NCBI GenBank assembly: GCA_950097015.1
Contig: CATNEN010000037.1
Span: forward strand, 3,720,001-3,784,000
Reading direction: 5' to 3'
Length of the DNA stretch: 64,000 bases
Origin: Macrostomum hystrix
Taxonomy: Eukaryota; Animalia; Platyhelminthes
The translations under genes were made by a program, and so were the position numbers. The notes beneath the pieces were generated by a model. The model was given only the letters and a program-made list of their open reading frames with translations, did not search any database and was not told where the DNA came from. Of the stretch, positions 1 to 64,000 are shown piece by piece (the stretch's first letter is position 1; every line of letters begins with the position of its first letter).

Positions 1-2030
1 CTCCCCTGTCTCACCTTTCCCATGTCTTACATTTCCCTTGTCTCATCTCTCCCTTGTCTCATCTCTCCCTTGTCTCATCTCTCCCTTGTCTCATCTCTCC
101 CTTGTCTCATCTCTCCCTTGTCTCATCTCTCCCTTGTCTCATCTCTCCCTTGTCTCATCTCTCCCTTGTCTCATCTCTCTCTTGTCTCATCTCTCCCTTG
201 TCTCATCTCTCCCTTGTCTCATCTCTCCTGTGTATTCTCTCTCCCCTGTCTTATCTCTCCCTTGTCTCATCTCTCCCGTGTCTCATCTCTCCTTTGTCTC
301 ATCTCTCCCCTGTCTCATCTCTCCCGTGTCTCATCTCTCGTTTGTCTCATATCTCCCTTGTCTCATCTCTCCTGTGTATTATCTCTCCCCTGTCTCATCT
401 CTCCTGTGTCTCATCTCTCCCGTGTCTCATCTCTCCCTTGTCTCGTCTCTCTTTTGTCTCATCTCTCCTGTGTATTATCTCTCCCCTTTCTCATCTCTCC
501 CGTGTCTCATCTCTCCTTTGTCTCATCTCTCCCTTGTCTCATCTCTCCTGTGTATTATCTCTCCCCTGTCTCATCTCTCCCCTTTCTCATCTCTCCCGTG
601 TCTCATCTCTCCTTTGTCTCATCTCTCCCCTGTCTCATCTCTCCCGTGTCTCATCTCTCCCCTGTCTCATCTTTCCCGTGTCTCATCTCTCGTTTGTATC
701 ATCTCTCCCGTGTCTCATCTCTCCCCTGTCTCATCTTTCCCGTGTCTCATCTCTCGTTTGTATCATCTCTCCCGTGTCTCATCTCTCCCCTGTCTCATCT
801 CTCCTTTGTCTCATCTCTCCCCTGTCTCATCTCTCCCCTGTCTCATCTCTCGTTTGTCTCATATCTCCCTTGTCTCATCTCTCCTGTGTATTATCTCTCC
901 CCTGTCTCATCTCTCCTGTGTCTCATCTCTCCCGTGTCTCATCTCTCCCTTGTCTCGTCTCTCTTTTGTCTCATCTCTCCTGTGTATTATCTCTCCCCTG
1001 TCTCATCTCTCCCGTGTCTCATCTCTCCCTTGTCTCGTCTCTCTTTTGTCTCATCTCTCCTGTGTATTATCTCTCCCCTGTCTCATCTCTCCTGTGTCTC
1101 ATCTCTCCTGTGTCTCATCTCTCCCTTGTCTCGTCTCTCTTTTGTCTCATCTCTCCTGTGTATTATCTCTCCCCTTTCTCATCTCTCCCGTGTCTCATCT
1201 CTCCTTTGTCTCATCTCTCCCTTGTCTCATCTCTCCTGTGTATTATCTCTCCCCTGTCTCATCTCTCCCCTTTCTCATCTCTCCCCTGTCTCATCTCTCC
1301 TGTGTCTCATCTCTCCTGTGTCTCATCTCTCCCTTGTCTCGTCTCTCTTTTGTCTCATCTCTCCTGTGTATTATCTCTCCCCTTTCTCATCTCTCCCGTG
1401 TCTCATCTCTCCTTTGTCTCATCTCTCCCTTGTCTCATCTCTCCTGTGTATTATCTCTCCCCTGTCTCATCTCTCCCCTTTCTCATCTCTCCCCTGTCTC
1501 ATCTCTCCTGTGTCTCATCTCTCCTGTGTCTCATCTCTCCCTTGTCTCGTCTCTCTTTTGTCTCATCTCTCCTGTGTATTATCTCTCCCCTGTCTCATCT
1601 CTCCCCTTTCTCATCTCTCCCGTGTCCCATCTCTCCTTTGTCTCATCTCTCCCCTGTCTCATCTCTCCTGTGTATTATCTCTCCCCTGTCTCATCTCTCC
1701 CGTGTCTCATCTCTCCCTTGTCTCATCTCTCCCGTGTCTCATCTCTCCCCTTTCTCATCTCTCCCGTGTCTCATCTCTCCTTTGTCTCATCTCTCCCCTG
1801 TCTCATCTCTCCTGTGTATTATCTCTCCCCTGTCTCATCTCTCCCGTGTCTCATCTATCCCTTGTCTCATCTCCCCCCTGTCTCATGTCTCCCCTGTCTC
1901 ATCTATCCCTTGTCTCATCTCCCCCCTGTCTCATGTCTCCCCTGTCTCATCTCTCCCCTGTCTTATCTCTCCCCTGTCTTATGTCTCCCATGTCTTTCCC
2001 CCCCCCCTTTCTCATCTCTCCCCTCTCTCC
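1..2030. repeat. 16-bp minisatellite (TGTCTCATCTCTCCCY), runs off the window start
   Basis: Over 120 tandem units with recurring variant blocks; produces the spurious ORFs 22..2043, 38..2053 and 54..2033. Confidence 0.97.
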
Positions 2031-2779
2031 TGAATTCTCCTGAAACGACCTGATTCCTAAATTTCGTGTCCCTCGAAACAAACAATATTCGATCGTCGGT
2101 ACTGCTGGCTGGCTTAGCTGGCTTAGTGAGTAGTTTGAATTGCGCTCAACGCTAACTTTGGATTCATTAGTGTGCTCAATCCCAAAGGCATTTTGGCCCA
2201 GCGCACAGCCAGTGCGGCGGCATCGGAATCCCCCCACCCCACCTGCTCATCCGGGCGGAGGTTGGCCAATGCTGGCGCCACTCCGGACTCCGGGAGGGCC
2301 GCAGACCCCGAAGGATAAATCGGGAGCCAGCGGCTGCAGCCGGAGGAAAGATTCGCAGCCAAACCGATCAGCTCGCAAGCCCTCTGCAGTTTGTCCAGTC
2401 CTCCAGCGAATTCTTTGCCCCGAAGACTTGCTTTCCTTTAGATTGAGGAGCGCCATAGCGATTGGAAATTACCGGTCGAGAATTTCTGGTAAGCAAAGCA
2501 AATTGGAGTCCGGCATGGACACTGCTAGATTAGCTGCATGCATTATGGAGGAAGCTGAGCAGTTAGTTTACTCTGCTAAGGCTGTGTCACGGGTCGCATT
2601 TTCCGCCTGCAAACATCAGAAAGCTCATTGGCCTAAATCAATTTTCCTTCGAATTCTGGAGTTTATTTTAGATTTGTTTGGAGCTTTTCAAATCCGGCCT
2701 CACGGGATTTCTATTCTAACGAACTTGCCAACACTCGCGTAACTTGCTTGCAGGAAAAATCTGCACAGTCGAGAACAAG

Positions 2780-5700
2780 ATGTTCAAGTCACTTCTCGTG
2801 CAGCTCTGCGTTGCATTCGGTAAGCTGTACGTTGAGTTAGTTTGAGACGCATGAATTTGATAGAAAGCCTGTGATTTTCAGTTCTGAGCAAACCTTTCTC
2901 TTCAAACAGTGCTTGCGCAGAAGATGGGAAATGCAATTAGCGTTTTCTTTTCTTTAATGCCAGACGGCGCTTTGCCAACACCGCCCTTAGCAACAGGCCT
3001 TCCTGTGTTGGGATCCCAGCCAGGAAGTGTTGCCCGGAGGCGGTCGAATCGCAATCTGAGTGAAAACTTTCTCATGCGAATCAAAGAAAGTCCTTCCGCT
3101 CTAGTCGTTTGTGTGGTTCTCTTGAAAGCGTTTTTCTTCAAGCCGTCTTTCTTTCGATAAAAAACTCTTTTGTAAAACCGAGACAGACGAACTGGAGGCC
3201 CAAAGTAGGACTATTTTCTCTTTGAATAAGAATCAAACATTTTAATATAAATGAGATCAGTTGTTATACCGTGGGTCACAGGGCAGCTGTAGATATTTGA
3301 CATTTCACACAGCTACTGCACATTATTAAATGAATATTTTCCGCTCCTCTGTCAGTAAGCCATGGATTGGAATTCGACATAGATTAAATGCAAACAGACT
3401 GCCTTATTGCTGCAGCTTCAAAGAATATTTATTTTCTAATTAATTAATACGATAGCAACGGTTGGACCATCATCGCTGCGCATACCTAGTGTGTGATCAT
3501 GCAGTGAAGTCCATGAGCTTGGAAGAGCAACTTTGAAATAGGTGATGCACTGCTAAATTTAAAAAAATTCTCTCGGGGCCTATTGAGTTTAGTCTGAATG
3601 GCAGCTGCATGATGGGTTTGTCTGCTCCGTTGCTGCCACAGCCAGGCCTATTGAAGCGTGAATTTCACAGACCGGAACAATTGCGCTTAGCTGTTTGAAA
3701 AAACGGAAGAAGTCGAAGAAATCAGGGTCTCAACAGGATATTTGCTGACGGCTGGCTGGGGCTCCATGCCACTTGATGACAGCCTTGCTGATGAGAAAAT
3801 TATACTTCGCAAAAATTCTACGGAGAGACCGCATGGTTTGACGGTTGACGAGGACTGATGGCTTTCAAGAGAGCAATCAACAGGTGACACTTGCTAGTGC
3901 GCGCATTTTGTGCTGCGTTTTTAGAAAGGTTGTAGAGCTTGTAGCCTAGTGGTTAGGGCGTCGGACTCACGACTTGAAGGTCGGGGGTTCGATTCCCGAC
4001 TCCACTGAAACAATATGTGTCCTTTAGCATGACACTTAACTCTGCATTGCTTCAGTTCACCCAGATGTTGAATTGGTACCAGCATCAGCTGGGATAATTG
4101 AAGGTGGGTGTGGCGTCCCCCCAGTCCATGGACTGAACAGCCGTACGCAGCCTTCAGATGCGCCGCGCAATAGCTGCGGCTGTGCTGCCGGCTGCACATC
4201 TGGCCCGATTGGGACAGGTGTAATAAATTATTATTTATTATTCATTATTTAGAAAGCGTTTTGCAGTAAAATGATTACGCTATTTTTCCCGCTGGGGAAA
4301 GACTATAGGGGTAGCCAAATGACCGATTTTCGTGAAAGTCCACCATCTGAACCAATTTTTATTCGGCCCTTTACGATCAACTAGCTACTCGTAACTTTCA
4401 ACGCTGTTCTTATAGCCGACATGGTTAATAAAAAAATAATAATTTCAGGAGGGCTGCGGGCAATGACACATAGTTTGGTGACACTAGACCCGCAGCCAGC
4501 GAGGAGGCAATTCTGCCCATTTCGCTGACTCCTGAGCACACACTCACACAGACACTGTACGCAGGCACACGCTCACACAGGTGTGTACATCTGCCCTGAC
4601 TTTCTCATCATCAGGCAGTGTATATTCCACTGTGCCTTGGAGGTTGGCCCTCAAGGGCGTAAATGCACGACAAGTCACCAAGCCTTCACTCCACGGCTGC
4701 ACCCCAAATAAATGTGGCCTCGCCGTGGAATCGAACCTAGGGACCTTAGTGCGAGACGTAAACGCGTTAACCGCTCTGCAACCGACCCCCAGCCGACATG
4801 GTTACTTGATGAAACTTTGCGAACAGAAAAATCATGCCTATATTTTTGTGGTTTTTGTCACCAGACACCCCGACGGGAATCGTTGAATATCTGGACGATG
4901 CCGATGTTTTGGGATTCTGGAAGTTATTTCAACGGATAAAGTGGAAAGTTTTAACCTGTATTCTGGATTTTCCTGGCGATGGGTTTAATATTTTGGGATA
5001 TTCAAATAACAAACAACAACCAAGGCCGATTGTCTGCTTACAGTATCGACACGTAATGATTGTTGCTGATATCAAGCCTATGTCCAAAACTAACCATCCA
5101 ACCAACCCTCACAGCCTTGGTGGCCATCTGCATGTCGCGCCCTCTTAACGAAGAGAGTCACCTGGCTGAATCGGAGGAGGATCATCAGTGAGTAGTGCTC
5201 AAATCAATCTACCTTGCTAACTGCCAAGCTTTTTAATTTAATTTGTAAAAGCCGTCTGCTCTCGGGAAAAAATTCAAGCATTTAATTTACTAATGGTTCA
5301 TTGGAAATTTTCCTGTTTCCAATTTTCAGACAAAACAAAGAAACATTTCATTGATGACAGCACATAGCTCGTGTTTCGTGATATTTTCATTGTTTTAATG
5401 CTATAGTCTCATGCGCTTCTCTGGAGAGCGAAAAGTTACTAAATTGCTCTCGTGGGATTCGGAGCAATTCTTTAGAAAAATGAAGGAGGCTGGACATTGC
5501 CGCTATATATAATTTCCATTCAGTCTGGAGAATTCAGACTGGGCAATTTTTCCCAATTTCGGACATGAGGATTCCATGATGGAATAGAATGTGTATTCTA
5601 AAGAGTTTTATATAGGCCTCAGCAACCAGATGATCAGAGTGACGATCAGAGACGTGTCACACCCAGGATTTTCATCCGACAGGGCCAGATCTGTCGTGAA

Positions 5701-7140
5701 ACAGATCCTTGCTCTATAAGTGGGTCAAATTTTCATTTCCTTTCCTAACATCATTCGATGCTATCTGTAATCACAAACAAACTTCTGGTCAACATTTCGC
5801 TGTCTAAAAGCAAAAGCATGCATATCTGGGCAACAGATTTTTTCAGCCGAACTTTCCATCGTTCCCTCTACTAATAGAATATTAATAAGCAAAACAGGTC
5901 TCTGGGCGCTCTCTTTTTCAAGCCCGTAGGGCCACCCACTGCCCTACCAGTGCGGCGTCTACCCACCGGTGGCTGTTCTCCCCGATAGCGACAGGAAAAC
6001 ACTTGTCGGCTTTTCCTCAGCACTGCCTTGCTGAATCTCTCTTCCATATTTCTGTTTTAAGTTTCTCTAAATCAACTTGTTTTTGTTGTTACAGACAAAC
6101 ATAGTCTATAACATGCAGCTGCGATCAATTGATATTTCCTAATTCACGTCAATCGCTTCTGGAAGTATTTTGCTCCTAAAAGGCAAAATGCGCGCTTTAT
6201 CTCCCTCGTACTCAACGGTGTCTCAAGCCGTTCCTTCTTCCTGCCCAAAAGCGCACTCGCTCTGTCCATCATATCGGACGCTGTGCCCGTAGGCAGGCCA
6301 GTCTTTTATGACCCCGCCGTAATGGACAGCTGGGGGGACACTCCGGGCGCGTATTATTTTAGTAGTGAGGCCGACCCGGGTGGGTCGTTTCTTCAATCTG
6401 ATGATGGCCTCTCAGTTCGCATTGCACTCTTGCCTTGCCGTATATTATGTAGTTACGGCTCTTCTATAAACTGGCCTTGTAGCTGACCCAGGCAGATGAT
6501 GATAGGAGCATTGCATTCTGCTGTGAGATTTCACACGGGATCCTTTAAGTAGCTTATAGATGCAGTTTTTATCTACTCAACAGAGGATGCATGTTGATTT
6601 ATTCAACTCACTTCCCTACTGAGCAACATTAAAATCAATGTGAAAAAGAATTAAAATGATGCCCAATCTCATGGCAGGGCGATTAAAAAATCATCTGGAA
6701 ATTTGCTCTGTTTTTCGACCGAATTCGAAAGATGTCGAAATTCGGAATAGCTGTTGACACATTGCTTTGAGCTACTGACTTCTGACTTAGAGGTCGGGAG
6801 TTCGAATCTCATGGGTTCAAACAGATGTACAATGGGTACCAACATCAGGCCCAACTCGGTTTGGTGCCCTTTTGATCTTCTATTTATAGCTCGTATATTA
6901 GATACGAGTACATATAAGTGCACCCCTAAACTATCCTAAATTAGTCACATTTATTAAAACTAAACCACCTTTTACCGCTTCGCCAGTGGGAAGCGCGCCT
7001 GGCCAGTTCGCTACATGTCGGGCGGCGGCCTGATGGAGATCAAACGATCCGACGACTTCAGCGAGCGCCTTCTGGCCGAGCTCACCAAACTGTTGCGCCA
7101 GCGGCAGCGGGAGAAGAGCACCCTAATTAACGGCAACTAA
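2780..7140 (+). CDS. Secreted prepropeptide (neuropeptide/peptide-hormone-like), 88 aa, 3 coding exons
   Basis: Exons 2780-2819, 5115-5187, 6987-7140 with GT-AG sites and matching phases (1, 2). Product MFKSLLVQLCVAFALVAICMSRPLNEESHLAESEEDHHGKRAWPVRYMSGGGLMEIKRSDDFSERLLAELTKLLRQRQREKSTLINGN: signal peptide, acidic spacer, G-KR and KR sites. Confidence 0.8.
3929..4247 (+). mobile_element. tRNA-derived SINE, family B, full length
   Basis: A-box (TAGCCTAGTGG) and B-box (GGTTCGATTCC) head; central GTGTCCTTTAGCATGACACTT...CACCCAG...TGGTACC resembling the MetaSINE-type core as recalled; (TTA)n tail; direct repeat TTTAGAAAG at 3920-3928 and 4248-4256. Confidence 0.85.
4428..4790 (-). mobile_element. 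tRNA-derived SINE, family A, full length
   Basis: tRNA-like head on the minus strand (GCAGAGCGG...GGTTCGATTCC); 14-bp TSD AGCCGACATGGTTA at 4414-4427 and 4791-4804; homologous copies at 8319, 14065 and 32897. Confidence 0.9.
6765..6860 (+). mobile_element. Degenerate SINE-B-like fragment
   Basis: GAGGTCGGGAGTTCGAATCTC B-box-like segment followed by AATGGGTACCAACATCAG, similar to the 3929 copy. Confidence 0.45.
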
Positions 7141-8318
7141 CATGCTGGTCTGAGCGGTTCAAGGCTTCGCATTACATTGTGAACTATAAACTCGAGTGTC
7201 TCCGACTGTTCTATGTTATTCACTCTGCGCTAAGTTAATCCTCTTTTAAGGACATATTGTCCTCTAAGCGACTAACATTGATGAACAAGTTTACTTTGCC
7301 TTTTTTGCTCTTATCGATTAAAATTCAGACAGCCAATCAAATTTCAGTACAGGGTAAGGAAGGTGGAGGGGGGTTGACTGACGTGAGGTGGCTGGCTGTG
7401 GAGGATAGAAAAAATAGCAGCAGCCAATGGGCACGAGGACAGTGAATTTTGTTCATCAATGGGTTTATAAAAATTGTGACGCACCCTTCGAAAGAATGCG
7501 AATTAATATAAAACTACAACTAGCCTATCTGTCTGTAAGATTTAGTGTATGACTAATCTGAAACACCAATTGGATTTGACATAAAAATATAACAAAAGTA
7601 CAAATAAAACGCAGAATCTTCTGCCCCAAAACAGCACCATTAGTTCTGCAGAGCTTCTGCCGCAGCCGCCGGAAATGGTCGTGCAACTATAATATCTGTC
7701 TGTTTATGTCTGCCTGTTTCTGAGAAACAAGGATAGAAAAAGTATCTAAGAAAGACTCAAAAAGCAAAGTGACAGGCAACAGGAAGGCTATCTGCCGCTC
7801 AGCTCCATCCACAAAAAATGTCTATTTTACGCGCGTGGCAAATTTTTTAAATCCAGAAATGTATCGCTGTTGAAACAAATGAGCAAACAATTTAAAGTTC
7901 TCAGCTTCAGCATTCTCCATCAGCACATGCTCATTTTCCTGCTCTTCAAAAGTGTCGCCATTCAGCGTCTTTTTCTCAGCGAATGAAAAAAAACACAAAA
8001 TAATGGCACTGAAGTGGGGGCCATGTTACATTTTTCACTTCCACTACTCGCATGCAAGCCCTTTAAAGGAGAGGAATTCTCCTAAAAGCCAAGTGGGAAA
8101 TAAGGCTGTCGAGGAAGAAAAGGCGACGGTGCGACATTTGGGGTCGTTCCTCCGCCAAGCTCAAAACTCAAACTCAAACTTGACTCAAACTGCTCCGCAT
8201 TTAACTCGCAAAGATAATTTGAATATAACGGAGTCTCTGTATGGAGTTAAAAATAAAATGTTCCTACAGACAAGAAATAAACTTCAGAGTTCAATAAATA
8301 TTTGAGTATCATTACTCT

Positions 8319-8635
8319 GGGTGAGTGGCAGAGCGGTTAACGCATTTGCCTCTCGCACCAAGGTCCCTGAGCTCGATTCCGCGGCGAGGCCACATTTTTT
8401 TGGTCTGCAGCCACGGAGAGAAGGCTTGGGGGCTTGCCGTGCAACTTGCGCCCTCGAGGCCTAACCTCCAAGACACAGTGATAGTGGAACACTGCCCGAC
8501 GATGAGAAAGTCAGGGCAGATGTACACACCTGTGAGTATGTGCCTGCGTACGTTTTCTGTGTGCGTGTGTGCTCAGGAGTCAGCGGAATGGGCAGAATTG
8601 CCTCCCAGTCCATGGACTGAACAGCCGTACGCAGC
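8319..8635 (+). mobile_element. Chimeric SINE (family A body with a family B segment at the 3' end)
   Basis: 8319-8605 aligns to family A; 8604-8635 is identical to 4120-4151 of family B. Confidence 0.8.
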
Positions 8636-9240
8636 AAAAATGTTGCAAAAATGTACACGAAAATGACTAAACGACTAAAAATACTAAGTTATTGCAATTA
8701 ATCGAAACCGTTAAAAGAAATTAAATTAAGCGAACATTTTATTTATGCAGCTCGTACACTTGCATCACTCTAAAAATATTCCGAATAAATCTATCATGCA
8801 ATATCAAAATGCCTCAATGAGACACGTATTTCATAGTTCAGAAAATGTCGGTTTCTATTGCCATGAAAAACGAATTTAATGAAGCAAGACCAGTACGAAG
8901 CACATAATCTGTGCTGTTAAACTCGGCAGAAGTGAGCCACAATGAGGTCCGCTTCGCCAGACACATCCAGGCTGCTGACCCTGCCCCACACAGATTTGAG
9001 CTGTTCTCGGCTGGCTTGGAACACTGGACGGTGACAGATGAACACCTAAAGTGTTGACAGCTCGCATGTACTCAAGTAATGATGGATTAGCATGTGCAGA
9101 GTGGCTCATGTATCAAAGTCTATGCTTGAAAATGTCGGATATTGTTAAGAAAACACGGCTACACTTGATACAATTCACCTAGATTGATATTTCTGATACA
9201 TACGATTAATGACTCGTAATTTAACTCATCAGTGCCTAAC

Positions 9241-9657
9241 CAAGGACCACTATTATTAGAAGGAAATGACGGGAAACTGAATTTTCTTAGAGTAGTTTAT
9301 ATAAGAGGCTGGTATTCGCCAGAAAGTCACTACGGAGACTGTTTTTTAATCAATTTCTGCCTAGTTTTTTTGTGATAGTATAGATTTAATATACATTTAT
9401 CCTTTCTCTACATTTTCTTCTTGAAACAAGAAAACCACACAGAAACTGCTCGTAGCTTTCTGTTTTCTGCGATATCTGATCAGTGATCAAGTTAGTTAAT
9501 TTATAATTTTATTATAGAACATTACTTCTATAAAAAATATATAATAAAATTTCTATAATAATTTTTTTGTGAAGAAAACAGGAAAAATATTGTCCCTGAG
9601 TAATTTTTTTGGCGAAAACAAGCCCCCAAAACATTTTTCTAAGAAACGTGGTCCTTG
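9241..9657. mobile_element. Old MITE-like element, CAAGG-starting TIRs (possibly P superfamily)
   Basis: Left CAAGGACCAC...TTAGAA..AAATG; right end reverse complement CAAGGACCACGTTTCTTAGAAAAATG; flanks TGCCTAAC / AGCGTAAC (6 of 8 identical). Confidence 0.6.
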
Positions 9658-10156
9658 AGCGTAACTCAAGCCAACTATCAGCTATTCTCAGGTGCAGCTC
9701 TCCTCTCACCCAGAGCTCATAGAGTGATTGGATTCAAGCTGTCAGCTATGAGCCAGGAAGCTGTCAATTTCCGACTGATGGCGGGCAGAGGAAGAGCATC
9801 CGATTGAGCTGGCTATTCTGCCGCAGGGAAAGTTTGTTCACTTCTGATAGTCTATGTTGCTTCACAATAAACAGGCGGGTGTTTGGTGAAATTCAATAAG
9901 CTTCACTACCTGAGACTGCAATCCAAAATTCCTGCTTTAACATTCGTTCAATACTTTCGAGTTTTGTCTTTGAAGAATTTGTCCATTCTGAAAGCGAAAC
10001 AAAAATTCATCACCTATGTTAGGTGTCCGCTTTCGCTGCTTCTAAATAGTTAACGGGTTCGATTTCTCTTTTTGTGAAGGTGACAAAGCGAATAGCGAAA
10101 TTCAAAGCTAAGAAAACGACGGGGCGTAAATAAGAACTGTGTGATTCAGAGCTAGG

Positions 10157-10895
10157 AACAGTGCAGGTGGGGAATGATGCAGGTGAGGAATGATGAAGAG
10201 TGAGGAATGACGCAGGTGGGGAATGATGACGGTGGAGAATGATGCAGGTGGGGAATGATACATATGGGGAATGATACATATGGGGAGTGATACAGATGGG
10301 GAATGATACAGATGGGGAATGATACAGATGGGAAATGATACATATGGGGAGTGATACAGATGGGGAATGATACAGATGGGGAATGATACATATGGGGAAT
10401 GATACATATGGGGAGTGATACAGATGGGGAATGATACAGATGGGGAATGATACATATGGGGAATGATACAGATGGGGAATGATACAGATGGGAAATGATA
10501 CATATGGGGAGTGATACAGATGGGGAATGATACAGATGGGGAATGATGCAGGTGGGGAATGATACAGATGGGGAATGATACATATGGGGAGTGATACAGA
10601 TGGGGAATGATACAGATGGGGAATGATGCAGGTGGGGAATGATGCAGGGGGGGATGATGCAGGGGGGGAATGATGCAGGTGGGGAATGATGCAGGTGGGG
10701 AATGATGCAGGGGGGGAATGATGCCGGGGAGAATGATGCAGGTGAGGGAATGATGCAGGTGGGGAATGATGCAGGTGAGGAATGATGCCGGGGAGAATGA
10801 TGCAGGTGAGGGAATGATGCAGGTGGGGAATGATGCAGGTGGAGAATGATGCAGGTGAGGAATGATGCAGGTGGGGAATGATGAAGGTGAGGAAC
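10157..10895. repeat. 16-bp minisatellite (GGGGAATGATGCAGGT / GGGGAATGATACAGAT) in galectin intron
   Basis: About 45 tandem units directly after the exon ending at 10917. Confidence 0.95.
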
Positions 10896-10916
10896 GATAC
10901 ATGAAAGGGGTCTCAC

Positions 10917-13900
10917 CCGGAGAGTAGTGTCAGTACAGCAGATGCAAATGTCGGCATGTCGACGCCTGTTAAGCCCGATGAGGCTCCACAACGAGTGCTC
11001 CCTGACGGCCTTGGACTCGGTGTGGAAGCCGACGCGGCCTTGCGAATGGTTAACGAATAGCTGCAGGTCCATTGCTGGCTTCCCATCGGCCTGGCTAAAC
11101 GCTATTGTTAGTCTAGAAATGAAGCGAAATATGAAAACATTTAGTGCTGAAATTAGGCACTATAGGTATCGCAGCCTGCTCACGTTTTCGACAGGCAGTC
11201 AGGTTTGAGTGACATTATTAAACAAGCTCCCGGCGAGAAGAATCCCCCGCTGCTAGCGCCGCAGTCCTCTAGCGACATGCGGTACGGCAGCTGGGGATAA
11301 ACTGCTGAATGATTTGCAGCCTTCACCGCTGGGCATTGGGTAGCACAGCCGCCTTTCATGTGCTCAACTGGCTCAGCACTCATGAGTGTGAAGCTTAATG
11401 GGCTGTACTGCAAAGCAATTCAAGGTATTTAGTAGCAGCACTACTCTAAGTAGTATTATTACGGACTAGTTGTTATTAATCTCGAAGATTACCTTGTAAT
11501 CAACTTCGTAGTAGACGGCGCCCAATTTGAGTCCCTTATAGATGGCCCATGAGCACACTGATTCTACGGGCGTTCGGTGGGGAAATGCAGCAAAGTGCTC
11601 CTCGTTGTACGATATCTGGTTGAGGAGGTTTTCAATGTATGAATCTGAGCACAGTAATGTCATCAACATTTGCAAAATAGAATGCCACAGAACACCAGCC
11701 ACACAGAACACCAGCCACACAGAACACCAGCCACACAGAACACCAGTCACACAGAACACCAGCCACACAGAACACCAGCCACACAGAACACCAGCCACAC
11801 AGAACACCAGCCACACAGAACACCAGCCATACAGAACACCAGCCACACAGAACACCAGCCACACAGAACACCAGCCACACAGAACACCAGCCACACAGAA
11901 CACCAGCCACACAGAACACCAGCCACACAGAACACCAGTCACACAGAACACCAGCCACACAGAACACCAGCCACACAGAACACCAGCCACACAGAACACC
12001 AGCCACACAGAACACCAGCCACACAGAACACCAGCCACACAGAACACCAGCCACACAGAACACCAGCCACACAGAACACCAGTCACACAGAACACCAGCC
12101 ACACAGAACACCAGCCATACAGAACACCAGCCATACAGAACACCAGCCACACAGAACACCAGCCACACAGAACACCAGCCACACAGAACACCAGTCACAC
12201 AGAACACCAGCCACACAGAACACCAGCCACACAGAACACCAGCCACACAGAACACCAGTCACACAGAACACCAGCCACACAGAACACCAGCCACACAGAA
12301 CACCAGCCACACAGAACACCAGCCACACAGAACACCAGCCACACAGAACACTAGCCACACAGAACACCAGCCATACAGAACACCAGCCATACAGAACACC
12401 AGCCACACAGAACACCAGCCACACAGAACACCAGCCACACAGAACACCAGCCACACAGAACACTAGCCACACAGAACACCAGCCATACAGAACACCAGCC
12501 ATACAGAACACCAGCCACACAGAACACCAGCCACACAGAACACCAGCCACACAGAACACCAGCCACACAGAACACCAGCCACACAGAACACCAGCCACAC
12601 AGAACACCAGCCACACAGAACACCAGCCACACAGAACACCAGCCACACAGAACACTAGCCACACAGAACACCAGCCATACAGAACACCAGCCATACAGAA
12701 CACCAGCCACACAGAACACCAGCCACACAGAACACCAGCCACACAGAACACCAGCCACACAGAACACCAGCCACACAGAACACCAGCCACACAGAACACC
12801 AGCCACACAGAACACCAGCCACACAGAACACCAGCCACACAGAACACCAGCCACACAGAACACCAGCCACACAGAACACCAGCCATACAGAACACCAGCC
12901 ACACAGAACACCAGCCATACAGAACACCAGCCACACAGAACACCAGCCACACAGAACATCAGCCACACAGAACACCAGCCATACAGAACACCAGCCACAC
13001 AGAACACCAGCCATACAGAACACCAGCCACACAGAACACCAGCCACACAGAACACCAGCCACACAGAACACCAGCCACACAGAACACCAGTCACACAGAA
13101 CACCAGCCACACAGAACACCAGCCACACAGAACACCAGCCACACAGAACACCAGCCACACAGAACACCAGCCACACAGAACACCAGCCACACAGAACACC
13201 AGCCACACAGAACACCAGCCACACAGAACACCAGCCACACAGAACACCAGCCATACAGAACACCAGCCACACAGAACACCAGCCATACAGAACACCAGCC
13301 ACACAGAACACCAGCCACACAGAACACCAGCCACACAGAACACCAGTCCCACAGCTCACCATGAAAGCCTTGGAGGTGACCAGCACAGACATGCTGAAAG
13401 CGCGGCCCTTTCGAAGCGGCAGACCTCGAACTTTCAGCTCGGCCTGCCATTTGCCGGCGGCCATGGAGTTCATGCACAGCACACCATCAGACACCTTGGC
13501 TCGCAGGTGCAGCACCACCTGACTCTGCGGCGCCATGAAGTCAACAATGAACGAGTCTGTCTCCGGCAGCACGAAGGCGGCCACAGTCACCATGCATCCA
13601 GGCTGCAGGTGAAGGCCGGCTCGCGTGTACTCCTGCGTCTAAGAAATAATTAAGAAAATAACTCCTGCCAAATCCTCCATATACTACTTTTGTTCCGATC
13701 AAGTAGAAATGTTTAAATATAATCGTAACGTTTCTAAATAAACTCGATTAGTAATCGGTTATCTTCTATAATCGACTGGATACGCTAGCAATCCATTCTA
13801 TTCCTTCATCATCGGAATATATTAGCAATCCATTCTATCCACTCATTCATGGGATAGACTAGCAATCCAATCTATCCACTCATTCATGGGATAGACTAGC

Positions 13901-14630
13901 AATCCATTCTATCCACTCAAATAATGGGATAGACTAGCAATCCATTCTATCCACTCAAATAATGGGATAGACTAGCAATCCATTCTATCCACTCATTCAT
14001 GGGATAGATTAGCAATCCATTCTATTAATTTTTTCTTATAATAGACTAGTCGTGCAATTTACGCCCTTGAGGGCCAACCTCCAAGGCACAATGAGAGTGT
14101 ACACTGCCTGACGTTGAGAAAAGCAGGGTAGATAACACACCTGTGTGAGTGTGTGCCTGCGTACGGCATCTGTGTGCGTGTGTGCTCAGGAGTCAGCGAA
14201 ATTGGCAGAATTGCCTTTTCGCTGGCTGCGGGTCTAGTGTCACCTAATGATGTGCCATTTTTGTGCCAGGTATAGACTAGCAATCCATTTCATTCTTTTT
14301 TCATGGGATAGACTAGCAATCCATTTCATTCTTTTTTCATGGGATAGACTAGCAATCCATTTCATTCTTTTTTTCATGGGATAGACTAGCAATCCATTTC
14401 ATTCTTTTTTTCATGGGATAGACTAGCAATCCATTTCATTCTTTTTTCATGGGATAGACTAGCAATCCATTTCATTCTTTTTCCATAAATTAGCATAGAT
14501 TAGCAATTCATATGCAAATAAAAAGGCGAACCCAACTTACCTGGATATCCAGCTCACAATTGTCCTGATTATCCCTAATCGGATCGAAGAATCCTGCCGG
14601 ACGAAATGGCGCCTTGAACGTCGAAGTCAT
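10917..14630 (-). CDS. Tandem-repeat galectin-like protein (two degenerate CRDs); final exon(s) below 10917 unresolved
   Basis: Exons 14630-14541, 13638-13360, 11615-11493, 11407-11184, 11112-10917, all GT-AG and in frame. CRD1 LQPGCMVTV...VLHLRAK...MNS...GKWQAE...HFAAFPHRTP; CRD2 starts QLPYRMSL...FSPGACLIM. Confidence 0.7.
11684..13347. repeat. 16-bp minisatellite (CACAGAACACCAGCCA) filling galectin intron 2
   Basis: About 100 near-identical units starting about 12 nt from the donor; source of several spurious ORFs. Confidence 0.98.
13785..14510. repeat. 37-bp-family minisatellite (TAGACTAGCAATCCATT core) interrupted by a SINE fragment
   Basis: Units at 13785-14045 and 14270-14510; same core as arrays at 39215 and 60335. 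Confidence 0.9.
14065..14255 (+). mobile_element. 5'-truncated SINE family A
   Basis: GCCCTTGAGGGCCAACCTCCAAGGCACA...GGCTGCGGGTCTAGTGTCACC matches the 4428-4790 copy. Confidence 0.85.
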
Positions 14631-15239
14631 GCTGTGCAGATTTGCTAATTGAATATTGCCCTTGAAGGTGAGCCGACTACAGTCGTGGTGGTTCTCTATT
14701 ACTTCGCGAAGTGTCTTGTACTACATGCAGTTATTAGCCCGGGAGAGAGGGGGACGGGACAGGACGGGTGCTGGCGTGAGGGTAGGGAAGTACGGCACTT
14801 GTACACTGCATCAGCAGCAGCGATAAGACACAGAGGGGAGTGAGGGGGAATTCTTCGAGTACATAGTACCTGCCGAAGTAGGCCCTGGTCCTCCCTCAAA
14901 TGTACACCCTCTCCAGTGTATAAGATTTCCGGTCCCAGGCATTTGGTCGCTAGGGAGGGAAATTGTTGGGAACGGCGAGGGACGCTGCGTACACTGCAGT
15001 AGAGCATTGGCGCTAATGTACGTAAATTCAACTGAAATTTAAATTCAAGTCATTCATTGCGTGCGTTGATTGTGCGAAATAGCCGGTCGGGCGTATTCGG
15101 TGTCAGCTTGTTTTTATATGTATTTCATTTTAACAACTTCGGAGGCTTGTTGACAAATTACAATTGGTGTATAAGGAATGCGCTTTTGCACTGAGAGCCA
15201 TTACTCTTTTAGTATAGAAACCTTACCAGGGCTAGAACT

Positions 15240-16965
15240 CTTCCCTCTCTATCCCTGACGCTCTCCCCCTCTATCCCTGACGCTCTTCCCCGTCTCTACC
15301 TGACGCTCTCTCCCGTCTCTACCTGACGCTCTTCGCCCTCTCTACCTGACGCTCTTCCCCCTCTCTACCTGATGCTCTCTCCACCCTCTAACCCTGATGC
15401 TCTCCCCGTCTTTAACTGACGCTCCTCCTCCACTCAGCCTGACCCTCTTTCCCCCCTCTCTACCTGACGCTCTCTCCCATCTCTATCTGACGCTCTCCCC
15501 CGTCTCTAACTGACGTTCTCTCCCGTCTCTACCTGACGCTCTCTCCCGTCTCTACCTGACGCTCTCTCCCGTCTCTACCTGACGCTCTCTCCCGTCTCTA
15601 CCTGACGCTCTCTCTCGTCTCTACCTGACGCTCTCTCCCGTCTCTACCTGACGCTCTCTCCCGTCTCTACCTGACGCTCTCTCCCGTCTCTACCTGACGC
15701 TCTCTCCCGTCTCTACCTGACGCTCTCTCACGATCTCTACCTGACACTCTCTCCCGTCTCTAACTAACGTTCTCTCCCCTCTTTACCTGACGCTCTCTCC
15801 CGTCTCTACCTGACGCTCTCTCCCGTCTCTACCTGACGCTCTCTCACGACTCTACCTGACACTCTCCCCCGTCTCTAACTGACGTTCTCTCCCCTCTTTA
15901 CCTGACGCTCTCTCCCGTCTCTACCTGACGCTCTCTCCCGTCTCTAACTGACGCTCTCTCCCCACTCTACCTGACGCTCTCCCCCGTCTCTAACTGACGT
16001 TCTCTCCCCTCTTTACCTGACGCTCTCTCCCGTCTCTAACTGACGCTCTCTCCCGACTCTACCTGACGCTCTCCCCCGTCTTTAACTGACGTTCTCTCTC
16101 CTCTTTACCTGACGCTCTCTCCCGTCTCTACATGACGCTCTTCCCCCTCTTTACCTGACGCTCTCTCCCGTCTCTTCCTGATGCTCTCTCCCGTCTCTAC
16201 CTGACGCTCTTCCCTCTCTCTACCTGACGCTCTCCACCCTCTATCCCTGATGCTCTCCCCGTCTTTACCTGACGCTCCTCCTCCACTCAGCCTGACCCTC
16301 TTTCCCCCCTCTCTACCTGACGCTCTCTCCCGTCTCTGCCTGACGCTCTTCCCCCTCTCTACCTGACGCTCTCCCCCGTCTCTAACTGACGTTCTCCCCC
16401 CTCTTTACCTGACGCTCTCTCCCGTCTCTAACTGACGCTCTCTCCCGATTCTACCTGACGCTCTCCCCCGTCTCTAACTGACGTTCTCTCCCCTCTTTAC
16501 CTGACGCTCTCTCCCGTCTCTACCTGACGCTCTTCCCCCTCTCTACCTGACGCTCTCCACCCTCTATCCCTGATGCTTTCCCCGTCTTTTCCTGACGCTC
16601 CTCCTCCACTCAGCCTGACCCTCTTTCCCCCCTCTCTAACTGACGCTCTCTCCCGTCTCTGCCTGACGCTCTTCCCCCTCTCTACCTGACGCTCTCTCCC
16701 GTCTCTAATTGACGTTCTCTCCCCTCTCTACCTGACGCTCTCCCCCGCTTCTCCCTGACGCCCTCCCCCGTCTCTACCTGACGCTCTCTCCCGACTCTAC
16801 CTGACGCTCTCCCCCGTCTCTAACTGACGTTCTCTCCCCTCTCTATCTGACGCTCTCTCCCGTCTCTACCTGACGCTCTTCCCCCTCTCTACCTGACACT
16901 CTCTCCCGTCTCTACCTGACGCTCTTCCCCCTCTCTACCTGACGCTCTCCACCCTCTATCCCTGA
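15240..16965. repeat. 23-bp minisatellite (CTACCTGACGCTCTCTCCCGTCT)
   Basis: About 70 tandem units between the galectin 5' end and the CCDC87 3' end. Confidence 0.96.
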
Positions 16966-17579
16966 CTCTCTTTTATTCATTGCTAATTAATAATATTGAT
17001 GGTGGGACGTATTCTATCATAGACGAATAATAGAAGTGGTTAATTACGAGCTATATCGTATACGTATTAGACGTATGTAATTTCAGTTTTTATCTATTAC
17101 TAACCGATGCTGATGTCTTGTTCAAGAATGTGATATGGATTTTCCGAATGTCCTATGTTACTACATTAAGTAAAAAAGACAGGATCTTTAAAACTGACGA
17201 GAAATGCAAGTCAGGAGGGTTTGTTAGTACAATGTTTGATTTTCCGTCGCTAGAAATTCTACAGCTTAGGTCGACGCTGGGCTCGCCAGTAAAATAGTGA
17301 TAAAGCCATTTTTTATTTTTTTACGGATTTCGTAGATTTAACATAGTTGAATGCGAAGCAAATGTTATATATTTCCAGCAATGCAGACACAAAAATAGAG
17401 TAGGCATCCGATTATAGTTGCGTACTTTTGTTGATTCGAGTTATACTACTTATTCTACGAGTGTCAGTATCTGTCCGTACTATAAACATATCAATGACCA
17501 ATCAAATTGAGTTTTAGCAAATAAAGAAAGGTTGATACAAAAAATCTTTTTCGGTCTTGAAAATTGTTGCTGGGGTTTT

Positions 17580-18020
17580 AATCACGTGATTTAAATATCA
17601 TCTCATCAATAAGCTAGTCACGTGACTTTCAGAAGTCCAGTAAACAATATGATATAACTTAAGTAATTCAATTTTTTTATTTGCAGTATCCCGTCATTTA
17701 ATTGGTCACGTGATCTAACTGGTCTCATTATGTAACTGGTCATGTGATTTAACTGGACACGTGATTTAACTCATCCCATGATTTAACTGGTCACGTGATT
17801 TAACTGGTCACGTGATTTAACTGGTCACGTGATTTAACTGGTCATGTGATTTAACTGGTCATGTGATTTAACTGGCCCTATGATTTAACTGGTCACATGA
17901 TTTAACTGGTCACGTGATTTAACTCATCCAATGATTTAACTGGTCACGTGATTAAACTCGTCCAATGATTTAACTGGTCACGTGATTCAACTGGTCACGT
18001 GATTTAACTGGTCACGTAAT
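17580..18020. repeat. 17-bp minisatellite (GTCACGTGATTTAACTG) containing an E-box palindrome
   Basis: Tandem units just downstream of the CCDC87 stop codon. Confidence 0.9.
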
Positions 18021-18090
18021 TTCATAGCTGCAAGCTGAATTCAATCAAATGAAATTCAATCAAAGACAGCTCGCCCTGTCCTCATCATTG

Positions 18091-21000
18091 TCACGTGATC
18101 GGTGGCAAAACTGGCGAGGCGCGGCTTCTTGGCGAGGCTTCGGCTAGCGACTCCATCGGTTTACGGCGCTCCTCCTGCAGCCAGTACAGCATCTCGATCT
18201 TGTCCCAGCGCATTTTGTCAGCGTACGGCCTTCCCTGCAAGAGAAGGAGACAAGAAAAGCCTTATTGGTCTTTCGCAATCGTATTCAAATATGTAAAAGA
18301 TGCGAGTACAAAAGGAAAGGTCTCACTGCCTTTGAGGAGTTGGTCTCACAGACCATTGGACGGTGGGAGAATGTCGAGATATTCAACGATTCTTACAAAA
18401 GGTTCACTCTTTCCCTTGTCGACCACATGTTTCTGTGTGTGTCTCAAGCCCCGCCATTAATTACCCTGAAAGTGGCCACATCAGAGTGTCGTTTCTCCAG
18501 CACCTCCAGCGGCTCGCGAACCGCATCGTCAGCCTTGGCCAGTCGTGCCAGCAGCTCCTCCCGCTTGGCGCTCTCCTCTAGGCGAGCCTGCGACGAGCCG
18601 CGATGCCCGCGCGCCCGAAATCGGCCAGGATCCGAGGCGGCCCGCTCGAAGATCTCCAGCTCAGCCAGGACGGCCTCCCGGTTCAATACGGCTGCCACGG
18701 TGAGCTCCCATTGGTCCAGGGCAGCCTCCAGATTGGCCAGCTTGCTGTACTTGATCACCATGTCTAGGCGAAGCCGGTCCGGAAACTGCAGAGCGGACCA
18801 GATGGCTTCCAATCTCTCCTGCGGATGGTTGAACAGGTTTGTTGCATAACAGTTACGCACAGAGACTACTGGCAGTAGTCATTTGGAGGATGTTGCATGA
18901 CCTTAACCGCGTCTATTAGAAGATGGAGTTTATACTCTAAACTTGTGAGAAATCGTTTGTAATTTTGGAGGCTTTTAAACATTCTTGGAGGCGTCAGGGA
19001 CAGAGAGGGGGGAGAGCGTCTGCTTCTAGCCGTGGAATCAAGGCTTTTCTGCACTTAAAGATTAATGGCTCTCACTGCCAACGGTCTACCCTTATGTACC
19101 GACTGCAAATTGTCAACACAAGCCGACGAGAGTCAAGAACAAGCCTCCAAATTACAAAAATGGAAACTTTGGACTTTCAAATAAGAGTTCATGATTTCGA
19201 ATCTGAGCCGAATTTTTTTAGTGAGACGTTTAAATTTCCCATTGCTTCATTTAACCCAGCTGTAAAATTGATGCCAGCATTAGTTGGGAAGAAAACTTTA
19301 GTTGGTGTCGCAGTCCATGGACTATAAAATTCTTCACACTGCTGCGGCTGTTTCCCAGCCGAAGAAGTAGAGAAAACTGATACCCGATATGTATAGAAAT
19401 TGTCATTTATGCACTAAGAATCATCTATCACCTGTGGACTGCGCGCCGGCGCCTTGGAGGCTGACCTCTGCGCCGACTTGGCCGTAGATTGGCGCAACTG
19501 AATCGGCGCCGTGCCCGCCGTGTGGCGCGTCTTGAACACCATCGGCGGAGCCGCTGCCGACTTGGCGCCGCCGACGCCCTGCTGTAGAGAGGCCGCTGCC
19601 GCGGCTGCCCGCGCTTCTTCCGCGGCCGCGGCAGCCGCGGCCTCCGCAGCAACTGCGGCCGCCGCCGCCTCCTCTGGCAGCTCCGGATCGCGGCCCAGGC
19701 CGCCCATGAAGACCGCCCGGCAGTTCCAGAAACCCGGGCTGAACTCGTTCTTCTCCGCTAGCAGGGCTTCAAGCCGTTCACGGCGCTCCGCCTCGCGCTG
19801 GCGTCGCTCAGCCTCCTGACGCTGCCGCTCGATGGCCTCCTCGTCCTCATCGTCCTCGCTGTCGTACAGGTGGAAGACCAGGCCCAGGTAGTCAGTCTCC
19901 TGGGTGGCCAGGTAGCGCTTGTAGTCCTCCGGGTTCAGCTCCTCGCGCCACAGGGCCAGCCAAGCCTGGATGAAACAATGGCGGACTCATTATCAGAGAT
20001 ACACTCTGCAGTATCTAGATGGGGAGTTCACCGCTCATTACCTTACGAAATCTCCCAGTAGGATTTCTCCAACTCAATACGATATAAAACTTATTAGTTG
20101 GGGATTTCTTTCGACTTCTCCACCTCCGAAGCCTCTAGGAGGGAACGCATGGAAGAAACGCTCAAACTCTGTCGACTTCTCTCACTAAATGAGGCCCAAG
20201 TCTTTCGTGGGGGTATCTCCTGTACGTGAGTGTTTTAGTTAGCGACGTGAGTGCATCGCCGCCCCCACCTGGTAGCTGCGAAGCGCCCTCTCCTGCACCG
20301 CCTTGGGCATGTCCAGCACGTTGCGCTGAAAGTCAGGCAGCGGCATCGCGTAGCGCGGCGCCGGAGCGCGCGACCCCGGCCTCGGCGCCATCTCCTGCCT
20401 GGCAGCCGCGCGTTGACGCACAGCGTCGGCCTCGGCCGTCACCTCCTTGGCCACGAAGTTGTCGTGAATGCCGCTTAGATTGACGACGCCCTTCTTGTCG
20501 CCCGGCGCAAACACGGCCGGTTTGGCCCAGTCGCGCGGCTCCCGGCCGCTGCCGGCCCAGGGTGGCTTGTCAAGCCGCCTCAGCCGCTCATTGATCACCC
20601 GCTCCCGGTTGCGCCTGTAGAGCGAGCTGGAGGCCAGGACGCCGGTTAGTGACAGCTCGTCTGCACACGGCTCAATTAGCTCGTCCGTGGTGTACTGCAG
20701 GTGGCTCTGATCGACCGTCTTCAGAATCTCGGCATAGACTTCGCGCACCTCCTGGCCTTTGAACAGGCCGCTGTCCAACTCCTTGACTGTGTCAGCGTCG
20801 ATGTCGCCAGCCAGGTCGTTCCAGATCGGACTGTAGGCAGCCAGCGGCACGCGCCCGAGACAGCGTCGCTCTGGTGGTCGTGCGTCCGACATTCGTGCCG
20901 CGAGGCCGCCGAGCGTCGTCACGCCCGGCTGCGGATGCGTCGGCGGCGCCGGCGCCAGTGCCAGAAGCTCCTCCGCGGCAGCAGCTTTTCGCGCCTTAGC

Positions 21001-24000
21001 ATCCAGCTCGGCGATTTTGTCCATAAGTCGCTGAAGCCGGTTCTCTTCGCGACCGCTGGTTCCACCGCCTCCTCCGGCCGAGGAAGCTTGAATTAACGGC
21101 GGCAGTTCATCGTCTTCGTCATCTTCCTCTTCATCGGCTCCTTTGGCTTTGCCTCTTTGTGGAGCTGCAGCCACGTTGGTGGCCAGCTCTCGCAGGTCGG
21201 TGCGGATGACCTCGGGCGTCAGGTCGGCGATGGGAGTTCGCGAGGCACAGGTCTGCTCCTTCGTAACCATGCTGCGCAGTCGGCTCTCGTCGGCTTCGCG
21301 GCTTCGATTATCGCCGCCAACGACTTCGCCAGTCATGTCAAGCTCGTCAACCAGTCGGCGACTTCCGCGCAGCTCCAGTGCAGACTCGGAGCGCGGAAGC
21401 AGCGACCGGAAACCCGTGGCCTCGGTAGCCAGCATCAGCAGCTGTCGCGAGGAGTCGGTTGCCGTGGTGGCAGTGGTTACTGGACGAGCTTCGGGGTCTT
21501 CAGCATCTTGAAGGCACGGAGAATGGCGGGTTAACTTTAGGTCATCGCTGACATCTCTAGAATCATAGGATCTCTGGAATGTCTTTTGGATCTCTGGAAT
21601 GTCTGTAGGATCTCTGGAATGTCTGTAGGATCTCTGGAATGTCTGTTGGATCTCTGGAATGTCTGTAGGATCTCTGGAATGTCTGTTGGATCTCTGGAAT
21701 GTCTGTAGGATCTCTGGAATGTCTGTAGGATCTCTGGAATGTCTGTAGGATCTCTGGAATGTCTGTAGGATCTCTGGAATGTCTGTAGGATCTCTGGAAT
21801 GTCTGTAGGATCTCTGGAATGTCTGTAGGATCTCTGGAATGTCTGTAGGATCTCTGGAATGTCAGTAGGATCTGCCTAAGATTTGTCTCTTACCTGTTGT
21901 TGCGCCGGCCGTGGCAGTACAGTGCTGCGGCATCGCCGCCATCAGCGACTCAAGCTTGTCGGCGTCTAACGTAGGCAGCGACTTTTTCATCTGCAATATT
22001 TACACAGCAAAGGCGAGTTTAATAACCTGAATAGCTAAAATGAATCGGAAAAGTAAAATTTAGAATCGGAAAGATACTGAGACGTATTCTCACCTCCAAT
22101 AACATTTCCCGGTCGCTTTTGTACACAGGTCTAGTCTCCTTGGCAACTGGGCGACTTTCATTCAGCTGAATAGGCAAGACTAAATATTTTTTTTCGATTC
22201 TATCTAAATGATACTACTACAAATAGGATGCTCTCACCAAACTCTGAAATGTCATAGCGCCTTTCTTAGCCTCCGCAGCTGGGGCCTCATCGTCCTGATC
22301 GGCCGCCGCCGGCGCGGACCGCATATCTGGGTAGACGCAGGCCTCAGCTGGGAGGCCGCGAGCCGCCTCGGCCCGCTGTTTGGCCTCCTTAATGTCGTCG
22401 CAAATGTAGCGTCGGATGACGAGCACGTTGAGACTGAAAATTTTATTCCCGAAAAAACGTCTTTTTAAGTATGGCCTACTGATAGTAGAGCATTGCAATA
22501 GCGGACTTACAATTTTCTTGCATCCAGAGACAGTTGAACTTTTCATTCGCGCGTGATTCGCCTCCGAGCTGAAAACTTGCCGCTTGGATAGAGCTGTAAC
22601 ATTTGGCGCGACCGGAGTTGCTTAGATTACACTGACCTGCCTCGCATAAATAACTACTGCTAAAGCAGCAGTAACCTTATGCACTTGTTTTTAAGCATTA
22701 TTTTTCTGAGAAGGCAAGTCTGTACATTCCGCTAATCCCTATAATATTAATTGATATTAATTTATTACGAGCTTACAACTGCCGCTATTGCGCGGCGCAT
22801 TTGAAGGCAGTGTATGGCTGTTCTAGCACCCATTTAACAGCTGGTGAACTGAAGCAATACAGATTTAAGTGCCTTGCTAAAGGACACAAACTATTCCAGT
22901 GGAGTCAGGAATCGAACCCCTGGCCTTCAGGCGTGAGTCCGCTTTATTTATAGCCCCCCAAATCAATGTGGCGTCTCGGAGGTCAGATTTATGAGCTAAA
23001 AACAGCGCATGACTAATTTACCATCTGCTGTTGCACAATAGCGACGAAACAGGGCGATGCACACTGTCACAATGTGCAGCGAGATGCGCCGGTTCAACTC
23101 GTGGTTTTCCTGTTCGGTCTGCAAAAAATGATCAATTTTATACATTTACCTGAGTATAGTTCATTACTTCCAAAACTTCGTCACAATCAGCCAAGACATA
23201 CAAAGAACGGATAGTCGATTTGCTGTCTGATGTCTCTCCAGCAGCCATTGACCTCGCAGATTAGAATGCCAGCCTTTGAATTTCGATGCGTCAATTATAA
23301 AAGTGCAAATCTTTGTATATTTTGCTTAAACCTTTTTGAAAAGGCAAAAAATGCTAAGTGCATTTGTAAATACTTTTGAATATTTAGACTTAAAATTCTA
23401 CTTAAAACAACTGAAGCTTATTTTACCTGAAAGCTTCCGTTTATCTTCACTAATTATCTTCGTGAATGCATTTCAAATGGAATATTTGCAGTGAGTTTAT
23501 AGTAGTGATAGTGATTTACAACAAAACCTGTTCTTCTGAAGCATATTTATGACATTTATTTTCCGAAGTAGCATTTCATTGGCAATGCAGTGAGTGATAC
23601 TCTCGATGGATGCGTGAGTATTTATTGCTATCGCAGAAAATACAGAGTAGATTTGTGAGACGCCAGAATACATTTATGCGTTATAATTACTTACGTATAC
23701 AGTAATAAGAGCTGAAATGTAAAATAGCAACATGCAATTGAATTGGAGAATGTTCAGCATAATGTTGGATTTTTCTTCGATGTTGATAAATCGTGGGTCA
23801 ATGATTTACGAGCTACTGATTTGCTAAGCTCGCAATGTGCACAATTTTGAACAAAACCTCACCATTTCTCTTTGCTGGTCTACTGAGAGAGTCGGATGCG
23901 AGTTGTCAGGCTGAATTCGGCGACGAATGAGCTCTTGAAGCACCTCGAGATGTGTCGGGGCCTCTCGAATTTCATCCTAAAATGTTTGTTTGAATCGTTT

Positions 24001-24160
24001 GAGATCAGTTAAACCTAAAAATAAGCCACAAAGCGGTGATGTTTCGCCGTTTACCTGCAGTGGTGTCACCGGTCGCTCCAGTAGAGACGTCGCCACGACA
24101 CCTGACCCAGCTAAAATTGTTGCGAATGAGGCACAGAACTGCTTTTTGACATTCGATGCT
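18091..24160 (-). CDS. CCDC87: Coiled-coil domain-containing protein 87 homologue; 5' end unresolved; apparent 1-nt frameshift
   Basis: Exons about 24160-24055, 23976-23863, 23273-23202, 23118-23022, 22593-22511, 22433-22238, 21990-21894, 21506-20269, 19965-19432, 18818-18465, 18234-18091. Motifs ERLEAIW...LDMVIKYS...FERAASDPGRF, GRPYADKMRWDKIEMLYWLQ and YKRYLATQETDYL recognised from memory of CCDC87. Confidence 0.82.
21560..21875. repeat. 20-bp minisatellite (GGATCTCTGGAATGTCTGTA) in CCDC87 intron
   Basis: About 15 near-perfect units. Confidence 0.96.
22805..22945 (-). mobile_element. SINE family B, partial
   Basis: Reverse complement matches the head and core of the 3929 copy (CAGTGGAGTCAGGAATCGAACC; TGAACTGAAGCAA; AAAGGACAC). 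Confidence 0.75.
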
Positions 24161-25928
24161 ACCGCTGTGGGTTTTATAAATATAGCATGAAATCATAGTC
24201 TTACATTCGGAGTCTTCATTTTCATCTGGTGAAAAAAGTGTCAAATTGCCCAGAACTTTTTCATGATGCTGATCGATTTGTTGGAGCTGAAATGAATCAA
24301 TATAGAATATAACAAGCGCTACGGAGCTCCAAAAATTACGTGTACTTCGATCATAATGCGCAAATCTAAGTACGAGTATTATAGATTTATACTGCCTATT
24401 AGCACTTTAACTCTTGGGGTTTGTAATTTGAAGTGATTTCTGAATCGGGGTTCGTAGTGATTGTGTAATTTTTGAAAATTGAACGTATTCTTTCAAACTA
24501 TTGTTTTTTCGTTAAGTATGCAGGCATGGCGCTCTTAAATTTAATTTAAGGAACTTACGCAAGAGATAAAAATTACTAAGTAAAAAATTAATGGTACAGA
24601 CCAGTACGGCCTCCTCTCGATTGAGATACGCTCCTTTCTTAGATGAAGCCATCGTTTTAGGCTTCTGTAAAAAATGAACAAAATAACGCAAGTTAAAAGC
24701 TATTTGAGTTGTTTACTACAAATGAAAAAAAAATAAATCTTACAAATGAGGACCAAACCTAAAAATTGTAAGTTAAAAAATATATTTTTAAATTCAATAG
24801 CTAAAAAATCAATTCAATCGATGCTTGCTAACAAAAATTTAGTTTTAAACACAAATGACGCGGTAGTATTCCGGGTTAGCTAGGTTGATGAATTTAAAGA
24901 AGTCCGTTGCAAATTCGCAGATTCTCCCTTATGTCTATGACATCGCACCACAAACGAGCGACCATCGGGTGGTTCATCCTTTTATTTTGTGTGTATAAAT
25001 TAAGTTCTTTCTAAGAATCTTTACAATTAGATTTTATATGCTCACATGTTTATGCATGTATATGCTTAGTTATATGCTTATATGCATACATCGTGATATT
25101 ATTAAGCACCACTAGAAGAAGACCTTTTGATCTTCTTCTAGTAGTCCTTGTTTATTATTAATTCGGAATGCGTCTCGTCATTCTCGAGTTCTCGTGGAGA
25201 TTCGGAGTCGCTGCTAGGTCTAAGCTTCGACTCGAGATAGCTAGGTCTTAGCTGAAAAAGTGCATGCCTACTGTCTGCGACTTCAAAGCAGTAAGGATAA
25301 ATAAAAGACATATTTTTTAATTAAACGAGTAGCTACAGCTAATTGCTTGATCAAACTTAATTTGAAAGTAAACTGAATGTTAGAAAGTAAATTAGTGTTA
25401 GGTAATATCAGCATATTAAAGTTTCAACTCACAAACAATTAGATTTTACAATTGAGTAATCAACTGCTATATTACTTCTATATTGATTTTACCTTGAACT
25501 AATTTATATAATCACTTATATTTATAGCTAGGCTACAAAAAGATATAAATTTTCCTCTAGTTACTGAAAATCCATGTTTCATTATTATACTTATAGAACA
25601 TAATCAGCATGCTGAAGTTTTACCCACCCACTTATTTACTATTGGTTGTAGGCCTATCCTATGGACAAAATGTATTAACATTTTGGATAGTGAATAATTA
25701 TCATAGCCCACAAAGTTTTTCTTTTGGTCTTATGGCACATATTGGTACATCATGATGTATGTCGATCATGGGACAAAAATTGATGCATAGGCCTAGTGCG
25801 CATCAGCTAGTCATAGGGACTCAAGAGGGCTGGGCCTAGCCTAGGGAAGGCACTAGTCATAACTGGTATACAATAGTATTTTTACTTTGTGCATCTGCAC
25901 AAGGGAAAAATTTTTAATGCCTTCTAGT

Positions 25929-26370
25929 AGGTACCTGGACACTTTGTCATCTTACAACCTTGTCATCCAGATGACGATCTGTCCAATATCTCAGATGGTG
26001 GATGATGAAGAGACTTAGACTTGTGGACACTTCGTCATCTATAAAACAAAAGTTTTCAAAGTTAAAACAGAACCACCCCTCCCCACCCCTCCTCACATCA
26101 TGTTGGCACCTATCTTTCAACTCTTATAATGAAATCAGTTTTCACACCTCTTTTTGACAATTTAGAGTGTGAAGTGTGTTCACACCTCTGCCCCACCACC
26201 CCACCCTCACTTTATTGATGACAAACTTGATTGCTTGTTATTAGTAGATGACAAACTGACCAAACTTTAAAGCATGCCAATTGGCTGGATGACAAAGTGT
26301 CCTACCTTCCAAGTCGATGACAAGGTTGCAAGATGATGAAGTTGTAAGATGACAAAGTGTCTAGGATCCT
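25929..26370. mobile_element. MITE, 442 bp, with TIRs and subterminal TGTCATC/GATGACA repeats
   Basis: Left AGGTACCTGGACACTTTGTCATCTTACAAC; right end reverse complement AGGATCCTAGACACTTTGTCATCTTACAAC; direct repeat TTCTAGT at 25922-25928 and 26371-26377. Confidence 0.8.
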
Positions 26371-28463
26371 TTCTAGTACACACATGGTATGATCCTGACT
26401 ATAGCTCAAATAGGTAACTAAAAAGCCAATTAAGAGCCAATTTAGACTGAGCAGATCATTTAATTAGCTCAGTTGGATTGTTTTTATATTCGGCAAATAT
26501 ACAATCACCCAATTTTGGCAAAACAGTTATTATGTCTAAGCCAAGACTACTAGTATTAGCATAGTATGTCTCTATTATCTCTTATCACATTAGCTAGGGT
26601 AATGTATCATCAACCAAACAAGAATGTGTATTTTTTTAACTTCAAACCTAAGCTACAGATTTTCTATTTAAGATATGATGATAAATCAAAAGCCAAGTTA
26701 TAGAAAACAGTTACATCTTTCTAAAAAGTATCTGCTTTTGCTATTTTATCAAATAGAAAAAAGTTATTCCTGCTTTTTTTCTAAAACCGAACAATGATTT
26801 TCATGTATCTTCAAACCAAACAGAGAATTTGATGTTTGGTTTTAAAATTTGAGTGAGTGGTTTAATCTTATTTTAAGGAGTTAACTATCATGAATTATGT
26901 CATTTGAAGGCATTTTTCATGCTCTATAAATAACTACATTTATGGTCATTTAATTGGCAAGCAACCACATACAATCTTAGTCTAAAGTACATACTGAAAA
27001 AATGTTGTTAAAAAGTATGCTTTTGCAATAAAAAATTCTACTGAAACATCAATATCTTTCTTTCCTCTTAATGCTTCATTGCACATCATGCCTCAGCTTG
27101 TAGATAATTTCTTCAACTTTCAAATTAGTTGTTCTGTGAAACACAATAGCTTGTTTCTGTCTTGCATAAGACCAAGGAAGAAGTCAAAATTCTTGTTCGG
27201 TTTTGAAGATACACTGTTCGGTTGATGATACATTACCCTACTAAGAACTGGAATATATTATAGAGGCCAAATCATTTTTTACAGTATCAGTATCTATTAT
27301 ATATATATCATGTATAAGGTATACAACTATATGCTATAGCAGCCAATTTTTATCTGTCACCTTTTTATTGTTGCCCCTTTTAAGTGTTGCCTTTTTAATT
27401 TGTAGCCATTAAAATATTTGAGGATCTTGGATAGGACTGTCAGCTTTAAGTCATTAATTTGGCTAGGGTCTTATTTTTTTAGGATTGGTATTTTAATTGT
27501 GTCCAATCCTTACTTGCCTCTTGATGCTCAAGCTTGATTTTTAACTTCAGTAAACAATATTCTTTTTTATGCCCAGAGCATTGTTTTTTAAAGTGGGGAC
27601 CCTAAAAGGCTAGAATCTTTAAGAGATTCAAATTAGCAGTTATGATTTAATAGGCCTATAGTTTACAGTGTGGCTACTAGGCTAGTTATTCTTTAACTAT
27701 TCTGTCTATCTAAAAATTTATATTTTCTTGATTGAGAAAAGATGCTCAGCAATATTTGCCTTTTTTTATTCTATTGACCATTGCCATTAATTAAAAATTA
27801 AATATATGTACAGTTTTAGTTACTGGCAAGCACTACATCTGATAACCGTCAATATAAACTTGTTTTTTAATATATTCAGGCATTTCAGCATATTTTAGGT
27901 GCAAAAAATATTTTATGAAATGCTCATAGTTTATGATAGAAAGATATACAGAACAGAAAATATACAAGATTGTGTAAAACTGGTCTTCCATGATTCTTTC
28001 TGCTGTAGCTCTTAATTCGAACCAGAAATGTTTAGAATTCAAGTCATAATTTCTTTGTTGAGAAGTTTCATTTTGTTGGGCACAACCGTAGAAGCTGAAG
28101 TGTTGCTAATTTATTCAAATATTGGCCCATCTGCAAAAGTTAGGTTTTGTTTGTAAATTAATATGATTTTTGGGTGTTTATTGTTGCTGTTAAGGTTCAT
28201 CATTATCAAAGTGTGATTGTAACACAGTGGCTATCTCATTGTAAGCAAGTTTTTTAGGAGCCTAAAATTCCATAATATTTTTAATGAGCCCAGTAAATAG
28301 GTTATCCTAAGTGAAAGTAGTTATCCGAGCTAGTTTAGGTATAAGCATATGAAATTACATATTTCCACAATAGCGTTAGCACTATATTTTGTTAGTTAAC
28401 AAATAGTTGTTAAAATATTTACCATGTGTGTACTTGTTTCATTTTTAACTAATCGAATTTCAG

Positions 28464-29966
28464 GACAGTCCGCACAACACCAGCAAGCAGCAGCGGGAGC
28501 TGGAGCAGGCCGCCAGGCGGGCAGAGCGCGAGAGAAAACGCCTGGAAAAAGAGGCCGAGAAGCGGGCCAAAGAGGAGGAGCGGCTTAAGAAGGAGGAGGA
28601 GCGCCGGCTAAAAAAGGAAGAGGAGGCTCGCAAAAGAGACGAAGAACGAAAGGCCAAGGAGGAGGAGAAGAAGGCCAAGGAAGAAGAGAGAAAGGCCAAG
28701 GAAGAAGAGAAGGCCAAATTAAAAGAAGCAAAAGAAGAAGAGAAAAAAGCCAAAGAGGAAGAGAAGGCAAAGCTAAAAGAGGCAAAGGAGGAGGAGCGAA
28801 AGGCCAAAGAGGAGGAAAGGAAGGCCAAAGAGGATGAGAGGCTAAAGAAGATAGAGGAGGAGCGCCGGCAGAAGGAGAAGCAGGCCAGTCTCCTTGCTAG
28901 TTTCTTTATAAAAAAATCATCAGATAGGGCCCAATCGGAGGTCGGTGGTTCGGGTCAAACAGAAGAGGCCACAGCTGCGGATGACAAGCGCCGATTCATG
29001 CCGTTTCCGTTGCGTAAGGACGCTCGCCTCTGTCCGATTATTCGCCGCGAGCCGATGACAGAGGCTGAACGGGAAAAGCTTGAGCAGTACTTAATTGACG
29101 ATGCGAATCCAGAGCCTCAGTCCATTCTTACCGAGCTGAAGCATCGCAGAGGCCGCACCTGCGCCCAGACCTGGCCGCTTAAGGAATTTCTACAGGGTGG
29201 CGCCGATGCCGACATTGTCATGGTAGCCGAGACGACGCCTTCGCTGCGCAAATGCAAGCTGCTGCAGTTCTGCGAGAATCACCGGCCAGCCTATTACGGC
29301 ACCTGGACTAAGCGTAGCCGAGCCATCACCGGGCGTACCCCATTGAGCATAGACTCAAACTCGCTAAACTACGATGTCGATAGTGAGGCCGAATGGGAAG
29401 AAGAAGGCGAGGGCGAAGATCTCGATGCTTCCGAGGGCGGCGACCTCGAGGAGGCCGGCGACGAGGATGAGGACGAAGAAGAGGCGGCCGCGTTTGTGGT
29501 ACCGCACGGATACCTGAGCGATGACGAGGGCGAGAACGTCGCCGAAGATAATGCCGAGGATGACGCTGAGGATGCCGAGACCCGCAAAAAGCGGCAACTG
29601 CTCCGCCAGCGAGCCTTCGAGGAGAGTCAACTAAAGAAGGTGCAGCGCCTCAGGCCGATTTTAATCGGTATCAGTTTCAGCGAGCTAGCCGAGATTGCCG
29701 AGGAGGCGGCCTTCTGCTGCCACGAGCCGCTGCCGATTGATTGCGACCCGCCGCCGGCGCCTCCGCCTTCTAGCCAGCCTGCGACGCCGGACGAAGCCGG
29801 CCGGAAGCGACAGGGCTCCGCTAAGCGCGCCCGCGCCGGCTCCAGCTCGGGTCAGCAGCAGGGCGCCTCCCCAGCCACCGCCGAGTCGGCCAAGAAGAAG
29901 CGTCGCCCCATCACCGACTTCTTTCAGTCGCCGTCTTCGGAGAAGAAGCTTCCTGTACAAAATTAG
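28464..29966 (+). CDS. CHAF1A: Chromatin assembly factor 1 subunit A (p150)
   Basis: Open frame of 500 codons from acceptor TTTCAG at 28463: KER coiled coil, PIP-like QASLLASFF, KLLQFCENHRPAYYGTW, YDVDSEAEWEE, acidic domain, FVVPHGYLSDDEG. No in-frame ATG before 28998. Confidence 0.92.
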   Translation, partial: DSPHNTSKQQRELEQAARRAERERKRLEKEAEKRAKEEERLKKEEERRLKKEEEARKRDEERKAKEEEKKAKEEERKAKEEEKAKLKEAKEEEKKAKEEEKAKLKEAKEEERKAKEEERKAKEDERLKKIEEERRQKEKQASLLASFFIKKSSDRAQSEVGGSGQTEEATAADDKRRFMPFPLRKDARLCPIIRREPMTEAEREKLEQYLIDDANPEPQSILTELKHRRGRTCAQTWPLKEFLQGGADADIVMVAETTPSLRKCKLLQFCENHRPAYYGTWTKRSRAITGRTPLSIDSNSLNYDVDSEAEWEEEGEGEDLDASEGGDLEEAGDEDEDEEEAAAFVVPHGYLSDDEGENVAEDNAEDDAEDAETRKKRQLLRQRAFEESQLKKVQRLRPILIGISFSELAEIAEEAAFCCHEPLPIDCDPPPAPPPSSQPATPDEAGRKRQGSAKRARAGSSSGQQQGASPATAESAKKKRRPITDFFQSPSSEKKLPVQN

Positions 29967-32896
29967 CTGGCCGGTGTTTTAATTGCGTCAGTTTTGCGTG
30001 TCTAATGCAACAAGTCGAATAGTTTTTTAATGGAATTTCATTCGGCGCGACTTGTCTAAGTTAATAAAGCCAAGCAAAGTGATCGCGACTCATCATTTGT
30101 TGGGTATTGGTCATGCATGCATTATGTACAAATTTGGTGTTTTTTCTATTTTTACAATATTGGTTACTTCAAGTAGTATTCTTGAAGAATTTGACGCTCG
30201 ACGCATTTGAAGTTTTGCCCCGAACGTAGTTCGACGTTCAGGTTTGTCGCATTTGAAATTTTTGACCCAGTCATCATTATTAATCTTATTACTTCTAGTG
30301 AAACGCGTGACTGATTGGTTACCTTTTTCAATGTAATCTTAGAGGCTGATACTTTGAGTTGGGTTTAGTAAAGTATTGCATAAAATATTCTGCTATTATA
30401 GTAACGAGATACCATAAGGTTAATCGAGTAGCGAATGATTGGTAATTGGTAAGTCCTGTTAATTCCTATATCTAACACACGCAATGAATATATTTCTTAA
30501 CTGTAGATGATGTCGTTTAGTAAACTGTGAGGAAGAACTTGTGGTTAAAGCAAAAATGATTCGCTTTAATGTGATTTGTTTTAAGTGGCATGTTGATAAC
30601 TTATATGTTCTTAGTTGCAACAACATTGCATGAAATATGAAGCAACGCCCTGCTGTTTAAATATATCTTAATAATTTCAATCTGAAGTTAGTAATTTTAT
30701 TATAATCATTAATCTGATTCTGAAACTTTCAAACTCCTTTGGTTATGATGTACTGTGTTTCATTTTTATTTATACTGCATAGCTCGTTACTCTACAACGC
30801 TAGTCTTTCTAGTTTCGTATTCTAGCGAGTGGACAGACGTCCTTGGATTTCATTTTGTGAATCGTCTCAACTTCAATATTTTTTACGGGTCAAAATTATA
30901 ATTCGCCGCATATGACTTATACACGAAATTATTGCGCTAATGAAGTCAAATAACTTCTATCGGCATGTCAGCCGTAAGCTATATCAGCCATTAGTACTTT
31001 AAGTAATATAATATTACACGTTTGACTAGTAAGTATTATGTTTATCGTTTAAAACAGAAGCAAACTACTCTTTTTGGTTAGTCTTATCTGTAGTAGATCT
31101 GCGTGTTATTTCCGAATTGTCAGTGCTCTAACCTCATCACATGAGCAAGCGCTTAAATAAGATGTCATGTTAAAAGCAACGATTCGATATTCTGCCTCAC
31201 TCTCGTTGGTGCCTAGTAGATTATCCACCTGTTTCCCAAACCTCAATTGAGTTTCTTTATAAATTCATTCGGAAAGGTTAGTCAGAGAAAATTACTATTT
31301 CAAAAATGATTCCGTAATACTTTCGGCTTCGGGACAAATGAAAAACAGTTCCTTGCCTAACATCGGGATAAACGAATTCTGTTTGCACTTTCCGTTTTAA
31401 TTTGAAATTTAGTTACTCCGCTTAATTTATTGTATCAGGTGCCAGTATCTTCTATACAACTTTACTCGCAATTATTTCTCCTTAAATAGTAACAGTCGGA
31501 TTGCTACTTATAATCAGTCACTAAACAATCATTAATAACTGCTGATTAGAAATCTAAAAACTAGGCTTATAGTAACTATCAAGATAACAGACATTACTTT
31601 GTATTTAATGACACATGTATTGCATTGTATACCTAGTCCTAGCATGCTTGCTCATTTTGCAGCTTTTAATTCATGTCCCTAACTATGTACCTAAAGGATG
31701 GGATGGAACATGGTTTAAATATGTTCCTATAAACCATGTGTTGTTGGATAATAATATAAAAATAAAAATATGTAATATAAAAATCATGATAACATGATGA
31801 TGATAAAATCATGATATATGTTTTTTTGCTTATCACACTAAATTGAATCTCTCAGATGTTCTGCAAATTTCCTGTATAAATCCTAAAATATCAGTAAATT
31901 TAGCCTGACATCAATCTAGCGTTATAGATAATTGGTGCAAATGCCTCAAATATGGCATATTTCTTATCAACTAGGGGGCCTATATCATTCATCTTAGTTT
32001 TTTAATTAACAAATCAATTACTTTAATTTAAGTTTAAAGTTACTTTCTTTAAACTTTAAGTTTAAATTTTAATATTAATATAAAGTTTACTTTCATTATT
32101 AGGCCTAGTTTCAATGAAAGACATGTTCTCTAACTATGTACAAGTTAATCAAAGCTTTCAGTTTCTTTTTTAGTATTAAAGTCTTAGGCCTATTGTCTTA
32201 GTCTTAGTATTTAGACCTTATTGCCATGGTTTTAATGTAGAAAATACAATATCCAATAGGTCTAGTCTTCTGTGCCAATAAGCAGGCCTTGTTGCTGAGC
32301 ACTGTAGCAATAGGCCTAGTCTAATTCTAATTCTTTCAAGCAAGAAGATTCTCTAGCTATAAAAATATGATTGCTTATTTCTCTAGCTGACAAAATCTAG
32401 TTTTATCTAGGTGTGAAATCCTAGTTTTATATATTTATTTTATTTATTTATTTAAATTTATTTTTATTTATTTAATTTCTTTTAATTATTTATTTATGCG
32501 ATTTTGGACTATTACTTGGGTGTTGGTTTGGGATCAGATATTTTTTTTATTCAGTTACAACAAATTGGGTTTCTGGTCAGTTATCTAGAAAATCTATAAA
32601 AAGAGTTTCAGAATTTGGCAATATTATTCTTTAAATCCAATAGTTTTTACCATTTTATTTCCTTAAAGTAGGGGTTCTATTAACTGAAAAAATGTTTCCT
32701 TAAAAAAGGAAATTAAAATAAAAGTTGTTACATGTTAATAAAAATTTGAGGCAAAAATATTATGCTCAATTGTGACTGTCACACAGCTAATTTTTTAAAG
32801 TAATTTTACTAGTTGAGAATCAACAGAAGCTGACTATAAAGATAAAAGAAATAACCATTGAATTTCATCTCTTTATAAATAAAAATAATTTTTGGG

Positions 32897-33210
32897 GAAG
32901 GGCTGCATGGAATGACACATCATTTAGTGACACTAGACATGTAGCCAGCAAGGAAGCAATTCTGCCCATTTTGCTGAATCCTTTGCACACAGGCACACAC
33001 TCACACAGATGTGTACATCTGCCCTGACTTTCTTGTTGTCACATAGTGTATACTCTCACTGTGCCTTGGAGGTTGGCCCTCAAGGGCGTTAATAGCACAA
33101 CAAGCCCCCAAGCCTTCTTTGTGCCTCAAATAAATGTGACCTTGCCGCAGAATCAAACTCAGGGACCTTGGCATGAGAAGCAAAGGCATTAACTGCTCTG
33201 CCATTGACCC
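32897..33210 (-). mobile_element. SINE family A, CpG-decayed copy
   Basis: Colinear with 4428-4790, with most CG changed to TG or CA. Confidence 0.88.
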
Positions 33211-33437
33211 TGTAATTTCAGCTGTTTTTGTGTACCTATAAATTGTGAAAGTCTTGTTAAGTTTGACCAAAATAGGCCAGAATTCAGGGCATAACATAAC
33301 TAATCCCTTTCATTTTTCTGAAAATTTAGTAATAATAAAGTGCAACTTGTTAATGTACATGTTGATGTTGGTTACAAAATAGGCTAAGTATTTACTATAC
33401 ATAGTGTGTGTTAATCCACAACAAAACTGATTTGCAG

Positions 33438-33770
33438 ATGCTGCGCACTCTTGTCCGACCAATCAGCTGCCTGTCTGGGGCTGCCACTAATCCTCTAGTA
33501 GCCTTCACCAGACCCCTGGCTGCCGCCGCCTCCTCGCCCAGCGATCCCATCCAGAAGTTGTTCGTTGAAAAGATTCGCGAATACAAGAAGAAGCAGTCCG
33601 GTGCCAAGGACGGCCTAGTCGACGCTACGCCGGAGTCGTTGCGCGAGTTCAACGACATGCTCGAACGCGTCGAGCGTCAGTTCGAAGCCAAAGGGCAGGA
33701 CATGACCAGCTTTCCGAAGTTCGAATTCAAGGATCCTGTTCTGCAAAATCCTAGCGCTTCGAGCCGTTGA
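33438..33770 (+). CDS. ATP5PF: Mitochondrial ATP synthase coupling factor 6
   Basis: DPIQKLFVEKIREY...FPKFEFKDP; basic N-terminal presequence; ATG directly follows acceptor TTTGCAG. Confidence 0.93.
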   Translation: MLRTLVRPISCLSGAATNPLVAFTRPLAAAASSPSDPIQKLFVEKIREYKKKQSGAKDGLVDATPESLREFNDMLERVERQFEAKGQDMTSFPKFEFKDPVLQNPSASSR

Positions 33771-34234
33771 GAAATGGCGTTAGAACTCTATGAACTGAAA
33801 ACTGTACTAGATTTAATATGGCAACAGTAGTAACACTAACAAAGCGTCACTTTAGTACAACCATAGTAGTGTTTTTTATCTAATTAAATATTAATCCACT
33901 TCTTAGACAACCTTGAAATGATTAGTGATTCAAGAATATTAAGTATATTTAATACGACACAGGGCTATAAAATATATACACTAAACAGAGTGTTTAGTTA
34001 ATCGGAGCTGTACATCTCTCTGTCAGACCGTGGTGCGATTGACAGCTCGCTAGTTACTTGTTCATTGCGCTTTTTAATTCCTTTTCGCAACTTCGATTAG
34101 AGCTACACGTTCACATGTTTAGAGTTTAGAGATTAGACGAAACGATTAGAGTTTCCTTAGTTTGAAATCTGCGCAAACCCCGTGTTGCTGTGGCACCCAT
34201 TGTATGCTACAATATCTATCAATCAATCACCAGT

Positions 34235-35275
34235 TACCTTGATCTATCCCACAGTAACCTTGATCTATCCCCCAGTTACCTTGATCTATCCCCCAGTTAC
34301 TTTGATCTATCCCCAGTTAATTTGAACTATACCCCAGTAACCTTGATCTATCCTTCAGTTACCTTGATCTATCCCCCAGTTACCTTGATCTATCCCACAG
34401 TTACCTTGATCTATCCCCCAGTTACTTTGATCTATCCCCCAGTTACTTTGAACTATACCCCAGTTACCTTGATCTATCTCCCAGTTACCTTGATCTATCC
34501 CCCAGTTACTTTTATCTATCGCCCCGTTACCTTGATCTACCCCCAGTTACCTTGATCTATCCCCCAGTTACTTTGATCTATCCCCCAGTTACTTTGAACT
34601 ATACCCCAGTTACCTTGATCTATCTCCCAGTTACCTTGATCTATCCCCCAGTTACTTTTATCTATCGCCCCGTTACCTTGATCTACCCCCAGTTACCTTG
34701 ATCTATCCCCCAGTTACCTTGATCTATCCCCCAGTTACCTTGATCCATCCCCCAGTTACTTTGAACTATACCCCAGAAACCTTGATCTATACCCCAGTTA
34801 CCTTGATCTATCCCCCAGTTACCTTGATCTATCCCCAGTTACTTTGATCTATCCCCAGTTACTTTGATCTATCCCCAGTTACTTTGATCTATCCCCCAGT
34901 TACCCTGATCTATCCCCAGTAACCTTGATCTATCCCCAGTTAATTTGAACTATACCCCAGTAACCTTGATCTATCCCCAGTTACTTTGATCTATCCCCAG
35001 TTACTTTGATCTATCCCCAGTTACTTTGATCTATCCCCCAGTTACCCTGATCTATCCCCAGTTACCTTGATCTATCCCCAGTTAATTTGAACTATACCCC
35101 AGTAACCTTGATCTATCCCACAGTTACCTTGATCTATCCCCCAGTAACCTTGATCTATCCCCCAGTTACTTTGATCTATCCCCAGTTAATTTGAACTATA
35201 CCCCAGTTACCTTGATCTATCCCCCAGTTACTTTGATCTATCCCCAGTTACTTTGATCTATCCCCAGTTACCATG
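34235..35275. repeat. 20-21-bp minisatellite (CCCAGTTACCTTGATCTATCC)
   Basis: About 50 units between ATP5PF and the EXOSC10 acceptor. Confidence 0.96.
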
Positions 35276-35362
35276 ATTTAGTCTGCAGTTTTGTTAGAGT
35301 ATTTTCAGTCACCTTAGCCTGATATATTGATTTTCCTTGCCACTTTTGCCACCCATTTGCAG

Positions 35363-38300
35363 AGCGCACCAGGCAAAGAGGGCGCGGACTGCGTGCCCAA
35401 GCTCATAGCCACCATGCGGCTCTCCAATGAGCTGCCGGCTAGGGGCACGAGTTACGATTATTACAGCAGTTTTCCCGCATTTCGCGCCCTAATGGACGCT
35501 CAGTCGTCTAAACTGTTGTTCATGATGCAGCGGCTAATAAATTACGAGGTGGGTGTTAAATATAGGTCTGTCTTTAAAAAAGGCAAAGCAGAGAAATCTA
35601 ACAGAAATTCTCTAAATTGTTGTCATTTGTTCTTCCATGATAATGTTTCAACTCCCTGTGTAAACAATATTGTACATTCTTAAGCCTTTACTTCAAGCTT
35701 GTGCATCCTCGGACTTGTGCTTTTACATAGAACATTTACATCCTCAAGCTTGTACACCCTCAAGCTTGTACATCCACAAGCTTGTACATCCACAAGCTTT
35801 TACATACTTAAGCTTGTACATCCTCAAGCTTGTACATCCTCAAGCTTGTACATCCTCAAGCTTGTACATCCTCAAGCTTGTACATCCTCAACTTGTAACT
35901 GTGCATCCTGCATCCTGTAACTTGTGCATCCTTAAAACTGTAGGTAGATAATAAGTTACCTAATAACAAATGCAAATTAGTACATCATTAAACTTGAACG
36001 TCTTGAAAAACTTAAAAAACTTATTTTCAAACAGGGCGGCGCCGGCTCAGTCATCAGCGGCCAAGTCAACAGAGACTTTGACGATCGCTTCGAATCGATG
36101 ATTGAAGTCAACGACGAACTCTTAGAACGAGTTGGCGCTGCTTTGGATGTTCACGAACGTGGACAACAGCCTGCTGCTGCTGCTGCTGCAACTGTTGCTG
36201 CTTCAGATACCACTGCAAAAAAGCAGCAGCCATCTTCTAAGCCTTCGACAACGTCTCAGTCTAGTAGTTCAACCGCGTCATCGGCTGCCGCCATCCGATT
36301 CTTGGCGTCCCGCATCTCCGCCCGGCCGCAGGACCAGTTCGGCCTCAAGCCGGACAATTCAACCGCCCCGTTTCGTTGTCGGCTTCGCTTTAAGCACAAT
36401 TCTCTGACGCCAAATAGTAATAAGGATGTGCCGCTTCAGCAGCAGCAGGAACATCCCTACGGCCCAGAGCTGGACGCATTCGTGCCTGAGGAGCGCTTTC
36501 TAGGAAATTGCCTACAGCCGCAGCAGGAGCCTCCGCCGCCGCCGCATCTATTAAATGACGCCGAGTTAACGCTAGTTCAAACAGCTGACGACCTGGCCGA
36601 ATTACTGGCTGTGCTAGACGGCGAAGCAGAATTGGCCGTGGATTTGGAAGCGCACAGTTATCGAACCTATCTTGGCATTACCTGTCTTATTCAGGTATTT
36701 ACTAATAAATTCCGGTCCATACTTACACATAATAGAAATCAAAGTTGCTTTCTGTAAAATTATAAGATCGGCTAGAAAAAGAAACATCTTCGCTTTTTTT
36801 CTACTGCTAGTAGTACAAAGCAAAATTTTATCTCACTTTCGCTTTTATTTTCAGATTTCCACTCGCGCTCAGGATTTCATAGTCGACACTCTGCGACTCT
36901 GGGATCGCATCTGGGAATTGAATCGCGTCTTTACTAATCCCAAGATTCTAAAAGTACTGCACGGTTCGTCTGGTGATTTGGCCTGGTTGCAGCGCGATTT
37001 CGGCATCTACATGGTGAACCTGTTCGACACCTACCTGGCCTCGCACACCCTGGCAATGCCGCGTCACTCACTTGCCCACCTGGTGCACACCTATTGCGGC
37101 TTCACCTTGGATAAACAGTTTCAATTGGCCGATTGGCGTGTTCGTCCCCTGCCAGTTGAAATGCTTCGCTATGCCAGGTGCGACACTCGCTACCTGCTCT
37201 ATATTGCCGATAGGATGCGGGCCGACCTCTGGCAGCGAGCTGAAGGCCGGCCCGACCTTGTCCTGCGAGTGTTTGAAGCCTCCGGCAGGCTGTGCCGAGA
37301 GCTGTACAGGAAGCCAATTCTAGGGCCGGAGGATTATCGACAATTGCTAGCTAAGTCTAGGAAGGCGTTTAACTCCGGCCAGCTGCACGCATTGGAACGA
37401 CTGTACGCCTGGCGCGATGCCACGGCCAGGATGGAGGACGAGAGTCCTGCCTTTGTACTGCCTGATCACATGCTGCTATCTGTGTGCGACTTGCTTCCAA
37501 GGTTAGTACCAATTCACTTCTATTCAGGAATATATACAAACCTAGTGGCTAGAGCGCCGGACTCACCTAAAGAAGGTCCGGGGTTCGATTCCCGACTCCA
37601 CTGAAACAATTTGTGTCCGGTCCTTTAGCCAGACACTTAATTCCGCGTTGCTTCAGTTCACCCAGTTGTTAAATGGGTACAAGTACTAGCTGGGGTAATT
37701 GACGATGGATGTGGCGTCCCCCAGTCCATGGACTGAACGCAGCCTTCAGATCCGTCGCACAATAAATTAGGAACAGGTTTTTTCATATATATTTAGGAAC
37801 ATATTGGCATTCGGATATTGAAAAGGTGCATTTGTGCATTCCAGAGAGTTCACTGGCATCCTAGCCTGCTGCAATCCTGTGCCGCCCCTAGTACGCAAAT
37901 ATGTGCACGATTTGCATCGGATTGTGCTAGAGGCTCGCGAACTTCGGTCCACAGACCCAGCCGGGCGCCAGTCAGTTGGCGGCTCATCGTCAGCTCCAAC
38001 TGTTGCCGCTGTTGAACAGTCGCCGCTGAGGCAGCTGCCGATACACCGCTGTCCGCACGACATTTCTCATTTCACAGCTGACGATTTCGCCTGCCCCTCG
38101 CCGCCACCGTCGCCGCAGTCGGCAAAGAAGTCGCTAACTTGGAAAGCTGTGCCAACTGTTCAGTGCCTTGACCAGCGATCCAACGAAACTGTTGACAAAG
38201 AATTTTATGCCAAGCTACAGTCTGTTCTCAGCCGTCTGGTCAGTCCGTTCTATGCGGTGCCGCCTCAGCCAGAGGCCTATTTTATTGTCAAAGCCAATCA

Positions 38301-38664
38301 GCTGGACGATGAAGCCGACGATGCTGACGAAGCTTCAACAGCGGCCCCCGCTGAGCCAGATGATCAGACGGATATTCCAACAGGCAGGGAGACGCCATTC
38401 TTGATGCCAACCCAGCGGAAGCAGCGAAAGCCGCGAGCGTCTAGATCCGCAGCCGCTGCTGCCGCAGATGACCCAGACAATGACGAGGCCGAGGCAGCCG
38501 AGCCGGAACCCGCTTTCGACTACCAGCGGGCCGCAGTTGAACTAGCCAGCCGAGCTATGGACCGATTCCCAATTAGGGATCCATTGAATCTAATTGGTGG
38601 CAAACGACGCGGCGGCGGCGGGGGCAGTCGGCTGGCCAAGTTTCGTAGAAAGCAGAACTTCTGA
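35363..38664 (+). CDS. EXOSC10: Exosome component 10 (Rrp6), DEDD-Y exonuclease with HRDC domain
   Basis: Exons 35363-35548, 36035-36694, 36855-37501, 37845-38664 in frame. PMC2NT-like DYYSSFPAF; AVDLEAHSYRTYLG; HGSSGDL; YARCDTRYLL; ACCNPVPPLVR. Confidence 0.95.
35695..35925. repeat. 16-bp minisatellite (CCTCAAGCTTGTACAT) in EXOSC10 intron 1
   Basis: About 13 units. Confidence 0.9.
37540..37770 (+). mobile_element. SINE family B in EXOSC10 intron 3
   Basis: CCTAGTGG...GGTTCGATTCCCGACTCCACTGAAACAAT...CAGTCCATGGACTG matches the 3929 copy. Confidence 0.88.
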
Positions 38665-39042
38665 GATGACAATGTTCAGTCTTTTTAGTGTTGCTAGCTG
38701 ACTTTGTCATCGATATAAAATACAAGCAAATTACAATGCTACAATATATAATGTTGTTCACTGGTATGAATTCTAGAACATCCTGTGCTTGCTTTGTGAC
38801 AAATAAAAGCATTTCATAATTTTCATTGAAATTTTCGACTTTACTGGATTCCCACTATTTTTACTGGATTTTTGGTTAAGGCATTCGTCAAGGTTAATAT
38901 AACGAGCCTCCGTAATGTTACTTTTTTACTTTAAGGACTAATTACTTTCTAGAAATAAGGATTTTCTGTGTCATCGATTTGGTATTTTTTTATTCTACAG
39001 TCTTTTTAAATTCCGTCATTTTCAGCGTTTACCCGCTTGGCA

Positions 39043-42000
39043 ATGCCGTATCCAATGCAATCTACCGTACTGGTCATGCTACTAGCCACCTACCCTGTGG
39101 CCTGGTGTCTCAACTGCAGCGAATTCAACAAAACACATAATGGGGTACTGGCACCGCTCTTTGGATGGAAGTGAGCGGCTTCGTAGTTATCCTTTTTCTA
39201 TTCCTTCACCAACGGGATTAACTAGCAATCCATTCTACTCACTCATCCATGGTATAGACTAGCAATCCATTCTACTCACTCATCCATGGTATAGACTAGC
39301 AACCCATTCTACTCACCCATCCATGGTATAGACTAGCAATCCATTCTACTCACCCATCCATGGTATAGACTGGCAATCCATTCTACTCACTCATCCATGG
39401 TATAGACTAGCAATCCATTCTACTCACTCATCCATGGTATAGACTGGCAATCCATTCTACTCACTCATCCATGGTATAGACTAGCAATCCATTCTACTCA
39501 CTCATCCATGGTATAGACTAGCAATCCATTCTACTCACTCATCCATGGTATAGACTAGCAACCCATTCTACTCACCCATCCATGGTATAGACTAGCAATA
39601 CATTCTACTCACCCATCCATGGTATAGACTAGCAATCCATTCTACTCACTCATCCATGGTATAGACTAGCAATCCATTCTACTCACTCATCCATGGTATA
39701 GACTGGCAATCCATTCTACTCACTCATCCATGGTATAGACTAGCAATCCATTCTACTCACTCATCCATGGTATAGACTAGCAACCCATTCTACTCACCCA
39801 TCCATGGTATAGACTAGCAATCCATTCTACTCACCCATCCATGGTATAGACTGGCAATCCATTCTACTCACTCATCCATGGTATAGACTAGCAATCCATT
39901 CTACTCACCCATCCATGGTATAGACTGGCAATCCATTCTACTCACTCATCCATGGTATAGACTAGCAATCCATTCTACTCACTCATCCATGGTATAGACT
40001 AGCAATCCATTCTACTCACTCATCCATGGTATAGACTAGCAACCCATTCTACTCACCCATCCATGGTATAGACTAGCAATACATTCTACTCACCCATCCA
40101 TGGTATAGACTAGCAATCCATTCTACTCACTCATCCATGGTATAGACTAGCAATCCATTCTACTCACTCATCCATGGTATAGACTAGCAACCCATTCTAC
40201 TCACCCATCCATGGTATAGACTAGCAATACATTCTACTCACCCATCCATGGTATAGACTAGCAATCCATTCTACTCACTCATCCATGGTATAGACTAGCA
40301 ATCCATTCTACTCACTCATCCATGGTATAGACTAGCAATCCATTCTACTCACTCATCCATGGTATAGACTAGCAATCCATTCTACTCACTCATCCATGGT
40401 ATAGACTAGCAATCCATTCTACTCACCCATCCATGGTATAGACTAGCAATCCATTCTACTCACTCATCCATGGTATAGACTAGCAATCCATTCTACTCAC
40501 TCATCCATGGTATAGACTAGCAATCCATTCTACTCACCCATCCATGGTATAGACTAGCAATCCATTCTACTCACTCATCCATGGTATAGACTAGCAATCC
40601 ATTCTACTCACTCATCCATGGTATAGACTAGCAATCCATTCTACTCACTCATCCATGGTATAGACTAGCAATCCATTCTACTCACCCATCCATGGTATAG
40701 ACTAGCAATCCATTCTACTCACTCATCCATGGTATAGACTAGCAACCCATTCTACTCACTCATCCATGGTATAGACTAGCAATCCATTCTACTCACTCAT
40801 CCATGGTATAGACTAGCAATCCATTCTACTCACTCATCCATGGTATAGACTAGCAACCCATTCTACTCACTCATCCATGGTATAGACTAGCAACCCATTC
40901 TACTCACTCATCCATGGTATAGACTGGCAATCCATTCTACTCACTCATCCATGGTATAGACTGGCAATCCATTCTACTCACTCATCCATGGTATAGACTA
41001 GCAACCCATTCTACTCACTCATCCATGGTATAGACTGGCAATCCATTCTACTCACTCATCCATGGTATAGACTAGCAATCCATTCTACTCACTCATCCAT
41101 GGTATAGACTGGCAATCCATTCTACTCACTCATCCATGGTATAGACTAGCAATCCATTCTACTCACTCATCCATGGTATAGACTAGCAATCCATTCTACT
41201 CACCCATCCATGGTATAGACTAGCAATCCATTCTACTCACCCATCCATGGTATAGACTAGCAATCCATTCTACTCACTCATCCATGGTATAGACTAGCAA
41301 TCCATTCTACTCACCCATCCATGGTATAGACTAGCAATCCATTCTACTCACCCATCCATGGTATAGACTAGCAATCCATTCTACTCACTCATCCATGGTA
41401 TAGACTAGCAATCCATTCTACTCACTCATCCATGGTATAGACTAGCAATCCATTCTACTCACCCATCCATGGTATAGACTAGCAATCCATTCTACTCACT
41501 CATCCATGGTATAGACTAGCAATCCATTCTACTCACCCATCCATGGTATCGACTAGCAATCCATTTTCACCCGTGGCCCGCAGAATCCAGGTGGACACAG
41601 CCAGTGGCCAGAAGCTAGTCATCAGTGTCTGCTCCCCAATCGGCATGTTCAGCAGCAGCTTAGCTGACGCGGCCGCAGCCTTGATCCCCATATCGCAGTC
41701 GGGTGATGTCGGCGTCCCGGTGATTCTTGGCCAAGCACAAACCGCTCAATTGTTCGTTGGCACCGGCTGGCTTCTGCTGGTGTACACTGGCGGGGATTCC
41801 TACTCGGACTTGCCGTGTACCGGCCAGCGCAGTGCTCGCATTGTGATGGAGTGCAATCCGGGCGCCTACGCGCCCATCCTGGATTTTATAGGCGAGGTTC
41901 GCAACGAATCAAACAGGTGTCACCATCTGTTTGGCCTGCAGCACTATACCCTGTGCGGTCTCGTGCCAGATCCCAGCTCTTCCGGTGTCAATCTGACACC

Positions 42001-42301
42001 CGTGGCCATTGTCATTGTATCCATTCTGGCCTTATTCTGCGCCTACCTGGCTATCGGCATGCTGATTCAGCGATTCTATTTCGGCCGACGGGGCGCGGCC
42101 CAGATACCGAACTACACCGCCTGGCAACGATTCGGAAATGCGGCTGCTAGCTGCTGCGATCTGGTCTGTCGCAGCGAGCCTAGGCCTTCCCGCAATCGCT
42201 TTGCTGATGCTGTCAACGATCAGGATAGCGCTAGCGGCGCCGGTGTCACCACGCATCACCTGTACGCCGACCTAGACGACGATCACCTGCTGCCGGCTTG
42301 A
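39043..42301 (+). CDS. M6PR: Cation-dependent mannose-6-phosphate receptor-like type I membrane protein, 281 aa
   Basis: Exons 39043-39170 (signal peptide) and 41584-42301, phase 2. MRH-type YTGGD...C...RSARIVMECN; TM helix; tail RFYFGRRGAAQIPNY...W...DDHLLP. Confidence 0.85.
39215..41565. repeat. 37-bp minisatellite (GACTAGCAATCCATTCTACTCACTCATCCATGGTATA) filling the M6PR intron
   Basis: About 63 highly homogeneous units. Confidence 0.98.
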
Positions 42302-42459
42302 GCATTAGGGTTTCCTTGCTTTATTAATAAAAACCTTTATTGATTGATACCTTTTTAAAACTAGAAATCACTTTTGTTTAACGCGCTAGTCTACCCTTTT
42401 CGCCGAGGTGTAGCGGTTTTACCAGCGACGTGAAAATTGGTTTGTGCCAAATCCCAAGC

Positions 42460-43443
42460 TTAGAACCCTAGGAGTGACACCTTGAACTGAGAACCCTAGG
42501 AGTGACACCCTGAACTGAAAACCCTATCCTAAACTGAAAATCCTAGGAGTGACACCCTGAACTGAGAACCCTAGGAGTGACACCCTGAACTGAGAACCCT
42601 AGGAGTGACACCTTGAACTGAGAACCCTAGGAGTGACACCCTGAACTGAGAACCCTAGGAGTGACACCCTAAACTGAAAACCCTAGGAGTGACACCCTGA
42701 ACTGAGAACCCTAGGAGTGACACCCAGAACTGAGAACCCTAGGAGTGACACCCTAAACTGAGAACCCTAGGAGTTACACCCTGAACTGAGAACCCTCGGA
42801 GTGACACCCTGAACTGAGAACCCTAGGAGTGACACCCTGAACTGAAAATCCTAGGAGTGACACCCTGAACTGAGAACCCTAGGAGTGACACCCAGAACTG
42901 AGAACCCTAGGAGTGACACCCTGAACTGAGAACCCTAGGAGTTACACCCTGAACTGAGAACCCTCGGAGTGACACCCTGAACTGAGAACCCTAGGAGTGA
43001 CACCCTGAACTTAAAATCCTAGGAGTGACACCCTGAACTGAAAACCCTATCCTAAACTGAAAATCCTAGGAGTGACACCCTGAACTGAGAACCCTAGGAG
43101 TGACACCCTGAACTGAGAACCCTAGGAGTGACACCCTGAACTGAGAACCCTAGGATTGACACCCTGAACTGAGAACCCTAGGATTGACACCCTGAACTGA
43201 GAACCCTAGGAGTGACACTCTGAACTGAGAACCCTAGGAGTGACACCCTGAACTGAGAACCCTAGGAGTGACACCCAGAACTGAGAACCCTAGGAGTGAC
43301 ACCCTGAACTGAGAACCCTAGGAGTGACACCCTGAACTGAGAACCCAAGGAGTGACACCCTGAACTGAGAACCCAAGGAGTGACACCCTGAACTGAAAAT
43401 CCTAGGAGTGACACCCTGAACTGAAAATCCTAGGAGTGACACA
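42460..43443. repeat. 28-bp minisatellite (GAACCCTAGGAGTGACACCCTGAACTGA)
   Basis: About 35 units downstream of the M6PR polyA signal. Confidence 0.96.
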
Positions 43444-44039
43444 ATATTAGGATTTGTGTGATTAAGGTTAATCTTGATTTTATATTTCGTTTAGATATTT
43501 GGTTTTTCACCCTGTTGTTGTAATTAGTTATTGATTTTCAAATATGTATTCCACTTAGTTACCACAGCTGATGATATCTGATCGATCGAACATAATCCGC
43601 TTTCTTGTGTTCTTAATTTGTTACGCATAAATTTTCTATTGGAATTCAGTAGAATAACAATGTTGACAATTTTGTTTGATAAGCAAACTATTGATTCGCA
43701 TATTCCGCTGCCTTCCCAAACATATTCCGGTCTCATTTAGACATCTCATATCAAGATTTCACTATTCAGATGAAATTGCTTATTTAGAATTTGTGAATTC
43801 ATTGAGTCTGGCTTCCGCCATTATTCCTATGCCAGTTAATCCCAGTTAAGTTCACTTTAAGCTTGTTTTCAGTTTTTTACTTGTGTAAAAACGCTTCAGT
43901 TAGAATATTTAATTTGGCCGAAAATATATAACGCGCTGAAAAGTAACGATTTTAAATAACGATCGGAAAAGAAAAACTGTAAAACTGGAACATTAAGTCT
44001 CTAAATTTTCAAGGGCTTTTTAAAAGATCGAATAACTGA

Positions 44040-45715
44040 GTGGGTTTAAGTGGAAGGAAGCATTTCACTGCACTGTGTGCTGTGGTACCCATGGGTTAAG
44101 TGGAAGGAAGCATTTCACTGCACTGTGTGCTGTGGTACCCATGGGTTAAGTGGAAGGAAGCATTTCACTGCACTGTGTGCTGTGGTACCCATGGGTTAAG
44201 TGGAAGGAAGCATTTCACTGCACTGTGTGCTGCGGTACCCATGGGTTAAGTGGAAGGAAGCATTTCACTGCACTGTGTGCTGCGGTACCCATGGGTTAAG
44301 TGGAAGGAAGCATTTCACTGCACTGTGTGCTGCGGTACCCATGGGTTAAGTGGAAGGAAGCATTTCACTGCACTGTGTGCTGCGGTACCCATGGGTTAAG
44401 TGGAAGGAAGCATTTCACTGCACTGTGTGCTGCGGTACCCATGGGTTAAGTGGAAGGAGGCATTTCACTGCACTGTGTGCTGTGGTACCCATGGGTTAAG
44501 TGGAAGGAGGCATTTCACTGCACTGTGTGCTGTGGTACCCATGGGTTAAGTGGAAGGAGGCATTTCACTGCACTGTGTGCTGTGGTACCCATGGGTTAAG
44601 TGGAAGGAGGCATTTCACTGCACTGTGTGCTGCGGTACCCATGGGTTAAGTGGAAGGAAGCATTTCACTGCACTGTGTGCTGCGGTACCCATGGGTTAAG
44701 TGGAAGGAAGCATTTCACTGCACTGTGTGCTGCGGTACCCATGGGTTAAGTGGAAGGAAGCATTTCACTGCACTGTGTGCTGCGGTACCCATGGGTTAAG
44801 TGGAAGGAGGCATTTCACTGCACTGTGTGCTGTGGTACCCATGGGTTAAGTGGAAGGAGGCATTTCACTGCACTGTGTGCTGCGGTACCCATGGGTTAAG
44901 TGGAAGGAAGCATTTCACTGCACTGTGTGCTGCGGTACCCATGGGTTAAGTGGAAGGAAGCATTTCACTGCACTGTGTGCTGCGGTACCCATGGGTTAAG
45001 TGGAAGGAAGCATTTCACTGCACTGTGTGCTGCGGTACCCATGGGTTAAGTGGAAGGAAGCATTTCACTGCACTGTGTGCTGCGGTACCCATGGGTTAAG
45101 TGGAAGGAAGCATTTCACTGCACTGTGTGCTGCGGTACCCATGGGTTAAGTGGAAGGAAGCATTTCACTGCACTGTGTGCTGCGGTACCCATGGGTTAAG
45201 TGGAAGGAAGCATTTCACTGCACTGTGTGCTGCGGTACCCATGGGTTAAGTGGAAGGAAGCATTTCACTGCACTGTGTGCTGTGGTACCCATGGGTTAAG
45301 TGGAAGGAGGCATTTTACTGCACTGTGTGCTGTGGTACCCATGGGTTAAGTGGAAGGAGGCATTTCACTGCACTGTGTGCTGCGGTACCCATGGGTTAAG
45401 TGGAAGGAAGCATTTCACTGCACTGTGTGCTGCGGTACCCATGGGTTAAGTGGAAGGAAGCATTTCACTGCACTGTGTGCTGCGGTACCCATGGGTTAAG
45501 TGGAAGGAAGCATTTCACTGCACTGTGTGCTGCGGTACCCATGGGTTAAGTGGAAGGAAGCATTTCACTGCACTGTGTGCTGCGGTACCCATGGGTTAAG
45601 TGAAAGGAAGCATTTCACTGCGCTGTGTGCTGCGGTACCCATGGGTTAAGTGGAAGGAAGCATTTCACTGCACTGTGTGCTGCGGTACCCATGGGTTAAG
45701 TAGGTGGAAGGAAGC
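44040..45715. repeat. 50-bp satellite (GGGTTAAGTGGAAGGAAGCATTTCACTGCACTGTGTGCTGCGGTACCCAT)
   Basis: About 33 near-identical units, no spacers. Confidence 0.98.
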
Positions 45716-46608
45716 ATAAATGTTCTGGTTCTTTCATAAATGTGCTGAGGTACAGAATTCTCTCAGGCACTACATATGGAGTTATTCGTGGAATAAAGCA
45801 GCAATTTATGGAAATGAGTGCTAGCGCCAACCCTAAGGCACTCAAGACACAGCCTGCCTAAAAAATCTATTACAGACCCACCAAAATGGTGGAGTTTTTT
45901 AGGCTCATTCACGCAGCCATTGAATCAACTATTTAAGGTGTACATTTGTGTAATGTTCAAATGAATGGTCACAAAAGAGAGTGTGCAATAGTGTTTTTTA
46001 GCCTCTTTTGATGGCAGTGTGAATGACAATGAGCCTTTAGAGCTACATAGAAAAGTCCAGAGTTTTAGCGTGTACTTTAAATACTTATTTGTATACAATC
46101 TTTATGCCATTTGAATTAAATAAAAAGTAATACTAGTCGCAGAAAAAAACAATACTGCTAGACTCGATTTTTCCCTTTATCTGAATTCGTGGGTTTAACA
46201 ACTCCGCACCTGAAAAGCATGTTACGGGAGTGAAGAAACCAAGAGTAACTGACGCGATAGAGTGCAAGATAAGATTTGTCTGTAAATGAGGCATTCAGTT
46301 CATTGGCTGGCTGATAGCGATTTCGACACGTGACTACTTGAGGAGGGGGTTGGACGCTAAAATTTGCCACGCAGGCCCTGCGACACTCACTGCAGTGACA
46401 ATTTACACAATCAACTCCCGTGTGCAGTGACTACACTTCAATGTGCCAGTTGATTTAAATAAGAACTCCAGTCCTGACAATTCAAACCCACCTGTCTTCT
46501 AAGTTGCTGGATTGACGTCTTGACACAGCCTTCAAGAAAATTGCCAATACTATTAAATTGACATCTAGTTCAACGAAAAAGTCAGTAACTAGACAGCTAT
46601 TCAACACC

Positions 46609-49600
46609 ATGGCAGCCAAGGGTTCGAATCTGGTGTTCTACGTCAACCAGAAGAAGGTTAGAAATGTATTGCTTATAAGAACTCATCTTATAGTCCACGT
46701 GCTTCAACTGACAATTGCCACCTGTCACTTTTGACTAACACAATAGTACCTGTGTCTAACACAATAGTACCTGTGTCTAACACAAGAGTACCTGTGTCTA
46801 ACACAATAGTACCTGTGTCTAACACAATAGTACCTGTGTCTAACACAAAAGTACCTCTGTCTAACACAAGAGTACCTGTGTCTAACACAAGAGTACCTGT
46901 GTCTAAAACAAGAGCACCTGTGTCTAACATACTAGTACCTCTGTCTAACACAAGACTACCTCTGTCTAACACAAGAGTACCTGTGTCTAACACAAGAGTA
47001 CCTATGTCTTAAGGACCACTGCACCAAACATGTCAAATCATTACTTGCCCTGGAGATATGACGTATCATTCTCTAGATCTTCACCTCGCTAATGCACAGT
47101 CATCCATATCTGTATCTAATGTCTCTTGTCCTATCGCTTACTGGTTTCTTTCATTTAATAAAAATTTTACCTTCCAGATAGTGGAACCCAATCCAGACCC
47201 AGAGGAGACTCTAATCAGCTACCTGCGAAGAAAGCGTATCCTTTTAAACAAATTTAAACAAAATATTCTTAATTATGTTACTTGTCACAGTTGTTCTTTA
47301 GGTTTTAATTTTTACTTTATTAACTGCTTACTCATAGTAGTAAGGTAAGAATTCGCTCAGGCCGCCAAAACTCCTTAACTCATTGCAAATCGCTGTGAAA
47401 ACAATGTTGGCTAACTGTTTAATCAGTACTGCTGACTGGTACCAAGCTGGCCTGCGGTGAGGGCGGCTGCGGCGCTTGTACCGTCATGATCTCGCGCTAC
47501 CAGAAAGGATCCAAGCCGCCGATTAGAAACCTGGCCGTCAATGCCTGCCTCGCTCCAGTCTGCTCCGTTCACGGCATGGCCGTCACCACCGTTGAGGGCA
47601 TTGGCGGGGGCGCGGGCGCACTGCATCCTGTACAGGTGGGGCTGGGCACTGCATGGGAAGGGTGTAGAGCTTCAGGATGTGGGTGTGGCTTCAGGATGTG
47701 GGTGTGGCTTCAGGATGTGGGTGTGGCTTCAGGATGTGGGTGTGGCTTTAAGATGTGGGTGTGGCTTCAGGATGTGGGTGTGGCTTCAGGATGTGGGTGT
47801 GGCTTTAGGAAGAGGGTGTGGCTTCAGGATGTGGGTGTGGCTTCAGGATGTGGGTGTGGCTTTAAGATGTGGGTGTGGCTTCAGGATGTGGGTGTGGCTT
47901 TAAGATGTGGGTGTGGCTTTAGGAAGAGGGTGTGGCTTCAGGATGTGGGTGTGGCTTCAGGATGTGGGTGTGGCTTCAGGATGTGGGTGTGGCTTTAAGA
48001 TGTGGGTGTGGCTTCAGGATGTGGGTGTGGCTTCAGGATGTGGGTGTGGCTTCAGGATGTGGGTGTGGCTTTAAGATGTGGGTGTGGCTTCAGGATGTGG
48101 GTGTGGCTTCAGGGTGTGGGTGTGGCTTTAAGATGTGGGTGTGGCTTCAGGATGTGGGTGTGGCTTTAAGATGTGGGTGTGGCTTTAGGAAGAGGGTGTG
48201 GCTTCAGGATTTGGGTGTGGCTTCAGGAAGAGGGTGTGGCTTCAGGAAGAGGGTGTAGCATCAAAAAGAGCTAATGGAAATGAGGATTTTAGGATTCTCA
48301 CCCAACGCCGCAAACCTCAGGAGCGGCTGGCAGCCTGTCACGGCTCCCAGTGCGGCTTCTGCAGCCCGGGCATGGTGATGACCGCGTACGCCTTGTTGCG
48401 CAACCACTCTGAGCCGACTGAGCGCCAAATTGATGCTGCTCTGCAAGGCAATCTCTGCCGCTGCACCGGCTACCGGCCCATCCTGCAGGGCTTCAGGACC
48501 TTCGCTGTGAGTGGCCGCGCCTCTTGTATCCCCTAAATCTACAGTCCTATCCCTGCATATCCTGTCCCATCCCTGCATCTCCTGTCCTATCCCTGCATCT
48601 CCTGTCCCATCCCTGCATCTCCTGTCATATCCCTGCATCTCCTGTCCTATCCCTGCATCTCCTGTCCCATCCCTGCATCTTCGGTCCCATCCCTTCATCT
48701 CCTGTCCTATCCCTGCATCTCCGGTCCCATCCCTGCATCACCTGTCCCATCCCTGCCTCTTCGGTCCCATCCCTGCATCTCCTGTCCTATCCCTGCATTT
48801 CCCTTGTCCCATCCCTGCATCTCCTGTCCCATCTCTGCCTCTTCGGTCCCATCCCTGCATCTCCAGTCCTATCCCTGCCTCTTCGGTCCCATCCCTGCAT
48901 CTCCTGTCCTATCCCTGCATTTCCCTTGTCCCATCCCTGCTTCTCCTGTCCCATCTCTGCCTCTTCGGTCCCATCCCTGCATCTCCAGTCCTATCCCTGC
49001 CTCTTCGGTCCCATCCCTGCATCTCCAGTCCTATCCCTGCATCTCCTGTCCCGCTCATTATAGTCGGGCTGTTGTGGCCGCGGCAAGAACTGCTGCAGGC
49101 AGTCTGGGCAGCAGCTTTCTGTCAACGAAGCCGACGGGCTGTCGACTGAGCTGACGGAGACTTCTGAATTTCTGCCCTACGAGCCCGGACAAGAGCCAAT
49201 CTTTCCTAGCGAGCTGCAGGTGAGTAAACTTATGGCACAACTGTCTAGCACATTATCCACCTGTGAAACACAATTTATACACATGTCTAGCACATTATCC
49301 ACAAGTCTAGCACATTATCCACTAGCCTAATACATAGTCCACCCATGTAACAAATAATTCACCCCTCTAAAATATTATTCACCTGTCTAACACATTATCC
49401 ACCTGTCTAACACATTATCTACCTGTCTAACACAGTATCTACCTGTCTAACACAGTATCTACTTGTCTAACACATTATCTACCTGTCTAACACAGTATCT
49501 ACCTGTCTAACACAGTATCTACTTGTCTAACACATTATCCACCTGTCTAACACATTATCCACCTGTCTAACACATTATCCACCTGTCTAACACATTATCT

Positions 49601-52600
49601 ACCTGTCTAACACATTATCTACCTGTCTAACCCATTATCTACCTGTCTAACACATTATCTACCTGTATAACACAGTATCTACCTGTCTAACACATTATCC
49701 ACCTGTCCAGCACATTATCCACCTGTCTAACACATTATCCACCTGTCTAACACATTATCTACCTGTCTAACACATTATCTACTTGTCTAACACATTATCT
49801 ACCTGTCTAACACATTATCTACCTGTCTAACACATTATCTACCTGTCTAACACATTATCTACCTGTATAACACAGTATCTACCTGTCTAACACATTATCC
49901 ACCTGTCCAGCACATTATCTACCTGTCTAACACATTATCTACCTGTCTAACACATTATCTACCTGTCTAACACATTATCTACCTGTATAACATAGTATCT
50001 ACCTGTCTAACACATTATCTACCTGTCTAACACATTATCTACCTGTCTAACACATTATCTACCTGTCTAACACATTATCTACCTGTCTAACACATTATCT
50101 ACCTGTCTAACACATTATCTACTTGTCTAACACATTATCTACCTGTCTAACACATTATCTACATGTCTAACACATTATCTACCTGTCTAACACATTATCT
50201 ACCTGTCTAACACATTATCTACCTGTCTAACACATTATCTACCTGTCTAACACATTATCTACCTGTCTAACATATTGTCCGCCTGCTTAACACATTATCC
50301 ACTTATCTTGTGTATAATATACACATTATCCACTTATCTTCTTCCACCTTTCAACCCACCTGTTTCCAACATATTCACCTGCTTAAGACATTATTCACCT
50401 GATTATAGCATTTTACCTGTTTGAAATCCTGCAAAAAATTTTCAGTTGGACGCCGAGAAGTTTGACTCGGAGTCGCTGATCTTCCAGTCGGCCTACGCGA
50501 CTTGGCACCGGCCAACCAGCCTTCAGGCGCTGCTGCAACTGAAGCGGGACCATCCGGACGCTAAGATCATTAATGGCAATACGGAAGTGGGTCAGTTACT
50601 TCTTCTTACAACATATATTGCAGCATCTAAAGTCAAGGACTAAAGAAAGGTAGCGTCAAGCTGAAGTAACTGATTAAAGGAACTGGTTATCCATTAAAAT
50701 AACGGATTAAAGTAACTAATTATCCATAGAAGTAACTAATTAAAGGAAATAACGAATTAAAAGAAGGTTTGACACGATGAAGCAACGGAGTAAAGAACGG
50801 AGTAGTGACCCATATAAGTAACGGACTGTGTTAAAAACGGTGACCCAAATAAGTAACGGACTGTGTTTAAAATGGTGACCCAGAGAAGTAACGGACCAAA
50901 AATGATTTGTGAATTACTAGAAGTGACGGACCAAAATTCGTTACCCACAGAAGTAACGAATTGAAGTAACGAAAACAAAGTATTTACACGTTTAAATAAT
51001 AGGTCTTTGATGATTGTTTGATGTCTCTTTATCAAGTTAAATAATCTTTTTTCAGGCGTTGAAGTGAAGTCCAAGAAGACCACCTACGCCACTTTAATCT
51101 ACGCCAGCCACGTGACAGAGCTTCATGAATTCTCCGTCGACGACGCTGGAGTTAGCATCGGGGCCGCGACCTCGCTGACTGCTCTGTCCGACCGCTTCAA
51201 GGAGCTGATTGACAACGCCAGTCTGGAAGAGCACAAGAAGAGGGGCCTGCGCGCCTACGTCGAGATGCTGCACTGGTTCTCCGGGCAGCAGATTCGAAAT
51301 GTGTCCGTGAGTAGAGCGGCCCCCGCGTCTGGGGCCTTCCGGGATTCCCCTTGATTCTAAAAATAGATCATTTAAGGATCTGGAAGTGATTCTGATCTAT
51401 AAAAAACCGGATCTATACTGAATGCTAACAGGCCATCGGTGGCAACATTATGACGGCCAGTCCCATATCGGATCTGAATCCTCTGCTCATGAGCTCCAAG
51501 GCTGTGCTCACCATTGCCTCGCTGAATGGTGAGCGATATTTGATTCATCTTACGAGTCATTCTGAATAATCAAAAACCCCAATATGGGGCTTGAAATGGC
51601 GGCAGGATTTGAGGAGCAGATGAAACTAGGAGCGGAAAAGAATGAAGGGCGGAATGAATAATTGGTAAAAAGAATAAAGACTCGGATTTAATGAGTGGCG
51701 GATTTGACGAGTGGCGGATTTAATGAGTGGCGGATTTGACGAGTGGCGGATTTAATGAGTGGCGGATTTGACGAGTGGCGGATTTAATGAGTGGCGGATT
51801 TGACGAGTGGCGGATTTAATGAGTGGCAGATTTGATGAGGGACGGATTTAATTAGGGAAGGATTTGATGAGGGGCGGATTTAATGAGTGGCGGATTTAAT
51901 GAGTGGCAGATTTGATGAGGGACGGATTTAATTAGGGAAGGATTTGATGAGGGGCGGATTTGATGAGGGGCGCATTTGATGTGGGGCGGATTTGACGAGG
52001 GGCGGATTTGATGAGGGGCGCATTTGATGTGGGGCAGATTTGATGAGGGGCGGATCTGATGAGGGGCGCATTTGATGTGGGGCGGATTTGACGAGGGGCG
52101 GATTTGATGAGGGGCGGATTTGATGAGGGGCGGATTTGATGAGTGGCGGATTTGATGAGGGACGGATTTAATTAGGGGCGGATTTGATGAGGGGCGGATT
52201 TGATGAGGGACGGATTTAATTAGGGGCGGATTTGATGAGGGGCGGATTTGACGAGTGGCGGATCTGATGAGGGGCGCATTTGATGTGGGGCAGATTTGAT
52301 GAGGGGCGGATCTGATGAGGGGCGCATTTGATGTGGGGCGGATTTGACGAGGGGCGGATTTGATGAGGGGCGGATTTGATGAGGGGCGGATTTGATGAGT
52401 GGCGGATTTGATGAGGGACGGATTTTATTAGGGGCGGATTTGATAAGGGGCGGATTTGATGAGGGACGGATTTAATTAGGGGCGGATTTGATGAGGGGCG
52501 GATTTGATGAGGGACAGATTTAATGAGGGGCGGATTTGATGAGGGGCGGATCTGATGAGGGGCGCATTTGATGTGGGGCGGATTTAATGAGGGGCGGATT

Positions 52601-55600
52601 TGATGAGGGGCGGATTTGATGAGGGGCGGATTTGATGAGGGGCGCATTTGATGAGGGGTGGATTTGATGTGGGGCGGATTTGATGAGCGGCGGATTTGAC
52701 GAGTGGTGGATTTGATGAGTGGCGGATTTGATGAGGGGCGGATTTGATGAGGTGCGGATTTGACGAGTGGCGGATTTGATGAGGGGCGGATTTGATGAGG
52801 GGTGGATTTGATTAGGGGGCGGATTTGATGAGGGGCGGATTTGATGAGGGGCGGATTTGATGAGGGGCGGATTTGATGAGGGGCGGATTTGATGAGGGAC
52901 GGATTTGATGAGGGGCGGATTTGATGAGGGACGGATTTGATGAGGTGCGGATTTGATGAGGGGCGGATTTGATGAGGGGCGGATTTGATGAGGGGCGGAT
53001 TTGATGAGGGGCGGATTTGATGAGGGGTGGATTTGATGAGGGACGGATTTGATGAGGGGCGGATTTGATGAGGGACGGATTTGATGAGGTGCGGATTTGA
53101 TGAGGGGCGGATTTGATGAGGGGCGGATTTGATGAGGGGCGGATTTGATGAGGGGCGGATTTGATGAGGGGTGGATTTGATGAGGGGTGGATTTGATGAG
53201 GGACGGATTTGATGAGGGGCGGATTTGATGAGGGGTGGATTTGATGAGGGACGGATTTGATGAGGGGCGGATTTGATGAGGGACGGATTTGATGAGGTGC
53301 GGATTTGATGAGGGGCGGATTTGATGAGGGGCGGATTTGATGAGGGGCGAAAGAAATCGCTGTGGCTGCCACAAGCACAGACGCTGCCTCCTCGCACTGG
53401 AAGGTGGCAGCCGGGCGGTTGTCATGGACGCCAGCTTCTTCACCGGCTACCGCCGCACGTCGGCCAGGCCTGACGAGGTGCTGGTGTCAGTCCGGCTGCC
53501 GTTCTGCGGGCCGCGCGAATTCCAATTCGGATTCAAGCAGGCCCGCAGGCGAGAGGACGACATCGCCATTGTTAACGCCGGCATGCTTGTGCGCTTCGCC
53601 GACAACACCGACGATCTGGTCGACTCGGCGGTCATCTGCTACGGTGGCTTGGCGCCTGTGACTCGCACGGCGTCGGGCGCTGCCGAGGCGCTGATTGGCC
53701 GGCGGTGGTCGGAGGGGCGCCGACTGATCGAGGCGGTGGCGGCAAGGCTCGATGCCGAGTTTCCACTGGCGGCAAATACGCCCGGCGGGCAGGTGAGGAT
53801 GGGGAAGCCGGAAGAAACATACTCCAAAAGTAACGCAACATTTCAAAAAGTAACGAATGCGTTTTTAAAGTAACGACCTTTTTTCAAAGTAATGACCTGT
53901 TTTTAAAGTAACAAACTAGTATCTAAAAATTAACTATTTCTAGAAGTAACAAACATTTATGTATGTAACGAAGTTTTTTGCAAAGTAGCGTGCCTAAAAG
54001 TAACAAACAAAATAAAAAAATTTATGTTTGCTAAAAAGTTTCGTCTTAGCAAGAAGGGTAACGTCTTGTCAATATTTTATGTTGAGAAATAATCTAGAAA
54101 GTAACGAAAAAAACAAACTACTGAAAACTTCAGAAAGAAACGAAACAAATTTCGAAATTATGTTAACGATCTTAAAGTAGCGGATATGTTTGCATGTGGC
54201 TAAAAAGTTAATCTATCTGAACCGTTACCTAATTAATAAAAATATTTTATTGAGGTAATTTATAGAGGGAATATGACTGGAAATACAGAATTTCCCGATT
54301 AAAAATCTTCCATGCAGGCCCAGTACCGAAAGTCGCTGTGCGCCTCCTTCTTTGTCCGTTTCTTTCATCTGGTTGCCAATGAAATCAAAGTCGAGGCCGG
54401 CCTTCAAATTGACGGCGCCGAACGACTGCCGCTTCGCCTCAGCGCCGCCTCGCAGCTGTTCGAGCGAACTCCGCCCGGTCAGCTGAAGAAGGACCCGGTT
54501 GGAAGGCCGCTGCAGCACGCCAGTGGAAATAAGTGAGGCTGGCAATGCCCCATGGCTTTGGCATCTTGGTATCTGATGGTTGCTATGGTGGGGGGAGACT
54601 TGAGATCTTTGTTGTTGGGGAGTATTTTTTTGTTTTATTGCGGTGGGATTTAGAATTATATTTTTGGGTCAGATTTAGAACTATTTTTTGGGTGAGATTT
54701 TGAATTATATTTAAGTGAGATTTTAAATTATTTTTGGGTGAGATTTAGAATTTATATTTTTGGGTGAGATTTAGAACTATTTTTTGGGTGAGATTTTGAA
54801 TTATTTTTGGGTGAGATTTTAAATTATTTTTGGGTGAGATTTAGAATTATATTTTTGGGTGAGATTTAGAACTATTTTTTGGGTGAGATTTTGAATTATT
54901 TTTGGGTGAGATTTTGAATTATTTTTTGGGTGAGATTTTGAAATATTTTTGGGTGAGATTTTAAATTATTTTTGGGTGAGATTTTGAATTATTTTTGGGT
55001 GAGATTTTGAATTATATTTGGGTGAGATTTTAAATTATTTTTGGGTGAGATTTTGAAATATTTTTGGGTGAGATTTTGAATTATCTTTTGGGTGAGATTT
55101 TGAATTATTTTTTGAGTGAGATTTTGAATTATTTTTTGGGTGAGATTTTGAATTATTTTTGGGTGAGATTTTGAATTATTTTTTGGGTGAGATTTTGAAA
55201 TATTTTAGGGTGAGATTTTGAATTATATTTCGGTGAGTTTTCGTAATATTTTGGGCGAGATTTTGAATTATTTTTTGGGTGAGATTTTGAATTATTTTTT
55301 GGGTGAGATTTTGAATTATTTTAGGGTGAGATTTTGAATTTTATTTCGGTGAGTTTTCGTAATATTTTGGGCGAGATTTTGAATTATTTTTTGGGTGATA
55401 TTTTGAAATATTTTTGGGTGAGATTTTGAATTATATTTCGGTGAGTTTTCGTAATATTTTGGGTGAGATTTTGAATTATTCATTTGGTGAGATTTTGATT
55501 TATTTATCGGGGTAAAATTAACCATTTTTAGGGTGAGATTTAGAATTATTTTTTGCGTGAGATTTTAACGTTTCAGCGATAAGATTGATTATGATTTTCT

Positions 55601-58600
55601 TGCAATACGATTTTGAATGTTTCATTGCAGCGAGATTTTTATCTTTTCAAGAGAAGAGTGTAAACAAAAATTATGTCGGTCAGATTTTGAATGTTATGTT
55701 GAGGTGAGATGAGATTTTGAATGTTATGTTGAGGTGACATGAGATTTTTAATGTTATGTTGAGGTGAGATGAGATTTTGAACTTCTGAATGGGGTGCGGA
55801 AAGAGAGATTTTGATTTACTCGAGAAGGTCATCTGATTTTCTGGGAGTTGAATTTTGAACGAATGAATTTCACTCATTCTCATCCCAGACAAGCATCTGG
55901 CTCGGCTCAGTTTGTTGACGACATTCCTGCCTCAGTCGGTGAGCTCTTTGTCTACCCAGTGTTCAGTCGACACGCTTCAGCTCGCATCGTCAGCATCGAC
56001 GCCACCGCTGCCCTGGCGCTCGACCCGGGCGTCCTGGGAGTTCTGGATCGTCGGGACGTGCCCGGAAAAAACAGTTTCGGCTTGGATATTCAGGACGATC
56101 GGGTGTTCGCCGATGCCGAGGTTCGATTCCACGGCGAAACTGTGGCAGCCGTGGTGGCGGTGGATCGCGAACTGGCCAGGCGGGCCAGTCACCTGGTTCG
56201 AGTCGAGTACGCCGACATTCGCAAGCCGATCGTCACCATTAGCGACGCCATTCGTGAGGGCAGCTACTTCCCTGATCACCTGTGCCGCTGGCTGCAAATT
56301 GGCGATGCTGACAAGGCTTTGACGGAGCAGGCGGCCCACGTGGTGGAGGGTGAAGTCTGCACCGGTGGACAGGTGAGAGACGGGGTGGGTGCTGGATGGG
56401 GAGCTTGGAGAATGAGGTGGTGGGTGAAGAATTCTGGGTGAACAAAGTGGTCGTGTGTGAGGAATAGGTGGTTTGTGAAGAAAATGGGTGGTGGGTGAAG
56501 AGCAAAAGGATTTGAAATCAATCACTGCTCGCTGTCTCCTCTTCTCGATCTAGGAGCACTTCTACTTTGAGCCGCAAAGCTGCCTTGTCGTACCCAAAGA
56601 TGATGGCGAGTTTGAGGTCCTGAGCAGTACTCAGAACCCGACATTCACCCAGACCTGCATCGCGGATGTGATCGGGGTGCCGCGCAATCGAGTTGTGACC
56701 CGAGTCAAACGCCTCGGCGGCGGCTTCGGCGGCAAGGAGTACCGCTCGCTGTCCACCGCCACTCTGGCCGCCGTGGCTGCCCGCAAGTTTGGTCGGCCAG
56801 CCCGCTGCGTGTTGGACAGGGCTGACGACATGATGACCACCGGAACCCGACACCCCGCCATGATGCGGTGAGACCTGGCGGGAGAGAAATGGAGTTGGGA
56901 GAGAAAGAGAGATGGGGGAGAAAGAGAGATCGGAGAGAAAGAGAGATGGGAGAGAAAGAGAGATGGGGTAGAAAGAGAGTTGGGAGAGAAAGAGAGATGG
57001 GGGAGAAAGAGAGATGGGGTAGAAAGAGAGATAGGGGGAGAAGGAGGGATGGGAGATGGGAGAGATGTGAGAAATGTTAGATGGGACAGAGAAATGGAGA
57101 TGGGAGAGGACGAGAGACAGGAGGGAGGGTAAGGCTGAGAACGGAGTTGGGAAGTATCGAGAAGTGAGGAAGCGATAAGTCCAATCATTCGCCGATCTTG
57201 CCATCCACTCTCAGCTATCGCGCCGGCGTTGACAAGGACGGTCGGCTGGTCGGCCTGAAGGTGGACGCCTATTTAAACGCCGGCTACTCCGCCGACATCT
57301 CCTCGACGGTGTGCGAGTACATTGTCCTCCGCATGTCCAACACTTACCGGCTGACCAATGCGGACATTCGCTGCCGCCTGTGCAAGACTAACACTCCGTC
57401 TAACACGGCCTTCCGCGGCTTCGGCGCGCCGCAGTCGATGATCGGCATCGAGACGGTCATGTCCCGACTGGCAGTCGCTGCCGGCCTCTCTGATCGGGCC
57501 ATTCGAGAGCTGAACTTTGTGCAGAACGGGGACATCAGCCCGTACGGCCAGGAGTACGAGGATGTGACGCTGCACAGCTGCTGGACCGAGTGCCTGCAGC
57601 TGGCGGATTACGATCGGCGCAAAGCTGAGATTGACGAGTTCAACGCCAAGCAGAGCTACAGGAAGCGGGGCCTGCACATCACGCCGCTGTGCTACGGCGT
57701 CGGCTTCGGCCGCAGCTTCCTGCACCAGGCCGGGGCTCTGGTCTGCGTCTATCTGGATGGCTCAGTGCTCATTACTCACGCAGGAGTGGAGATGGGCCAG
57801 GGACTGCACACCAAACTGCTGCAGGTGGGCTCCCAGAATCCCCATTTACAGACTTTCACAATAGATAATCCGAATTCAACAAATCCATGCACAAAACTCA
57901 ATGCAAAAATCGTACTGAGTTTGACAATCAAAGTTCCAATGTAAAAATCACAATTTTCTAAATACCTACTTACGAGTACAAAACCCGCGGTAATTGGACA
58001 TCCCAATTTCATTAAAATCCCGAAGAACTTAATATAGACCCGATTTTAAGAAAAACCAAAAAATCCGAATTGGTTAAATCCAAATGAATACCAATATTGC
58101 GATTTTTTAGAGCTTCTAACTCTTATCAATGTTCTTAAAAGTACATATACAATCGTACAATAGTACATTAGTACAATTATATTTTTCATCGAATACAAAA
58201 TCTTCGTCAATAACATTTGCACGATTACAACTATTAAATTTATGAGATTTTCACAGTTTTCACAATGTACTTAAATCCAAATTAAAAATGACAATTTATT
58301 TGAAATCCCAAATTTAAGAAACCCCAATTTAATGAAATCCCAATTTAATGTAATCCCAATGTAATGAAATCCCAATTTAATAAAATCCCAATTTTATGAA
58401 ATCCCAATTCAATGAAATCCCAATTTAATGAAATCACAATGTAATGAAATCCCAATTTAATGAGATCCTAATTTAGTGGAATTCCAATTTAATTAAATAC
58501 CAATTTAATTAAATCCCAATTTAATTAAATCGCAATTTAATGAAATCCCAATTTAATGAAATCCCAATTCAATGAAATCCCAATGTAATGAAATCCCAAT

Positions 58601-60304
58601 TTAATTAAATCCCAATTTAATGAAATCCCAATTTAATGAAATCCCAATTTGATGAAATCCCAATTTAATGAAATCCCAATTTTTTGAAATCCCAATTTCA
58701 TGAAACCCTAATTTAATGAGATCCTAATTTAGTGGAATTCCAATTTAATGAAATCCCAATTTTTTGAAGTTCTAATTTATTGAAATCCCAATTTAATGAA
58801 ATCCCAATGTAATGAAACCCCAATTTAATGAAATCCTAATTTAGTGGAATTCTAATTTAATGAAATCCCAATTTATTGAAGTCCTAATTTATTGAAATCC
58901 CAATTTAATGAAATCCCAATTTAATGAAATCCCAATGTAATGAAATCCCAATTTAATTAAATCCCAATTTAATTAAATCCCAATTTAATGAAATCCCAAT
59001 TTAATGAAATCCCAATTTATTGAAATCCCAATTTAATGAAATTCCAATTTTTTGAAATCCCAATTTCATGAAACCCCAATTTAATGAGATCCTAATTTAG
59101 TGGAATTCCAATTTAATGAAATCCCAATTTTTTGAAGTTCTAATTTATTGAAATCCCAATTTAATGAAATCCCAATTTCATGAAACCCCAATTTAATGAA
59201 ATCCTAATTTAGTGGAATTCTAATTTAATGAAATCCCAATTTATTGAAGTCCTAATTTATTGAAATCCCAATTTAATGAAATCCCAATTTAATGAAATCC
59301 TAAGTTCATGAAACCCCAATTTACAAAATCCAAATTTCCTAAAAAAGTTTAAATATCCTAATTGATAAAATCTAAATTTAAGAAATCCTGATTTGCTAAT
59401 CCCACCTCAATATAAATATCACTTCAAAATCCCTTATCGCCAAATTTTCCAAAATAAAAACGAATGACGACTCGGCGCTCCCATTCTGCAGGTGGCCTCT
59501 CGGGCGCTTGACCTGCCCATTGATCGGCTCTACATCTCAGAGACGGCCACCGACAAGGTGCCAAACACCTCATCAACCGCCGCCTCCATGACAACCGACC
59601 TGAACGCGCCAGCCGTCATGGACGCCTGCCAGCAGATCCGAAACCGCCTGCTGCCGTACATGCACGAGGACCCGAAGTCAGGCTGGGAGTCCTGGGTCAA
59701 CGCGGCGTACATGGACGGAGTGAGCTTGTCGGCCACCGGGTTCTACCACGGCCCCGAGTGCTACATTGACTCGACCACCGTGCAGGGCCGGCCGTTCAAT
59801 TATTTCACGTTCGGCGCCGCCTGCAGCGAAGTTGAAATCGACCTCCTCACTGGTGATCACGTGACTCGCCAATCCGATGTTGTCATGGATTTAGGCGCCA
59901 GTTTAAATCCTGCGGTGGACATTGGCCAAATTGAGGGCTCCTTCGTGCAGGGCATGGGATTGTACACGCTGGAGGAGCAGAGATTCTCGCCAGCCGGCGA
60001 GCTGCTCACCAAGGGACCCGGCGCCTACAAGATCCCCGGCTTCGGCGACATACCGGAGCGCTTCAACGTCCAGCTGCTCCGCGGCAGTCTGTGCCGCTTC
60101 CCGCGCGCGGTCTATTCCTCCAAAGGCATCGGGGAGCCGCCAATCTGCCTGGCCGCCTCCGTCTTCATGGCCATCAGGGACGCGGTGGCCGCGGCCAGGC
60201 GGCAGCACCGAGGAGATGATGCCGTTGACACCCGTTTCCGATTTGATGCGCCGGCTACCAGCGAAAGGATCCGGCTGGGCTGCGAGGATGACATTGTCGT
60301 CAGG
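46609..60304 (+). CDS. XDH: Xanthine dehydrogenase/oxidase; terminal exon unresolved
   Basis: Exons 46609-46656, 47178-47235, 47427-47635, 48321-48506, 49064-49219, 50446-50590, 51056-51306, 51432-51528, 53404-53792, 54318-54532, 55889-56372, 56554-56867, 57215-57824, 59492-60304 (about 1325 aa). 2Fe-2S motifs CGEGGCGAC and QCGFC...CRCTGY; FFTGYR; GGGFGGKE; NTAFRGFG; SKGIGEPP. The Glu and Arg substrate residues favour XDH over aldehyde oxidase. Confidence 0.95.
46733..47010. repeat. 21-bp minisatellite (CTAACACAATAGTACCTGTGT), XDH intron 1
   Basis: About 13 units. Confidence 0.93.
47665..48255. repeat. 19-bp minisatellite (GGATGTGGGTGTGGCTTCA), XDH intron 3
   Basis: About 30 units. Confidence 0.95.
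48535..49052. repeat. 20-bp minisatellite (CCTGTCCCATCCCTGCATCT), XDH intron 4
   Basis: About 25 units. Confidence 0.95.
49245..50340. repeat. 20-bp minisatellite (ACCTGTCTAACACATTATCT), XDH intron 5
   Basis: About 50 units. Confidence 0.96.
51680..53348. repeat. 16-bp minisatellite (GGATTTGATGAGGGGC), XDH intron 8
   Basis: About 100 units. Confidence 0.97.
54635..55780. repeat. About 24-bp minisatellite (GGGTGAGATTTTGAATTATTTTT) plus a 30-bp sub-array, XDH intron 10
   Basis: Tandem units 54635-55565; three 30-bp units about 55682-55780 sharing GAGATTTTGAAT. Confidence 0.93.
56880..57075. repeat. 16-17-bp purine-rich repeat (GGGAGAAAGAGAGATG), XDH intron 12
   Basis: About 10 units. Confidence 0.85.
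58300..59335. repeat. 16-bp minisatellite (AATCCCAATTTAATGA), XDH intron 13
   Basis: About 60 units. Confidence 0.95.
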
Positions 60305-60334
60305 GTGGGTGCAGGGCTGCCAGGAGTGATGGCT

Positions 60335-60730
60335 GGATTGCTAGTCTATCCCATGGATGAAGGAATAGAATGGATTGCTAATCTATCCCATGCATGAAGG
60401 AATAGAATGGATTGCTAATCTATTCCATGGATAAAGGAATAGAATGGATTGCTAGTCTATCCCATGGATGAAGGAATAGAATGGATTGCTAATCTAACCC
60501 ATGCATGAAGGAATAGAATGGATTGCTAATCTATTCCATGGATAAAGGAATAGAATGGATTGCTAGTCTATCCCATGGATGAAGGAATAGAATGGATTGC
60601 TAATCTAACCCATGCATGAAGGAATAGAATGGATTGCTAATCTATTCCATGCATGAAGGAATAGAATGGATTGCTAATCTATCCCATGGATGATGAAATT
60701 GATTGGATTGCTAGTCTATAAAGGAATAGA
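60335..60730. repeat. 37-bp-family minisatellite, reverse orientation
   Basis: AATGGATTGCTAGTCTATCCCATGGATGAAGGAATAG units; reverse complement of the 13785/39215 family. Confidence 0.93.
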
Positions 60731-61174
60731 AAATGTCTCTAGTCCTCTTCATTAATAAATGCATGGATTTGTAAGTATTTAGGATGCCACTTTTTTAAAC
60801 AACACAGAAATAGTTTACGAAATTCTCCCATTTTCTTGTCTTAGTTGCATCACAGGCGCTCATTCGCCATTTCAGAACGCCGAAAGTGCCGTTTTAACCG
60901 GAGACGCGTTGCCATGGGAACTGAAACTGAGCTCCTGAAAAGTAGTGGCGCTATCTGACGTTGAGAGAAACTGAGGACTTTTTTTACAGCGGCCGCGCCA
61001 GCACTTTTTTAATAATAGTTGTACTTTTTTCATAGTCTGATTGATTTCAATATACTTAATAATCATGATATTATTTTTTTATATTTTCTTTTAGGACTGA
61101 TGTTTACCTTAAAGAACGCTAACTTTTTTGTTAAACTATTAAGTCTGTCAGATCTCGAACAATTCATCTAGGCT

Positions 61175-61915
61175 TGGGAAGATTCCGTCAAGTCTGGGTC
61201 GATTTTTTCAGGCCTGGGAAGATTCCGTCAAATCTGGTTCGATTCTTTCAGGCCTGGGAAGATTCTGTCAAGTCTGGGACGATTCTTTCAGGGCTGGGAA
61301 GATTCTGTCAAGTCTGGGACGATTCTTTCAGGGCTGGGAAGATTCTGTCAAGTCTGGGACGATTCTTTCAGGCCTGGGAAGATTCTGTCAAGTCTGGGAC
61401 GATTCTTTCAGGGCTGGGAAGATTCCGTCAAATCTGGGACGATTCTTTCAGGACTGGGAAGATTCCGTCAAATCTGGGACGATTCTTTCAGGACTGGAAA
61501 GATTCCGTCAAATCTGGGACGATTCTTTCAGGACTGGGAAGATTGTGTCAAATCTGGGACTATTCTTTCAGGCCTGGGAAGATTCTGCTAAATCTGGTTC
61601 GATTCTTTCAGGGCTAGGAAGATTCTGTCAAGTCTGGGACGATTCTTTCAGGGCTGGGAAGATTCTGTCAAATCTGGGACGATTCTTTCAGGGCTGGGAA
61701 GATTCTGTCAAGTCTGGGACGATTCTTTCAGGTCTGGGAAGATTCTATCAAGTCTCTGACGATTCTTTCAGGTCTGGGAAGATTCCGTCAAGTCTGGGAC
61801 GATTCTTTTAGGCCTGGGAAGATTCTATCAAGTCTGGGACGATTCTTTCAGGCCTGGGAAGATTCTGTCAAGTCTGGGACGATTCTTATAAGCTTAGGAA
61901 GACTCCGTCAAATCT
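61175..61915. repeat. 40-bp minisatellite made of two related 20-mers
   Basis: CTGGGAAGATTCTGTCAAGT + CTGGGACGATTCTTTCAGGG, about 18 units. Confidence 0.94.
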
Positions 61916-62464
61916 GTCGAACTTTGAAGTTTCTGTTTACATAGACAGGAATCGCCACCATTTGTAAGATTCCGACTTTTCGAGAAGGTTTCTTTTGCAT
62001 CCACTAAACTAATTGCACTCATTAGAAGAACTTTTTATAATTTGCAATAAACTAATTGACAATTATTTTATTGCTCTCATGATTAAGAATTGATCAATGA
62101 ATAAAGCAAGTCGCTTCTAGACTGAGCAATTTAATTCATTTGTAGGAATATAATCTCAATTGCTGGCCAAACAGCTTCATCTAGGCATCTTGGGCCTGCA
62201 TAGAAACTGCATGGCCACGACTTATTGAGGGCCGGGGCCCCAGGACCACCCAAGTGAGCCGTCCGTCTCTCTGTGTGTCTCGCAACATCAGTCTTTCAGC
62301 ATTTTTAGCACCATGGCTCCGCAATACTCCGCAACGAGTATTTCCAGGGGCCCGAGTTAATTACTAGCCAGTAAAATATTGACGGAACTATGCCGTTGCT
62401 ATGCTGTAGCTTGACCGCATCGCAATTGCACACACAGTCCTTCTAGCTGCGCCTCTTCATACGA

Positions 62465-63925
62465 TTCGATTCTGGCTGCGATTCCTGGTAGGATTCTTGC
62501 TGCGATTCCTGGTAGGATTCTTGCTGCGATTCCTGGTATGATTCTTGCTGCGATTCCTGGTAGGATTCTTACTGCGATTCCTGGTAGGATTCTTGCTGCG
62601 ATTCCTGGTAGGATTCTTGATGCGATTCCTGGTAGGATTCTTGCTGCGATTCCTGGTAGGATTCTTGCTGCGATTCCTGGTAGGATTCGTGCTGAGATTC
62701 CTGGTATGATTCTTGCTGCGATTCCTGGTAGGATTCTTGCTGCGATTCCTGGTAGGATTCTTGCTGCGATTCCTGGTAGGATTCTTGCTGCGAATCCTGG
62801 TAGGATTCTTACTGCGATTCCTGGTAGGATTCTTGCTGCGATTCCTGGTAGGATTCTTGATGCGATTCCTGGTAGGATTCTTGCTGCGATTCCTGGTAGG
62901 ATTCTTGCTGCGATTCCTGGTAGGATTCGTGCTGAGATTCCTGGTATGATTCTTGCTGCGATTCCTGGTAGGATTCTTGCTGCGATTCCTGGTAGGATTC
63001 TTGCTGCGATTCCTGGTAGGATTCTTGCTGCGAATCCTGGTAGGATTCTTGATGCGATTCCTGGTAGGATTCTTACTGCGATTCCTGGTAGGATTCTTGC
63101 TGCGATTCCTGGTAGGATTCTTGCTGCGATTCCTGGTAGGATTCTTGCTGCGAATCCTGGTAGGATTCTTGATGCGATTCCTGGTAGGATTCTTGATGCG
63201 ATTCCTGGTAGGATTCTTGCTGCGAATCCTGGTAGGATTCTTACTGCGATTCCTGGTAGGATTCTTGCTGCGATTCCTGGTAGGATTCTTGCTGCGATTC
63301 CTGGTAGGATTCTTGATGCGATTCCTGGTAGGATTCTTGCTGCGATTCCTGGTAGGATTCTTGCTGCGATTCCTGGTGGGATTCGTGCTGAGATTCCTGG
63401 TATGATTCTTGCTGCGATTCCTGGTAGGATTCTTGCTGCGATTCCTGGTAGGATTCTTGCTGCGATTCCTGGTAGGATTCTTGCTGCGAATCCTGGTAGG
63501 ATTCTTGATGCGATTCCTGGTAGGATTCTTGATGCGATTCCTGGTAGGATTCTTGCTGCGAATCCTGGTAGGATTCTTGATGCGATTCCTGGTAGGATTC
63601 TTGCTGCGATTCCTGGTAGGATTCTTGCTGCGATTCCTGGTAGGATTCTTGATGCGATTCCTGGTAGGATTCTTGCTGCGATTCCTGGTAGGATTCTTGC
63701 TGCGATTCCTGGTAGGATTCTTGATGCGATTCCTGGTAGGATTCGTGCTGAGATTCCTGGTATGATTCTTGCTGCGATTCCTGGTAGGATTCTTGCTGCG
63801 ATTCCTGGTAGGATTCTTGCTGCGATTCCTGGTAGGATTCTTGCTGCGATTCCTGGTAGGATTCTTGATGCGATTCCTGGTAGGATTCTTGATGCGATTC
63901 CTAGAAGGATTCTTGCTGCGATTTC
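62465..63925. repeat. 24-bp minisatellite made of two related 12-mers
   Basis: GATTCCTGGTAG + GATTCTTGCTGC, about 60 units; a 240-bp block is duplicated (variant at about 62688 and 62928); source of spurious ORF 62538..63944. Confidence 0.97.
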
Positions 63926-64000
63926 AAGAATTCTAATTCTATAATTCTAATCAATTCTTATTACTGATTATAGCTGCGATTATTTCAATGATATAACTAC

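What the first reader, a model, noticed from the sequence alone, without database searches (positions are those of the whole stretch)
28464..35416. CHAF1A and EXOSC10 lack their own start codon; a spliced leader may supply the AUG
Seen: CHAF1A opens at TTTCAG|GAC AGT CCG (28464) with no in-frame ATG until 28998, which would delete the KER domain and PIP-like motif; I found no upstream coding exon in the AT-rich 24700-28460 interval. EXOSC10 opens at TTTGCAG|AGC GCA CCA (35363), 17 codons before its first ATG. Both acceptors are phase 0, so an added AUG gives MDSPHN... and MSAPGK.... Established: flatworm spliced leaders end in AUG, and its use as initiator was shown in Schistosoma. Inference: both genes depend on trans-splicing for their start codon.
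Basis: partly seen in the sequence, partly recalled or inferred. Interest (0 to 1): 0.75.

Follow-up and report, generated by a model that had tools for sequence, protein, structure and literature searches.

The report
Leader-supplied start codons for two flatworm genes
In this Macrostomum flatworm the genes for chromatin assembly factor CHAF1A and exosome nuclease EXOSC10 have no start codon of their own at the front of their conserved coding sequence, and most likely borrow the AUG that ends the trans-spliced leader, which is a known flatworm habit and not a new mechanism.

Summary
CHAF1A opens at TTTCAG|GAC (28464). An in-frame TAA lies six codons upstream, and the first in-frame ATG comes 178 codons in. 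EXOSC10 opens at TTGCAG|AGC (35363), with an in-frame TAG 16 codons upstream and its first ATG 17 codons in.

The genome is a Macrostomum species other than M. lignano. Published Macrostomum spliced leaders end in ATG.

The support is therefore comparative:
- Against M. lignano, similarity starts abruptly at both acceptors.
- The 171 alignable CHAF1A codons before the first ATG have dN/dS 0.044.
- The EXOSC10 codons before its ATG encode the conserved first helix of the PMC2NT domain.
- Every RNA-guided M. lignano model of both genes is 5'-partial and starts at or five codons after the same acceptor.
- Phase 0 is kept in both species despite a 6-nt indel in EXOSC10.

Some M. lignano contigs carry ATG in place of the acceptor CAG. 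The assembly was polished with RNA-seq, so this is probably an imprint of leader-bearing reads.

The mechanism is known from Schistosoma. This scan has already reported it for other genes of the same genome (RFC4, TOP3A, cardiolipin synthase). Interest is modest.

The parts
28446..28448 (+). In-frame TAA stop upstream of the CHAF1A acceptor; no ATG between it and 28464
28458..28463 (+). TTTCAG: proposed trans-splice acceptor of CHAF1A, phase 0. It fits the [T/C]TNCAG motif, with a CTAAT branch-like site about 14 nt upstream
   Evidence: motif from PMC8629364; same slot as CAG in M. lignano L002-L004
28464..29966 (+). CHAF1A, one coding exon of 500 codons plus stop. With the leader AUG the protein reads M-DSPHN... 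(501 aa)
   Evidence: Pfam CAF1A_acidic and CAF1A_dimeriz; 73% identical to M. lignano PAA75377.1; same C-terminus ...KKLPVQN
28998..29000 (+). First in-frame genomic ATG of CHAF1A (codon 179). Weak context cgattcATGc; two out-of-frame ATGs come before it
33432..33770 (+). ATP5PF (ATP synthase factor 6) gene. A TTGCAG acceptor (33432-33437) abuts the gene's own ATG (33438), so a leader AUG would be in frame (MM...). The CDS runs to the stop at 33770
   Evidence: same CAG|ATG arrangement in M. lignano
34230..35277 (.). Tandem array of a 21-bp unit, 50.7 copies, filling most of the ATP5PF-EXOSC10 spacer
35315..35317 (+). In-frame TAG upstream of the EXOSC10 acceptor; no ATG between it and 35363
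35357..35362 (+). TTGCAG: proposed trans-splice acceptor of EXOSC10, phase 0, preceded by a long pyrimidine tract
   Evidence: motif from PMC8629364; orthologous acceptor in M. lignano
35363..35551 (+). EXOSC10 exon 1 (63 codons, PMC2NT first half). With the leader AUG the protein reads M-SAPGKEGADCVPK...
   Evidence: Pfam PMC2NT; human EXOSC10 alignment from residue 13; 90% identical to M. lignano PAA69410.1
35414..35416 (+). First genomic ATG of EXOSC10 (codon 18) in a strong Kozak-like context gccaccATGc. It lies inside conserved helix 1 of PMC2NT
36035..36694 (+). EXOSC10 exon 2 (end of PMC2NT, linker, start of the exonuclease domain)
36855..37501 (+). EXOSC10 exon 3 (3'-5' exonuclease domain, start of HRDC)
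37845..38664 (+). EXOSC10 exon 4 (rest of HRDC, C-terminal tail, stop)
39020..39045 (+). Next gene on the same strand (mannose-6-phosphate receptor family). A TTTCAG acceptor (39020-39025) lies 17 nt before the gene's own ATG (39043), so a leader AUG would be out of frame here. This is a counter-example within the same cluster
   Evidence: M. lignano counterpart

Best explanation
Both pre-mRNAs are trans-spliced to the Macrostomum spliced leader, at the AG ending at 28463 (CHAF1A) and the AG ending at 35362 (EXOSC10). The leader ends in ...GCAUG, so its last three bases land directly in front of codon 2 and in phase 0. They serve as the initiator, giving M-DSPHN... (501 aa) and M-SAPGKEG... 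(about 772 aa by summing exon lengths).

CHAF1A has a divergently oriented upstream neighbour. It must therefore have its own promoter and an outron somewhere in 24.7-28.46 kb.

EXOSC10 lies in a same-strand run, ATP5PF - EXOSC10 - mannose-6-phosphate receptor. Repeat-adjusted spacers there are about 0.5 and 0.36 kb. It may be an internal gene of a polycistron, for which trans-splicing is needed anyway.

Shown here:
- the acceptors, their phase, and the lack of any genomic ATG;
- that the codons before the first ATG are coding;
- that the arrangement is conserved in M. lignano.

Inferred:
- that the leader is actually joined at these two sites in this species;
- that ribosomes start at the leader AUG;
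- operon membership.
For: 1. Sequence facts.
2. The M. lignano leader is the published 35-nt sequence ending TTGCATG. Leaders of M. cliftonense and M. hystrix also end in ATG, and the trans-splice acceptor motif is [T/C]TNCAG (PMC8629364, PMC10468722). Both sites fit that motif.
3. CHAF1A: nucleotide identity to five M. lignano copies jumps from about 0.5 in the 150 nt before the acceptor to 0.84 in the 150 nt after it. dN/dS is 0.044 over the 171 alignable codons before the first ATG, with dS about 1.9. Three M. lignano copies carry TTCCAG|GCC AGT CCG CAC AAC at the same slot.
4. All five NCBI M. lignano CHAF1A models and both EXOSC10 models are flagged partial and lack a start codon. P0122 and P0126 begin at the first base after the acceptor slot; the others begin five codons later. 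Those gene boundaries were cut at sites where leader-bearing reads mapped (TBONE; PMC5730564).
5. EXOSC10: the 11 codons before the ATG read GADCVPKLIA[T/S] in both species, with two synonymous changes. The acceptor-to-ATG distance is 51 nt here and 57 nt in M. lignano, so phase 0 survives a 6-nt indel. These residues align to the conserved first helix of PMC2NT in human EXOSC10 and four other homologues, and the window's Met18 falls inside that helix.
6. Some M. lignano contigs carry ATG in place of the acceptor CAG of CHAF1A, EXOSC10 and the next gene. The assembly was Pilon-polished with RNA-seq. This is best read as an imprint of RNA carrying ...CATG joined at exactly these junctions.
7. 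No upstream exon is visible: no block conserved with M. lignano and no GC-rich island in 24720-28463, and no phase-0 ATG...|GT[AG]AG candidate upstream of EXOSC10.
Against:
- Exact and word look-ups found no transcript-derived protein of this species.
- A very short cis 5' exon ending in ATG would escape the conservation and GC tests. Two chance-level candidates with good donors exist upstream of CHAF1A (25264-25290 and 26317-26343).
- The leader AUG has a weak context (U at -3), while EXOSC10 Met18 sits in gccaccATG. Some or much EXOSC10 translation could therefore start at 35414.
- The first 6-8 EXOSC10 codons after the acceptor are not conserved between the species.
- Reading the M. lignano ATG sites as an RNA imprint is my inference from the published methods, not a demonstrated fact.
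Confidence: 0.8

Rival explanations
1. A cis-spliced 5' exon somewhere upstream carries the ATG (alone or with a few codons) and is joined to these same acceptors. The genes would then have ordinary genome-encoded starts that the reader and I failed to see.
For: - 72 phase-0 ATG...|GT candidates exist in 24717-28463, two of them with GT[AG]AG donors.
- In parasitic flatworms acceptors are often shared between cis- and trans-splicing (PMC12582326).
- CHAF1A proteins of other flatworms are about 300 aa longer.
Against: - Nothing between 24720 and 28463 is conserved with M. lignano by blastn at word size 7 or by tblastx.
- That interval has no GC-rich island.
- No strong-donor candidate exists upstream of EXOSC10, where a 1-kb tandem array fills the spacer.
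- The RNA-guided M. lignano models of both genes, seven in all, have no upstream coding exon and are 5'-partial at or near the acceptor.
Confidence: 0.08
2. Translation starts at the first genomic ATG (28998 for CHAF1A, 35414 for EXOSC10). The open frame upstream would be an untranslated leader that stays open by chance or through nucleotide-level constraint.
For: - EXOSC10 Met18 has a near-perfect Kozak context (gccaccATGc), and the M. lignano orthologue keeps an A at -3.
- 17 open codons are not improbable by chance.
- The first 6-8 EXOSC10 codons are not conserved.
Against: - CHAF1A: dN/dS is 0.044 over 171 upstream codons. They contain the Pfam CAF1A_acidic domain. Two out-of-frame ATGs block scanning to a weak-context ATG.
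- EXOSC10: the upstream residues are conserved as protein and align to helix 1 of PMC2NT in human and other homologues, where the position of Met18 is an internal residue.
- At most this reading holds as a second, shorter EXOSC10 isoform.
Confidence: 0.07
3. Assembly or base-call error in the window: a genuine genomic ATG has been misread as CAG at one or both sites.
For: In the syntenic M. lignano contigs the same slots read ATG.
Against: - Both window sites are canonical acceptors with pyrimidine tracts.
- Three other M. lignano CHAF1A contigs, and an independent older M. lignano annotation of EXOSC10 (its protein reads ...TFQ|GEPT, so CAG), show CAG.
- The same CAG/ATG swap occurs at the next gene, where ATG is out of frame. 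That points to an artefact on the M. lignano side, whose assembly was polished with RNA-seq.
Confidence: 0.02

Closest known systems
Schistosoma mansoni mRNAs that take their initiator Met from the 3'-terminal AUG of the spliced leader (Cheng, Cohen, Ndegwa & Davis 2006, J Biol Chem 281:733; not held, known to me through PMC9851317 and PMC12582326)
   Same: The flatworm leader ends in AUG. The acceptor is in phase with an ORF that has no genomic ATG. The leader AUG is required for the correct N-terminus. PMC9851317 summarises that work as finding the leader AUG in frame with 28% of trans-spliced transcripts, and more than 40 cDNAs that need it.
   Different: The host here is a free-living macrostomorph, not a parasite, and the genes differ.
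Trans-spliced genes of Macrostomum lignano / M. cliftonense / M. hystrix (Wudarski 2017 PMC5730564; Ustyantsev & Berezikov 2021 PMC8629364; the 2023 M. cliftonense / M. hystrix genome paper PMC10468722)
   Same: Same genus, the same leader ending in ATG, and the same acceptor motif [T/C]TNCAG. Conserved, stem-cell-related genes are enriched among trans-spliced genes, and CHAF1A and EXOSC10 fit that class. PMC10468722 states that the final ATG is likely the translation start codon.
   Different: The passages I read (term searches in all three papers plus the Results of PMC8629364) do not list or discuss genes that lack their own ATG. The M. lignano orthologues are simply deposited as 'partial' hypothetical proteins.
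Other start-codon-less genes reported by this scan in the same genome (RFC4, TOP3A, cardiolipin synthase; RHBDD1 10.6 kb upstream of this window)
   Same: The frame opens at a phase-0 acceptor with no ATG. Follow-up notes say RNA assemblies showed the leader joined there.
   Different: Those are AI notes that I did not re-test. For the present two genes no reads could be laid.

Membership tests
Flatworm genes initiated at the spliced-leader AUG | The organism's spliced leader ends in AUG | tested here: met
   Met by literature only. The M. lignano leader ends ...TTGCATG (PMC8629364), and leaders of M. cliftonense and M. hystrix also end in ATG (PMC10468722). The genus was assigned from 73% protein identity to M. 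lignano CHAF1A. No leader gene lies in the window.
Flatworm genes initiated at the spliced-leader AUG | The first coding exon begins at an AG acceptor of trans-splice type, in phase 0 with the ORF | tested here: met
   TTTCAG|GAC at 28464 and TTGCAG|AGC at 35363. Both fit [T/C]TNCAG. Phase 0 is also kept in M. lignano.
Flatworm genes initiated at the spliced-leader AUG | No genomic in-frame ATG upstream of coding sequence that is demonstrably translated | tested here: met
   In-frame stops at 28446 and 35315, with no ATG before the acceptors. CHAF1A dN/dS before the first ATG is 0.044. EXOSC10 residues before the ATG align to PMC2NT helix 1.
Flatworm genes initiated at the spliced-leader AUG | RNA molecules with the leader joined at that acceptor | not testable with these tools
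Indirect evidence comes only from M. lignano: 5'-partial models cut at trans-splice peaks, and an ATG imprint at the acceptors.
Flatworm genes initiated at the spliced-leader AUG | Translation actually starts at the leader AUG | not testable with these tools
   Needs ribosome profiling, N-terminal proteomics or a reporter assay.
CHAF1A (CAF-1 p150) | KER/acidic region plus the p150 dimerisation domain | tested here: met
   PF11600 (E 7.6e-9) and PF12253 (E 1.5e-25), both above gathering score. Orthologues across animals.
EXOSC10 / Rrp6 | PMC2NT, DEDD 3'-5' exonuclease and HRDC domains in that order | tested here: met
   Tested exon by exon. PF08066 in exons 1-2, PF01612 in exons 2-3 (E 2.5e-36), PF00570 in exon 3. 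Human EXOSC10 chains matched.
Macrostomum operon (polycistron resolved by the spliced leader) | Same-strand neighbours with repeat-adjusted spacing of 1 kb or less, and trans-spliced downstream genes (criterion of PMC8629364) | tested here: inconclusive
   From the ATP5PF stop to the EXOSC10 acceptor is 1593 nt, of which 1048 nt is tandem repeat. From the EXOSC10 stop to the next acceptor is about 360 nt. In M. lignano the spacers are 833 and 462 nt. The spacing criterion is met, but neither a polycistronic RNA nor trans-splicing was shown. CHAF1A is not in an operon: 3.4 kb separates it from ATP5PF, and its upstream neighbour is on the other strand.

The most novel reading that the evidence does not exclude
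The ATG that replaces the acceptor CAG in some M. lignano contigs (CHAF1A, EXOSC10 and the next gene) may be real DNA and not a polishing artefact. Trans-spliced mRNAs would then have been copied back into the genome by reverse transcription and short-tract conversion, writing the leader's AUG into the gene. Leader-donated and genome-encoded start codons would toggle at the same codon slot within one genus.
Probability: 0.07. Interest if true: 0.75.

Novelty: new member of a known kind. Interest (0 to 1): 0.3.

Why it matters
**Annotation.** Gene finders that require a genomic ATG will truncate such genes or mark them 'partial'. The M. lignano orthologues of both genes are deposited that way. 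A CHAF1A model started at 28998 would lose its whole KER domain.

**Biology.** Synthesis of a replication-coupled histone chaperone, and of the full-length nuclear exosome nuclease, would be tied to trans-splicing. This arrangement has been kept between two Macrostomum species whose synonymous sites are saturated. The published enrichment of trans-splicing among conserved, stem-cell-related genes fits this.

**Scale.** These are two more instances of a mechanism known since 2006, not a new principle.

**By-product.** The likely RNA-seq polishing imprint (CAG rewritten as ATG at trans-splice acceptors) in the Mlig_3_7 reference is a practical warning for users of that assembly.

Tried and rejected
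- **Transcript-derived proteins of this species.**
  - The word search with CHAF1A found only M. lignano at 73% identity.
  - The word search with EXOSC10 exon 1 found nothing. That is partly a length-filter effect.
  - The exact look-up of the ATP5PF product found nothing.
  - I did not look up the M-prefixed proteins, because they are not encoded as such in the window.
- **Leader sequence in the window.** No match with up to 3 mismatches. Rfam and tRNA scans of the window were also empty.
- **M. lignano supplementary tables.** I looked for trans-splice calls for the orthologous gene ids. None are held as text.
- **Cheng et al. 2006.** Not in the library. I cite it only through papers that summarise it.
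- **M. lignano ATG as a real start codon.** I first read the ATG at the CHAF1A slot as a real genomic start that confirms the N-terminus. I gave this up for three reasons:
  - The same CAG/ATG swap turned up at EXOSC10 and at an out-of-frame site of the next gene.
  - The methods of PMC5730564 show RNA-seq polishing.
  - The swap is the only one of its kind in about 20 kb of aligned homeologous sequence.
- **Synteny shortcut.** The CAG-bearing CHAF1A copies of M. lignano (L008-L010) lie in a different gene neighbourhood, so they gave no second EXOSC10 copy.
- **Joined EXOSC10 protein.** I neither built nor searched it. Exons were searched one by one, by reference.
- **Third word search.** Left unused, because no Macrostomum RNA-derived protein had appeared in the earlier searches.


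Full report
**What is in the sequence**

CHAF1A:
- On the + strand the sequence reads ...aatcgaaTTTCAG|GAC AGT CCG CAC AAC..., with the exon starting at 28464.
- The same frame holds a TAA at 28446-28448 and no ATG between it and the AG.
- The frame then runs 500 codons to the stop at 29966, and its first ATG is codon 179 (28998).
- Pfam places CAF1A_acidic at residues 50-187 and CAF1A_dimeriz at 265-336.
- Two out-of-frame ATGs (28834, 28981) come before the weak-context ATG at 28998.

EXOSC10:
- The sequence reads ...cacccatTTGCAG|AGC GCA CCA GGC..., with the exon starting at 35363.
- An in-frame TAG lies at 35315-35317, with no ATG before the AG.
- The first ATG is at 35414 (codon 18).
- I placed four coding exons: 35363-35551, 36035-36694, 36855-37501 and 37845-38664.
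- They come from splice signals, tblastn with the M. lignano protein, and exon-by-exon Pfam hits to PMC2NT, DNA_pol_A_exo1 and HRDC.

**Organism and background**

- The best CHAF1A hit is Macrostomum lignano at 73% protein identity. CDS nucleotide identity is about 74%.
- The window therefore comes from another Macrostomum species. Notes of this scan say the same.
- The published M. lignano spliced leader is 35 nt and ends ...TTGCATG. The top motif at its trans-splice acceptors is [T/C]TNCAG (PMC8629364).
- Leaders of M. cliftonense and M. hystrix are highly conserved with it. The authors note that the final ATG is likely a translation start codon (PMC10468722).
- All reported parasitic-flatworm leaders end in ATG (PMC12582326).
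- Cheng et al. 2006 is summarised as finding the leader AUG in frame with 28% of trans-spliced S. mansoni transcripts, and required by more than 40 cDNAs (PMC9851317).
- Both window acceptors, and the one in front of ATP5PF, fit the motif.

**CHAF1A, comparative evidence**

- I fetched five M. lignano genomic copies (L001-L005).
- Global identity to the window is about 0.5 in each 150-300-nt bin upstream of the acceptor. It is 0.84 in the first 150 nt downstream. Conservation therefore starts at the AG.
- Over the 171 alignable codons before the first ATG, dN/dS is 0.044 with dS about 1.9. After the ATG it is 0.073. The upstream part is translated.
- L002, L003 and L004 read TTCCAG|GCC AGT CCG CAC AAC at the same slot.
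- All NCBI models are 'partial' and lack a start codon. One (PAA75395.1) begins ASPHN..., at the first base after the AG.
- The Mlig_3_7 gene boundaries were cut where leader-bearing reads mapped after trimming (TBONE; PMC5730564). A 5'-partial CDS starting at the acceptor is what a trans-spliced gene without an ATG should look like in that annotation.
- Upstream of the window gene, the last block conserved with M. lignano (up to about 24716) belongs to a gene on the minus strand.
- Between 24720 and 28463 I found no conserved block at blastn word size 7 or by tblastx. GC stays at or below 0.45, against 0.5-0.6 in exons.
- A scan for phase-0 ATG...|GT exons gives 72 chance candidates there. 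Two have good donors. A tiny cis exon therefore cannot be excluded from sequence alone.

**EXOSC10, comparative evidence**

- The word search with exon 1 was blank. Candidates must be 0.55-1.75 times the query length, so full-length relatives of a 63-aa query were out of range. I then used the exhaustive search.
- It returned M. lignano PAA69410.1, 'partial', 90% identical, beginning GEPTANRTGADCVPKLIASMRLSNELP. The window reads SAPGKEGADCVPKLIATMRLSNELP.
- A second NCBI copy is also partial.
- The 11 codons before the ATG are identical at 10 of 11 residues between the species, with two synonymous changes.
- The first 6-8 codons are not conserved.
- The acceptor-to-ATG distance is 51 nt in the window and 57 nt in M. 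lignano, so phase 0 survives a 6-nt indel.
- The alignment to human EXOSC10 starts at residue 13 of the exon.
- In an alignment with four more distant homologues, CVPKLIATMRLSN lines up with the conserved first helix (...LRxLLxATKxSN). Met18 takes the place of an internal residue. A start at 35414 would cut that helix.
- Against exclusive use of the leader AUG: Met18 sits in gccaccATGc, a near-ideal context, while the leader AUG has U at -3. A shorter second isoform by leaky scanning is plausible.

**An unexpected feature of the M. lignano reference**

- In L001 and L005 the CHAF1A slot reads TTCATG|GCC instead of TTCCAG|GCC.
- In L006 and L007 (the same two contigs) the EXOSC10 slot reads TTCATG|GGC. 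A UniRef protein from an older M. lignano annotation reads ...TFQ|GEPT there, so CAG.
- At the next gene (mannose-6-phosphate receptor family), L006 has TTCCAG|CC and L007 has TTCATG|CC. That is the only CAG/ATG swap in about 20 kb of L006-L007 alignment.
- At this third site the ATG is out of frame with the ORF, so selection for a start codon cannot explain the swap.
- The assembly was polished with Pilon using Illumina DNA reads and RNA-seq mapped by STAR (PMC5730564). All three sites have C at -4, as the leader does (...GCATG).
- My reading is that leader-bearing RNA reads overwrote CAG with ATG. This is an inference.
- If it is right, it is an artefact that also records RNA with ...CATG joined at exactly these junctions in M. 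lignano.
- If it is wrong and the ATGs are real, they still mark the same codon slot as the start of both proteins.

**Context**

- The gene order CHAF1A - ATP5PF - EXOSC10 - M6P-receptor-like - xanthine dehydrogenase is the same in the window and in M. lignano.
- ATP5PF has an acceptor that abuts its own ATG in both species (TTGCAG|ATG here, TTCCAG|ATG there). A leader AUG there would be in frame and add one Met.
- The receptor gene has a TTTCAG acceptor at 39020-39025, 17 nt before its own ATG at 39043. There the leader AUG would open a short overlapping out-of-frame ORF.
- The cluster therefore shows the three possible relations of leader AUG to ORF side by side.
- Spacers are 1593 nt from ATP5PF to EXOSC10 and about 360 nt from EXOSC10 to the next acceptor. 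Of the 1593 nt, 1048 nt is a 21-bp tandem array.
- Both spacers meet the repeat-adjusted 1-kb operon criterion of PMC8629364. I have no RNA to show a polycistron.

**What could not be done**

- No transcript-derived protein of this species is in the protein collections I could query.
- The key statement, that the leader is joined at 28464 and 35363 in this species, therefore remains inferred.

**Verdict**

It is very likely for CHAF1A. For EXOSC10 it is likely for the full-length protein, with a possible shorter isoform from 35414.
- The rivals are a cryptic cis exon (0.08), internal ATGs only (0.07) and a window base error (0.02).
- The mechanism is known. Follow-up notes of this scan report it, with RNA support, for RFC4, TOP3A and cardiolipin synthase in the same genome. 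I did not re-test those.
- These are new members of a known kind, of modest interest.

Noticed in passing
L001 5983-5985, L005 (same slot), L006 9998-10000, L007 9983-9985 and 14784-14786, against L002 5998-6000 and L006 14632-14634: In the M. lignano reference Mlig_3_7, ATG stands in place of the acceptor CAG at three neighbouring trans-splice sites on some contigs. At one of them the ATG is out of frame with the ORF. The assembly was Pilon-polished with RNA-seq, so leader-bearing reads probably overwrote the acceptor. Users of that assembly may see false genomic start codons and missing acceptors.
   Followed up: partly
window 33432-33440: ATP5PF has a TTGCAG acceptor directly abutting its own ATG, and M. 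lignano has the same arrangement. A leader AUG would be in frame and give a Met-Met N-terminus.
   Followed up: partly
window 33438-42303: ATP5PF, EXOSC10 and a mannose-6-phosphate-receptor-like gene lie on the same strand, each behind a [T/C]TNCAG acceptor. Repeat-adjusted spacers are about 0.5 and 0.36 kb, and M. lignano is syntenic (833 and 462 nt). This is a candidate operon.
   Followed up: partly
window 34230-35277 and 35737-35897: A 21-bp tandem array (50.7 copies, 88% matches) ends 85 nt before the EXOSC10 acceptor. A 16-bp array (10 copies) lies in EXOSC10 intron 1. M. lignano has different pyrimidine-rich repeats at the corresponding place.
   Followed up: no
window 39020-39045: The receptor-like gene's acceptor lies 17 nt before its own ATG (20 nt in M. 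lignano). A leader AUG would open a 20-codon out-of-frame ORF overlapping the real start. This is a local counter-example to use of the leader AUG.
   Followed up: no
window 28464-29966: Macrostomum CHAF1A is short (501 aa, against about 700-950 aa in other animals) and encoded in one exon. It starts right at the KER domain and lacks the N-terminal p150 regions (PF15539 and PF15557 are seen in other hits).
   Followed up: no
L008-L010, against L001/L005: M. lignano holds CHAF1A in two different gene neighbourhoods. One is syntenic with the window. The other lies between a Myb-domain gene and a Prp19-like gene, which suggests a duplicated and relocated copy.
   Followed up: no
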